Source of the DNA: Octopus vulgaris
Lineage: Eukaryota
Assembly (NCBI GenBank): GCA_951406725.2
Contig: OX597832.1
Coordinates: 36,952,001 to 37,016,000, forward strand
Direction of reading: 5' to 3'
DNA length: 64,000 nucleotides
In this document: in pieces, positions 1 to 64,000 of the stretch
Layout of the letters: each line of letters starts with the position of its first letter
How positions within the stretch are numbered: position 1 is the first letter of the stretch
Translations under genes and position numbers: made by a program
The notes under the pieces: model-generated
Seen by the model: only the letters and a program-made list of their open reading frames with translations
Databases searched by the model: none
What the model was told of the DNA's origin: nothing

Positions 1-419
1 TACATTGCAAATCTTGTGAAAGCTGACTGAAGACCACCTCTTTTTTTTTTGTTGGAACTTGCTAGCACATTTCTCTACTCTTTCCATTCTTCTTAATGAG
101 ATCTTGTGCATTTGGAGTGACTATAAAAGCTTTCCCCCAAATCCATGGCAATACTCCATGAATGCATATAGATCCATCATCCTCACATCCATTCTCCGTG
201 CTACCTTGGGCTACACAACATTTGCTGGGGCAGGTTTCTATGACTGGTGAGTTCAACTTATTACCGAGACTCTGACCGGTTTTCAAAGTGAGATATTTTC
301 ATTCCACTGGCCCTCACATTACAAACCAATGGATCACTGAACCTGCAGGAATTTTATTTACTGGAGAGTGTAAACAGTGTCCATACCTTTATCTTTTTCC
401 TTTTTTTTCCCCCATCTTT

Positions 420-770
420 TTACTTGTTTCACTCATTAGATGGCAGCCGTGCTGCGGCACCACTTTGAAGAATTTTTAGTTGAATAAATTGATCCCAATA
501 CTTATATTTTAAGGCCTGGTTCTTATTCTATTGCCCTCTTTTGCTTACCTGCTCAGTTACAGGGATGTAAACACCCCAACACCACTTGCCAAGCAGTGGT
601 GGGGGATAAAGGCGTGCACACACACACACATATATATACACAATACACTTCTTTCAGTTTCCATCTACCAAATCCACTCTCAAGTGGATTTGGTTGGCCT
701 GTGGCTATAGTAGAAGACACTTGCCCAAGGTGTGAGGCAGTGGGACTGAACCCGGAACCACATGCCTGGT
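420..770 (-). mobile_element. tRNA-derived SINE family B (gcaccttgggcaagtgtcttctactatagc core)
   Basis: Near-identical organisation to copies at 31170-31545, 39075-39430 and 43630-43970. Confidence 0.85.
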
Positions 771-865
771 CAATTTGTGTTAATGAGGACACAAGGAAAT
801 AACATTCCTAAACACGCACACGTATATTAACTCACATGACATGTATATGTGTGTGTATGTATATA

Positions 866-907
<42 letters not shown>

Positions 908-1049
908 AAAGGCTTTCTCTGTTTCATTCTAACCACTTTTATTTTTAAACCATTGTTCTGTTCTAGGTGCCATGTAGTAGGACTATACTTGAAGCCATGC
1001 ACTTGTGAAATGCACTTCATGACCTATCATGCCATTGTCCATATATAGT

Positions 1050-1385
1050 GAAGGCATGTGGTTTAGTGGTTAGGGGTAATCAGCTTACAATCGTAAGGTC
1101 ATAAGTTCAATTCCCAACGGCACACTGTGTCCTTGAGCAAGACGCTTTATTTCACTTTATTGCTCTAGTCCACTCAGCTGGCAAAAAATTAATTGAACCT
1201 GTCTTTCAAAAGGGCCAACCGTGTCAGATTCTGTGTGTCATGCTGAATCTCCCCAAGAACTATGTTAAGGGTATGCATGTCTGTGGAGTGCTCAGCCACT
1301 TGCACGTTAATTTCATGAGCAAGCTGTTCTGTTGATCAGATCAACTGGAACTCACATCCTCATAAACTGACAGAGCACCAGTTTC
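1050..1385 (+). mobile_element. tRNA-derived SINE family C (ccttgagcaagacactttatttc core)
   Basis: A-box tggtttagtgg and B-box gttcaattccc. Related copies at 17505-17815 and 30385-30670. Confidence 0.8.
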
Positions 1386-2509
1386 CGGCAGGGAGTTTTT
1401 GTACATATATATAGGGTTATGTATAACTATGTATACAAATGTATGTGTGTAAGATTATCTCAATAATATATGAAGTTGAGTGTAACATTGAATGTAAACG
1501 ACAAGCTTGTGAGATTGAAAGGCAGAGGCATCTAAACATAAAATGCATGTTTTTAATAAGTGTGAACGCAAAGTGGGGAAACATGAGTCATTAAAGAAAG
1601 CAAGATGTTTATTAATAATATTATTGCTGTAAAATTGATAACAGTTTCTCTGTGAAAAAGAAAGGGTGTACAGAAAAGGGGAAGAGAAAGGATTCAGAGA
1701 TGGATTACAGGACTGTCGTTCTATCAAATAAACTTTAACAGATACTGATCCCGCCCTCTCCTCATCCTTTTAAAATCTAATTGAAACTCACAAAAGCGCA
1801 TGCCAACAAAACAAGCCAACCACAATATCCTCGCTGCCACAATCAGCCACCATTTTCATCTGCTGCTTGCTATCACTTAGAAATATATTTTTATCTTATT
1901 TGTTTACTTGCATGTCAAACGAGTGTGAGTGTGGCGCATCAAGTGGGAGGAGGCTTATATTTCAGTGATGACTCAACTTTTCTTTACTGCATCAGTTTGA
2001 AGAAGGGGGTGGAATGAAACCCCTGTCTCATTGATTCCAAAGTCAATACACAACTAGTTTAGGTTTTTCTACTAGTAGATTTACACTTCATCATCTCCTT
2101 GCTAACCCCTTTGTCTACACAGTGGAGGGGTAGACGGGTAGGGGATATGACAGCACCTAGCTTCAACAAGTTGGAAACATAGCCCTTAACTTTTATTCTC
2201 CGTTTCCTCTTTCCTCTCCCCACACCCCTATGTTCAACTACTTGTTATCACTTATTCAACAATCTTGAATCAATGTAACAACTCCCACATACTCACCCAA
2301 CACCACCCACCCCCATCACATTCAATGGCCAACACAACCACCGTTACAGAAATCAAGTTTTTCTCTCTCTTTATTTTGTTATTTCGTTCATAAAAGAATA
2401 CTTCTACCTCAATATTTGTGTTTGTAGTCATTATGAGGTTGTGATTAGTAGACTAAGAAGATTGTCAAACAAAGTGTGGTATTTAGTTGTCGTTCCTGCA
2501 GATTTTTGT

Positions 2510-3690
2510 CAAATAAAGTTGCTGTCAAGTATTAGGGTTGATGTAATTGGTTAATCCCCCTTACCCCCAAAGTTGGTGACCTTGTGCCAAAAACTGAAAC
2601 AAAGGCAGTAAGCTGGCAGAATTATTAGCATTTAAGGCAAAAATACCTCGCAGCATTTTTTCTAGCTCTCTGTGTTCTGAGTTCAAATACAGCTGAGGCT
2701 AACTTTGCCTTTCATCCTTTCAGAGTTATTGAAGGGTTAGTTAAGCAATGGAATCAGTGTAATCAACTAAACCCGTCCCCTTAAAATTGATGGCTTTGTA
2801 CCAAAAATTTAAAGGAATCATTAATTTTGCTGAATTAGCAGAATCAGTTGAACAGTGGACAAAATATGTTACAGTATTTGGTTACAGCCGTTTACATTCT
2901 GAATTCAAATCACATTTGGGTTGATAAAAATAAAGTACCAGTCATATACTAGTCTGATCTGATTATTTCCTCCCCCTAAAATTTCTGACTCTGGGCTGGA
3001 GATATCAAATGACCTCCTTAACCTCAAAGATTGCTGGCAGCCTTGTGTCTGAGTGAGAATCAGTATCATCAGATGAAATGCTTAGCTGTTGCTTCGTCCG
3101 GCTCTTTTATATTTTGAGTTCAAATACTGCCACAGTCAACTTTGCTTTCATCGTTTTTTAGGATTTATAAAATAATACCACCTGAGCACTGGGGTTGATG
3201 TCATCAACTTAGCCCTACCCCTAAAATTGCTGGCCTTGTGCTGAAATTGGAAACAAGTATTGGTAAGCTGGCAGAATGGTTAGTATGCCAGACATGACAC
3301 TTAGGAGCATTTTGTTGGTCTGTACATTCTGAGTTCTAATTCTGCCAAGGTCGACTTTGCCTTTCATCTTTCTGGGGTCGATAAAATAAGTACCAGTTGA
3401 TTACAAGGGTAGATGTAATCAACTATACCTGTCCCCTAAAACTTTCAGGCCGTATGCTTATAGTATAAAGGATTGCTATTATCATTGTTGGGCCAGCAAA
3501 ATGGCAAAATCGGTAGAGCATCAGAAGAAATGCACTGCAGGAGTTGTTGCTGCTCTTTATATTCTAGGTTCAAACCTGATGAAGTCAACTTTGCCTTTCA
3601 TCTTTTCTGGGTCAGTCAAGTATTGGTCAGGTACTTGGGTCAATGGCATCAGCTAACTTTCTCTCCTTAAATTGTTGGCCTTGTGCCTTT
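2510..3690 (+). mobile_element. Head-to-tail cluster of ~6 SINE family A copies (Meta-SINE-like core)
   Basis: Repeated gctggcagaat..ttagca...gagttcaaat...actttgcctttcatc...ataagtaccag...gatgtaatcaact...ggccttgtgc units. Confidence 0.85.
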
Positions 3691-4637
3691 ATTGTTATCG
3701 TTCTGTGTAGATGCCATTACTCCCTATTCAATAGATAATATTATTCTGTCTGCCTCTGGCTAATATAGAAACTATCACCCTCATAACCCCTGCCACCTTC
3801 ACTAACATCACTTCTCATCTCCACCATCACCTATACTTTCTTCTCTCTATCCCCCCCTCCCGTCATATTCACTGTATTAACATCAACTTTTTTCTTTTCA
3901 CTAAAATCCTTTCACTTGTTATTATCATCAAAAATGACATTTCATTTTGTCTTTTGTTTTTTTTTTTTCAATTTCAAAATCTTTCCCTTGAAGTTTCTAC
4001 TTGAGTGTTGAACTAAAGACACACGCATTCGTGCCTACTCTCTCTCTCTCTCTCTCCATCTCTCTCTCTTTACCTACATATCTGTCACAGCCAAGATGTA
4101 AAGCTGTCATGCAAGTTTCAATCCTCCTTCTGATTATCTTCACTTCTTTTCTTTTTAAAAAGAAGAAAGAATAGAAATAGCTTTTCTTTTTTAAAATAAG
4201 TTATTTTGCTTGCTGCACTTAAAAATATTATTATTGCGGTTATTATTATTATTATTTTTATTATCATTATTATTGCATCATACGTACATGTTGACTGTTA
4301 ACAATGTAGCAAGTCAATCTCCTTGTTCTGGCTGTGTGTGTAAAGGGGTGGGGAAGAGTGACATGCAGACAGATTGCAATAATAATGTACAAGATGGGTG
4401 GTGGTGGTGGTAGTAAAGTGTATAGTCTCACCCCCACCTTCCCATCATCTCTTTTCTTTTTCCATCTCCTTCACACGCACACTAACCCCCCCCCCATCAG
4501 CATCTTCAAATAAGTTTGTATTGATTTAACATGAAGAATTTAGTGATTTCCTAACAAATTTTCAGGAAATTTTCTTTGAATAGTGTCAAAAGGAGAGAGT
4601 GAATAGATTAAATTAGTAATAATAATAATAATAATAA

Positions 4638-4850
4638 GAGCACTCAGAGAGTGCAAATCTCCACCAAGGTAACACCAACGTCCTCTCAATGATTAGCCGG
4701 AGATGATTTTTAAAATGAGAATATCTGAAATAAACTCGAATGCTCTCACAGACGAGAATACTAAAAATGAACCCGACCACTCTCAAAAATTTAGTAAAAA
4801 GAAAAAAACAGAAAAATAATCCAGAATCATTGTCCGGTACCTGGAATGTG
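4638..4850. repeat. Interspersed repeat fragment (gagcactcagagagtgcaaatctccaccaagg...)
   Basis: Follows a (TAA)n run. Motif recognised from memory as an interspersed repeat; class not determined. Confidence 0.4.
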
Positions 4851-4899
4851 ATGTGGGTGTGTAGGCTATGTGTGTGTGTCGTCTGCAATGGGAACTAGG

Positions 4900-5090
4900 A
4901 CAGTTTTCTCTATGAAGGCCTTTTTTAGTCTATCCACTGATATGATGTTTTTACGACCATTAAGGTCTATGGTGAAAAATGTATCCATGCATGAAAGAAA
5001 ATAGAAAGGACCTGCATATGGTGCTGTTAACGGAGGTTTAACAATATTGTTGCGCTCAAAAACGTGAGTCCAAGAAGTAAAGCTTCCTTC
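4900..5090 (-). mobile_element. Ty3/Gypsy LTR retrotransposon integrase C-terminal (GPY/F) fragment
   Basis: THVFERNNIVKPPLTAPYAGPF...FTIDLNGRKNIISVDRLKKAF matches the GPY/F module pattern. Confidence 0.8.
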
Positions 5091-5696
5091 AAGGCAGAGC
5101 TTGAAATGGAATTGTAAAGTAGGTAACAAGTTTTAAACAGGAGCAATATATTCAAAGTTGGTAAAACTGAAAAAAGTATTTTTGCCAATGCTCTGACAAT
5201 TCTGCCAGTTTGTTGCCTTCATAATAATATATAACAAAAATTATTTCTTATATTTGCCACTAGGCCGTCAATGAGGGAGCAATCGCAAAAGCCTAACATA
5301 GCGTATCCATAGGAAAATCGAATCGGAGAGGGGGATGAAGTACAACATCTCTAGGTGTATAAATTGTCAGAGATGATAATGCAGTCCTTCCTGACAGAGG
5401 AGGCTCTCGGTCTAGGACCAGTTGAGGAATCCCACTGTCCAAGGCAAACAACCTCTCCAACTGTCTACAGGGCTTTTGAAGTGATCTTAAGCCCTCTTGC
5501 CATTTTTGTTACTCTCACCCCACTTTCAGTCATTGGTGCATAACACCTTCTTCACTTCATCCTCATTTATAAGTGAAACTTCAAAAAGTCCAATAAGAGC
5601 TTTACCAAAGAGTTGTCCTCAGACATTACATTCTTGTTCATCACACGACTGCTTTCATTATGGCCATCAGACAGAAGAAAACTGTCTCTGCTCAAT

Positions 5697-5925
5697 TTAA
5701 CTCTTTAGCATTCAAATTATTCTCTCAAATGTAATGCTTATTTATTCATATTGTTTTGAATTAATCATGCATTATTGCATAGCTTTGAGATTTCAATGAT
5801 GTGAGTGCTTATTTTTAGAAAGACATTGTAGGATCAGTGTGAGAGGCCAGAATTGGCTGGTTTGAACATAAAATGGGTATAATACTTAGAGGCCTGATAT
5901 AGCCAGTTTAAATAGGGCTAAAAGA
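5697..5925. mobile_element. piggyBac-type non-autonomous MITE
   Basis: Starts ttaactctttagcatt. Homologous to 20121-20345 (inverted) and 47881-48114. Confidence 0.7.
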
Positions 5926-6230
5926 AGGCCGCAGAGCAATCATAGCCATAAACTCAAAGGAGTATCAGGTGTGACCATCTGACATAACTCAACAATTCAG
6001 CATTGCTCGGACACTTAACAAGTATGTACAGAAAGGTTCCATTGTTATGTGTAAATCTTATACAGGCCCAGTTGACAGCACTTCCATGCTTGTAAAACAG
6101 AAAAACTCACCAAAAAGAAGTTGGTTCATTCCTTATAAAGTGACAAAAAGACTTTAAATTGTTTTGAAGCAAACACATCCCAGTTTGTATGAACAACAAA
6201 AAATTTGAAGAATTTTACTGAGTCACTCTG
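5925..6230 (+). mobile_element. Degenerate Tc1-like transposase N-terminal (HTH) fragment
   Basis: RRAIIAIN...PSDITQQFSIARTLNKYVQKGS resembles a Tc1 paired-like HTH. Interrupted by stops. Confidence 0.4.
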
Positions 6231-7204
6231 GAGCTTGCCCTTCCCATTGATACCAGTAATACTAGTGACTGTTTCTAGTGGGAACTAGATAACTACATTG
6301 ACTCCAGTATATGACTGGTACTTTATCAATGCTGGAGTGATGAAAAGCAGAGCTGACTTTAACAGAACTTGAACCCAGAACATAAAGAGCTTGAAGAAAC
6401 ACGGTTCTGGTTGATTTCTTTCGTAGCTCCATTTCCAGATTCTTCTCCATGTCAGTACTGAATGTTTATTTATAAAATTATCCTATATATCCATAAAATC
6501 TACTTCCACCACCTCAACACTGCTTACCAATCTCAAAGACACCACTACCACCACATCAACAACAACAACACTACCACCCTCCGGTCAATACATCATCATC
6601 CCTCATCCATACCTTGACAGACATCTCTTCTATAAACACTGTTTGACATCATTAATGTCCTCTCCTGGTCTTTCAGCTCAATTCTGCTCCAAGAATTAAT
6701 TCAATGATATCAGTTCCTCTTAGGATCTCAGTTATTCATTTTATTCTTTCTCTCTCTCTCTTCCTCTCCCTCTCTCTTTCTCCCTCCCTCTCTCTAGTGC
6801 AATAAAAATATGTTCCATCACAAAATGGTGCAAGATTGTTATAAAAGACAGAGAAAGCTGAAGGAGATAAAATGAAAAAACTCAATCAAATGAAATTTGT
6901 GGAGTATTTGTTTTGTTAGTTTTTAATATTTTCTCCCCAGCACTCTGGAAATAAATCACGTGCCAGGAAGCTAAAATATAATGGCACCAATAAGTGGAAT
7001 GGTCGATAATCAATAGCAATGCTGTTGTATTAACAGATGAGGAAACCAACCATTCAAATTTCAGGCTTGGTCCGGCACCACTGGATCTGAGACAAAAGAC
7101 ACGGATGCCCAGTGAAATGACTGCCGTTTAATTAAATGATCAACTGAAGAATTTCAAGGTTTTACTGTCAACTGGTTGCTATATTCAGACAATGTTCTCC
7201 TCTT

Positions 7205-7380
7205 CCTTATTATTATCATCGTTTCTACTAATGCAACTACTATTATCCCCACTACTTCTACTATAGCTACTGTTACCACTACAACTATTATTATCACCAA
7301 AACTTCTGACACCACCACTACTACAACGATTATTATTATTATCATCACCAACATTACTACTACTACTATTAACAATATCA
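7205..7380. repeat. Degenerate trinucleotide (ACT/ATT/ACC) low-complexity tract
   Basis: Produces the spurious T/I-rich ORFs 7154-7441 and 7176-7487. Confidence 0.85.
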
Positions 7381-8366
7381 ACATAGAACCAGCGAGGGAG
7401 CTGCTATACAGTAGCTCAAATCTGCTAAAAATAGCAGTCAAATCTTCCTCATATCATGCTCCACCATCTTATGTAAAGCAACAATGAAAAGATGGTCACG
7501 ATTAGATTGTCTTTCATTATAGTTCTGCTGGATCAGAGCTCTCCTGCAACTAAACAGCATATTAAGCATAATGCTTTCTAATGCAACTGCAAGGCCAAAT
7601 GGAATACAGTTGATTGTATCACACCCTTTGGTGACTTATTTCATCAACCTTGGAAGGATGAAAGATAAAAGTCAATGCAACTGCCAAATGGACCTTTATA
7701 TAAATCTAACTTTTAGGTACCTAGCTTCTCTCAACCCAAATCATTTACAGCAGTGGGATTAACTCGTGTCCGAGTATTAAATCCATAGCAAGTTAGTGAG
7801 CCTCTTCATCTTGATGGCTGCAGAGGCTGCCAGTGTCTGAGGTGGCTGTTCAGGCCAAGGGTAGTATAGAAGAGCCAGAACCATTTATCAGAGGGTCGGG
7901 CTGGCCGCGAATGAGGAAGTGCAAGTCACTCTTTACATCTTCGATGTTTGTTATTTCCCATCTGGTCTGTTCCCTTGACAATGACATGTCATCACTTTGA
8001 GCTGTCCCTGGCAATTGTCTCCCATCTACTTGGGTTGATGCTGTTTTTGTATCCATTTGAGGATTTCTTCCAGGCGTTCATCCATCATTCCCATGTTTAG
8101 TCTGAAAGGCTTTATTAGTTGTCTTCATCTTTCGTTTCAAATTACATTTGTTTACTTTCACGCATCCACCTTGTACTGTTAATTCTACGCAAATCTTGTG
8201 GCTGCTGCCGATATACAAAGTTCCCAGTCTTAACGTTAAAGGCACAAAACTGGATATTAGTATTTTTGGTCAATAACTGAGGAAGGTTAGGGTCCTTGTG
8301 TCTGTCCCACATGTGCATTTTGTAGTATTTCATGCATTCTTCATTTATGTGTGTGTGTGCATATGC

Positions 8367-8530
8367 ATGCATGGCTGTGTGGTTAAAAAGCTTGCTTATC
8401 AACCATGTGGTCTTAAGTTCAGTCCCACTAGGACACCTTGAGCAGATGTCTTCTACTATAGCCTGGGTCAACCAAAGCCCCCAAAGTCTTGTGAACAGAT
8501 ATGGTAGATGGAAACTAAAAGAAGAGTTGT
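8367..8530 (+). mobile_element. SINE family B, 5' part
   Basis: gcatggctgtgtggttaaaaagcttgct...gttcagtcccact...ggtagatggaaactaaaagaag. Confidence 0.8.
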
Positions 8531-8924
8531 AGTACCCCAGCATAGCCACTGCCTTTGGGCTGGAGCATATAAAAGAACGGCCACAGCTTGTGTGCTGAAA
8601 CTGGATATAAAATATATATATATATGTATATATATGCATGTACACTGTGTGTCTGTGTCCAACAAATGCCGTCATGGAAAATGGTCATTAAATAATGACG
8701 TATATATATGTATGAATTTTTGTGTGTTTGTGTGTGTGTTGTTAAGATGCCATACAAACTATGTTTATTTGTTTCCAGTCTTCCATGTAAAATATTACCT
8801 TACTTGCAAACAGGTGAAGGTTGGCAGCAGCAAGGGCATTCAGCCGTAGAAAATTTGTCTCAGCAATTTTCTACTGATCCAAACAAGAATGGAAAAGTGG
8901 ATTTTACAATGATAATAATAAATG

Positions 8925-8959
8925 CACACACACACATGATGATGATGATGATGATGATG

Positions 8960-9010
<51 letters not shown>
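8925..9010. repeat. Compound microsatellite (CA)n(ATG)n(GT)n
   Basis: Direct reading. Confidence 0.95.
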
Positions 9011-9011
<1 letters not shown>

Positions 9012-11210
9012 TACTTGTCAGATATTGGGGTCGATGTATTCCACTGTTGCTTCCTCCAGTGTATTCTATTGTTATTAACAATCATTCCTGCTCAGCATTC
9101 TATGCTTCACACCACATTGTGTGTGTGTGTGCGTGCGTGTGTGTGTGTGCATGCGGCATGCTCCCACCACCGCCTGCTGCTGTATATTTTAATAAAGAAT
9201 GCTAGTCTTTAAATGAAATATTAAATTATTCTATTTTGTTTCCATGGAAACTGGCTGTTTTACTATTGTCTTCACATTATTTTAATCATCTCTTAACGTT
9301 ATTTCCAAATAGGTTATATGGAGCAGTGTTTATGGAATGTGTGTGTGTGTGTGTGCACACATTGTATTGGCTGTTTGGTGTGTGAGTGTGTGTGTATGTT
9401 GTATAGAACCTGAATGCATGGACTTTGTATTGGCGTAGGCTGTGCATGTGTGTATAGTATGCATTATGCGTGTATGTGTGCCTAAAGTAGATATGCCCTG
9501 TGTTCACTTATAAGCTGTATATGGAGTAGTGTGTGTGTGTACCATTTACTTTGCATCTGTGTAAATATACCACAGGTAGTGTATGGCTATGTGTTAGTGT
9601 GTGTGTACTGTAGGTACCATATTGTCCGCTGACGTTACAATTGTCTTTGCTGATATCATTCAATGTTTACCATAATATTCAGTCATGAAGTACACTGAAT
9701 TGTTGCTACTGCACAGTAACTGGTTGAAAAAGAGTTTATGGTGTTAAGGGTTTGGGATGGGGAGGCTGTTCAAGCATTTTGACTAATTGTGTGGGGGTAA
9801 TGGCACAGACAGACACAGCTAGCTATGTATGGACAGGTAGGTAGGTAGGTAGATATGTTTGTAGATAGATAGATATGTATATGGACATGTAGGTAGGCAG
9901 ATGGATGGATGGATAAATAGATTGATTGATTGATTGATTTGTAAAGCCCTCCTTGTCATCTTCATGTGTGAGATTAAAAAACGAAAAATTTCAATATTTT
10001 CCCTTTCTTAACTGAAAAAACCAAGCTGGATTTGTTATCTTTATATTACCTTTAATTAACTTTGTGATCCATGAATATATATCGTTAATTAAGTAGCATT
10101 CATTAACAATCTGCTCTCAGAGGTACACACTTTTTATCACTTCTGGACCACAGGTATGCGTGCATCTGTGTGTGTGTGTACTATTAATTAATACTGTGTT
10201 CACTAGTGTATCCCATCCATTAATTCCTATGGTCCTCAAGTACCTACCATTTGATTTTCCCCTCAGAAATTACTTTCTTTCATCCTAATCCTTATCATCA
10301 TTATCATATTACCATGAAATTTGATTTCATTACCATCATTCTTATCATCATCATCATCATCATCATCGTTCTCATCAGTTATCTTCGTAGTCATTATCTT
10401 CATAAATAGCAAATTCTAAAACTATCCAGTGATTGATTATTACCAGTAACGACATTTACCATTTCATTTCTGATATCAAAGGGGAATGTATTCCCTTTGG
10501 AAATTGGAAACGTTCTCACCCCCCAACCCCCAACCCCCAACTTCGGTTTGCATTGCCCTGAGCTCTGCTAAACATAATTGACTCTGCCAGTGACACCCTC
10601 TTCTCTTCTTTCTCCCGTCTCCGAACAACAAGTAGGGAAGGGTTGGCGAGAGGGATTGGATTTTGTTTATAAATGTCAGTGAATTAAATATATTGATCTG
10701 GTGGCGGTGGCGGTGGCAGTGGTGATGGTGGTGCTGTAGTGGTAAATGATGTTGATGACAAGTATGGTGCAGTAACTTCAGATACCCCACCATATCTAGT
10801 GATTGGTGGAATCTGTTCTGTATTCGATTGACATACCCCACTCTCCTAATTACATGCCCAGCACTGCTTCATTAACATGTAACCCTGCCTAGTCTGTCCC
10901 ACCCACAGTCATGTTGTGTGTGTGTGTGTGTGTGTTTCTCTCCCTCCCTTATATTAACATGTACCCAACCTCAAACTGCAACCTTTTCATTAGCTCTATA
11001 TCAACTTTCCTACCCCGGATTCCCATTGCTGTTTGTTTTATAGCATCTCCACTCCAACCCCCTATATTTCTCATCATCATCATCATTTAACACCCATTTT
11101 CCCTACTGGCATGAGCTGAATGGTCCCCCAGCAAGAAAACTTAATCCACCACCCACCCTCCCTGACATCCTTCTACTTATCAATTTACTGAGATAATTAG
11201 GCATGTTCCT

Positions 11211-11316
<106 letters not shown>

Positions 11317-11845
11317 AACATGGTGCAAATGGCCACAGATTATGTGATCAAAATCTCCAAACCAATGAACACTGTTCTCATACAGAAAGGTTTCTTTCTA
11401 ACAATCCAGTCAGCCTAATACAAAACACAAGTGTTGGTGGTATTGATGGTGGGTGTTGGACAGTTGTGATGTGTCTCTCTCTCTCTCTATTACTCCTGGT
11501 AGAACAGATAATGGCCAGTCTCACTGGGATGTCCTTGACTGGGTTTGGTGTAGGGTTGAGGCTGTAGTCTTCATTGTTTATTTCCACTTGCTAATTCAGT
11601 GATACTATGAAGCTGTTGGTCAAAAACAAAATTTAACATGCATTAGACATTTGCGACTGCTCACTGTGAGAGAGAGAGAGAGATGGAGGGAGGGAGAGAG
11701 AGAGTTGTTTTTACACCAAACATAACATGAACGCTATTCAGAATATTGTTAAGGATTCAGAGTGCATCCTTCAGTATTGTTTGTTTCCAACATAAACATC
11801 TATTGTTATAAATAAGTTAAGGATCTAAACCTCATTCTCTCTCTC

Positions 11846-11890
<45 letters not shown>

Positions 11891-11924
11891 CTCTTTCTGT
11901 TTCTGTGCATTTAACATTTTACAG

Positions 11925-11945
11925 TTTCATGAACACATGGCTATT
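11925..11945 (+). CDS. dlg1: Candidate 21-nt exon with in-frame ATG upstream of SH3 exon
   Basis: ctgtgcatttaacattttacag|TTTC ATG AAC ACA TGG CTA TT|gtgagt. Splices in frame to 12089, giving MNTWLL-ALFDY. Confidence 0.45.
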
Positions 11946-12088
11946 GTGAGTGGAATTTGTCGATGGATTGTTGTTGTCCTGTTGAAGGCTCAACACCACC
12001 ACCTTCTTCCCATTTCATCAACATTAACCAAGATATCTGTCTCTCATTTTTCTCAACTGCTTTTGTTTTCTCTCTTTTTTGATTGCAG

Positions 12089-12265
12089 GGCCTTGTTTGA
12101 TTATGATCCCACAAAAGACAGCGGATTGCCAAGTAAAGGCTTAGCATTTAAATATGGGGACATCTTACATGTAACCAATGCCAGTGATGATGAGTGGTGG
12201 CAAGCCAAACGTATCACCCCAGAAGGGGAAGAAGAAGGAATGGGTATAATCCCAAGTAAAAGAAG
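12089..12265 (+). CDS. dlg1: Discs large MAGUK, SH3 domain exon (177 nt, phase 2-2)
   Basis: Pyrimidine tract + ttgcag acceptor and AG|gtaaag donor. Encodes (R)[58 protein letters not shown](R), the DLG-family SH3 signature. Confidence 0.97.
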
Positions 12266-12345
12266 GTAAAGCACTTCTCTTACTGTTTTCTCTTTTGATT
12301 CTGTTTGTTACTGAGCCTCTCCTTGTGTCTGTCAGAGTATTCAAT

Positions 12346-12605
12346 CAGTCGTTCTCAGCCGGGGTCCATAGGGCCCTTGGGAGTCCATATAAGACTTTGT
12401 TGTGAAAGTTTATGCGACATAAAACGATTATACTTCTACAAAACATAAAATATTTTAATGATTATTTTTATACAATTCCTTATAATATTTAATTATAAAA
12501 ATATAATAAGATTTTTTTTTAAACATCAGATAGTTATGAGGGTCCATCCAAGTAAAATAAGAATCACAGGGGTCCATAATTTTAAAAAATGGTTGGGAAC
12601 CATTG
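12346..12605. mobile_element. hAT-type MITE
   Basis: Termini cagtcgttctcagcc ... ggttgggaaccattg (cagtggttctcaacc-like TIR). Related copy at 44142-44424. Confidence 0.7.
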
Positions 12606-14255
12606 ATGTAAATAATTCTTGTCAAAAGTACCTAAATCAGTCAGTCAAAAATATTTAACTAAAATAATACTTTAATAATACTAATAATAACATTAATAGT
12701 AACAATAACAATGATAATTATAATAATTAGTAACAATTAAAAACATTAAAATGCTAATTTATTCTAATTGTTAAATATGTTGGCTTTTATTCATATTTCT
12801 ATCAACCAAAAGCTTATAGGCTTCTTTTAATGTAAAACTTACTTTAATACAGTTTCCTTTCCAGTTCTGTCTTATTGTAACAATACAAGAATAAATGCTC
12901 CTTTATTAAATTGGATTTCTATTGTTTCATAAAAGTTATTTTCATGTAAATTTTATTCTTTAAATGAAATTGGATATTAAGATAACAGTGAATGTATATC
13001 TTTCTGTTCAATACATTATGTCTAATATTTGGTGAGTTTTCTGGACTGTTTTACATTTAATGTAAATGATTAAAGCCATTATCAAACAAAGTTGAAGAGC
13101 TTGCTGTAATGGATATTTGTAAAGTAAGAACCTGTTAACAACGAGTGACTGATGGTTTATCTTATGGGAGTAGACAGCATAGTTTACGTAGCTGAAACAA
13201 ATCCATATCTTATTTGAGTCTAATAGCAAAGGCTTTTAACAAAAAAAAAAAGATGTTAAAATATTTTGTGTGTAGATAGATAAGTTTATTGTTCATTTCG
13301 TAAACTACAAAATTCTTTCTCTTGATTTCCTGTACTTCAGACCACTTCATGGTCCCTTACTTGAGAAGAGTAAGTAACCAGTGTTTCCTAGAGTAACCCA
13401 CTACCAAACTATATCTGGCTCATTTTCTGTCAGTGAAGTCTGTTTGTCCTCCTGTCCCTGCTTGGTTATTTTAGTCTATTTTTCAGCATTGATTTAGAAG
13501 TAACAAATATTTAATCCCTATCGTTCCTGCAGAACTATTTTTCCTATCCTAAACTGTAGCATAATCATTCCAACATGAATGGAACAACCAGGAATGGGCA
13601 CCAATGTTCCATCAAAACTAAAACATATGGAAATTCTTCAGTTGTACAGAAGACCATATTATTTGACTGGTGTCTGTAAATCTCCATAAAAATACTATGT
13701 TTTCAGGACCTCATTGAAATTTTCACTTAGTCGTTGGAATGGTTTCTTGTTCTATTCTCTTCACCTAAACTACTGAAATACTTTTGAATTCTACATTAAT
13801 CTTACTGCTTACAACAGTGAAATGTGCCTCCCCCGTTTTGCAGGTTTATCTCTTTTGAACTTACCTGCTGAGCTTTGGACACCTGATGTGAGGCACACTG
13901 CAGCTTTGGTGTAAAATCTACAGAACACCTCTTTACCCTATTACACTGTCCGTTCTTCTATTCTGTCAGCCGTCTGTGACTGCTCTTTAATCGCATAGTC
14001 ACACCCAAACTCACATCATTGAATAACTGACCAGCACGGATGTCATCAATGTCAACCAGACATTACACAGAATTGACCAATTATTTTGATTAAGATATTT
14101 ATTCATTAGAACTAATTCTCCTATACTTAGTTATTATTTCTGTTGACATTCAATACTTAGAACCCCCTTTTTTTCTTTTTCCTTTTTTCTTTTTTCTGAA
14201 TTAAAATATTGTTGTTGACTCAGTCTGCTTGTCTTTTATCTTTTTTGCTCAACAG

Positions 14256-14319
14256 AGTCGAGCGTAAAGAGCGGGCACGGTTGAAGATTGTCAAGTTTAC
14301 TGGCAAAGGGAATGATAAG
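14256..14319 (+). CDS. dlg1: dlg1 HOOK helix exon (64 nt, phase 2-0)
   Basis: caacag acceptor, AAG|gtaagg donor. Encodes (R)VERKERARLKIVKFTGKGNDK, like vertebrate VEKKERARLKTVKF. In frame with the SH3 exon. Confidence 0.96.
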
Positions 14320-14562
14320 GTAAGGGAAAAACTTCAGCCCCTTATATACACACCTCATGGTGTGCCTCGTTGTCTTTGTGTTTTGTATATTTCTTTTGGT
14401 GGGGGGGAAATGATCCCAAAGTTAGAATTAATATGTATTTTGTTGTCTTCAGAAAATATCACTGGTTGAGTGATGAGTGTCTGTGGTGGTCTTAAACAAT
14501 GTGTACGTTTGTGTGGTGTGGTCAATGTCATATTTGATGGTTTCTGTGTTTTTAAATTCCAG

Positions 14563-14671
14563 GTGGCAGCAGCAAATGAAAAAAGGAAAAGCAATTTCTC
14601 CTTCTCTCGAAAGTTTCCGTTTATGAAGAGTAAGGACCACAGCGGTAGTGAAGATGTAAGCGCTGATGAAC
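14563..14671 (+). CDS. dlg1: dlg1 HOOK I3-type insert exon (109 nt, phase 0-1)
   Basis: ttccag acceptor, C|gtaagt donor. Encodes VAAANEKRKSNFSFSRKFPFMKSKDHSGSEDVSADE. FSRKFPF is the conserved I3 (protein 4.1-binding) motif of DLG1 and fly Dlg. Confidence 0.95.
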
Positions 14672-14812
14672 GTAAGTTCTGCTGGTGCCGCTTTGCCCTT
14701 TTTTTTCTCAATACATAATTACTTGACATCATATTTGCAGTACGCTTTTCTTTAATTGACAAACTAACACTTGAATATATGTACATATACATACATACAT
14801 TCACACACGCAC

Positions 14813-14849
<37 letters not shown>

Positions 14850-17504
14850 GACTGACAGACCGGTGTGAGGAACTCCAAGTGTTCTTCACTAGTCTAAACA
14901 ATATTGTTAGCCTGGGGTGTGCCAACAGAGAGCTTATAAAGTATTTTGCCTGGATTGATAATCCTTCACTGTTAGCTCTGTTGTTATTTATATATACATA
15001 TGTATATTTATACACACACACACAAACACACACAGGTCATCAACCCTGCTCTAGCAGCCCTCATGACTCATTATATCGAGGGATCATATAAACCTGTGTC
15101 TTTTATTAATTAACAGATGGAGTATGTATATATTTAGCTTCTATTTCTAGAAGGTCAAACAACTGTGAAGAAGTATTGCCAGTGAAGACCTAGGTTTTAG
15201 TAACTGTTGTTATGATTGTTGGTCAGGATTAGACTAGATATATATTGTGCTGATAGTGGATCACTGTTCAATAAGACAATGATACCAGTAATTATACTAC
15301 CACTTGTACTTTGCTGAATTATGAATCACTCATGTAGATATCATTACCTTTTCAATTATGAAAATTTGATGATCTAGATTGCTCTGTAGACTATACAACC
15401 ATATGGTTTCAAGATAAGACCCACTACACATCACTGACTAAGTGTCCTCTGCTATAGCCATAGGCCTTGTGCATTTGGGAGACAGATGGTTAATAGTTTG
15501 GAGATGATTAGTACCATGAGTGAGGACAAGAAGCATTTTGTGTAGGGATAGAAAGCCATTTTGGTAGAGACGAGTGGCCCTTCATGTGGTGCTCAGTGAT
15601 TTATTAAGTTTAAAACTGCAAAAGTTGCAGAAATATGTTGAAGACTATATACATATATTCATTTATACATATATGTATACTTATATATACATATATACAT
15701 TCATATCTATACATTCATGTATATAGACAAATGTACTCAGACAGACTGCTCTCTCTCACACACACAAACAAACACACATTAAATAGGGTTTTCTTGCTAC
15801 AGGTAGAAATCTTTGTTGCAATGTTTTGCTTGTTACACATTCATAAAATTGTAGGACAATTACTGTTAAAAACATTTTTTTTTTCATAAATGTAAAGTTT
15901 GTAAGATTTCCAGAGTAAATAATTTGCAATGTTTAGTTTTCCTACATTCTGAGTTCAAATCCTGCCAAAGTAACTTTCCCCTTTCAACTTTTCTCTGAAT
16001 GATGAAATATATTCTCCAATCATTTAACAGACTTTATTCAGTTGATTACATCCTCCCCCACCCCCACTCCCTGTCAGTTAGCGTCGGAAATCATTACAGA
16101 ATCAATAATAAAGCATCAGTCAAGGGCTGGGTCAGTTTAACCCTTTGTCTGTCCTGTGTGTCACTTGTGCTACACAGGATATTCTTCTCCTGGCAGCCAT
16201 GCTTAATATATGATTCACATTTCCACTTTTTTTTTTCTTTTCTTCTTTTTTCAAAACCCTGAGTAATTTGGGACTTAATGAAAGGAAAGCTTTAGAACAT
16301 ATGAAACAAGGGATAACTAAAAGCCTGAAAACGAGTTTGGATGTTTAGGGCAGACTTATGAAAATGCTTTGGACAGGCAAAGGATCACTCAAATTATTCC
16401 CTCTTCTAAATACTTGTGGGATTGGTAGCTTGTGTAGTATAATTCAGCCACATCCCTGTAGGGAAACTATAAACAATGGAACAGAGTCCAAAGCTTGATA
16501 CACACACACAACAATAGTCTTTCTGTAAAACAGTTATTGGTTCATAAACTATGGAAGGAAATAAAAGACAATGTAATGTTGACATAATATATTATTCAAA
16601 ATACAGTTCACTGATAAATATTTAAATTTAGGATCTACATAAATGTGTGCTTGTGAAATCATCTTTGCAGCCATGTGGCTTTGGGTTCAGGTTGCACTAC
16701 ATGGCACCATGGGCAAGTGTTTTCTGCTATACCCTTAGACCAACTAATGCTTTGTTGTGAATGGAATTGTGTGTGTGTATATATAATCATCACCATTTTA
16801 ATGTCCATTTTTCCATGTTTGCATGGAATAGATGGAGTTTGTTGAAACAAATTTTATAGGACCAGATGCCTTTCCTGTCACCAACCTTTACCAGTTTCCA
16901 AGCAAGAATAATATTTTCCCATGGCCAGAATTGGTTTCGTGGAATATTGGAAATAAATGCGATTCATTTACTTGCAAGACAACGAGGCACAAACATACAT
17001 ACCCATACTTATACAATAGGCTTCTTTCAATTTACGTCTCTCAAATCCACTCACAAGGCTTTGGTTAACTCGGGGTTATAGCAATAGACACTCACCCGAA
17101 GTGCTACACAGTAAGTCTGAACCAAAAGCCATTTGGTTGGAGAACAATTGTGATGTCACAGATAACTTGATCTTAATAGATTTGATTTCACTCAATGGTA
17201 ACACCATCAGTAAATGCTGTTATTTTCAAAAGACCTTCCAAATAAGGATATCTTAATACACTCACACACAGATGTGTGTGTGTGTGAATTTGTGTGACTG
17301 ACATCTTGTGTCTTGTCGTTAACACAATACAAACAAAAAAATGGATATCTGGTCTCAATCACCCATACTAGTGGGAAACAGGTTTGCAGTTGAAAGGGCA
17401 TCTGACCTCAACAAGCTTTGTCTAAGCACTTCTTGTCAGCATGGAATAATGGACATAGAAATTGAACAAATGAATATATAATATATATATTGTTACAGCA
17501 TCTG

Positions 17505-17815
17505 TGAAGGTGTGTGGATCAGTGGTTCGAGTGTCAGGCTCACAATCATGAGGTAGTGAGTTGTGTTCTTGAGCAAGACACTTTATTTCATGTTGCTCCA
17601 GTCCACTCAGCTGTAGAAATGAATTGCAACATCACTGGTGCCAAGCTGTATCGGCCTTTGTCTTTCCCTTGGATAACACTGGTGGTATGGAGAGGGGAGG
17701 CTGGTATGCATGGGCGACTGCTGGCCTCCCATAAACAACCTTGCCCAGACTTGTGCCTCAGAGGGGAATTTTCTCGGTGCAATCTCATGGTCATTCATGA
17801 CCGAAGGGGTACTTT
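17505..17815 (+). mobile_element. SINE family C
   Basis: Aligned by eye with 30385-30670 (gagcaagacactttat...gctccagt.cactcagctgtagaaatga...accgaagggg). Confidence 0.85.
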
Positions 17816-18172
17816 ACATGTTACAGAGTCCACTGCTTAATGGGTTCAAGTCCATCCTTATACACTTTACTCTATGATCCCTCTGGGACCAATTTAGTCA
17901 ACTTAGCTCCTCCCCAAATGTTTTTCAAAATCATGAGATTCGATAAAAATGTCCCAGATACAATACTTTGGCAAGATTTGAACTCAGAACATTAATGACT
18001 TTCAGCATTGGTAAAGTAAAGAACTAGTCACATTACTAATGTCTCTTGAAATTCATTGTTGCTTTTCTCCAAACCATGCAATCTTGTGTTAATATTATTT
18101 TTATTCTTTGAAAAATGAATTAATATTTATTATCTTCTCTCCTCTTCTTTTGGCTGCTTTTCTGGATTATAG

Positions 18173-18175
18173 AAG
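18173..18175 (+). CDS. dlg1: Candidate 3-nt microexon (AAG) of dlg1 HOOK, phase 1-1
   Basis: tcttctctcctcttcttttggctgcttttctggattatag|AAG|gtacgt. AG-free zone 18028-18170 with TACTAAT branch-like motif at 18034-18040 and TGC near the acceptor. Frame-preserving. Confidence 0.6.
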
Positions 18176-19768
18176 GTACGTTTGAAACTTATTAATTATT
18201 CTCTTCATTAACAATTCCGCAATAAGTCTAAATATATTCTCTCTCTTCCCCTAAATCGTGTGTAAAACATTTACTATATTCTTCTGCAATGAAATTTTAC
18301 CACACACACTGCAACTGTTTCCAGTTTGCCTCAGTCGGTTCTGTATTTCAGTCTAACTTGATTGAAGTAGGAATAATAAGGCATACAAGTTCAAGTATTA
18401 TTGTTCTGGTTTCAATACTAGTCTATACTACTTAATATACGACTGGAGTTACAATACTAGATTATACTAGTAAATGTAATATTACCGGGTTTAAAATTCT
18501 AAGTTGCCTCTGGAAGAGAGTCATTTATTGACACCCTAAACAAACCTGGAGCAGAAGAGGTCCCTCAGTTCTTTAGCTTCTCATCATAAAGATCCTACAT
18601 CCTTTTAATTACTGGGTTCATGGAACTTGTTGCATTAGACCAGTACAAGTTTGAAGACTGAGAAAGTGGGACTGTCTCTGCAGAAACCACAGCCACTATC
18701 CTAATAGCCATTGTGTGGTTGTTCAGTAAACGAAGGCACCAGCCACCAATATGCTTTCATTCATAAGTTCAATGGCAAAAGGGCAAAGAGGTAAAGGATA
18801 CTACAGGAAGGGTTCAGGTTTGACCCTGCACACAGGCAGCCATAAGACGATGGTTGTTATTAAGCTATGTCTTGTTAAAACCTCACTCGTTGAAGTAACA
18901 AGAAAGTCCACCCACAATTCTAGGTCAGTTCATTTAAGGAGATGTTACAATATGTTGCTATAAGAGATCTGAAAAATCATCAAAGCAACAATGACTTGTA
19001 GTTACTTGGAACAATAATTACAAAACAATTCGTATTATTCTTGTTGTTGTTGTTATTATTATTATAAGCCAATTTAACCAGTTTTGCCCACTCCTGTCCT
19101 TAATAATTTGTGGTCTTGTGGTTAATGTTAGAAATCATTAGTAATGTGTAAATAACTGAATAGATATTGAACCCCAGTCTGTTGCATCATAAGTTCAACT
19201 TGTGCCGTAGGCGCTGTTATTCCATTTTGTTTTTGGGCTAATACGCAATAGGTTATTTGGTTTTCAAAATTGGCTTTAGACTTCACTACAGTCTCCTTGT
19301 CTTTGAGTACACTGATATGGTAACAAATGTTATCATTTAATATATTCAGAAGTCTCTCCTGCATTAATGTTAATTAGACAATCTTTTTGTAAAGTCACTT
19401 TTAATGAATGAGTTTCTTGAATAATCTCTGGGATTCCATTAATATTATTTTTGATATACTTGGCAGTGGATTGGTAGAATTGGTAGAGTGTCAGACAAAA
19501 TACCTTGTGGTATTTTGTCATGTCCTTTACTTTCTTATTTCAAGACTCACCAAGCCTTTTATCCCTCCAGCAGTCAATAAAGTACCATTGATGTACTGGA
19601 CTCAATTTCCTCGATCTCCTTCCGTGCCCCTGCCCAAATTTTCTGGCTCTCTGCCAACATTACAAATTGTTGTTGTTGTTATTATTATTATTATTTCTTT
19701 GTTTTCCTTACCAATTTCTATTGCGCCAAAAGCTAACCAATATGATTTCTTGTTTTTTCTGCATGCAG

Positions 19769-19789
19769 AAGGCGATTGCCCTGGCCAAG
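19769..19789 (+). CDS. dlg1: Candidate 21-nt microexon, (E/Q)GDCPGQ, phase 1-1
   Basis: CTAAC branch motif 19733-19737, T-rich tract, tgcatgcag acceptor. Open in phase 1, but the donor AAG|gttttt is weak. Confidence 0.4.
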
Positions 19790-20120
19790 GTTTTTACTCT
19801 GTTTGTTTCTAGATTATTGTCAACCTGCTTCTAGCCATGTGCTGTTGTACCCGCTTCATGCTCACACATTTCCACCATCACTGTCACCAACCACTTTCAA
19901 CTACACCAAATCTGCACCCTTTTCTCACCACTATATTTGCTCTTGTGTCTGCATGTAGAAAAAGTGATGTTTATGCTATGAAACAAAAGTGCCCAGTTCA
20001 AATCCACTTGACAGGCACATTTATATGGGGACTACAGATGAGTGGTCCCATTCTTGGAACCACATACTGATAGTACTTGTGTATCTCCCAGAAGTGAAGT
20101 ATTTGTGTAGTGACCACATA

Positions 20121-20345
20121 TTAACCCTTTAGCATTTCAACTGGTCATATCCAGACCAAGTGTTCTGTTTTCTGCTCAAACTGACCAAATCTGGCATATC
20201 ACACCTATCTTACAATGTCTTTCTAAAAATAAACAATCACATCATTGAAATCTCATATTTACAAGATAATGCTTGATTAATTCAAAACACACTTAGATAA
20301 ATAAGAATTACATTTAATAGAGTAATCTGTATGCTAAACGGTTTG
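20121..20345. mobile_element. piggyBac-type MITE (opposite orientation to 5697 copy)
   Basis: TTAA-CCCTTTAGCATT ... atgctaaacggttt termini. Confidence 0.75.
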
Positions 20346-23300
20346 AAGGTACTTGTGTAGGGACACAGGGGAAAGATACTTGTGTAGATTCCGTGTTTAT
20401 GAAAAATTTAATGTAAATGATATAAAACATTATAAACATAAATTTCAAAGAAAAACAAACAACACCCCCCCCCCCCCATCCAATGGCTCACTAACGGTAG
20501 GTGTGGAATCAACTATCTGCTGTTTACTGGGCATGTAAGAATTTGTCGTTAGATGCTTCACTAACCATCGTTGGTTTTTTTAATCATGTAGCCTCCATTT
20601 GCCATGTAACCACTACAGTTACACAGTTCATATCCCATTAACAAGGACCATTTCTCTGTTTTAGTTTACATCAAATTGATATCCATAATATCAGGCACAT
20701 TGTTATGCAATAATTTTCAGTTCAGTCATGTCCCCCCCACACACACACACACACTTTTTTTGTTTTTTTTTCGTATATTATGAAATGTAATTATGGCACT
20801 AATGCAACAGATTCTAGTCAAATTGCTTTAGCTGTTTTGGGCTGATTCTCAGTGGCCAATATTCCATGACTACTATGAACAAAAACAAGAATGAAAGCCA
20901 TATGATGGTGAGAGGATGCAGAATTGGTTAATCTTGTGTGTGTACATATATGTTTGTGTGTCAGTTAGTCCAGCAGAAACAGACAGTGGAGTGAACATTT
21001 CTAAAGAACAGCCAGCATTGAATGATAAATATTGCTGCTGCCCTAAACCCTTCTGGGTTGACATCTGTATATCACACCCACATTCCTTAACGTGTCACCA
21101 TTTACAGTATTGTCTTCTTCTGTTTGGATTAGATCTCACTGTCTGTAACTGTCCAGCTAATAACCACACAAACACACATGCACGCACACACTTAAATACA
21201 CATCCACACAAATACGCATTCATAAATACACACATTTGTTCTTTATTTAAATTTATTTGCTTGCCTTTGTTTAGTGTAACTTTTTTTTTTTAAATTATTT
21301 CATTTATCTTTGTTTAAATGAAGACCTTTTGTGGTAATTCCCATTCTTTAATAAAGGTTAATGACAATAATTATGATGAACTAATTGCTAATCAAAATAG
21401 TGTTAGGCTGAAGCTCCAAGCAAATTATTTGTACAGCTTAGTTTTTATTCCTGGTTGTAGCTACCTCTGTTTCGTTTATTCAGTTTTGGAAAAGGCATGA
21501 AGGCCACATGTGGAATTTTCCTCACCTCCTTTGTAACCATTGTAAGATATTTCTCTTTGAGAAATTCTACCTGATGAATAAATAATTTACAAAGTGAGTT
21601 GAAGACACAATATTTTCTTTAAAATCTGTAATGTACACCTGCTCAACTGTTGTTGATTAAAAGTACTTACATGAGGCCATAGATGTAACTGCACAGGCAC
21701 ATAGTAATTTGTATAAGATCACAGATTAAAGGTATCTGTATAAGGCCCTGAGATCAAAGACACTTATGAAGCAACCAGTGGTGAAAGGTTTTTGTGTACT
21801 GGCCACAGTTTGAATATATGTGTATAGGTTACATATTAAAAGTTACTTTTGCAGGACCACTTATTAAAAGCATATATAAAGCACCCAGCATACAAAAATC
21901 CCTGCTTAAAATGCTAGTGAGTAGACCATAGTATTGTAGTTTGTTTTTAAATGCCTCTCTGCTTGTAGGAGCAACTAAACACCCTGTTATCTATTACTAA
22001 TACTGCCTATTGACAACTGTTGGAGCCAACAAGTTGTTTCATAGAATTCACATTTATTCTTTGTTGCATTAACTGGAGTACTACTCACATTTTCTTTTTC
22101 CTCCTCATCTTTGGAATGAAAGTTCCACAAAGACATGCACCTCCTTTAAAGATTCCAGGTTGTTGAGATGTAAATTGAATTTTATGAATATTGTTGTTTA
22201 TCATTCATGTTAAAGACACTTAGGTAGCAGAAGCAGGGTTATGATCTCTTTTACATTTATAACTAGCCAACTCCTACAAGTTTGTGTAGGGTTTACACAA
22301 ACTTGTAAATCTTACAGTTAGAAATCATGACTAGCATAATTTCATTTGTACCAATATTCTTAAATGATGAAGATTATTATTTTGAAATGGAAGATTGACT
22401 GACATGTTGTCTTCTAGGAGTTATCTATTGCCATTTACGTTATGAGTTCAAATTCCACCAAGGTCAACTTTACCGCTCATATTTCTGGGTTGGTAAAATA
22501 AAACACAGTGGTGATGATAAAATAATGTACTGGCCATGTTTTGGGCTCAAATTCTTACAAAAACCTCTGGCCTTAAAACCTTCTGTTAGAAAATATTAGG
22601 CGTCCATGTCATCAAATTATATTTAATTGTTTATCATACATATTGTTTTTTTCCATGCTCTCCTTCACCAGCTTCATCTCTCAATTACCATCTGCCATCC
22701 TCTTCATTTTTGCTTTGTCTATATTTGGTTTATGTATCATCATCTTTAGAACACAGTCTTCCTAAGTTTGTCTCTCTATCTCCATAGATAGCTGTGTGCA
22801 TGTGTGAGTGTGTGTATGTGTGGTTTTGTAATGTGTGCACCCAAACTCAGTCGCATGCACCAACATACACACATGCCAATATGTGTTCATTTATTTCATC
22901 ACCTTTTCCTCTTCTTTAGTCACAGCGTTTGGAAATGTTTAATTACAGCTTAATTCTGTTAATTACGACACCAATCTTTCATTTCAAATCTTTATTTTGT
23001 TTGTTTTTAAATTTTTTTATTTTTTAGTATATTTCACTCACCCACCATTTTGCTGAATCTCTTAATATTTCTCTGAAAATAGTTCTTCAAATGTTGGAAT
23101 GCCAAACTTCATACTTCCATGCCCACCACCTCATAACACTCTTTTGCAATACTATTGACTTGACACTATTTTTCCACTCAGTGTATTTGAATGTTTGTAG
23201 TGTAGATAGCCATGCTACCTGATCTTATCATTGTTATTATTATCAATTTATTATTATTGTTATTATTATTAATTTATTATTATTACTATTGCTTATAATA

Positions 23301-23972
23301 TACAAGCAACAGGTTATCAGTTACTCTTCACAGTTGTATCATGTCATTATTTTGGAAATCCTACCAAAATTCCGACATACACAACATCAGAGACAGCTGC
23401 TTTTTTTTTTTTCCTCCTCCTCTGTTGTCGTGTATGCTAGAAGATGAAGAATCGCAATGGGTGGAGGGACATGCAGTCAGTCCAACCCTTGTTAGCATGG
23501 ATATAAAATGGATGTCAAATAACGATGATACTATCACTTTGTTTTATTATGAAATGCATGTATCTCTGATATTGGATGGAATTATATATATTTTTTGTAA
23601 TTTCTTTACTTTCTTATCAAAAACTTAACATTAAATTAGAAATTTGTAAATAACTAATGTAACAAACCCCTCGAAAAATGTTTGAAACTAAATGTTAAAA
23701 AAAAGCATTTTATTATTGAGAATAACAATAAAATCATAAGGAAAATACTTATAAAGTTTATAATTTAATTAATTTGTCTTCCCATGCATGAATAAAGTTA
23801 ATTTAGTTTGTTTTTAATTAATTAAAATCTAATGTTTCTTGCTATCATCTTTACTGTAGTTTGATGTGTGTTGTATCAAAGTTAGGAACAAAATTGTCTA
23901 TTTTCTCTGTGTGTGTTGTATGTGTGGTTTCATCAACATTCTAGCTGGATTTTCTTATTGCATGCCTCATAG

Positions 23973-23993
23973 GTCCTCCTGAGAAGAAACCAG
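23973..23993 (+). CDS. dlg1: Candidate 21-nt microexon, (G/R)PPEKKP, phase 1-1
   Basis: ttttcttattgcatgcctcatag|GTCCTCCTGAGAAGAAACCAG|gtaacc. Good donor, purine-rich exon, TGC/TGCATG upstream, frame-preserving. Confidence 0.72.
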
Positions 23994-25299
23994 GTAACCA
24001 AAATGTTAACTGTGGTTGTGTTGTGGTTATCATGTTCATTTTATGCCATTTCTGTGTTCTTCATCACCTCTATAGTATCTTCTCACCAAAATGCATTCAA
24101 CTGTAATACTATTTATAGTAGGAGGTCATCTCTCCAAATGTAACGTTAGTTTTCTGACCACTGCACAGCCTGTGTGCAACCAGGGCATTCCTTAATTCTC
24201 TGAGGTTTAGCAACCGTTTATATCTATCACCAACCAAATTACAAAACCTCTTTATAGTCATTTGATCTATTAGAAATAAAAGTCAAATCTCTCTCAAATT
24301 CTACTTTAAAATAAAAAAAAGAAGGGACACAGTGTATAAATGTAAATATCAACTCTGCTCGGAAAGAAAAAAAAAAAACAGAATAATCACAGCTGAAAGG
24401 TTTTTGCTTTAGAATGATAAACAATAATAGATGTATATCATAGTATATTAAGTATACTCTTATAGGGTGGATTGATTTAGAAATAGCAGCCAAATGTTTC
24501 AGTCTTTAATCCCATTGAATAATGTAGTTCATGTAAAATGCCTGAATAAAAGATATAGTCATAGCTAGGGTATCATTGATCATTTGCCTGTTTGGATTGG
24601 GTCTGATCTGAGGCTAAAACAACAGCTACAACCACCTACCATGCAGTACCTGTGGTTATAACTGGATCAGGGCTGGCTTTACATCAAACACGATCACCTA
24701 CCCCTCATATGTCCATTTTTCATGTTGGCAGGACCTGGTGAGCTGCAGGGCAGCATTGGATTCCACTGTCAGCTTTGGCATGGTTTTTACTGCTGGATAC
24801 CCTTTACTAACACCAACCACTTTACAGGGTGTACTGGGTGGGTTTTTTTGTTCTAACAGCAGGAAGGAAAAAAGGAAAGAGCTTCCTTTACTAAAATGGA
24901 GTTTTTAGTGTTTGAGAGGTTAAGAAGGGCAACTGGTCCAAGCCAGGTGTTGAGAAGTAAAAGTGTGATGGAAGGACCAGCCCAGGTGTCTTGTTGTAGA
25001 GGAAATACAAAGCTACCCTGTTTTATGTAAGGATGGGTGAGAGTAGCGGGAAAGAAGATGTAGACGGTGGTGATGAGATGCCAGAGCATCTCTGTGTACA
25101 AGAAGGTGAGTAAAAGAAAAGATGTAGCCGGGAGAGAGGGGTGGTTGCATACGCATGTGAGGGGAGACGAATATTATAGTGAATACACATCATTCATTTT
25201 CATTTGTTAATTTGATGACATCAAAACCTAAAATTGCTTTTCATCGTCATCTAACCTCACATTCGAATACAGTTGAATGAATTTTAATTTTGTGTCTCT

Positions 25300-25910
25300 G
25301 CTGTATGTAACAACTATTGCCAGGTCTGTATTACTGTTGTTGGCGAATCTCACAACAGTTTAGTGTTTCTGCTGTTTGTGACACCTATTGCAAGGTCTGT
25401 GTTACTGTTGTTGGTGTATCTCACAACAGTTTTGTATCTCTGCTATATCGTAGCAGCTGTTGTAATATCTGTATTACTGTTGTGATGTCTGTATGGCAGC
25501 CGTTGAGAGCTTGTGTTACTGTTGTCGGTATATTTCGCAACAGTAAAGTTGTATATGTTAATGTGTTTCACATGAATTGTTAGCTATGTGTTGTTACTAT
25601 GTATCTCACAACTGTTGTGAGTGTATGATAATCTCTCATAACAGTTCTATGTATGATATAGAATGTCTCAGTTGTTCGGTTGATAGTCTCTCACAATTGT
25701 TGTTAGGTATATCATTTTATAGTCTTTCACCAATTGTTGTTGGATATGTCATTTTATAATTTGTCACAGAATTGTTAGGTCTATGAGTTCAATATCTGTC
25801 TCACAATTGTTGTTAGGTGTGTCATTTTATATATAATCTGTTTCACAGTTGTTGTTAGTTCTATGATTCGATAGTCTCCCAGAAATGTTATTAGGTGTAT
25901 AAATCTCACA
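25300..25910. repeat. Degenerate tandem repeat (tctcacaa.tgttgttaggt / tgttactgttgt motifs)
   Basis: Recurring tctcacaa and tgttgtt motifs at irregular ~35-70 nt spacing. Confidence 0.75.
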
Positions 25911-27532
25911 AATGTTTGCATGATATTATGTTGTGCATGTGAGCTACTGTCAAGCTATGATGTTGTGATGTTCATCACGATTTGCCTTATGTCTCTTGGC
26001 AGACGTTCACAATTGTTTTTGCTGTTTCCAACTACAAATGGAAAGGTTCCTCAAAGATACAAATGTCATTTCCTAAAATCTCTCAACCTTTGACAAGTTG
26101 TAAAACAACTTGTCAAAGATTATTGACGAAGAAGAGGAGGAGAGCTGAGAGGAGGCAGGCATTGTATCTTACTGTGAACAATTGAGAGCAAATTCTAGTC
26201 TTAATTCTTAGATGGTGCCACTCCACATGTATTTCTAGAACAGAGGAACCACTAATGCCTGCTGTCTCCATAGTGTACCACTGGTACCTGCTGTCTCTAT
26301 AGTACACCATTGTTTACTGTTTCCCTAGTGCATCACTGGTATCTAAATTGATGGATATCTTTTACATGTCTCTGCCATCACCTTCTGTTTTCTCTGTCCA
26401 GTTCATTGTTGTAGATACATGTTAATCTTTCTATTGGAACATTATTCTATTCTGCCGTTATTAACCAATGTTGTCTCTGCTGCAATTCATTTGAATTCAA
26501 TTGCTCTCCCCCCCTCCCCGTTAGAATTCTTGCTGACCATTTCCATTATGTTGGCCATTTATAGCAAACAACAACATTAGAAGATGCTTTTTCTGTTTTA
26601 TTTTATTTTCTCTCATTTTTATCTTGATGGAATCAAATTTATTAATTTGCCTCAGACAAACATTTTACATCTGGTTAATATTACTTTTTAAATTAGAATT
26701 ATCTTTCGGATTAGTGTTTCCATGAAAATTTACCTTAAATCTTCAATATTTTCATTTTTATTGTTATTACACAATTTTCTACTACCACCACCACCACCAC
26801 TGCTATTCTTACTATTTTTCCATTTCCTTTTCAGAATTCTTAATGTATAAATCCTCTTCTTCTTCTTTTTAATGTTTTCTTAATTTCTTGAACAATGGCA
26901 AGAACAACAATGCATTGATGCACATTTCACTCTGATTCTCTCACAAATATTTACTTAATTCCTTCTTAATCTTAGCATGTTGTCTTTAAGTCTGTACGCT
27001 CTTTTCCAACAGATTTTGATTGGTAGATCCTGAAATTGGATGGATTCTCTCTCCATCATTTCTTAAAATCTGTGGATCACTTCTAAGATTGGTCTCGTGG
27101 ATTCTGTGTTGAAATTGATTTTTGTGGATAAGAGTTAAAACTGGTTTCAGTGGATCTGGCTAAAATCAGATTCTGTGAATCTGTGTCAATATTGAATAGT
27201 CCTGGCATTATAATGTCGAATGGATTGTTTACTTAACTATTCAGGTTCCTAAGTTCTCGGATATTAACATTTCTGAATGGGAAGATATTCAACTCTGTCA
27301 GACAAACATGAAACTACATTTTCCTTGCTCTGCTATTATGGAAGAGAAAATGTATTTAACTGCACATTGCCAAGACTGTTGAGTGTCATACCGAATGCTT
27401 CAGTTTAGTTCCTTGGGATCCATTTCAGGATTTAAATAAAAATTAAAAAAACCCATTTTAATCCGTTCTGAGTCAATCAATCAACCGTATCAACTCCTGT
27501 AAATCTAGTTTTGTGTCCAGACAAGAAGCTGA

Positions 27533-27855
27533 AGTGGTGAGCTGGCAGAATTGTTAGCATGCTGGGCGAAATACTTAGCGGTATTTCATCTGCCACTACA
27601 CTCCGAGTTCAAATTCCGCCATGGTTAACTTTGCCTTTCATCCTTTCGGGGTTGATTAAATAAGTACCAGTTGCATACTGGGTCAATGTAATCAACTAGT
27701 CCCCTCCCCCAAAACTTCAGTCCTTGTGCCTATAGTAGAAAGGTTTACCATTGTTATTATTATTATTAGGTACCAGTTGCATACTGGGGTGTATGTAATC
27801 AACTAGTCCTCTCTTCCTCCTCCTCAAAGATTTTGTGCCTATAGTAGAAAGGATT
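27533..27855 (+). mobile_element. SINE family A plus duplicated 3' half
   Basis: Well-preserved copy: gagctggcagaattg...gagttcaaattccgcc...ctttcatcctttcgggg...taagtaccag. Confidence 0.9.
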
Positions 27856-29338
27856 TATTACCATTAATTAACTATCATTTGTCTCTGCTCCTATTTCATC
27901 ATAACTGACAATGCATCTCATTCTTCCAGGGTCAATGAAATAACTGGCAATCATCTCTACTTATTCTGTTTGCAAATTTGAGACTTAAGTGTCAGTGTGA
28001 GACACAGAAATCCTTAAGATAGTTAATTTCCACAGAAATATGTGATATTGCAGGAATTAGAGTTTGAAGAGACTGCGTAATAGGAAACGGTTGATGTCAG
28101 TTTTGTCTTTCCAGTGTTCTGCTGGTAGTAAAATGTGTGAGGATGGCAGATCACTTAAGGCTTGGTGACATATCAAGCATTTAAGACCCTTCTGAATTCT
28201 CATGAGGTGAGAGCTACCTGCTTGCCTCCAGAATGATAAGCTGCCTGGAAAACTACTTAAGTGCAATTTCTCATGGATCTGTGAACCAAATTAACGTTAT
28301 TTCTTCAAACTGCTGGCTTCAAAGTATTCCTTCTGCACTAATTAAGTTTGGAACACACTTCTTCATTTCACTGAATACAGGGTTTTTAAGATTAGATCAT
28401 CAGATGAAAGGTGTATTTCATTTGAACCATTTAGAGAGCTGTGGGGGGGTTGGGATGAGATCAGTGATGATTCGTGTAGAATTATTAACACTAATTACAC
28501 TTAAACATGACAGAAAATATTGGGTGTCAAAAGATACAGATGTCATATCAATAGACATTTAGCTTAGTTCTGTGGCTGAATGTACGTAGCTTTCTCTATA
28601 CACACACACTCTCTCTCTCTCTACCATATTTGGTTAACATGTAAAACACCTTTTAAAGTTAACAAAAGTATGTGACATGTTCCCAACTAGATGTTTTTGT
28701 TTTCTTTCCTTTTTTTACCAGCTCATTGAACTGGTTAAGAGGTTTGTGTTGAAGGAAAATAGCATCACCATTTCCATAGCGTCTGTCTCCCCCCCCCTCA
28801 TGATTTGTTATTAATTATTATGTTACTTGCTGTCAAAATACACGTCTTCATGTGAAATAGTTTTGTCTCTATATATAATCTGGAATTCATTCAGCATGCC
28901 ATCATCACATGCAAGAAACATTGATAAAACAAACAATATGTTTACACACATTACACATTCTTTAAAAAAAAAAAAACTCCATTTAACATTGCTAAATGTT
29001 ATTATGTTCTGTAAATTGCTATATTCACTGTTGACAATGATCAATAATTTTTACCTTCATAAGAAATTTTATTTAAATAATTGTCATTAGGAACTTTATT
29101 AAAAACCCAGAATCTAACCATCTAAAAACCATCATTCTATTTATATATTTCTGAATGACTATTGTTTATTTTTGTTGTTTTCTCTGTTTATTTTTTTGTT
29201 CTTTTTTTTAATTTTTATTATTAACCATCTGTAAAAAAACTTCTCATCCAGCTCTCTCTTTCTTTGACTCTGTCTTTTAACACACAACCAACTATTTGTC
29301 TCTCCTACAATCAATTTGATCCTATCTCATTACTACAG

Positions 29339-29374
29339 GTGGATTAGCCAGTGATAGTAGGGAAGGTAGTCTTC
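29339..29374 (+). CDS. dlg1: dlg1 HOOK small exon, I5-like (36 nt, phase 1-1)
   Basis: tactacag acceptor after ~85 AG-free nt, C|gtaagt donor. Encodes (G)GLASDSREGSL(R), resembling vertebrate I5 NASDSESSY(R). Confidence 0.85.
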
Positions 29375-29839
29375 GTAAGTAATATCTTCCTTCAAGTTTA
29401 TCCAAAACATTCATGGGACAAGTCTTTGTTACTTTTCTGTTTTCCTTTTTATTTAATTTAATTTTCCTTTTCTGTAAAGCTTGCCTCAGGCTCTGGTGTC
29501 TGTTGTCCTTCTTCTCCTTCTGTTACATCTCTGCCACTCTTATCTTGCTTCTCATCATCTCTTTTCTCTCTCTCTCTGCCGATGTCGCAAGAAGGATTAA
29601 GGATTACCATGTTAACACCTCCAAAATCATGGAATCATTTTCAATGTCTTGTGGTTCCACAAACGTACAGCTTCATAACAGTTTCACAACCCATTTCAGA
29701 ATTAGCCATGGTAACCCTTTTGTTAAGGGTCTACTCTAACCCTGACCCCATTCTTAATTTCTTTTCACATTAAAAAATAGCAACAACATCAACAAATTTG
29801 TTTTTGTTTTGCTTTTTTTTTTTTTCTGTATATTTGTAG

Positions 29840-29869
29840 TCCTTAAAAGACGGATCCCTTCCAGTCGAG
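29840..29869 (+). CDS. dlg1: Candidate 30-nt microexon, (L/V)LKRRIPSSR, phase 1-1
   Basis: Long T tract with TGC, tttgtag acceptor, strong GAG|gtaaga donor. 30 nt, open frame. Confidence 0.75.
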
Positions 29870-30384
29870 GTAAGACCCTGGTGAGCCGAGTGTCTCAGGC
29901 CTCGCTTTAAGTTGCTGTTGTAGCAGTTTCACTTCACACATCTCTTGGTCATCACACATTCTTGCTTCTCCTTCTCTCTCTCTCTTGCTGAGAATGTGTG
30001 GAGGAGAGGCTGTGCAATGAAGTAGAAGTAAGCTTTGTGGTTTCAATTCCCTGTTGTATCCACTTCACTTCACAAATGTTTTGGGGAAAGACATGAAAAC
30101 CATCACATCACAACATGCAATATTTCTTCTTCCTTACAATCTCAAAATTATTGCTTGCTTAAGGACATTTTTTTTTTTTCTTTTTATGTTCAGGATTAAG
30201 GATATTTTGTAGACCCCCACCCAACAAATATTTAATTTGGTTGGCGTCAAGAGTCACTCATTAACATAATGGAATGTTAAAGTTCGAATGCTTTAAAATT
30301 GGATCTATATGTGATTGTGATGTTATTTTGACTTGGGTCGGAGGAATTACTTCAGACTATGGCAGTCAATAGGTGCATAAAACC

Positions 30385-30670
30385 ATATGGCTCAGTGTTT
30401 AGAGTATTGGGCTCACTATCATGAGATAGTGAGTTCAATTCCTGAATTGGGCTGTCTGTTGTGTCTTTGAGCAAGACACTTTATTTTATGTTGCTCCAGT
30501 TCACTCAGCTGTAGAAATGAGTTGTGATGTCACAGGTGCCAAGCTGTATCGGAGAGGGGAGGCTGGTACGCACGGTTGACTGACTGCTGGTCTTCCATAA
30601 ACAACCTTGCCCAGACTTGTGCTTCAGTGGGTATCATTCGGGGTGCAATCCCATGACCGAAGGGGGTCTT
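30385..30670 (+). mobile_element. SINE family C
   Basis: A/B boxes tggctcagtg / gagttcaattcc. Homologous to the 17505 copy. Confidence 0.85.
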
Positions 30671-31169
30671 TATGGCTGTCGATACACTTTATCTTATCCT
30701 AGATTTTCATTCCTTCTTATTGCCATTTAACTTCATTTATATTCTAATTCTTTTGCAAAACGCTTGAATATTGCAAAATCACATTCCTCTCCTCCTCAGG
30801 TGGTGTGTATATAATATACACCTCTAACAGTATATGTACCCTGCGTAGGTATATAATACATTCATACACAGGCTTTCTCATTCACTCATGCATTATACAC
30901 GCTTTCTCACTCACAGGTCGAACTTCTGTCAAGCCATATATGGCCATCTGCACTAATGCCAAATATATGAGTTTGCTCACAGGCTGAGAGCATTTGTCTC
31001 ACCTGGGAAAGAGGTGCTGAGTTGGTTGCTTCTGGCAACTTTCTACAGACTTGCTTCTGCTTTGTGAAAGCTCCATCATAAAGGATCTGTCTTCACGTGT
31101 GATGGTCATTCAACTACAATCACCAATTACATTAATGAAGCATTTTTGCAAACCTCATTTATCTTCATC

Positions 31170-31545
31170 TTTTTTTCTTTTACTCGTTTCAGTCGTAAGA
31201 CAACAGCCATGCTGGAGCATGGCTTTGAAAGGTTTAGTCAAACAAAATGCTCCCCATTTTTTTTTAAGATTTTATTCTTTAAGTCTGGTATTCTATCTAT
31301 TTCTTTTTGCTGAACCACTAAGCTTTGGGGATGTAAACAAACTAACACCTGTTGTCAAGCATTGGAGGTGGGGGTCAAACAAATGCATGCACACAAAAGG
31401 TTTCCATCTACCAAATTCACTCACTAGGCATTAATCGGCCCAGGGCTATAGAAGAAGATGCTTACCCAAGGGGCCATAGAGTGGAATTGAACCTGATGCC
31501 ACATGGCTGCAAAGCAAGCTCCTTAACCACACAGCCATGCTTGTA
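31170..31545 (-). mobile_element. SINE family B
   Basis: Homologous to 420-770 and 39075-39430. Confidence 0.85.
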
Positions 31546-31564
31546 CCTGTATGTGTATCTTTGA

Positions 31565-31770
31565 AACCCAAAAGAAACTGGATATGACAACTGCATTCAG
31601 TTTGGCTGTGGGTCTCAGAGTATGCAATTTCATGGATCCACATTTCAGACAACCAAAGATTCTATTGATGTATTCTAGCCTATGATGAATCTCTTTACCA
31701 ATATCTGCGTCCTGTGACAGGTGACTGGCTGCACCAGGTTCCTTCTTGCCGTGTGTTTGTTGAAGCAACA
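31565..31770 (-). mobile_element. RTE-clade LINE reverse transcriptase fragment
   Basis: SHLSQDADIGKEIHHRLEYINRIFGCLK...NAVVISS resembles RTE YLGS.LS.D..ID.EI..RI..A...FG.L. Confidence 0.7.
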
Positions 31771-34700
31771 CCTTCGTGTGTATTAGTAATTATAGGTTTT
31801 CTGCCCAAAGTTGCACTAACCTGTGGTATCACCTGCTCGTTAATGTAGTCATGGTTTTTGTTCTGGTGTTAAGCAAGAGTGGAATAGCTTGCCATTTCTG
31901 CAGTCCAAGATCTGAACACCAGGTGAGAGTTTAACTATAGTCAGTACAAGCATAGTGAAGAGAAAGATGAAAGATGTGTGTGTGTGTGTATATATACATA
32001 TACATACACACATATATATACATGCACACATTAGGTAGATAGATACTTTATACACATATACATGCATCCACACTATAAAGTTAAATATATGATAGAGACA
32101 ATTACAAAATATCTTCTGACGACCAATCTTCTGCAAAAGTTGAAAGGGACCCCAGCCACTCCATCCATCACAGTAATGTCACCCTATTGCCATTCTCACT
32201 GCTACCATTGTCATCCTTCACCTTTCATGCGACACTTCCTGCACATACCATCTTTTATTGTCTGTATCACCACCAGCTAATGTCTGATCACCTCAGCTAA
32301 ACTTCACCACAAGCAATATTTCGTTCTATCTGTCTGTCGGTCTCTATAGCTAACTAGCCATCTGTACATGTTGCTCTATCCATCAACATTTCTCTCTCCA
32401 TCTCTTTATATGTCATTCTGTCTATATAACTTTATATCAGTCTGTATCTGTTATGCTTCTTTCTCTCTATCTTCTCCCCCCCCCATCTCTCTCTCTCTTT
32501 TTACCTATGTGTTAAAGATATTTACTCTTTATTTAATTCAGTTACAATATATTTATATGAATTTGACTGGCACCTAGGTTTTGCCCCTTAACAGCTTGTT
32601 AAGCCACTGGGGCAAAACTTGAGGTCCCCAGACAAATCAATATAATCAATAAATTTCACTCTTTGTTTTGAATCACATCAATAAATGCTTTTGTTTTTTA
32701 ACAAGCCGATTCACTCTACCAAATGACATATCTGTGCAAATAAATATATATTCACACACACACACACACACACAAGCTTGGCATCGAGTATATTTAGCAA
32801 AGAGTGAAGCTGAAAGTAAGAATTTCGCCAATGTTTCGTGACATAACAATCAGATATATGAAGTGGTCTAGATTACGAGGCTGCAATGGGAAGGAATGGA
32901 TGTCATTGGAGAGGTGTGTATGGAATGATGATGGGTAAAAACTGGTGAGTGCTATGGCAAGAGGTTGTTGAATGCATGGTAGAAAGGCCGTTCAACAAAA
33001 TTGCCCTCAGCCTCATTAGTGGCCCTGGTGCGGGAGAGAGCAGAATCTCATTGAAATATGCTTGCACCCATCCACTTCCTTGATTCAGTACTTGACTGCT
33101 GGGTCCAGCACCTTGATGGCAGGTAGAAGCATCTATCATGAGATCCTTCTGGAAAAGAAGTGAATGGCATTACATGGCCCTTCCTTGTTCATAATCCTCT
33201 GAACTATTAGAAACTAGGGCAGATTAGTGTGCATCATCATGGACCCCTCTATGCGTCCATATAGAGCTTCCTATCACAACTCTAGTTCACCTTCTGGTTC
33301 TGGTCAAAGTGTTCATTAGAGAACCTAGAGGATGAGTGTGTTTAGCATTCATTTTGACTGGGTCTCGAAATTTTCCTGGGTTTTACTTCAGAGTGATGGC
33401 CCTCATCGACCTACTGGGATCGTTACTGATGATGTCCTGGACCCGTTGGACAAATCTGGCCATCTTGACATTGAATGACTGTTGAGAATGTGTCTTTTTA
33501 TTGGTCACAAACGACACAATCCCTTATCAGGCTCTTGCTCAATGCAGAACCCCAGAACATGAAGGACCCATCCATGTTCTGCTCGTGATCTCTGAGTCAA
33601 CAGAGTTGGCAGCTAAAGCCACGAACGCAAAGCAGCTTTTCGTTTTCTTTGTCAGATTAGAATTTGCCTTGAAAGACACCTGAAAGAGAAATTTGAAACA
33701 TTATATTTATTTCATCTTCCATTTATGGCCTTCTAAATTTTGTTCAGAAAAAAAAAAACTCAGTACATCCTACACCTATCTAGACCTACTCCTCTCTCTC
33801 TCTCTCTCTCTATGTATGTCCCTCTCTCTTTGTTTCTTTTCTCATTTTGTTTTTTGCCTTTCTGTTGTTTTTTTTTATCCTTTCTCTTTTTATATCCAGC
33901 TTCACTTTCCATGTCCATGTATAATTTGGTATATTTTAATGTATAAAGTAAATAAAGCAATATAGACAATGTATATGTAAATGTTGTGTGTGTGAATGTG
34001 ATCTACAGATGTAATTTATAATATATATATACATATATATATATAAAGCATGTATGTATAAATTGGTGCTTACAAGTATCTGTATTTGCATGTTAGTATC
34101 ACAGGTATGTATATATATATCTGCAACAAAGTAGACGGATCATTTGGGATAAAAGTTTCTGAGTCAATCTACTACAGGCATTTTTCCACAGCTCTAAGCA
34201 AACCACTTTATTCTATACACTCCATATCTGACCTCCCAGTCAGGTAGTATGTGTCATGTTGTAAATGCCTGAAGCACAGGTATGATCGAGTGGTTGCAAA
34301 GTTTGTTTCCCAGCAATTTGGTTCCAGGTTTCATCACGTTGCTCAGCACTTGGACAAGTATCTGCTGTGTGCGTGGGAGTGTGTGTGTGTGTAGCTGGGC
34401 AAGACTGCATCATTCCATGTATAAACACAATCCAGTCTACATGTACACGAACTATTCTCCTCTTTTTTCAGTTCGACTCCCTCCCCCCTTTTCTGCCTGT
34501 CATTGTGTACACATGTAGATGTTTATGCTCCTCTCCTGGTATCCCAGGTCTAACTTGTTGCTTGACTACTCACACTAATCATTGAAATGCCATTAACCAT
34601 TCGCGATATTAACATTTAACTGGCAACATTCTATTCAAATCACTAAGATTTCATCGTCTGCCCATATTTTCATGTTGTTGCATGCCATTAGAATTCTTTC

Positions 34701-35740
34701 TAAAATTCCTGTGAAATTTTTTTTTGTCATTTTTGTTGCAATAATTTCATTAAATTTTATAATTTCATATTATTACCTACACAATATTGTATGTGTGTGT
34801 ATAGATATAGATATATAGAGAGATAGATAGTTATTCATTTTGAAGTGATTTCATTTCATTTTGTTGCAACTATTATATTTATTGAAACTGCTAGTGAAGG
34901 AATTCTTTTAATTTCAGGTTTGCATTACTGCAGCTTCCCAATTATGGCATTCTGTGTGTGTGTATATGTATATGTGTGCTTGTGATTGTGTGTGTACATG
35001 TATATGTGTGCTTGTGATTGTGTGTGTGTGTCTGCACACGTTAATGTTAAGAATGGCTGATGTTGGCTGCTCATTGTTGTGTTGTAGACGACTTTTGCAT
35101 GTTTGTTGTTGTTAATTTTTTTCCTTCCCATGTTTCATTTTTTTACATTCTGAAGTAAGATGGAATATTCTAGAATTGTGGATCTCATCCATTTCTCTGT
35201 CTTAACTATTTTCAGCTTCTCAAAAGCCATGGTGGGCCCGTTTGAGGCTAAAGAGGCTTTATTCTCATCTAAATGAGTAAATTAGGAAAATAAGGATTAC
35301 TGAGACGTTATGCTGATCCTTAGAATATCCTCTGTGGGAGTTTGCTACACTGTCATCACATGTTTGATAATCTACGTCTAGTTTCTGAAAAAAAAAATCA
35401 CAGATCATTACATTTAAACTGTATCTTAAAATTGATTAGACTGTTTATTGATGAGTTAATAAAGGGTATTGCGTATGGCAGACCCTACAAATGTCAGTGA
35501 AATATTTCGTGGTTTATGTGACGAGTACTTAGTGGGTTAGTAGGGACTATTATGTGAGGACCTACAATTGACTGTCAAATACATCAGGTTAGTTATTATG
35601 TGGGACTCGACGACTATCAGACATTTGATGTTTTAGTGGGTTATTGTAGCAGCAGACTCTACAATTAGCTGTTGAATATTTAATTTCTCTAACTCCTATT
35701 GTCTCCTTGCTAATTCTTCTTTTATCTATCTTTATTTTAG

Positions 35741-35788
35741 GTGGTGATGAACCTATCTTATCATACGAAGCAGTCATACAGCAGGAGT
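35741..35788 (+). CDS. dlg1: dlg1 exon joining HOOK to GK (48 nt, phase 1-1)
   Basis: ttttag acceptor, T|gtaagt donor. Encodes (R/G)GDEPILSYEAVIQQE (conserved LSYE.V). Confidence 0.95.
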
Positions 35789-35974
35789 GTAAGTAGGGTG
35801 TTTTCTGGTGATTTTTTTTTTAGCTATTCTGCCCAGTATTTTACTTTAATGGTATTCTCTCTCTCTCTCTCTCAACCTTTCACTCTGTCTATACTCACTC
35901 TATCCCTCCTTTCTTTTTTCCCCCAAAACTATGCAAGTCTTAATTTACAACACTCTGACACTTCTCTGTTGCAG

Positions 35975-36076
35975 TGAAGTACACACGGCCTGTCATTATC
36001 TTGGGGCCCTTGAAGGATAGGATAAACGATGATTTGATCTCTGAATTTCCTGACAGATTTGGCAGCTGTGTACCAC
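35975..36076 (+). CDS. dlg1: dlg1 guanylate kinase-like domain exon (102 nt)
   Basis: ttgcag / C|gtaagt. Encodes (L)[33 protein letters not shown](H). Confidence 0.98.
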
Positions 36077-36953
36077 GTAAGTAGTTTTATATTTTTTCTC
36101 CTAATAATATGGGTGTGATGGGAGTTCCCTGCTGTCTGAGATTTTGGGGCCTTAAAACAAGAAATAAAAGGTTATGTCATTTTATTGTTCAAGTTTATAT
36201 CAATTCTGATGGTTGATCATGTAATTTCAATGCTGTCTTAGGCTTTTCTTGGAAAAGATTGTGTAATGATCACCAATACTTGTGTCATATAGTAAACTAC
36301 TACTACTACTACCACAAACTGGTTAATCAGATGTGATACAGTTTGTTATATCTGAGACATTGGTTGACCAATCACAGCTGGGATGACAGACACATATTGT
36401 AAGATGGCAAATAGGTAAGTAAGACTACTGAAAACCAAACATCTGAATGTTTTAAATGACATTTATTTACTTCTGAGAAGCAATATTCATAGTCTGGTGT
36501 ATAGACTATACCACAATACCGTTCTAACAGAACATCCACATTTAAGTGGGGATGAATATTGCTTCTCAGAAGTAAATAAATGTCGCCACTGGACAATATG
36601 TGGAATTGTGAAGACAGGTTGAGGCAGTCTCACACAACAGGCTTCCATACAATTTCTATCTTCCAAATTTTATTCACAAAGCATTGGTCAACCCAAGGCT
36701 GTAGGGAAGGACACTTGTCCACATTGCCACATAGGTATGGATCAAACCTGAAACTACATGGTTTTGAAGCAAACTTCTTAACTACAAAGCTATGCCTTCA
36801 CCTTTTATAAACATGTAGCCACACATGTTATATACATGTGTGGGTTGTAAAATCTCCCATGTAATCAGTGTAGATACACAATATTGATACTAGCTTGATA
36901 TACATTATAATCTATTAGCAGAAATACACTCCCTTTCCCCCTCATCATCCCAC

Positions 36954-37308
36954 TCCAGACCTATTTTGGCCGATTTTTGTTGCACTTCAAAACCATGGGA
37001 GAAGCATTTTTGGTCAAAAATTTTTTTAAATTAATATTTTCAGAGGGAATAGTGAGTGATTTAAGGGAGACTTGGCTGTTGTTTCTAGCACCTCCCAAGA
37101 CAATCCTCCACATTTCTTTATCACTCTCACTCAATATTTTTCTCCCCATAAATACATTTATATGCTAAAGAGAAGAAAATTTGCTAGAAACAACAGTAAA
37201 CCTCCCTTGAATTGTCTTCACCTTTTCCTCTGAAAAATTTTTTTTTTTTCTCAAAAAATGCTCCTGGAGGTTTTTAAGTTTTAAATAAATGGCCAAAATC
37301 TGTCTGAA
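36954..37308. repeat. Long imperfect inverted repeat (arms 36954-37090 / 37182-37308)
   Basis: cagac..attttggcc...agcatttttg...ttttcagagg...aagggag...ctgttgtttctagca is mirrored by tgctagaaacaacag...ctccctt...cctctgaaaa...caaaaaatgct...ggccaaaat..gtctg. Confidence 0.85.
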
Positions 37309-38023
37309 TAGTTATTTTTGTAAGGCTTAGTCCAAACAACCATAACAACAAAATCACTTAATTTTTTTTACAAAATACATAATGTTTTTACACTGGATTT
37401 TCCAAATGGCAAATTAAAACTTGAAATGTAAACATTGAAACAGAGAGTGAGAGACTTTGCAAATGAAAACAGAATACTCCACAGTGAATGCAATGAATAT
37501 TTAAATTTGTGAAAAATTGGAGTTCAAAAATTCAATAAAGTTTGGAAATAGAAATTATAGGAAATTTCTTAGAACATGAATTTATTAAAGATTTCCAGAC
37601 AGTCAAGCCTTTGATAATTGCTTTCTTTTAGTAATTGTTACATACCTAATTAATAAGCGGCTTTCTGCGTTATAATATAGATATTGTTGTGACGGTGCCA
37701 TGTAAAAGAACTCACGCCAGTGTCACATAGAAGCACCTGGTACACTCTCCAAAATGGTTGGCATTAAGAAGGGCATCCATCTGTAAAAACCAGACAAATG
37801 GAACCAGGGCACCCCTCCAGCTGGCCAATTCATGTGAAACTGTCCACCCGATGATATTTTCCTCAAACACTCTTTCTAATTCTCATATAACAAACACATA
37901 ATCTCTTCCATCTCAGACTTACAGCAGATATTATAATATTAATCAGTCAGTTACTCTTTGCTGAAGGTCTGTTAGTACAAGGCCACCCTTATTTCACTAC
38001 CATCTTCTCATCTGTACTTACAG

Positions 38024-38196
38024 ATACTACCCGACAACGGAGAGAGAACGAAGTTGATGCCCGTGACTACCATTTTGTTGCATCTCGAGAGCAAATGGAG
38101 CGAGACATTCAAAACCATCTTTTCATTGAAGCTGGCCAGTACAATGACAATCTTTACGGAACTAGTGTTGCGTCAGTGAAGGAAGTTGCAGAAAAG
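38024..38196 (+). CDS. dlg1: dlg1 GK domain exon (173 nt)
   Basis: ttacag / AAG|gtaggc. Encodes (H)[57 protein letters not shown]. Confidence 0.98.
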
Positions 38197-38692
38197 GTAG
38201 GCGCCCACTCTCCACATTTATTTACACTTTTCCTTCTATGATGCGTATTTCTGCTCAACCCTATTCTTCCCAACTGGATGTTTGCCGATATACCCCAGTT
38301 ACCATATTTTATTATAAGATGGGTATGATTAAAATGTTGTGCCTATGTTTTTAAATTTAATAAGACCATGCTTAATCTTATGAAAATAGTCACTGTATAG
38401 ACTCCTTCAAAGGTTTAGATCCATGAGTCAGATGACCAAAATATCTCCAGTCATTGTTGAACAGTGGACAGACCTTAGGACTACACATAACAAAAAGACT
38501 TGAGCTCTGTTGACTAAAAATCATAAACGTCTGATGTTTAGATTGGAGACACTACCTGTCTTTAATACTTGGGAAGATGGTTGAACAACTTGAAATTTAA
38601 GTATTAGTTACCTACACATACACAAACACATCTTCAGCTTGATTAAAATGAAACTATGTTTAATCTTCTGTTTTAAAATGTTCTTTGTTCAG

Positions 38693-38802
38693 GGCAAACA
38701 CTGCATTTTGGACGTCAGTGGTAACGCAATCAAGCGGCTACAAGTAGCAGGATTATATCCAATCGCAGTTTTCATCAAACCCAAATCCGTGGAATCTATA
38801 AT
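38693..38802 (+). CDS. dlg1: dlg1 GK domain exon (110 nt)
   Basis: gttcag / AT|gtaagt. Encodes [36 protein letters not shown](M). Confidence 0.98.
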
Positions 38803-39074
38803 GTAAGTTGAACTTCTTTTTTTTTTTCCTTTGAGAATTAGAAGTCCTTCTTTGTGCTAATCACTCAGCTGTGAAGTGGAAGTAAAGATGCAAAGTAAGG
38901 CACTTTGCCTGAGACGCTCAGTTCAATTCTTGCCACAGACAATACTACATCATCTAATCATGTTAATTAATAGAGCTTAATTGATAAGCTTATAATTGGT
39001 GTAATTTCTACCAAATGTCTAACAAATCAAGACTGGATCCAGTGAAAGATGTGAGGTTTCCCTTTTTTTTTTTT

Positions 39075-39430
39075 TTTGTCTTTTACTTGCATCAGTCATT
39101 AGATTGCTACTATGCTGGGTCACCACCCTGAAGATTTTTTAGTTGAATGAATCAACCCCAGTAATTTTTTTTTTTAAGCTTGGTACTTATTCCATCAGTC
39201 TCTTTTGTCAAACCAAGTTATGGGGACATAAACACCATTTGTTAAGCTGTGGTGGAGGTCAAAGGCACACATACGATGGCCTTCTTTCAGTTTCTGTCTA
39301 ACAAATCCACTCACAAAGCTTTGGTCAGCCCAAGACTATAATTGGAGACACATGCCCAAGGTGCCATGCAGTGGAACTGAGCCCGAAATGATGTGGTTGG
39401 GAAGCTAACTTCTTACCACACAGCCATACC
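39075..39430 (-). mobile_element. SINE family B (full length) in GK intron
   Basis: Same organisation as the other B copies. Confidence 0.85.
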
Positions 39431-39820
39431 CAAGTTATTTTAATATTACTTTTACAAAATAGGTTGGATGTGAGAGCTTCACTTCACAACCAAAGGAAGT
39501 TTGTTTTTTTCCATAGTCAGTAGGTATGGCAACACCCATGACCTGTTTCAGGGCCTTCAAGACTGCAGGGAGGGAGAATGGTCTCCTCAAACTGGAAATC
39601 CAGCCTGAATACTTGCAACAGAGTGGACTCTGCTAAAGTCACCTCAGGTACCCAGGCAGTTGTGTTAAACTGGATATAAACAGTTGAGTCTGTTTCGTTG
39701 GATGTCATCATGTCCTTAGTTATCTCTACATGAATTTACTTCCTCTTCCCTATATGTAACCATCTACATGACGCTAGTCCCCCAGTTGTAGTCAACAGAT
39801 GCTGTCTATTTTCATTGCAG

Positions 39821-39912
39821 GGAGATGAATAAAAGGATCACAGAGGACCAGGCTAGAAAAACTCATGAAAGAGCAATGAAACTTGAACAAGAATTTGGAG
39901 AGTATTTCACAT
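39821..39912 (+). CDS. dlg1: dlg1 penultimate coding exon (92 nt)
   Basis: ttgcag / T|gtaagt. Encodes (M)[30 protein letters not shown](S). Confidence 0.97.
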
Positions 39913-40225
39913 GTAAGTAGTCGTCGTCTCCTTATTTCACATGTAAGTAGTCGTCGTCTCCTTATTTCACATGTAAGTAGTCGTCGTCTCCTTATTTCAC
40001 ATGTAAGTAGTCGTCTCTCCTTATTTCACATGTAAGTAGTCGTCGTCTCCTTATTTCACATGTAAGTGTCGTCGTCTCCTTATTTCACATGTAAGTATTG
40101 TCTCCTTATTTCCATGTAAGTAGTCGTCGTCTCCTTATTTCACATGTAAGTAGTCGTCGTCTCCTTATTTCACATGTAAGTAGTCGTCGTCTCCTTATTT
40201 CACATGTAAGTAGTCGTCGTCTCCT
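39903..40225 (+). repeat. 30-nt minisatellite, 11 copies, containing the exon 5' splice site
   Basis: Unit tatttcacatgtaagtagtcgtcgtctcct. Copies start at 39903, 39933, 39963, 39993, 40022, 40052, 40081, 40107, 40136, 40166, 40196. Confidence 0.99.
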
Positions 40226-41173
40226 ACGTTGTTTAACTGTTGCTGCCTCGACTTCCCGACTGGTTTGCCACATTATTTCACTGTAAGGTTCTCTTTCCCA
40301 GGAAAATCAAGAATCACTACCACGAATGGTAGGCCAAAATGACCAGGGCTCTCAGTGGTCTGGAAAACCAAGTAAACTTGGGATTGTCAGGGCATTTTTT
40401 TTCCTAGAGCTATAATTTATTTGCAATTAGTTGTCTTCTTAAACGAATTTATAAATTCTGCATTTCGTTCCATATCTACAATGGACTTGCCATTTCTGAA
40501 CTTCTGATCATTTCCATATCATGACATTCTGTGTGGTAACATTAGTATAGACATGGTTCAGCTGCTTCCCTACCAGTGCAGAAGGGCAGTTTTTACTTAG
40601 ATGTGGTCAGTGAAGTGTGTGTTTGTTTTTACACCACCTCAGATTTATGACCAAATTTTGGGAAGGAAGGGTTTTTTCCTATCATTCTTGTTAAATAACT
40701 TAGAACAGAAGGGAGAGTGGTCGTCACATTTTCAGGCTTTTCTTTCAGGTTGATGAAATTGATGTAGCTTGATTCACTACCTGGACCTCTAAAAGTGGAT
40801 GGCATTGAAGATCTGGCCCTGATATTTGCATCAATGAGCTCTGCTGAAGCTACCCAAAAACCACATTGTAGAGTGAAACTGGACAGCCTATTAAGTCCAC
40901 CATCCAAGAATCTATTGTCTTATATACAGCATTAGACTATCCTTGTGATCCAACATTGAGCTATACCCTCTTTCTTCTCCCATTCGATCACTGTGTCTAG
41001 CTACAAAACTGTCATCACACCTACCTTATTGTTCGTATTTTCCCCCAGTGTCTTATCCCTGGAGAGTTTCATTCTTCAGGGACTCTGTTCGGATCAATTC
41101 CTGCTAACCTTAGCTCCGTCTCTCCACTGTTTGCTGTCACTTTATGTCAACTTCTCTCTCCCTTCTCTTTCAG

Positions 41174-41280
41174 CTGTCGTACAAGGGGACACGGCTGATG
41201 AAATCTATGCAAAGGTCAAAGAAGTGATCCGTGACCAGTCAGGACCAACAATATGGGTGCCAGCCAAGGAAAAACTCTGA
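41174..41280 (+). CDS. dlg1: dlg1 terminal coding exon
   Basis: Pyrimidine tract + ttcag. Encodes (S)[34 protein letters not shown], the conserved DLG C-terminus. Confidence 0.98.
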
Positions 41281-41363
41281 AATTCATCTTTTATGATTAT
41301 CTAAATTGGAAAAGATTGAAAACAACATGCAAAGCAAAGCAAAATTTTCAATAACAATATACA

Positions 41364-41441
<78 letters not shown>

Positions 41442-41618
41442 CACATATATATATAATAAAGGGGAAATATATAATTAAAAAAAGGGAAATTAAACTTACC
41501 TGTACCTGGTACAAAGTTTTAAAAATGAAAGAATTTAAAATTACAATTTGAGTGTGGCATGTTTGATAAAAATAATACCCACCAGATCTACAAATCTCTC
41601 TATCTATTTCTCTATCAC

Positions 41619-41649
<31 letters not shown>

Positions 41650-43490
41650 AAATATATATATATATATATAATACTCTTGCACATACATACCCACATGTAC
41701 GTACTATGTATATACATGTGTGTGTGCATGTGAATATTTGATAATCTAGCCTATGTACTTGTGGGTGGGGCTATCATGTCTGTAGGAAAATTAAAAAAAA
41801 ACACCTTTATCTCAACTTAAAATGTCCAGTTCAGCTACTTTTTACTGCAACCCCCAGTACTTGAATGGAAGGTGGGGGTCGTCACAGGCAATTGTTAGTG
41901 TGGGCGGGGGTCGAAGGGCCAGCAGTTTAGAGTCAGAATCGGAAGCGCCTTGTTGTAGCTGTTTCCTCTTTTCTCCTACCCTCTTCTTGCATCTGCTTAA
42001 TAATTAAGACAACCTTCATGATGATGAGGAGGAGGAGGAGGAGGGGAGGAGGACAAGGAAATTTGATAAAAAAAAAGCCAAATTTAATCATTACACTGTC
42101 ACTACCCCACCCCCCTCCTCAACATCATCTCAAAACACCTAATGACAATAAACAATCAGAAAGGGTCTGCTGCACTAATACGCTACATGTTTGGGGGTCA
42201 TAAATGCTACACCTCTAACTTCAACACTACCAACTCTCTTCTTTTTTTTTAATTAAAAAAAAAAAACTATTATCCCCCCACCCCTGTGTTTCTCAGCACC
42301 ACCCCCCACTCCCCACTTTGATGTAGATTCTCACAACACACACACACACACACAACCGCTTAGTGTTGACTGTCAGGAGAAAAAGTACTTGATACCATAG
42401 TAAGAGATTAATATTTTATTTTATCCGTGACACTCTCTTGCTGCCCTGAGTTTCATGTTTGGGTACACGGTGGGGGGGGGGTCATCAGGCAAGTTACAAC
42501 TCAAAAACACTTACTTGAAGACCTTGTGTACCCACGAGTAGCAAGAGACTCACCAAAATAAATAAGTGAGTGTGTATATGTATGTATGTATGTATTCACA
42601 CACCTTTCCTTTTCTGCTCCTCCTCCTATCCCCACCCCCTAATCATTTCACACCTAATTTGCCAAGATTTTTTTTTTTTTTTCCTTTCATTCGGCTTTCT
42701 TTAGTGTTTTCGTATTCTAAGTGTGCCACCACCCCTACCGCATCTCTCTCTTTCTCTCTCTCAACCACCACTGCCACCTTTCTTTCTCCACCCTGCCCTC
42801 AAGTGCACATTTCTAGTTTGTGATGTCCCAGTGTGCCACCAGCACCACTGGGATGTCCAGTTCTACCACCAGAGTGGGTGGGAAGTGTTGCTCTTAGAGA
42901 GAGTGAGAGAAATAGGGAGGAGTGCTACTTCTCATTTTTTCACTTCATCATCATCATCATCATCATCATTGTGTCTCATCATTTGTTCACCATTTCTCTC
43001 TCTCTCCCTCTCTTCGCCCTCCTCCTCTCTTATGTTGACACCTCTCATACTTTTTCTTCTCTTGTTAATTTACTGCTGAGATCTGTGGTGGCTGGCTGCT
43101 AGCTGACCCCCCCGAAATAATCCCCACCATCATTGTTCCCTTCAATCAGAGTTGAGAGGTTCAATCTCCATGGTTGATATCCATGGGGTTCATTGCCTTT
43201 ACTCGATATTTCTGTGAATGAGGAAGAAGAAAACCCGTTTACTGTAGCATCCATTGTGAGGGAGGGGCGGGGATGTTTTTGTTTATTATTATTTGTTTAA
43301 GGATATAGAACTTTTTTTATTTCTTGGGGTAATTTTTTTTTTGTCATCTGAATATAGAATGTTTTTTTTTAACCTTTTATTTTATTATTTTTATTTTGCA
43401 TATATTTGTAAAGAATATTGTTTATTAATTATTTCTTAAAATTATTTCGTAAACCTTATCTTTGAAATAAAAAATTAAAAGAATTTACTT
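41281..43490 (+). other. dlg1: Probable dlg1 3' UTR
   Basis: SINE-free, U-rich and microsatellite-rich stretch after the stop. It ends at AATAAA 43466-43471, just before SINEs resume. Earlier AATAAA at 41455 and 42147. Confidence 0.55.
43466..43471 (+). terminator. Candidate polyadenylation signal
   Basis: AATAAA preceded by long U/AU-rich tracts and followed by T-rich sequence. Confidence 0.5.
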
Positions 43491-43569
43491 TAAAAATTTG
43501 TATTCTTTTACTTCATGTCTACTTTCTGCCAATTTAGAGGGGTGGGGCATTTGGAGCTTTGTTTTGTTT

Positions 43570-44130
43570 GGAAGGTGGGCAATTGGCAGAATCGTTAAGG
43601 CATTGCAGAAAATGCCTTGCAGTTTTCCAGCTTGTTTCTGTCAAAAGACTGTGGCCATGCTGGGGCACTGCCTTGAAGAATTTTTAGCTGAATGAATCAA
43701 CCCTAGTACTTTTTTTTTTATTTTATTATATACCTGGTACTTATTCTATCAGTTCTTTGGCTGAACTGCTAAGCTACAGGGATATAAATAAACCAACACT
43801 GGTTATCAAGTGGTGATTGGGAGCAAACACAAACATACACACACGTATATACGACAGGCTTCTTTCAGTTTCTGTCTACCAAATCCACCCACAAGGCTTT
43901 TGTCAGCCTGAGATTGTAGTAGAAGACATTTGCCCAAGGTGTTATGTAGTGGGACTGAACCTGAGACCAGGCCATGCTGTTTATGCTCTGAGTTCAAATC
44001 CCACCAAGTCAGCCTGGCCTTTCGTTCTTTCAGGGTCAATAAGATAAGTACCAGTCAAGTGTTAGTCAACAGTATTAACTAATCCCTTTGCCCAAATTTC
44101 AAACCTTCAGCCTATGTTAAAAACAATTAT
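43570..44130. mobile_element. SINE B (-, ~43630-43970) nested inside SINE A (+)
   Basis: SINE A head (ggcagaatcgtta) at ~43585 resumes (ctgagttcaaatccc) at ~43985 after a reverse-oriented B copy. Confidence 0.75.
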
Positions 44131-44141
44131 CTTCGATAGTT

Positions 44142-44424
44142 TAGTGGTTCTCAACTGGGATCCCTATAAGATTTGGGGTAGGGTCGTCCATGCTTGCAAA
44201 ATAGTAAACTTGAGATCCACAGTTATTTTAAAGGTCCAGGAAAAGTTTTAGTTTAATTGTAGGTACTGCAAGAAACAGGTTTCTTTCTCTGACTATTTTA
44301 CATAGTTCAACCTATACAAGTGAATGAGTGAATAGCAAAATAGGAATTTTAAAAGAAGTATCAATAAAATTAGTTCTTAAACTGAATTGCTATGGTCCAA
44401 GTAAAAAATGGTTAAGAACCACTA
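44142..44424. mobile_element. hAT-type MITE
   Basis: tagtggttctcaac ... gttaagaaccacta TIRs. Confidence 0.75.
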
Positions 44425-45863
44425 GTTTACATGAAAAAAATCTCAACTAATTCTCTAGAACTATCATATTTTTGACTTCTGACATTGATAAAAATGTTTG
44501 TAAACAGAATTTCAAATTAAGGAGCGGATGGTTAGTTCTTTAAGTAATTTCTGGACTGGAATCTGTTCCATTGCATTTATTTCTTTATGGTAAGGACTGT
44601 TTGTATCATTAGATAAGGAGGAGAGATTAGGATTCCTGGTTTGGGGGTTAACCTAGGATAGAGCAGCGGAGACAAAAGTATTGAATCAATGTATCCAGTT
44701 AAAGTTGTATGATGGAGTAAACCTATGGATACAGCAGTGTTTATTGATGCAATGATGTACCCTGGTGAAGTTTCATGACAGGGTAGATAGAACACCTGGG
44801 GAAAATGAGACCGAGTAAGAGCAGTGAAAATAAATATAACCAATTGAATTTATGAGACAACAGATGTACCCAGGTGAAGTTATATGACAGGAAAGCCTAC
44901 CATTATCTTCATTCTTGTGAAGCAAACATTTGTCTCCCATCTACACATCACTGTTCTATTTTAGTTCTATGAAACAGCAAACAGTGAAAACCCATTTCTG
45001 CTTCTTAGTATTTTTCCATGAACTCAATGTGGGTGTGATATCTTTAGAATTATCTACTCTTCGTAGTGTTATCTGACATCATCATTTCATGCTGGGCGTT
45101 AACCCCCCACTCTGCTGAATACAGGAAGGCCTATAATGGTTTAAATTCCCAACATAACCATCAAATCCTTACTCTGATTGACTGTTTATTTCAGTGGGTT
45201 TTAACATAACTCCAGAGAAATGGTTTCTGCTTTTCTATCTAGAATTAATAATAGTGTTGAATTTATTTCTCAAGCAATACTTGGAACCAGGCCTTTTGGA
45301 TGGGGATTGTCTTGGGTTAATACTGAAGTGACTGGTTTGGTTATCAACCATTTAAATATAACATTATTTTGGAGTTGATCTAACCTTTCAACCTTCTGAA
45401 GTGAGTATAATTAAAACAAGTAATGTAGTGAGGGTCAATTAGATTGTCTATGCCCATGCTGTAGAAATCTGAGTTAGATGTTATGCCAATATTTAAAATG
45501 AATGCTTCTTACCTGTATTTGTCTCTGTTATAAATTTGTCATCTCACGCCTCATTCAACTGATTTTCTTAATTTTTCATGTTTTTATGGCATTCAAATTT
45601 CCAACAAAGTTATCTCTGTTAAAAGTAAGATTTTAAAAAATTTTGTAAAGAAAAAGGTTATCATAATAATTTATATCCAACTTGGTGAATTATATATGGA
45701 ATAACTCCAAACATTACAAATGTTGATATTTTAGATAATGCTGCCCTGACATGACTGGAACCTGTTAATGAGTAAAAACCCTGAGTCCCTAAAACTCTAT
45801 CTTGAAAATAAAAAATGTTTTAAAACTAGGAAAGGAAACAGAATAATTATTGATATCTGCAAT

Positions 45864-46084
45864 AATGAAGGTGGAGAGCTGTGAGAATCGTTGGCCCACC
45901 TGGCAAAGGGTTTAGCGTTTCACCCATCTTTATGTTTTAAGTTCAAATTCTGCTGAGGTCGACTTTGCCTTTCATCCTTTTGGGCTCAATAAATTAAGCA
46001 CCAGTTGAACACTGAGGTCAATGTAATTGACTTACCCCCCCCCCTCCTATGAAATTGCTGGCCTTGTGTCAAAATGTGAAACCA
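45864..46084 (+). mobile_element. SINE family A with 11-bp target-site duplication
   Basis: atatctgcaat at 45853-45863 and 46085-46095 flanks the copy. Confidence 0.9.
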
Positions 46085-47880
46085 ATATCTGCAATGTCTT
46101 AAGGGCTGGGTGGCTGTAGTCTATTTTCTTTACCTCAGAACGTAACTGATACCCTCAAGGACGTGAATTGATTAAACTGGCGTGTGTATTACATTCAGTC
46201 AAGCGTTCCACTGCGTTTGCCACAACAGTTCTGCCTTGAGCTGGGAGACCCATTAGAGTGTCAGGCGGAAAAAGGCTTTGCAGTATTTCTTCTGACTCAT
46301 TACATTCTGAGTTCAAATTAGGGTGAGGTTCGCAAAATATTGTACCAGTCAAGTACTGGAGTGAATACTATTGACTAACCCCTACCTTCAAATTACTGAC
46401 CTTGTACCAAAATTTGAGAGAAATGTTCTAATGTTTCTATATATATATATATATCTATCCCGCCTCTACTGCTGACTCCAAATTACTGTACACTGCTATT
46501 TTCTACAACTATGATTGTCTGCCCTTTGCATGGATGAGCCTTCATCCTGAATAAGATCTTCCCATATCTTTCTCTTTCTTTACAAGTGAGGTGAGGGACA
46601 GAGAAGACCGGAATGTTCTATTCACCCCCACCTCAACGCCACCTGTTTGCTCATTGCTTCATCAATTCTAGGGAGAAATGAGAAGGAAGTTATCTTTTCC
46701 CAAACATGCCACCATGTTTTCCCTCCCCCCCATGTAGAAGCTGTTGAAAATAACTCTGCTATTGCCAAGGTCCAGCTGAGTTGACTGAGTAAACAAACGG
46801 TCAAACTGCTTTTTTTACACTTTTGACTCCTGGCCCTTTCGTTGATCATTCTCCCAATACTGGTCTTCTGTCCATCTGAGGCACAACAATTGATTCTCAA
46901 ATGTTAACCAGTAATAAACTGGTGTCCTACCCAGGATGAAGATTTCTCTTTCAACAACTTCCCACTCTGAAGTACCAAGCTAAGACAGCATATATTTATG
47001 TCCCCTGCTCATTATACTGTCATTTCTACAACCACCACCATCAGTTCTCTCATAACTTACTCGGTTTAATATCCATGTATACTGGTTGATTTGTTTTATA
47101 AGCATTCCTCCCCCCCCCCCCATGGAACAGCGCTCCCACTAGAACCTTTAATATTTCTTTTCATATACCATGGCTGGTGGTTGTCTTCATGTTTTGTCTC
47201 AGTGTTTCCTCATAAATCCAAATAAATTTGGAGAAATATTCAATGAACCTTTCTTTTTGTGTTGTTATATTTTTGTTACATGTTCATTTTAATCATAATT
47301 TAAATTGTGTTTTTTTTTTCGTTCTTATATATAAATATTTCTTTCAACTTGCGTGAGGGATCAGTGGTTTGTTTGTATAGGATCCATAATTTTAGTATAC
47401 CACACAACAGACATTGAGTTCTTCAACAAGGTACTCCACTGTACTTTGACAAGAGATATACATACATTCAGTCAAGACAAATTATGAAACATGGAACTGA
47501 AGCTTTTACCCTTCTGTTACAATGGAACTGCAGGTCCATGTTGTTTCATAACGAAGGGCCATACCAGCCATGATCACTTTATTCTTCTTTTTAGATACGA
47601 TGCATCTAAAAGGACAGGTTCTTTCATGTCCTTCCAGTGGTGGTTTAACTGGTACCTGTTGTCAACAGTATCACCAACACTGGTGGAAGCACTAGGATGC
47701 GATAAGCCACTTGAGACAGTTGGGATCCCTTATTTGTGTCTTCTTCAGATCCTAAGCGGGTGAGAAAATACCCTGTGATTTCTTTTTTTTTTTTTTTACC
47801 CAACTAAGTATAACTGCAATTAAAAGAAGGCCATGGCAGAGAATCAAAACAGCCAATATTCAATGGCCTGAAGTGTCTTG

Positions 47881-48114
47881 TTTGACCCTTCAGTCTTCAG
47901 ATTACTTGGTCAGATGTTAGGTTTTATATATTCATCTTGCTTTAAATTAATCAAGTGTTATCACATAGCTTTTGAGATTTTGATGATGTACTAGTTTATA
48001 TTTAGAATGATATTGTTGGGTAGGCATGAGAGGCTGGATCAAGCCAGTTTGAACACAAAACTGGGAGAATATATTTGGGCCCCGAAATGGCCAGTTTGAA
48101 TGCTAAAGGGTTAA
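47881..48114. mobile_element. piggyBac-type MITE
   Basis: Ends aatgctaaaggg-TTAA. Internal homology to the 5697 copy. Confidence 0.75.
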
Positions 48115-49364
48115 TAGTTATATGGTGCATCGATATTTTACCAAAATGGAAAGAAGGTATGTAAAAATAAACACGGAAAGGGACAAGTGATCATGGTGGT
48201 TGTTTATGTTAGTAAATATTTGCTTTTATAAAAATTTAATAATCTACTTAAAACAAAAGTACTTGAACAATAACTGGGGGTAGAAAGAGCAGCAAAAATA
48301 AACTCTACAAAATATTAAGAAAGCAACAAACAAAAATTCAATAGATGATGTGTGACATTGGCATTAAATAGACATATGTGTGTTTCTATTGAAACATATA
48401 AGAATTAGGGGTAACCACTGGAACCTAACTACTTTCTGCCCCTGATGAACTAACTGCCTTAACACACTTTGTTTTATCTTAAAAAGAAAACCAGTGGAGG
48501 CTTAACACTTCCATCTGCATTGAAGAATATTTACCCAATGGGTAAATCTTTTCACACACACACACACCTACCCCCCCCCCTACAATATAAACTATATTAA
48601 TCAATAAATAATTCTGCTTTGTTTTAATTATTTCACTGCCAAGATGATATATGGTCTATGTTATGATTTAATTAGAAACGAAGCCTGGAAAATCTAGGAA
48701 GGGAGAAACTGGAAGTTGTATCATTCATGCCTTTCCTAAAGTGTTAGTGACATAAGCATCACCAGTCTACTAGGTCAACTGGAGATTTACATCCCCAAAA
48801 AGTCATCAGAGTTGATTGCTTACTTTGGTACATTTCCAGATATCTAAAAGCTGCTGAGAGGAATATGAATTTGCTACATTCATGCTTTTCTCAGGAGTAC
48901 AAGAGGTATATATAAGGGGACAAAAAAGGTGATCTAAATGGGAATTAAAACCAATGTATGGTCTTAGATCAATTAAATTTTGCCTCTACTTTAGTGTGTT
49001 CACTGTAATGTTGCTATGGAAACCTATCTAATCCATGGAAACTGGATACAAAATTACTGTTGTTGTCAATGTTGATGAATTCAAAATTTTGATCCTAAAG
49101 AAGTATATTGTCCAAACCTTCATCTTCAGAGAATACTTTCACAAGTTATGGCTGGTAATGGGTTGATATGGGTCAACCTTACATACTTCCAGGCCTCTCC
49201 ACTGGGGTGCGTATTGTCAGACCTATCTTACTTTACCTGATAAACAGTTCTATGGTTGAAGAATTTGTCATAAAAAGAAAACATCCCTAATTGTTTCTTG
49301 AAAGACATTTTGCCCAAAGAATTACACAACTTATTCCAGTGAAAACACTGTAAATACACACACA

Positions 49365-49367
<3 letters not shown>

Positions 49368-49415
<48 letters not shown>
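49368..49415. repeat. (TA)n microsatellite
   Basis: Direct reading. Similar (TA)n runs near 860-900, 41367-41460, 52470-52527 and 54085-54120. Confidence 0.97.
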
Positions 49416-49420
<5 letters not shown>

Positions 49421-50979
49421 CCTTCCTCTTATTGTTTTCTAAAATACCAATTCCAGGGTTTGAATTACTTGAGAATTATTCCAAAACCAAACTAATAGTG
49501 ATTACAAATTAAATTAACAGAATCTCCCAGAGGAATGTCTGCAGCTGGAACATTTTCCTTCTGTTGGAGAGGTTTCGAAAGGTTTCTTATGATAACATTC
49601 TCCAGTGTCAAATCTGCTGAATTATCATGGTGTCTCTGGAGAAGACTTACAAGAATGGTTTCTTGTTGCCTTCTCCAGGCAGTGTTTAATAATGACATAA
49701 GGGTTATCACAATGTCTATACTTTGTTCAGCTGCATGAAAAGTTATTTGCCCAGTGAAAACAACCCATGTTGACATTGTGACACTTGACTATATTACCGT
49801 TGTTTAAATCTTGCGAGATTCCAGTAAATCTTGGCAGGATTTGAACCTAGTAATAAAAGTTCTAGAATAAAAACTCACAACAATATTTACCTCTTCATTG
49901 TACCTATCTACACCTACACATATTGAGCCAGTGAGAGTTAAGTGTTTTAACATGTGGCATCAACCTTTTTGTTTTATAATACTAATCTCTTATCGTCTTC
50001 CCCTTGTCATCCTATTATTATGGATCTCCGAGCAAGCGGGGTTTCAGTTCAGTGGCATGAGGATTTTAATTCCTAGCTGAAATGATTTCACTTGAGTCCC
50101 TCATCATACAATTCCATGCCATCCTAAAAATCTGTGGAATTAGGTTAAGTAATAAATTGTCAGCAACAATTACTCACTGTGTCTTGTGTGTGCTGCACTG
50201 GGCCCAGTGGAACTGCATTTGCTTTGTTATCCACCACTTTGAAACATATCAACAAGAATTCTTCATTCCATTTGAGATTCAGGCTGGAAAATAACAAATT
50301 ATTATTATTATTATTTAGGCTGCAATTATTATTATTTAGTTCAGACAATTTCATTTTCAATGACAAAATAATGGAAACATGACTGGAATAACTTCTGGTA
50401 CCAATTCCAACCAAATTTCCAAGTTAAACATTGGAAATTACGGGAGAAGGACGGCAGAGTTTCAGATAGAGAAAGCTAAAGGGTGTGTTCAGTTATGTCC
50501 CTTTTTCGTTTTTGATACAGATCCAGTAAAGGTCAATTTTGCCTTTCATCTTACTACATTCAGCCACTTGAAATACACAGGTCAATTTAATTGGCACCTT
50601 GGGCAAGTGTGTTCTAAGATAGCCTTGGCCCAACCAATGTTGCAAGTGAAATTGGTGGATGGATGGAAACTATACAGAAGCCCATCAAAGGTGTTAGTAG
50701 GGATGTTTATTTTCAGTTTTCTTTTGAAATCTCTTGAATAATGATGTCATGTTTATATCTTTGTAAACAATACGTCATGTGACTCTGGTTTCAAAATGTG
50801 AAGCCCATTGGAAAAAAAAATTCCTTACTTTAAAAGCAGATAAGAGTTAGCAACAGGAAGAGCATCCAGTTGTAGGAAGTCTTGTCCAGTTTGGAAAAAA
50901 GGTGACTTCAAAATGTTGATTGTTAAGATGTGAGAGTAGATACCAGAGAAATGCCTAACATTATTTAGTTATCACTTTA

Positions 50980-51240
50980 AGGCAGAATCGTTAGCATACT
51001 GGATAAAGTGTTTAGCAGCATTTCGTTCTGAGTTCAAATTCCACTGAGGTTAGCTTGAGGTAAAAATAAATAAATACCAGTCAAGAACTGGGGTTGATGT
51101 AATCAACTTACTCCCTCCTCCCCAAAAATTGCTGGCCTTATGCCAAAATTTGAAACCATTATTTAGCTTTGACTTCTTACTTTCTAAGTTCAAATCCTGC
51201 CAAGGTAGACTTTGCCTTTCAACCTTCTGAGGCTGAAGAA
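50980..51240 (+). mobile_element. SINE family A copies
   Basis: ggcagaatcgttagc...gagttcaaattcc...ggggttgatgtaatcaac...ggccttatgcc, plus a partial second copy. Confidence 0.8.
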
Positions 51241-52467
51241 ATTTATATATTGAGGTAAATACCACACCACTATAAATTTGTGCAATGTGATAAATGATTG
51301 TCACATTGACTGAGAAACCCAAATGCTGCTGCTCTCAGTAACAACTTCAGATTAATTTGACCATTTTCAGTTTCCTCTCACTGTGGCTGTGGGAAATCAA
51401 GGTTTTTATTCGAATTGCTTGTGTCATTTAATACTTTCAGATAAGGCATGAACCTCACACATTCCCAGTTCCCCTGTCCTACTAAAAGTATGTTTGTGGT
51501 CTATCTAGGAAATCCTCACAATTGTTGTGGTGGGGAAAAGCTGATCAGATGTTAAGAAGCAAAGTCAGCAATCCGAGTTCAAGTCATTGACAAAGCAGTA
51601 ACCCGAGATCTCTGAAAAGCAAGGAATATTGCTTCTCATAACTCGAGAACCTGAAACATTTCAAATGATTATGAGTTTCCACAAACAATTATGTAAGAAA
51701 TAAACCATTATTATTCTTATTAAGTGCAGTGAATAGCAGAATTGAGAATGTTAGACAAAATGCCTTGCAATATTTAGGGGTCAAATTTGCCTTTCATCTT
51801 TCTGGGGGTTGATAAAATAAGTACCATTGAAGTACTGGCAGTTGGTTTAATCTGTTATTAAACCCTTCACCTACAAACTTCTGGCCCAGCACCAAAGTTA
51901 GAAACTGTTCCCCTTCATCCAGTGGCAAATAAAAACAAATCATTATCCTGATTATTATTATTATTATTGATCTTTCCATGAGAATATTAACTTGCCTCAA
52001 GGTAATATTTACACTTTTGAAAAAACCCTTAATCTTCATTCTATTACTCTTTATCTATCAACCTATCCCTCAATACCTATTTATCTATCTATCAGTCTAT
52101 CCACCTATCTTTCTCTCTCACTCACTTTTCCATTATTTTGGCCATTAAACACCATCTATTTATTGATTCTTCATCTTTTTCTATCATTTTCCTCTTCTTT
52201 TACTCCCTATTTTGGCCACCTTTCATACTTTTTATATATTAATACTTATAAGCGCTCACACACACACATACACACTTAAATACATACAAAAGTTTATTAT
52301 ATTTAAAGATAAACAAGATTTATATATCCTGACTGAGATGTTCTGTACAATCAACCGCTCGGTCGGTCGATTGTGTTGAGAATTAAACATCCACAGATGA
52401 ATTGGTCAGCCGGATCAATTGGACAAAATATTTAAGTCCAAATATATAAACCCTGTTTACATTACAA

Positions 52468-52529
<62 letters not shown>

Positions 52530-52626
52530 CATTCTACACACTTCTAACACAAGGGTGTATTGTAAAGTGTTTTGTTTTTGTAACACAAAACAAACAAAAA
52601 CATGTGTATGTATATATATATATAAA

Positions 52627-52663
<37 letters not shown>

Positions 52664-54079
52664 AAATTATATATATAAAACAAAAAAGTTGCTTTTTCTT
52701 TTTTTTTTTCTTTTCCAGTCTATTTCATCCTTTTGTAAAAATATAAACAAAACAAAAAAATTGTTGCACAACGATAAATACTTCTGAAATATTGAAAGAG
52801 AAAAGAATGAACTTTATTTAAAAAAAAAAAACAATTATAGAAGGAAAAAAAAAAATGTCCTTCAGATTTTTAATTTTTTGTAAACTGTTTTTGGGTGCAT
52901 TGTTTGTTCTTGTCATCAAACTGAAGCTGTCTCACCTCTCTCTCTCTCTCTCTGTCTTTCACTTTCTCTCCTTCTCTCCTTCTCTCTCTCTCTGTTTCTA
53001 TCTTGTGTCTGTCTATAAATATGTGTTTGTGACTGAACGAGAGAGGGGTTTCCCTTGTCTACCCCCCTTCCTTCACCCCTACCGCCGCCACCTTAGGGAA
53101 AACAAGGACCAATGTTTTAAATGCTGATGTTAGTCACTAGGGTCGGCTAAAGATGGCCACCGTAAATGTTAAGGTGAAAATATGTTGAAGTCCATGGCAC
53201 CTGTTCAGAGTGTGAGCATACAGCCGTAGAGCTGTGCGTATGTGTGTTATACACACAGTGAGAGCATACAGCTATAAGGCTGTGTGTATGCGCATGTTCC
53301 CATTTTCTTCACCCATTCTGTTATACATTTTAGACTGGATTCACCAAAACTGTCAAAATAAATGAATGGAAGGATTAATAGGAATGATGGTTTATAAAAA
53401 AATGAGAATGGAATAAATTAATTTTGGTTTAACAGAATAGGAATGGCAGAGAATAGCCACTTGATGGCAGACCAGTTTGGCCATCGGTAGCTGGAATGGA
53501 AGAACAGTCTAGCCGTATGCATCTGATATGAAATAACAGTTTAAGTATGTAAAGATGGTATGGAACAATGGTTTAAATGTGTGCAGAGGTGGTATGGACT
53601 ATCAGTTTAATATAATAGTATACAGAGTTATTAGACGATTAATGATGTACATCTGGTTTTATAGAGTGGTATACCATGAAGGTTTATTTCTAGCAATCGA
53701 ATGAAAATTTAAAAGACTTTTTTGAAATGAAATACAGAGATATTTATTCTCCTTCCCGACTCTGCTCAATTCTCATCTTGCTAGAATTTATTTTATCTTT
53801 GCCTAATCTGCAGATTTATATAATCCTCTCCCCAATTATATGGAATCCTACATACACCCATGTGTGTGTGTGTATGCGCGCATGTGTGTGTGTGTGCGTA
53901 TATGTTTATACACACACATATATATTTGCACAAATGTATACAGACATGACGTGTGTGTGTGTGTGTATACATATATATACACACACACACACACACGTTT
54001 CTATACACATGTCATGCCTGCACATATGTGCAAATATATATATATACACACACACACACACATATGTCTGTGTGTGTGT

Positions 54080-54122
<43 letters not shown>

Positions 54123-55458
54123 CATATACTTCAACCGCATCCATAACTATATTCAAGAAGAAGAAGGAAAAAAATGAGAAAGAAATAAAATCCCTGGTTT
54201 GCTTTCTTCTACAACTTCTTACCTGGTGCAACAGAACTTCACACCTGGTGATAGAGAAAGAGAGTGAGAGAGAGAGAGAGAAAGAGAGACGTGTTGCAAT
54301 CTCTCTTCTCTCGTCTTCTCCTCTTACATCTGCCGTAGTAAATTGCTTCGTAGGTCAATTTTACTCTTCTTAATCATCTTTTTTTGGTCTTTGTTTTTAT
54401 CTTTTTATCAGTGAAAGTGAAATTATATAAAATAAAAATTTAAAAAAATAAAAATTTACTAAAAAATATTAAAAATAATTATATTGATAATAATAATAAT
54501 ATTATACTAATTATAATTAATAATAATAATAATACTTAATAATAATAATAATAATAATATGCCTTACTAGTGGAGATGAAAGGAGTGGATGCTTTAATTA
54601 TTTTATTAACTATTTTATTTATTTATTTAATTATTTCTTCTTTACTTTAGTACATTTAGAAAATGGTCAGTTACCGAATGGAAGCCTTTAAAAAAACTGT
54701 ATTTATTAATTTGGTGAAGCGCTGAAGTTCGAAATCCCTGATCTCTTCTGTAAATGGGTCTTTGAAAAACATTTAGTAGAATGTTAGATGTTAGCTACTG
54801 ATCTTATTCATGCATGCTTGTACGTATGCACTCATTTTCTCACACACACATACATACATATATATATACATACATACACACACACACTTACACAGACATG
54901 CGTGCATATCTATGTATGTATATGTATGTGCAGGTATATGTATGTATAATGTGTGTAGGTATATATGTTTATGTAATGCTTATGCACATCCACAAAACTA
55001 CAATCTTGGAAGCAAGAATAATTATTATTAAGAACTCTACAAAAATGACGTATTTTCCTAATCTTCATGGAACATTTCCAACTGTCCAAGCTTTATATAA
55101 ACAATGGGTTTCATTTCTAATCAATTCTGCAACAAATATTGTAATGATAAGCGAAGCGTAACAAACTTTTCAAATTGTTGTTATTCCCATGGTTGAGTCA
55201 TCTTCAGGCTAATATGACGCCTTTGTATACAGAAAAACCAACATGATTTAAAAAGGAAGAAAAACAAATAAAAACAATGATAAGAAGAAAAAGAATCATC
55301 TTTTTTTTAATAAGGTATTTGCTGTATTTTGTTTTATCTGTTGCATGTTTGGAAGAATTTTGCAGATTATTGTGTTGGCGATGAGCCACGTTTTAGATTT
55401 TGCAAAATATTTAAGAAATTGTTCTAATGTATTGAAATATCTTTCTTCTCTACCTGTG

Positions 55459-55498
<40 letters not shown>

Positions 55499-57244
55499 TG
55501 CACATAAAGGTGTGCAAGTGTTCGTGTATTGCTGGATGCGTTTGGATGTTTTTGTTGTGATTCTTGTTGTGCTGAATCCTTTGTAAACTTCTTCCGTGTA
55601 ACAAATTCTTTGGATTAAGAATATCTTTAATGTTCTGTCCAAGTTGGCTAAACCTAAATCTACAGATTTGATTTGGAGTGGGTATTATGGAAGATATTTT
55701 CTTCTTATTGAAGTTATATGGAAGGCGCTAACCATAAACGTGGAAATTTAAGAAGCAGAAACTGTGATGTTGCTAAGTATTTGAGTGTGATTCTGTAACA
55801 AAGAAATGCAGCTTTGTGTAAGAAGAGTCTGTGGAGATGAAGCAAGGCTAATTACAGGAAGTGTTGCCATGGCAATGACAAAAGAGTCTTTCCTCTATTT
55901 GTAGGAAACATGATATTTATAAGAGATCCCAAAACCAAATCCATATACCATAAAAACTAATGAGTAAGCGTCTATCAAGCCACTCAATCTGCTAGAAATA
56001 GCAGCCAAATCTCCTTCAAATCATACCTTCTTGTCTTAAAATTGGAAAGTTACATTGAAAGATGTTCTTGATATACATAAGACAGAATGTTCATTGCTGG
56101 AAGATTTCTAATCACAGGATCAAGCTTGACTGGGGTTATTCAACTTGTTAACAAGGATCTAATCACACACAGTACTATATTTTATGAAATTACTGGTCTT
56201 CCATAAATAGGAACCTGCAGTGAAAGTTGACCGGCTAATGTTGAGTCTACCTCAACATTACGCATTGGAAACAGAAGCAATAACAACAACAACCAACAAA
56301 TAAAATTCTTTTTCTAAATTACTCTAAATTCCTGATTATTTTGAAAACTAATATTCATAACCATTCCACTTTTGGTACAAATTTGTTGACAAACAGCTGC
56401 AGTTTATTGATGATTTATAAGACAGATCCTTGCTATATTTATAACATTTAGCTTGGAGGCATTATTTTAATTCATAAATAAGTGAAGACTTCATCAAATC
56501 ACCAGAAAAAAATATTCCCTTTTTCATTTGAAATTCTATCAACTGGTTTTTAGGTGACACAGATCATTATTAGTTCCTTCCGTCTAGTTTTTGTTCTTGA
56601 GATAATATTAAGTTAACGAAATCCTGAATGAATAGTAAGGAGGATATGAATATCTCGTAACTGATTCGATGAGTAGTTTGCCCTCAGGTCAGCTTTGTCT
56701 TTTTAAAACTAGGATCATCTCATCCTTGTCTCACACATTGCATATATATCAGCAAAGATGTCCCTTTCTTTTCAAGACATTAGGGTGTAAATTGAGGAAG
56801 ATTTGGTTGAGTTGCTAGCACACCAAGTGATCATACATAGAGTCTCTTGTTGGTTCAATGAGTTCCTTGATTTACTGAGAAGTATATTCATAGTCATACG
56901 CCTTGACTGGCTTCCGTGCTGGTGGCATGTAAAAAGCACCAACCGATCGTGGCTGTTGCCTGTGCCGGTGGCACATAAAAAGCACCCACTACACTCACGG
57001 AGTGGTTGGCAAGAGCTTGGTGCAGCCTCCTGGCTTCCCAGACCCTGGTCGAACCGTCCAACCTATGCAGATAAGATTTCACAAAGAACCAATTTCATAT
57101 GTGTGTGTATATATATAAAGCAATTAAATGTGGTATACATCTATAAAGTAATTACTGATATATGTCTATAAGATGACTACAGATATATGTTCATAAAGTA
57201 AATATAGATATGATAAACAATGAATATATCTTAGAATTTCATTA

Positions 57245-57700
57245 AAGATGTTGAGCATGTGAGGAATGATATGCAGTGTGCGAGAGAGGAGACTGCATTG
57301 TTTTGGTCATGGATGAAGATGGTTGCATGAAGAAGTAATAATCACTTAGAGTGGAGAGAAGTTGTGGAAGACCCAGGAAGATATGAGATGAAGTATTGGA
57401 GGCTGCTCTCAAAACGGTGAGCTTTACAAAGGAGATGACAGAGGACGGAGACATGTGATGCATTGCTGTACTCGAGAAGGCCTGCCCACCACACCAGAAT
57501 TGGAATTGGTGTAGGTGAAACACTGATGCTGGTGCCACCTAAGAAGCACCCTGTACACTCTGTAAAGTGGTTGGTGTTAGGAAGGACATCCAGCTGCAAA
57601 AAGGAAGCCAAAACAGACCAAGGAACCTGGTACAACCCCTGGACCGCTAGTTCCTGTCAAGCTATCTAACCCATACTAGAATGGAAAAGAGACTGTAAAT
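57245..57700 (+). mobile_element. LINE (RTE-like) 3' end: ORF2 C-terminus plus 3' UTR
   Basis: Degenerate RERRLH.FGH...GRPRK.W-type coding remnant, then the aagcacc..gtacactctgtaaagtggttgg..aggaagg.catccagc tail. The tail recurs near 24700-24850 (-), 37690-37855, 56890-57070 and 60740-60950. Confidence 0.7.
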
Positions 57701-58018
57701 GTTCTCCATTTAAGGAACACCAAAAACAGCCACAAGTACATGCAAAATACACACTCACATAAGCAGTAATGAAGTACATACACCTAGGTACTAAAGTGAT
57801 ATACACTCTCACAACATATCCATATTATCCACAAACACACACACACATGCATTATCTCACATATAGGAATACATCAACCAATGGTCTTCTCATAAACAAA
57901 AGAGTTTTGTCACTGTGTTGTTAGTGACCAGCCTGAATTTGGCAAAGATAAACTTAAATAAATTTCACCAAAATTTGCATCCATACATTACATACACATA
58001 CATACGCATACATAAATA

Positions 58019-59270
58019 TCAGATTAAGTAAAAAGTAAGCAACATTTTGAACCATGCAGAATTTGTACCAGATTTTTGCAGAGTTTTGAATTTTTTTAAA
58101 CATTTTTTTTGCAATTGTCTGATAATAGACATAGACTTGCCCAACAGCATCAATAAATTAAAATTCATATTTTTTACACCATTGTTATAATAATCTGAGC
58201 AATTTTGCTAATCAACTTCAAAAAAAGGACGTAAAGCAGCTGAAACTGCTTGCGATGTCAACGAAATGTTTGGTGAGGAAATGGCCAGTGAGTGTTCCAC
58301 TCAAAAATGGTTTAAAGGATTTTGCAGTGGAGACCCGAGCCTTGAAGACTGTGAGCAGAGTGGATGTTCATCTGTCATCAATGATGGTCAATTAAAGACC
58401 GTCATTGAGAAAGATCCACATAAAACCACTCAAGAACTGGCAAAAATCTTCAGGTTAGCTAGAAAACTGCCTGCAACCATTTGCGTGCAATTGAAAAATC
58501 AAAAAATCTCAACAAAGGGGTACCACACGATTTGAATGAAAATCAGAAAATGCACAGACATGAAATCTGCTTGTCACTTCTTCTCTGTAACCAGGCTCAT
58601 CCATTTCTCGACTGTATTGTAACTTGCAATGAAAAGTGGATTCTGTGCAATAATAAAAATGTTCTTCGCAGTGATTGGACCAAAATGAAGCACTGGAAAC
58701 TTTCCCTAAACCCGAACTCTTCAAAAAGAAGGTTATGGTGACTGTTTGGTGGTGTACTGCTGGACTCATCCACTATAACTCCTTAAAACCTGGAAAAACT
58801 ATTACTGCAGAAACCTATTGCCATAAAATTACCAAAATGAACAAAAAACTGCTCTTCCTCCATCCCAGACTGGTCAACAGAAGAGGACCAATCATTCTTC
58901 ATGACAATGCTCAACCACATGTTTCACTAATGACATTCCAGAAGTTGAGGGAACTTGGCTACAAAGTCCTTCCCCACCCAGATTATTCCCCAGACCTTTC
59001 ACCTACTGACTATCACATATTCAAGCACCTTGATGGTTTCCTGCAAGAGAAGGAGTTCAAAAATCAAACCAATGCTGAAAGTGCGTTCAAAGAGTTCATC
59101 AGTTTCAGAACTCCAGATTTTTATGTTACCAGAACAAACAAACTTGTAACTCATTGGCAAAAATGTGATGATTGTAATGATACTTAGATAAATAGAATTT
59201 CCGCATTGTCGAAATATATTATGATGAATTTCATGTTTCAAAACACTGCTTACTTTTCACTCAGACTGGA
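58019..59270 (+). mobile_element. Full-length decayed mariner (Hsmar1/SETMAR-like) DNA transposon
   Basis: Flanking TA (58017-18, 59271-72) and imperfect TIRs (aaaagtaagca..ttttgaa). Frameshifted transposase pieces GRKAAETA, QKWFKGF, GVPHDL, VTCNEKW, LHDNAQPH, YSPDLSPTDY. Confidence 0.95.
58190..59187 (+). pseudogene. Mariner DD34D transposase pseudogene
   Basis: Split over ORFs 58266-58535, 58481-58741 and 58675-59187. First catalytic Asp reads N (TCNEKW) and the start codon is degraded. Confidence 0.9.
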
Positions 59271-62200
59271 TATAATTATGTAATTTGTGAGACATTCCAA
59301 AGATTCTCCATCTGAGATTCTTTAAATGTATAAAAGCACACACACACACACTCATACACTAACAGCTTAGCACCAAAGAGACACATTCCCATAGAACACA
59401 AGTGCTGGTATATACATCTACAAATATACACACACTCACTCAACCACACATTTACAAACCCCCCAGGAACTGTTTTATCTCAAAAAGTCTGGTTACTTTG
59501 CTAGTGACCAGCTTGAACTCCATTAAGAACTTAAATAAATCTCAAACAAAAGCATGCATACATATGACCAAATGCCTAAAGCAGCACTCGAGGCTGCTGG
59601 TTGCCTGCGGAAGCACTCGAGACCAACAAAGAGATGTACATATGTCTATACAAGTGAATTGCTAAAAACGTCTGTATTCAACAGGCAGCCATAAGAATCA
59701 TTCTTATAGCTGAGTTTAAAGGAAACAATGGCTTATCGAAGCAGAAAAGAATTTAAGACTCCAAGCAATTAGATTTTGGTTAGAGTATAGAAATGGAAAC
59801 CAAAGTGAATTAAAAAAAAAAAAAAAACTTTTTAAAAATATCTTTAAATTTCTTTTCTTAATAAAGACCCCTAATTGAAAGCTTAAGTTGGATTTTCAGA
59901 CTGCACAAATGCAAGCACATGTATTGTTACTCCACCACCATCACTACCTGAAAATTTCTTTGGATTTGTTTGTTTTAAACGTTGGAGATTACAATTTTGC
60001 AAAAAAAAAAAAAAAAAATCACAAATTCAATTTTTTAACACTCACCCCTCACACACACATACACATACTTTCTCCATTTTAGAGTACACAACCAAGAGTA
60101 ACATCTTTGATTTTGACCTTGTTTTGTATTGGTTTTTCTAAATTCTGTTTAGAATATAAGAAAATATAATTCTACGGAAAAAAAATTTTCAAAATCAATA
60201 TTTTGTTACAAGGAGAATAATTATTTTGAAACAGAGAAACTTTAATTATATCAACAAATTTAGGAAATATTTCTAGTGAGAAGCAACTAAAATAATTACT
60301 TTAAATAAACCCAAAGAGATCTGATTTAAAATAAGAACGTAGTTAATCGGTTTTTACATTTTCCAGAGAACATTGTTTGTGCACACCCCACAAACCATAA
60401 TCTTCTAATATTTTGTGAGTGAACATTTCTATTGAACAGGAAGAGAAAATCTAATTAGGTACTTCACCGTTAGATCCTTTATGCAAACATTATAAAAAGC
60501 AAAACTCAGAATCCATTTCATTTTCAGAATATATTGTTAAAAACAGATAATCAACAACTTCAAGACATGCCATTACGACAAAAAAATGGAAAGAACCCTG
60601 ATAAGACAAGAACACACAATTTGTGAAGCAAACATCACTGTACCACCAAAGCTTGACACAGTGGGAGAGAAGATTATTAATCCTATGAGTAAAACATCAC
60701 ATCAGAGTTTCTTTACAATTCAGTAATCAACATTATCCATGCCACATAACTGGTACCTGTGCTGGTAGCACATAAAAGGCACCCATTACACTCTTGGAGT
60801 GGTTGGCATTAGGAAGGACATCCAGCTGTAGAAACCATGCAAAATCAGATGGGAACTTGATGCAGCTCTCCAGCTTACCAGTTTCAGTCAAACCATTTAA
60901 CCCATGCCAGCATAGAAAAGCAGATGTTAAGTGATGATGATGATTTTCCATGCTTGCTGTGTACCCTTCCTGTCACCACTCTTCACCTGTTTCCAAAATA
61001 GGTCATATTTCTTCATGCAAGGTGACCACTAAACACTATCCACAATTCCATCGGCTAAGATCGTTGTGATGACCAACCAGCAAGCCAACATGGCTGTCTC
61101 TTTGGTGATTTGGCTTACAAAGCTGGAGAGCTCTACCTACCCTGGAGTTGCCAGAACTGAGTCAAAGAGGGCACCTGAGGGACGCCACTCCTTGACTCCC
61201 CTCACTCTTTTCCTTTCCTAAGGTACTCACAAGGCAGTGAGGCTTTATGCAGGGAGTCTCTTCCATAACTGGGACACTGACAGATGCTATTTCTCTCGGT
61301 CAGAGTTGACCTGAGAACAATAATCACAAAGATCCACACTTGTCAAAACCCTGAGCCACCCCCTTCCCCCACTCCTGACTGAATGTTGTTTAAAATTATA
61401 TCTGGGTATGACTTACAGTGTTTACATACTGTATAGCAAGCCACAATATACATCGATTACAATCGAGTCCCTTAACTCATGCAGCCTCTTGGCAACTGCT
61501 TGGTCTACCCATACCTTATAACAGCACAGTACACACGTTTCTATATTGCAATTGTGTTTAGTGGTTGCTTCGATAAAACCATGTTTAAAATGTTGCTATT
61601 ACAACATAAAACCCAGAAAGAAAAATATTTCTAAATTATAAAAACAGAAGAAAAAAAATGTTGACAGTTTACCATTTAAGAACTTGTATTATTTTCTAGA
61701 CAACATGCCAAACAGGATCCAAAGTAGATGGTAATAGAAAATTTATTAAGCTTTGCAAAGAAGGGGTCTCAAGTTTCCCAGATTTAATTCATATCATTGT
61801 AATGTCTGTAATGTTCTGTGAAAAGCCAACTAAAATGCAAAATAGGTAATTAATCTAGTATTAAAAAGTGTAAATTTGATCAGATCAAGCCTTTCAAATG
61901 CTGCCTAGTAAGACATTTTTCTAGAAAAAGCCAGCTCTAATGGAATTTCTCTACAACATACTGCAGGTTGTAATTAAATATAGGAAAGGTGTTAGAAAGA
62001 TTCTTTACCTGTAATCAAATCTTTATTGACTGAAAGAGGTGATAGCAAGTGGGGAAATTAATGATATAAACTAGTTATTAGATGTAATTTTGTAACAGAT
62101 GTGGTAATAATGTTAAACTAAACATCTGTTCACAAGATGAAAATATAAATGTTAATGTGGATGATAAGTTTTGCAAATACTTTCAAAACAAAACTGCACT

Positions 62201-62321
62201 GTTTTTTTCTGATTTACAAAACAACCAAACAAAGGAAGTTACCATACATATAACAAATGAACAGTTGTTGTTGTTGTTATTATTATTATCATTATTATTA
62301 TTATTAGTAGTAGTAGTAGTA

Positions 62322-62740
62322 AGGTAGCAAGCTGGCAGAATCATTAGCACACCAGGCAAAATGCTTAGTGGCGTTTCATCTAATTTTATGTTCTGAGTTC
62401 AAATTCCACCATGGTTGACTTTAGCTTTTATCCACTTGGGGCTGATGAAATAATTACCAGTAAAGCACTGGGATCAATGTAATCAACTTATCCTCTCCCC
62501 TAAAATTGCTGGCCTTGTGCCAAAATTTGAAATCATTAACAGAATTGTCAGCACACCAGGCAAAACACTTAGCAGCATTTCATTCGTCTCTACATTCTGC
62601 GTTCAAATTCCGCTGAGGTCGACTTTGCCTTTCAGCCTTTCAGAGCCGATGAAATAAGTACCAGTTGCGCACTGGATTGATGTAATCAACTTACTCCCTC
62701 CCCACAAAATTTCAGGCCTTGTGCCTTTAGTAGAAAGAAT
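62322..62740 (+). mobile_element. Two tandem SINE family A copies between (ATT)n runs
   Basis: Two complete head-to-tail units. Confidence 0.9.
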
Positions 62741-62742
62741 TA

Positions 62743-62774
<32 letters not shown>

Positions 62775-63240
62775 GGTATCTCAAGTCGTCATTATGTAAT
62801 TTTTGCTCTGTAAATTTTGTTGATTTTCACTTGTTTGCATAACATTCGTTAAAATTTTTTGTTACAAACTGTAAACAGAGTGCCATATACTGCCCACTGA
62901 AAAGGTGACCCCATAACAAAGTGGGTGCACTGGACAGCACTGCCCCCTCACTATTAAATGGTGCACCCTTAGTTTTAGAAAATACAGTTTACAAAAATCT
63001 TCCTGCAAGACATTTCTTGAAGTCTGACTAACTTTTCTTCTCAAACCAGAGCAAAAAATAATTTCAAAACAATGAACCAAAAAGATTGGTCAAAAATTCT
63101 CCAGGGAAATTATAAAATGGAGGAAGAAGTGATGCTGAATGAAAGAAAAAAATTATTTGGAAATTATAAACAGAAACAAATGGCAGATTCAGACTGTATT
63201 CTAAAATTAAAATTTAAAAAATTTTTTTAAAAAGCCAAAA

Positions 63241-63600
63241 TTTTTAGGATTTAGGGGTGTCGGTGGGAGTGCGCGTGTGAATTAATTAAAAAATATTTTT
63301 TGCATAATTATATGAGATACAGCATGGAGAACACAAATTGGCAAAAATTTTCTGAAAATACTAAAACATGACAAAATTGGTGTGCTTCAATCAGAAGTCT
63401 ACGAATTGATGAAATTGTTACATAATTTTTCAGTGATACTTTTTTCTAAACTTCACTTGAACATTATTACAAATTAGTGCCCATCCAGAATGTTCTGAAA
63501 TACTCCCAAGTACCAAAGTCTGGCGATGTTCCTGTTTGGGCCATAGGCCCAAATACTGCAATTCTATTTTCAAAGTTCACCCCGCAAAAAATCCTAAAAA
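63241..63600. mobile_element. Probable non-autonomous DNA transposon with TIRs
   Basis: tttttaggattt..ggggtg at 63241 is inverted relative to cacccc..aaatcctaaaaa ending 63600. Confidence 0.4.
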
Positions 63601-64000
63601 AAGAAAAGAAGAAAGGAGGCAAACAGCACCCCCACCCCACTCCCCTTTCAGAGAAAGGGAAGAATGAAAGCAAAAATCCACATGAAGAAAATAATGCAAA
63701 TTTCTGTGAATAACAACCAGAAATCAAAAGTGAATAACATCACCACCATCATAACCACTACCAATGTCACCAGGGTTACCACTACCATGACTACAGACAG
63801 CAAAATGATCCTCACCAGCAACAGCTACAACAGCAAATCAGCAAAGGAAACACAAGAGACAAATTTCCTGCTGCTAAAAGTTTCATATTTCTTTATTGCC
63901 CGCACAATAAGGAAACACAGAGGGGACAAACAAGGACAAACAAAGGGATTAAATCAATTACATCGACGACCCCAGTGCATAACTGGTACTTAATTTATCG

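Follow-up and report, generated by a model that had tools for sequence, protein, structure and literature searches.

Small in-frame exons joined in a nested pattern within the HOOK region of octopus discs-large

The 3' part of the octopus discs-large gene (Dlg1) lies on the + strand of the window, the 64-kb stretch of Octopus vulgaris DNA analyzed here, where tblastn places isoform X1 of O. sinensis across ten exon blocks that span 12087-41277. The host gene encodes a MAGUK of the DLG type (PDZ-SH3-HOOK-GK): the PDZ, SH3 and guanylate kinase domains are Pfam matches of the O. bimaculoides Dlg protein, and the best PDB matches are DLG4, fly Dlg, and DLG1. The product of the SH3 exon (12089-12265) matches Dlg of both O. 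sinensis and O. bimaculoides at 100% identity, and this exon is followed on the same strand by the HOOK helix exon (14256-14319), placed by a 100% tblastn match to O. sinensis X1 and by its splice sites, and by an I3-type HOOK exon (14563-14671) that ends in phase 1. A 21-kb intron separates the I3-type exon from the first exon past the HOOK loop (35741-35788), which starts in phase 1 and encodes the strand that comes after the loop. The Dlg proteins found in each octopus species are isoforms of one scaffold gene, and small exons in a regulatory loop are thus a plausible route to several synaptic or junctional forms of the protein.

Five small exons, named here a to e, are clustered in this intron, all on the + strand. 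Unit a is a 3-nt microexon (AAG, 18173-18175) followed by the donor GTACGT, unit b is a 21-nt microexon (19769-19789) with a NAGNAG acceptor and a weak donor (GTTTTT), and unit c is a further 21-nt microexon (23973-23993), while units d and e are exons of 36 nt (29339-29374) and 30 nt (29840-29869), the latter basic. As claimed in a preliminary description of the locus, all five are GT-AG units in phase 1 with lengths that are multiples of 3, and every combination of a to e between the I3 exon and the first GK exon is free of stop codons (32/32). As a check on chance, all AG..GT units of 3-51 nt that keep the frame and contain no stop codon were collected from the intron, 855 on the + strand and 889 on the - strand, and scored with a splice-site matrix that is rough, its frequencies being approximate and not trained on octopus. 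Among the 855 + strand units, e ranked 1, a 2, c 5, d 14, and b 15. A score of at least 10 was reached by two + strand units (e and a) and by none of the 889 on the - strand, so motif strength alone would not prove b, c, or d. Firmer support than the motif score comes from public proteins, in which all five peptides occur, and the five units behave as real exons. A candidate for a sixth exon, the unannotated 6-nt AG..GT unit at 24732-24737 that ranked third of the 855, was rejected because it occurs in no mollusc or annelid protein screened and because three - strand units score almost equally; it may be a product of chance.

The three octopod clusters of public proteins hold 24 models, 21 of which were used: 11 from O. 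sinensis RefSeq, seven from O. bimaculoides RefSeq, one from O. vulgaris GenBank, and two from Argonauta. The other three lack at least one flank and were left out (P0122 stops early, P0123 begins inside d, and P0141 is an N-terminal piece), and one of the 11 O. sinensis RefSeq rows is common to a later O. bimaculoides model. Unit a is present in 18 of the 21 models, b in 16, d in 13, c in 10 (from O. sinensis and O. bimaculoides), and e in a single one (O. sinensis X3). Isoforms include or skip the units without loss of frame, in nine of the 32 possible patterns (none, a, ab, ad, bd, abc, abd, abcd, and abce), these being patterns of models and not of cloned full-length cDNAs. The same six patterns occur in the RefSeq sets of both species, namely a, ab, and abc, each with or without d, and abce is found additionally in O. 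sinensis. The order in RefSeq is therefore a, then nothing, b, or b and c, and then nothing, d, or e. None of the 10 models carrying c lacks b, and none of the 21 joins d to e.

RefSeq X-isoforms are predictions from aligned transcripts, not cloned full-length cDNAs, and for this reason a combination may have been chained together from separate short-read junctions, and some combinations are perhaps missing from the set. Gene models also under-report rare isoforms, so further patterns may exist. One pattern is ambiguous by its nature, because unit b opens with AAG behind a CAG acceptor. Use of the second AG of this NAGNAG would shorten b by 3 nt, and an mRNA with b and without a is thus the same as one with a and a shortened b, an ambiguity that applies to pattern bd. 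In-frame cassette exons within the Dlg HOOK loop, as first proposed from the DNA, are nevertheless borne out: instead of joining the I3 exon only to d or directly to the GK side, with no conservation of the other units between species, public models hold all five, and a and b are kept in cuttlefish-like transcripts. The further proposal that the units had been mostly missed by annotation fails for RefSeq, where 18 of 18 rows, from O. sinensis and O. bimaculoides, have at least unit a, and is partly right for the three GenBank models (O. vulgaris and Argonauta), which lack a, c, and e. The microexon cluster is real, is already annotated, and occupies a position in the HOOK region where splicing of Dlg is known to vary. 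Searches of open-access literature listed no paper devoted to HOOK microexons of octopus Dlg. The feature itself is neither hidden nor unannotated, and since optional HOOK inserts are well known, the surprise is a modest one.

The position of the one-codon exon merits separate consideration. Sites of the form AG-A(A/G)G-G(T/C) occur only twice between I3 and b, at 15151 and 18173. The 18173 site has a strong donor, a pyrimidine-rich, CU-rich tract, more than 100 nt upstream without an AG, and a TGC at -18, whereas the 15151 site (AG-AAG-GT) has a poor donor and tract and ranks 100 of 855, against rank 2 for 18173. The site at 18173 is the likeliest origin of the extra residue and the likely 3-nt exon, a position that we infer from these signals. 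It is improbable that the extra 3 nt come from the 15151 site, or that both sites are used, such that 18173 is not, or not the sole, exon. The two origins are indistinguishable in mRNA, and the acceptor at 15151 is used for a terminal exon in an O. bimaculoides protein (UniProt A0A0L8GJ11), yet the rank, donor, and tract at 15151 are poor, and two extra AAG codons ahead of b are seen in none of the 21 models. The terminal exon of A0A0L8GJ11 is short (15151-15192) and gives a protein without GK, which could be a genuine truncated form or a result of splitting the gene in annotation. The cluster is a test case for the splicing of a one-codon exon within a 5-kb intron stretch.

Six Logan proteins that group with Sepia pharaonis DLG1 extend the comparison beyond octopods. 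Two long members share 99% and 98% identity with the S. pharaonis fragment, against 81% for O. sinensis along the same fragment, and one Logan contig encodes 895 aa on 2.9 kb, so it represents spliced mRNA. Units a and b are present in all six of these cuttlefish-like transcripts, b with one substitution, C to Y (6/7 residues kept), and c, d, and e are present in none of the six. Two of the six (P0005 and P0137) have an additional 18-residue HOOK insert after b, likely a decapod-specific exon, for which no convincing match was found in the intron or in the window. Short octopus transcript fragments covering the HOOK region were also sought; of the eight proteins returned, the six that were named all come from non-cephalopod molluscs.

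Optional inserts at this site are widespread. Models from abalone, Gigantopelta, limpet, apple snail, scallop, oyster, and chiton have optional inserts of their own, of about 3-39 nt, at the same place, with one-residue differences between isoforms in the abalone and Gigantopelta pairs, and the insert sequences change rapidly among molluscs. Bee, ant, and sawfly models have blocks of ~6-33 residues that are present or absent here. Among vertebrates, a 14-residue S/D-rich segment stands before the post-HOOK strand in the rat SAP97-I3 fusion (P0323), in rodent DLG1, in a thrush DLG2-like protein, and in a goose DLG3-like protein. It is missing from a frog DLG2 isoform and is thus present or absent among vertebrate DLG2-like proteins (P0353 versus P0324). 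Vertebrate HOOK variants were also sought with a fish DLG2 region, and the 120 matches listed are near-identical fish DLG2. PMC9307800 places the I5 insert of DLG1/SAP97 right after I3, and the 14-residue segment is called I5-type here on account of that position, which makes its identity with I5 a presumed one.

Unit d is identical to the rat SAP97 post-I3 segment at 7 of 10 aligned positions (shuffle p 0.005) and also matches the distal segment of Gigantopelta (shuffle p 0.004). Across rat SAP97, the thrush DLG2-like protein, and Gigantopelta, p for d is 0.004-0.005, and p<0.05 was obtained in 5/11 comparisons, with the proviso that the match between d and I5 is short, of low complexity, rich in S, D, and E, and inclusive of the common junction arginine, and that no single test survives correction for 44 comparisons. 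Five of seven mollusc distal segments match the rat SAP97 segment (p<0.002), and e outscored d against the Patella and Pomacea segments. For b, c, and e against the three vertebrate segments, a set outside which vertebrate I4 lay, p was at least 0.15, and for the octopus units against a fly-like segment it was at least 0.39. Together, the mollusc, insect, vertebrate, and cuttlefish-like comparisons indicate that the insert architecture is widespread, that d is likely old, and that a and b are at least coleoid in age. The preliminary description had called the units lineage-specific, which overstates the case, because d resembles both the I5-type cassette and the distal exon of other molluscs, and because separate small inserts occur at the site in gastropods, bivalves, and a chiton; c and e have been seen in Octopus only. 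As judged by sequence resemblance, d is likely homologous to the I5-type cassette of vertebrates and would be an old exon that is probably broadly used, and b, c, and e would be younger cephalopod or octopus gains. If homology between d and I5 holds, the vertebrate I5 cassette traces to the bilaterian ancestor.

In an AlphaFold2 model of the isoform with a, b, c, and d, pLDDT is <50 at residues 216-268 and 271-288, the inserts occupy 260-286, and a confident strand, the one encoded by the exon at 35741-35788, follows at 295-302. The inserts are predicted from this model to fall in the disordered SH3-GK loop that ends just before the next strand, a loop that is absent from solved Dlg and SAP97 SH3-GK constructs. 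Unit b carries a charge of -2, c of +1, d of 0, and e a net charge of +4, and by analogy the octopus inserts likely alter the length and charge of the linker between I3 and the closing strand. In parts of the vertebrate and fly literature, HOOK inserts change localisation and the binding of calmodulin and Dishevelled (PMC9307800; PMC4252473), and the HOOK region binds calmodulin, 4.1, and Dishevelled via I3 and has a role in SH3-GK autoinhibition (PMC9307800, PMC4252473, PMC5008907, PMC5706957).

The octopus cluster shares with inserts I2-I5 of vertebrate DLG1/SAP97, as presented in sections of PMC9307800, the gene family, the disordered SH3-GK loop, and the position after I3. It differs in having five units rather than I5 and I4, three of which are no longer than 21 nt and one of which is a single codon, and in the constancy of I3, which is in all 21 octopod models having both flanks, where an I2-type alternative was not seen. 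The Drosophila and insect dlg1 HOOK extension exons (PMC4252473) likewise provide several optional in-frame segments after I3, but the insect blocks are larger and do not match the octopus units in sequence. Recurrent gain of neural exons in the same genes across bilaterians, O. bimaculoides included, is described in the main text of 10.64898/2026.09.05.749416, and the presence of differing small exons at one protein position in different lineages is a similar phenomenon. Dlg does not occur in that main text, and its supplements may list these exons with tissue inclusion.

Control of the cluster by a neural splicing factor can be assessed from the motifs near its acceptors. Targets of the eMIC domain are described, in portions of 10.1101/2021.02.24.432780, as having UGC near the acceptor, a long AG-free zone, and a CU-rich tract, and sections of 10.1101/2024.09.17.613571 report UGC in 74-79% of SRRM3/4-dependent microexons without its being strictly required. 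Units a, b, and c are similar in being frame-preserving and 3-27 nt long, the eMIC microexon range, in lying within a disordered loop of a scaffold, in having TGC 9-18 nt before the acceptor, and in belonging to a genome with an SRRM_C-matching exon. Unlike eMIC microexons, the cluster has TGC at no more than background frequency, unit a in every RefSeq row, units (d and e, 36 and 30 nt) that exceed 27 nt and fall only within a wider 3-51 nt definition, and a weak donor at b.

The TGC motifs stand at -18 from the acceptor of a, at -9 for b, at -14 and -10 for c, and at -30 for e, with none within 40 nt of d. Four units thus have TGC close to the acceptor, at the positions that had been claimed, but the frequency is no higher than background: TGC lies within 20 nt in 3/5 units versus 60/205 acceptor-like sites, and within 35 nt in 4/5 units versus 96/205 (p~0.15 for each). 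Against constitutive acceptors, of which one in nine has TGC within 20 nt, p is 0.095 for the five units and 0.018 for a, b, and c (3/3), this last being a post hoc choice of the three shortest. The AG-free zone is >100 nt for a, 38 for b, and 30 for c, and 34-87 in six constitutive acceptors. One exon in the genome matches PF15230 (SRRM_C), a family that we take to be the eMIC region, at 32 bits against a curated cut-off of 27, and lies within an RS-rich stretch; a second eMIC exon, sought with an approximate motif, was not found within 20 kb downstream of the match. Given the TGC pattern, the SRRM_C exon, and the inclusion of a throughout RefSeq, the predicted neural control is plausible for b and c and doubtful for a and d. 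There are also two loci with a cwf21 domain, an SRRM2-like 5' region on C27 (L008, C27:11415) and a split cwf21 exon on C25, the latter 1.53 Mb upstream of the SRRM_C-matching exon and on the same strand (C25 loci: L002/L005, G000:C25:37317492-37317628; L007, C25:35789896). The cwf21 and SRRM_C exons on C25 possibly form a separate SRRM3-like gene that arose when Srrm234 was duplicated in octopus.

The explanation that we favor, if only slightly beyond an even chance, is that the five frame-preserving phase-1 exons of the I3-GK intron are joined in the nested series seen in public models and add 1-27 residues to the predicted-disordered HOOK loop. By analogy with vertebrate and fly HOOK inserts, the lengthened loop would shift linker length and charge beside the I3 binding motif, and this change would likely tune SH3-GK regulation and partner binding. 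Under the same explanation, an eMIC-type splicing factor would likely activate b and c in neurons, a would be a mostly included one-codon exon, which fits its presence in 18/18 RefSeq rows better than a neuron-only switch, and d would be the old I5-type cassette, with b, c, and e gained at a position that takes optional inserts in molluscs, annelids, insects, and vertebrates alike. The cluster is a compact test case for whether a cephalopod eMIC programme acts on a synaptic scaffold.

It is possible, if on the doubtful side, that the exons are real and belong to no neural eMIC programme, being ordinary alternative exons, whether constitutive (a), broadly variable (d), or under the control of other factors, that are tolerated because the loop is disordered. 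The RefSeq rows for a, the want of TGC enrichment and of any TGC near d, and the rapid turnover of insert sequences among molluscs are all consistent with such an arrangement, whereas the retention of a and b together, and of most of the b peptide, from octopus to cuttlefish-like transcripts argues against it, as does unit a itself, whose long AG-free zone, CU-rich tract, TGC, and strong donor make up the layout described for eMIC targets. A quite different expectation, implied by the up to 32 combinations of the preliminary description, is a free code in which five independent neural switches generate as many isoforms. All 32 frames are indeed open, the 465-nt intron between d and e means that nothing steric bars their joint use, and rare isoforms would be under-reported. 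However, the 21 models show nine nested patterns, with c always behind b and d never with e, and six of the patterns are identical in two independently annotated species, so that independent switching is improbable and the idea of a free code overstated.

A broader evolutionary reading of the nested, partly eMIC-driven cluster can be offered only tentatively. The post-I3 intron may be a splicing platform as old as the bilaterians, with an ancestral I5 exon common to molluscs and vertebrates, before which cephalopods would have stacked ordered, eMIC-driven neural microexons. The one-codon exon would have been kept from octopus to cuttlefish, and possibly in gastropods, and the whole would act in neurons as a stepwise dial of length and charge on the SH3-GK switch.

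Elsewhere in the window, a 30-bp unit repeated in 11 copies (39903-40225) reproduces the end and the GTAAGT donor of a GK exon, whose true end is at 39912. The repeat creates about ten spare donors, and read-through to any later donor meets a stop codon. Downstream of the Dlg gene, a fragment of a mariner-type transposase (PF01359, E 1.7e-17) lies at 58702-59181.

Follow-up and report, generated by a model that had tools for sequence, protein, structure and literature searches.

At the 3' end of the dlg gene of Octopus vulgaris the donor of the last intron is, as assembled, repeated eleven times in tandem, and the question that this locus raises is whether the additional donors take part in splicing and alter the Dlg protein, or whether they are simply discarded with the intron. 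The window (the whole stretch of 64,000 nucleotides analysed here) contains exons of the gene, and the assignment to dlg, which encodes the MAGUK protein Dlg and had been proposed in a preliminary description, is borne out by matches to fly Dlg and by octopus Dlg records. The exons that flank the repeat match fly Dlg (PDB 3tvt) with E values of 1.1e-29 and 3.6e-11, and one exon of 57 aa is 100% identical to the Dlg records of Octopus bimaculoides and O. sinensis. The exons encode the SH3/GK region and the C-terminus, and nine of them map to the O. sinensis protein P0007 (tblastn). When the donor at 39913 is spliced to the acceptor at 41174, the translation is identical to the tail of P0007, and an intron of the same position and phase is found in 11 genomic loci of other animals, all of them Dlg loci from metagenome contigs. 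The elements of the gene that matter for the argument are the following, where X9 is a presumed RNA run.

38693..38802, forward strand: dlg coding exon upstream of the penultimate one (GKHCILD...ESI), placed by tblastn with P0007; the 5' loose end of the X9 contig corresponds to its final 30 nt
39821..39912, forward strand: penultimate dlg exon of 92 nt, ending in the 10 nt with which unit 1 begins; the X9 contig (depth 430.9) matches it with 0 differences
39913..39914, forward strand: authentic donor (donor 1), used in the X9 contig
39918..39920, forward strand: in-frame TAG, met when any later donor is used (EYFTCK*)
39913..41173, forward strand: last intron, 1261 nt as assembled
41174..41280, forward strand: last coding exon, (S)VVQGD...IWVPAKEKL*, the exon that matches fly Dlg 3tvt with E 3.6e-11

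Other features of the window are recorded here in their own right. Residues 656-681 of P0007 (about 26) have no tblastn match in the 21 kb between 14672 and 35740, and they are likely to belong to short, alternatively used exons located between the SH3 and GK domains. Degenerate tandem repeats of 36-37/71 nt lie at 25288-25873, within a long dlg intron, and at 36458-36584 a dlg intron carries a perfect inverted repeat of 33 nt with a spacer of 61 nt, MITE-like in form, that could produce double-stranded RNA in the pre-mRNA. An interspersed repeat at 39062-39430, which we take to be SINE-like, is approximately 70% identical to copies at 393-757, 43631-43964 and elsewhere. The segment 39600-39645 matches well over 100 partial contigs per DNA run, with a summed depth of up to 15,000, and is the remnant of a very abundant repeat of which no other copy was found in the window. 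No Rfam match falls in 38600-41400.

The array itself stands out in the window. Tandem Repeats Finder (TRF) describes 39903-40225 as a repeat of period 30 with 11.0 copies and 95% matches, and its score of 597 is the highest of the 64 kb. Each unit consists of the last 10 nt of the 92-nt exon followed by the first 20 nt of the intron, so that the splice signal CAT|GTAAGT is intact in all 11 units; the eleven GT positions listed previously (39913, 39943, 39973, 40003, 40032, 40062, 40091, 40116, 40146, 40176, 40206) are all correct on recheck. Its parts can be listed as follows.

39903..40225, forward strand: minisatellite of 11 units (26-30 nt), in each of which CAT|GTAAGT is followed by a TAG, recognised by TRF and by 60-nt unit+unit contigs in runs X3, X7 and X9
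40016..40112, forward strand: middle of the array, which holds all 7 deleted bases and has perfect 113-nt blocks on both sides
40273..40287, forward strand: possible decayed extra copy (tentative), 15 matches with one gap and a weak donor, ACT|GTAAGG

A tandem repeat placed across the donor in this way is far beyond chance. Apart from microsatellites, no other stretch of the 64 kb is duplicated exactly head to tail with a period of 15-100, and echoes at exon edges were found at one of the nine dlg exons checked in the window, namely at the edge of the array. Measured against the donor consensus CAG|GTAAGTAT, the donors match at 9 of 11 positions and that of unit 7 at 10 of 11, while a G at -1 is absent from every one of them. 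In cephalopod records the codon split at the 39912 donor is T|CT (Ser), whereas most of the other animals searched have Ala and a G at -1, and it is for this reason that the octopus donor lacks the usual -1 G. The possible decayed copy lies 48 nt past the array; its score of 26 is equalled by 9 of 1266 background tiles, and it may be a sign that the array has existed for longer than the identity of its units would indicate. The segment 40226-40268 was also considered as a decayed unit and was rejected, given that 1778 of 2952 background tiles score equally well.

The first point to be settled is whether the repeat exists in the genome at all or is a single unit expanded by the assembler. Twenty of the 24 public runs listed contain the region, all of them as contigs, and four (X1, X3, X7 and X9) were aligned to 39440-39962, a span that comprises the left flank and the first two units. 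A contig of 60 nt that joins one unit to the next, with 0 differences, is present in three of these four runs: X3 (organism B, study P3), X7 (organism C, study P4) and X9 (organism A, study P6), that is, in three studies under three organism labels. The left-flank contigs of X3 and X7 stop precisely where unit 1 ends, which is what a branch in a k-mer graph predicts. A single unit would give one contig running straight through, and therefore a flank contig that ends at unit 1 together with the 60-nt loop contig means that there are at least two head-to-tail copies. Against this, the noise in the middle of the array, made up of deletions only, does indicate that the local sequence is imperfect, and X1 (80% of the run read) yielded the single-unit piece alone, with neither a left-flank nor a loop contig, which says little either way. 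One of the three studies may be the source of the window sequence, which would leave two as independent; X3 and X7 carry a 6-nt insertion at 39738 relative to the window, a difference that reflects either another haplotype or polymorphism, or a deletion error in the window assembly. At least two perfect units are thus confirmed as real in independent data, the array as first described is not a single-unit artefact, and, unless each of the three loop contigs is itself an artefact, the notion that the genome has one unit deserves almost no credence.

How many units there are is a separate matter. Seven of the 11 are identical, and units 4, 6, 7 and 8 deviate solely by deletions (of 1, 1, 4 and 1 nt), while the sequence is perfect for exactly 113 nt inward from each edge. 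The deletions in the middle are likely to be long-read errors left uncorrected where short reads do not reach, in which case the true units may all be identical. Once the depth of the listed contigs is subtracted, what remains in the bins of each run is a single-unit piece of 30 nt (misfit 0.08 or less), presumably the start of the right-flank contig. The ratio of the depth of the loop contig to that of this piece is 3.6 in X3 (71/19.6), 3.3 in X7 (23.2/7.0) and 2.7 in X9 (22.8/8.3), whereas the array as written should give 6.3, and one made of 11 perfect units 10. Read literally, these ratios suggest approximately 4-5 units in the other samples, with the proviso that contig depth is no copy number. 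Either the length varies between animals or the assembly has over-expanded the array.

According to the second of these options, the array exists but is shorter than assembled, and the true allele has about 4-5 identical units. The low depth ratios and the deletion-only differences confined between two perfect 113-nt blocks are in its favour; on the other side, other repeats can raise the depth of the flank, the 113/113 pattern is also expected from a true 11-unit array polished by short reads at its edges alone, and allele length may simply vary between animals. This possibility, which we consider rather doubtful although deserving of attention, concerns the count only and is compatible with an array of little consequence. 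The array had also been called young and probably polymorphic: the high identity of the units stands (7 of 11 identical), whereas polymorphism is hinted at by depth ratios of 2.7-3.6 against 6.3-10, depth being no copy number. A repeat common to three organism labels could be one that has been retained rather than one that is young.

Having established that the repeated donors are real, it is possible to ask which of them is used. In X9 a contig of depth 430.9 runs from the exon that ends at 38802 to 39821-39912 and from there to 41174, and this path corresponds to donor 1. At its loose ends the contig carries the final 30 nt of the upstream exon on one side and 41174-41203 on the other. Three pieces account in full for the depth bins of X9 (misfit 0.06), namely this spliced contig, the unbroken loop contig of 60 nt and a single unit of 30 nt. 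In X9, the sole presumed RNA run examined, no contig derived from a downstream donor was found; a piece with the donor-2 junction fits badly (misfit 3.7 against 0.06). Contigs do drop minor paths, and X9 is also devoid of an exon-to-intron path despite the presence of intron pieces at a depth of about 8. A minor form from donor 2, amounting perhaps to as much as tens of percent, would therefore be invisible in these contigs, and nonsense-mediated decay (NMD) would further hide the products of donors 3-11. Among the cephalopod Dlg records, 28 of 31 contain the region and all 28 end with the full 35 residues, although these are products of gene models, biased to full length, and do not imply that the array is present in those species.

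The use of any other donor would have a well-defined outcome. It was proposed earlier that donors 2-11 all lead to a protein ending in ...EYFTCK*, at the stop TAG in 39918-39920, with the loss of 35 residues; translation confirms the truncation, and P0007 does have 35 residues after EYFT. The distances from the stop to the exon junction, given as 22 nt (donor 2) and 52 nt (donor 3), are also right, and they extend to 82 nt for donor 4 and to 285 nt for the farthest donor. The IWVP tail was described earlier as the strand that completes the MAGUK SH3-GK supramodule, and it would have a role in the pairing of SH3 with GK. GK-only crystal constructs match just the first 23 of the 34 residues encoded by the last exon; the truncation would therefore remove part of the GK domain together with the IWVP tail. 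Nothing usable on the IWVP strand or on the details of the fly alleles was found in PMC3335814, PMC9490041 and PMC2120992. Spindles are misoriented in flies with a dlg allele from which roughly a third of the GK domain is missing, according to the available part of PMC9986814, and it is on this account that a C-terminal truncation of Dlg would matter.

The earlier proposal was that the donors compete, so that copy number could set the share of dlg mRNA that is truncated or degraded. In splicing-regulatory tandem repeats (spl-TR, PMC10078293) and in unproductive-splicing rheostats, the isoform share shifts with repeat length. The geometry permits such a device, with identical donors and a stop 22, 52 and 82 or more nt before the junction; the depth ratios hint at length differences between samples; flies are affected when the C-terminus of Dlg is lost (PMC9986814, in part); and the genes 6-16 and CBS use two pseudo-sites, as mentioned second-hand in the available text of PMC1557585. 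X9, however, has no contig from a downstream donor. In addition, the closest human precedents speak against an effect of copy number. The 37-bp VNTR of F7 intron 7, tested in minigenes with 1-12 units, splices solely from the functional donor that lies farthest upstream (Borensztajn et al., 2006; PMC1557585), which is preferred even against stronger pseudo-sites, only perfect-consensus sites being able to compete; in the 25-bp VNTR of ABCA7 intron 18, the retention of one unit is 2 +/- 1% irrespective of VNTR size and rises under cycloheximide (De Roeck et al., 2018; PMC5954066). Both statements hold for the portions of the two reports that were available. The length of the ABCA7 repeat does alter the skipping of the next exon (PMC5954066, same portion), and such repeats are therefore not always inert.

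The evolutionary evidence points in the same direction. An echo of the repeat was found at 0 of the 11 orthologous introns of other animals, and for this reason the array does not appear to be a conserved device. The comparison comprised 80 Dlg loci from metagenome contigs, 38 of them continuous across the junction, 11 with the intron and 31 unscored (29 without the motif and 2 continuous with Met); locus L076, inspected by eye, shows no repeat, and a 24-nt junction pattern had 0 matches in the metagenome contigs. Competition between donors and tuning by copy number are consequently unsupported, in view of the use of donor 1 in X9, the 28 of 28 full-length cephalopod records and the contrary F7 and ABCA7 precedent, and we consider a regulatory role of this kind improbable; control of Dlg output by copy number is, in general terms, possible and unsupported.

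It is known that the cephalopod lineage carries out A-to-I editing heavily. The most far-reaching version of the proposal is a length-variable splice rheostat acting on the octopus synaptic scaffold, in which longer alleles would divert a measurable share of transcripts to donors 2-4, and transcripts from donor 2, exempt from the 50-55 nt rule, would encode a stable Dlg whose GK domain is broken. The reading frame is kept by donors 2-4. In the boldest form, the UAG, which lies in predicted unit-to-unit duplexes, would be turned into Trp by A-to-I editing, and the in-frame donors (+30, +60 and +90 nt) would insert 10-residue repeats into full-length Dlg. It is decidedly improbable that the array works in this manner.

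A different function was also put forward, in which the array loads U1 snRNP, either as a sponge, as a guard against premature cleavage or as an enhancer of the splicing of the last intron. The ten extra sites do match the donor consensus at 9-10 of 11 positions. Ten U1 sites on the nascent RNA of one gene are, however, negligible with respect to cellular U1, and neither AATAAA nor ATTAAA occurs in the last intron (39913-41173) to be suppressed. Deleting or adding F7 units changed nothing, as far as the available text of PMC1557585 goes. The sponge idea is left unsupported by these observations, and a role in U1 loading seems very unlikely in any of the three forms.

The most probable reading is that the locus contains a real minisatellite of the exon-intron boundary, that the first donor is the one used, as in the assembled transcript, and that the extra copies leave with the intron and hardly affect the protein. 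Such an array could have originated in a chance tandem duplication of 30 nt across the donor, followed by slippage or unequal exchange. It would be tolerated by virtue of its position: unit 1 keeps the end of the exon intact, each added unit falls within the intron, and the duplication would survive selection for as long as the first donor wins. By extrapolation from F7, definition of the 92-nt exon would pair its acceptor with the closest donor, the first to be transcribed as well, and the identical donors further downstream would remain silent pseudo-sites. If the rule holds in molluscs, an F7-like outcome is to be expected, because the donors of the octopus array do not differ from one another and none has a G at -1. 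By analogy with ABCA7, CBS and 6-16, it is plausible that a few percent of transcripts leak to donor 2 or 3; the resulting EYFTCK* proteins or substrates of decay would amount to noise, on which copy number is likely to have no influence. The mechanistic precedent for this proposal comes entirely from mammals and amphioxus.

Structural features that might have explained the duplication or the choice of donor were also considered. The edges of the array show no microhomology, and the idea that a DNA hairpin (GGAGA/TCTCC) triggered the duplication is unsupported (z 0.15). RNA structure as the determinant of donor choice was rejected: the z score of -4.45 obtained against ordinary shuffles falls to -0.88 against shuffled units repeated 11 times, 40 of 200 such controls being as stable as the array, and donors 1 and 11 are more open only with a folding window of 150, not with 80 or 400.

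On its most likely reading, the array adds a cephalopod, and a conserved scaffold gene, to the known occurrences of "mirage" minisatellites that span a donor. It also offers a natural test of whether the F7 rule, by which the most upstream donor wins, holds in molluscs, and, because donors 2, 3 and 4 sit 22, 52 and 82 nt past one and the same stop, a natural test of molluscan NMD against the 50-55 nt junction rule; among the papers listed by a literature search on NMD, none was specific to molluscs. The importance of the locus would be greater only if allele length changed Dlg output, and no evidence for such a change was found.

The preliminary description did not identify this architecture as a known one; it belongs to a class already described in F7, CBS, ABCA7 and the mirages of amphioxus, judging from the available parts of those reports. 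Among the openly accessible papers listed by the literature search, none reports such repeats in a cephalopod. The octopus array displays four features of the mirage/F7-type class, namely a head-to-tail repeat with a unit longer than that of a microsatellite, the junction in the first unit, intact splice signals in the intron and an mRNA made from the authentic site (in one RNA run). The resemblance to F7 is close: in both, unit 1 spans the exon-intron boundary, identical donors recur in the intron and the most upstream donor is the one seen in use. The F7 unit has 4 nt of exon and 33 nt of intron, occurs in 5-9 units and is of proven polymorphism, and the exclusive use of its first donor was tested in minigenes (PMC1557585, available text), whereas the octopus unit has 10 + 20 nt, is followed by a stop 6 nt past donor 1, lies in the last intron of a mollusc gene and is accompanied by one RNA assembly. 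In ABCA7, as in octopus dlg, the donor is repeated in each unit, and use of donor 2 results in a premature stop and an NMD substrate; the ABCA7 units, on the other hand, begin at the GT, their alleles reach kilobases and their length drives skipping of the next exon (PMC5954066, in the part available). In octopus dlg the next exon is the last one, so that this route of skipping would be unavailable in the same form.

Other relatives have units of similar size and number that span a donor, among them CBS, 6-16, LMNB2 and PDGFA (PMC2630376, PMC1557585, in the parts available). The CBS repeat, a 31-bp VNTR designated c.1444_1467+7(16_21), has by its nomenclature a unit of 24 nt of exon and 7 nt of intron (PMC2630376, same limit). 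CBS and 6-16 are reported to use two pseudo-sites as well, while LMNB2 and PDGFA use the first donor only, according to second-hand mention in the available text of PMC1557585. In amphioxus, mirage minisatellites in Adh3, troponin C, BflGb6/9 and PGBD5 leave splicing undisturbed and are unstable in length (PMC3087553, PMC3902484, as far as their available text goes). The octopus array is likewise a tandem-duplicated exon-intron boundary in an invertebrate in which normal splicing is kept, and its unit falls within the 10-72 bp of Adh3; for the amphioxus repeats, instability both in length and in somatic tissue is reported, and they occur in several genes, as against one of nine dlg exons checked in octopus. 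The octopus array is, in short, a further case of a donor-spanning layout already described in human and amphioxus genes.
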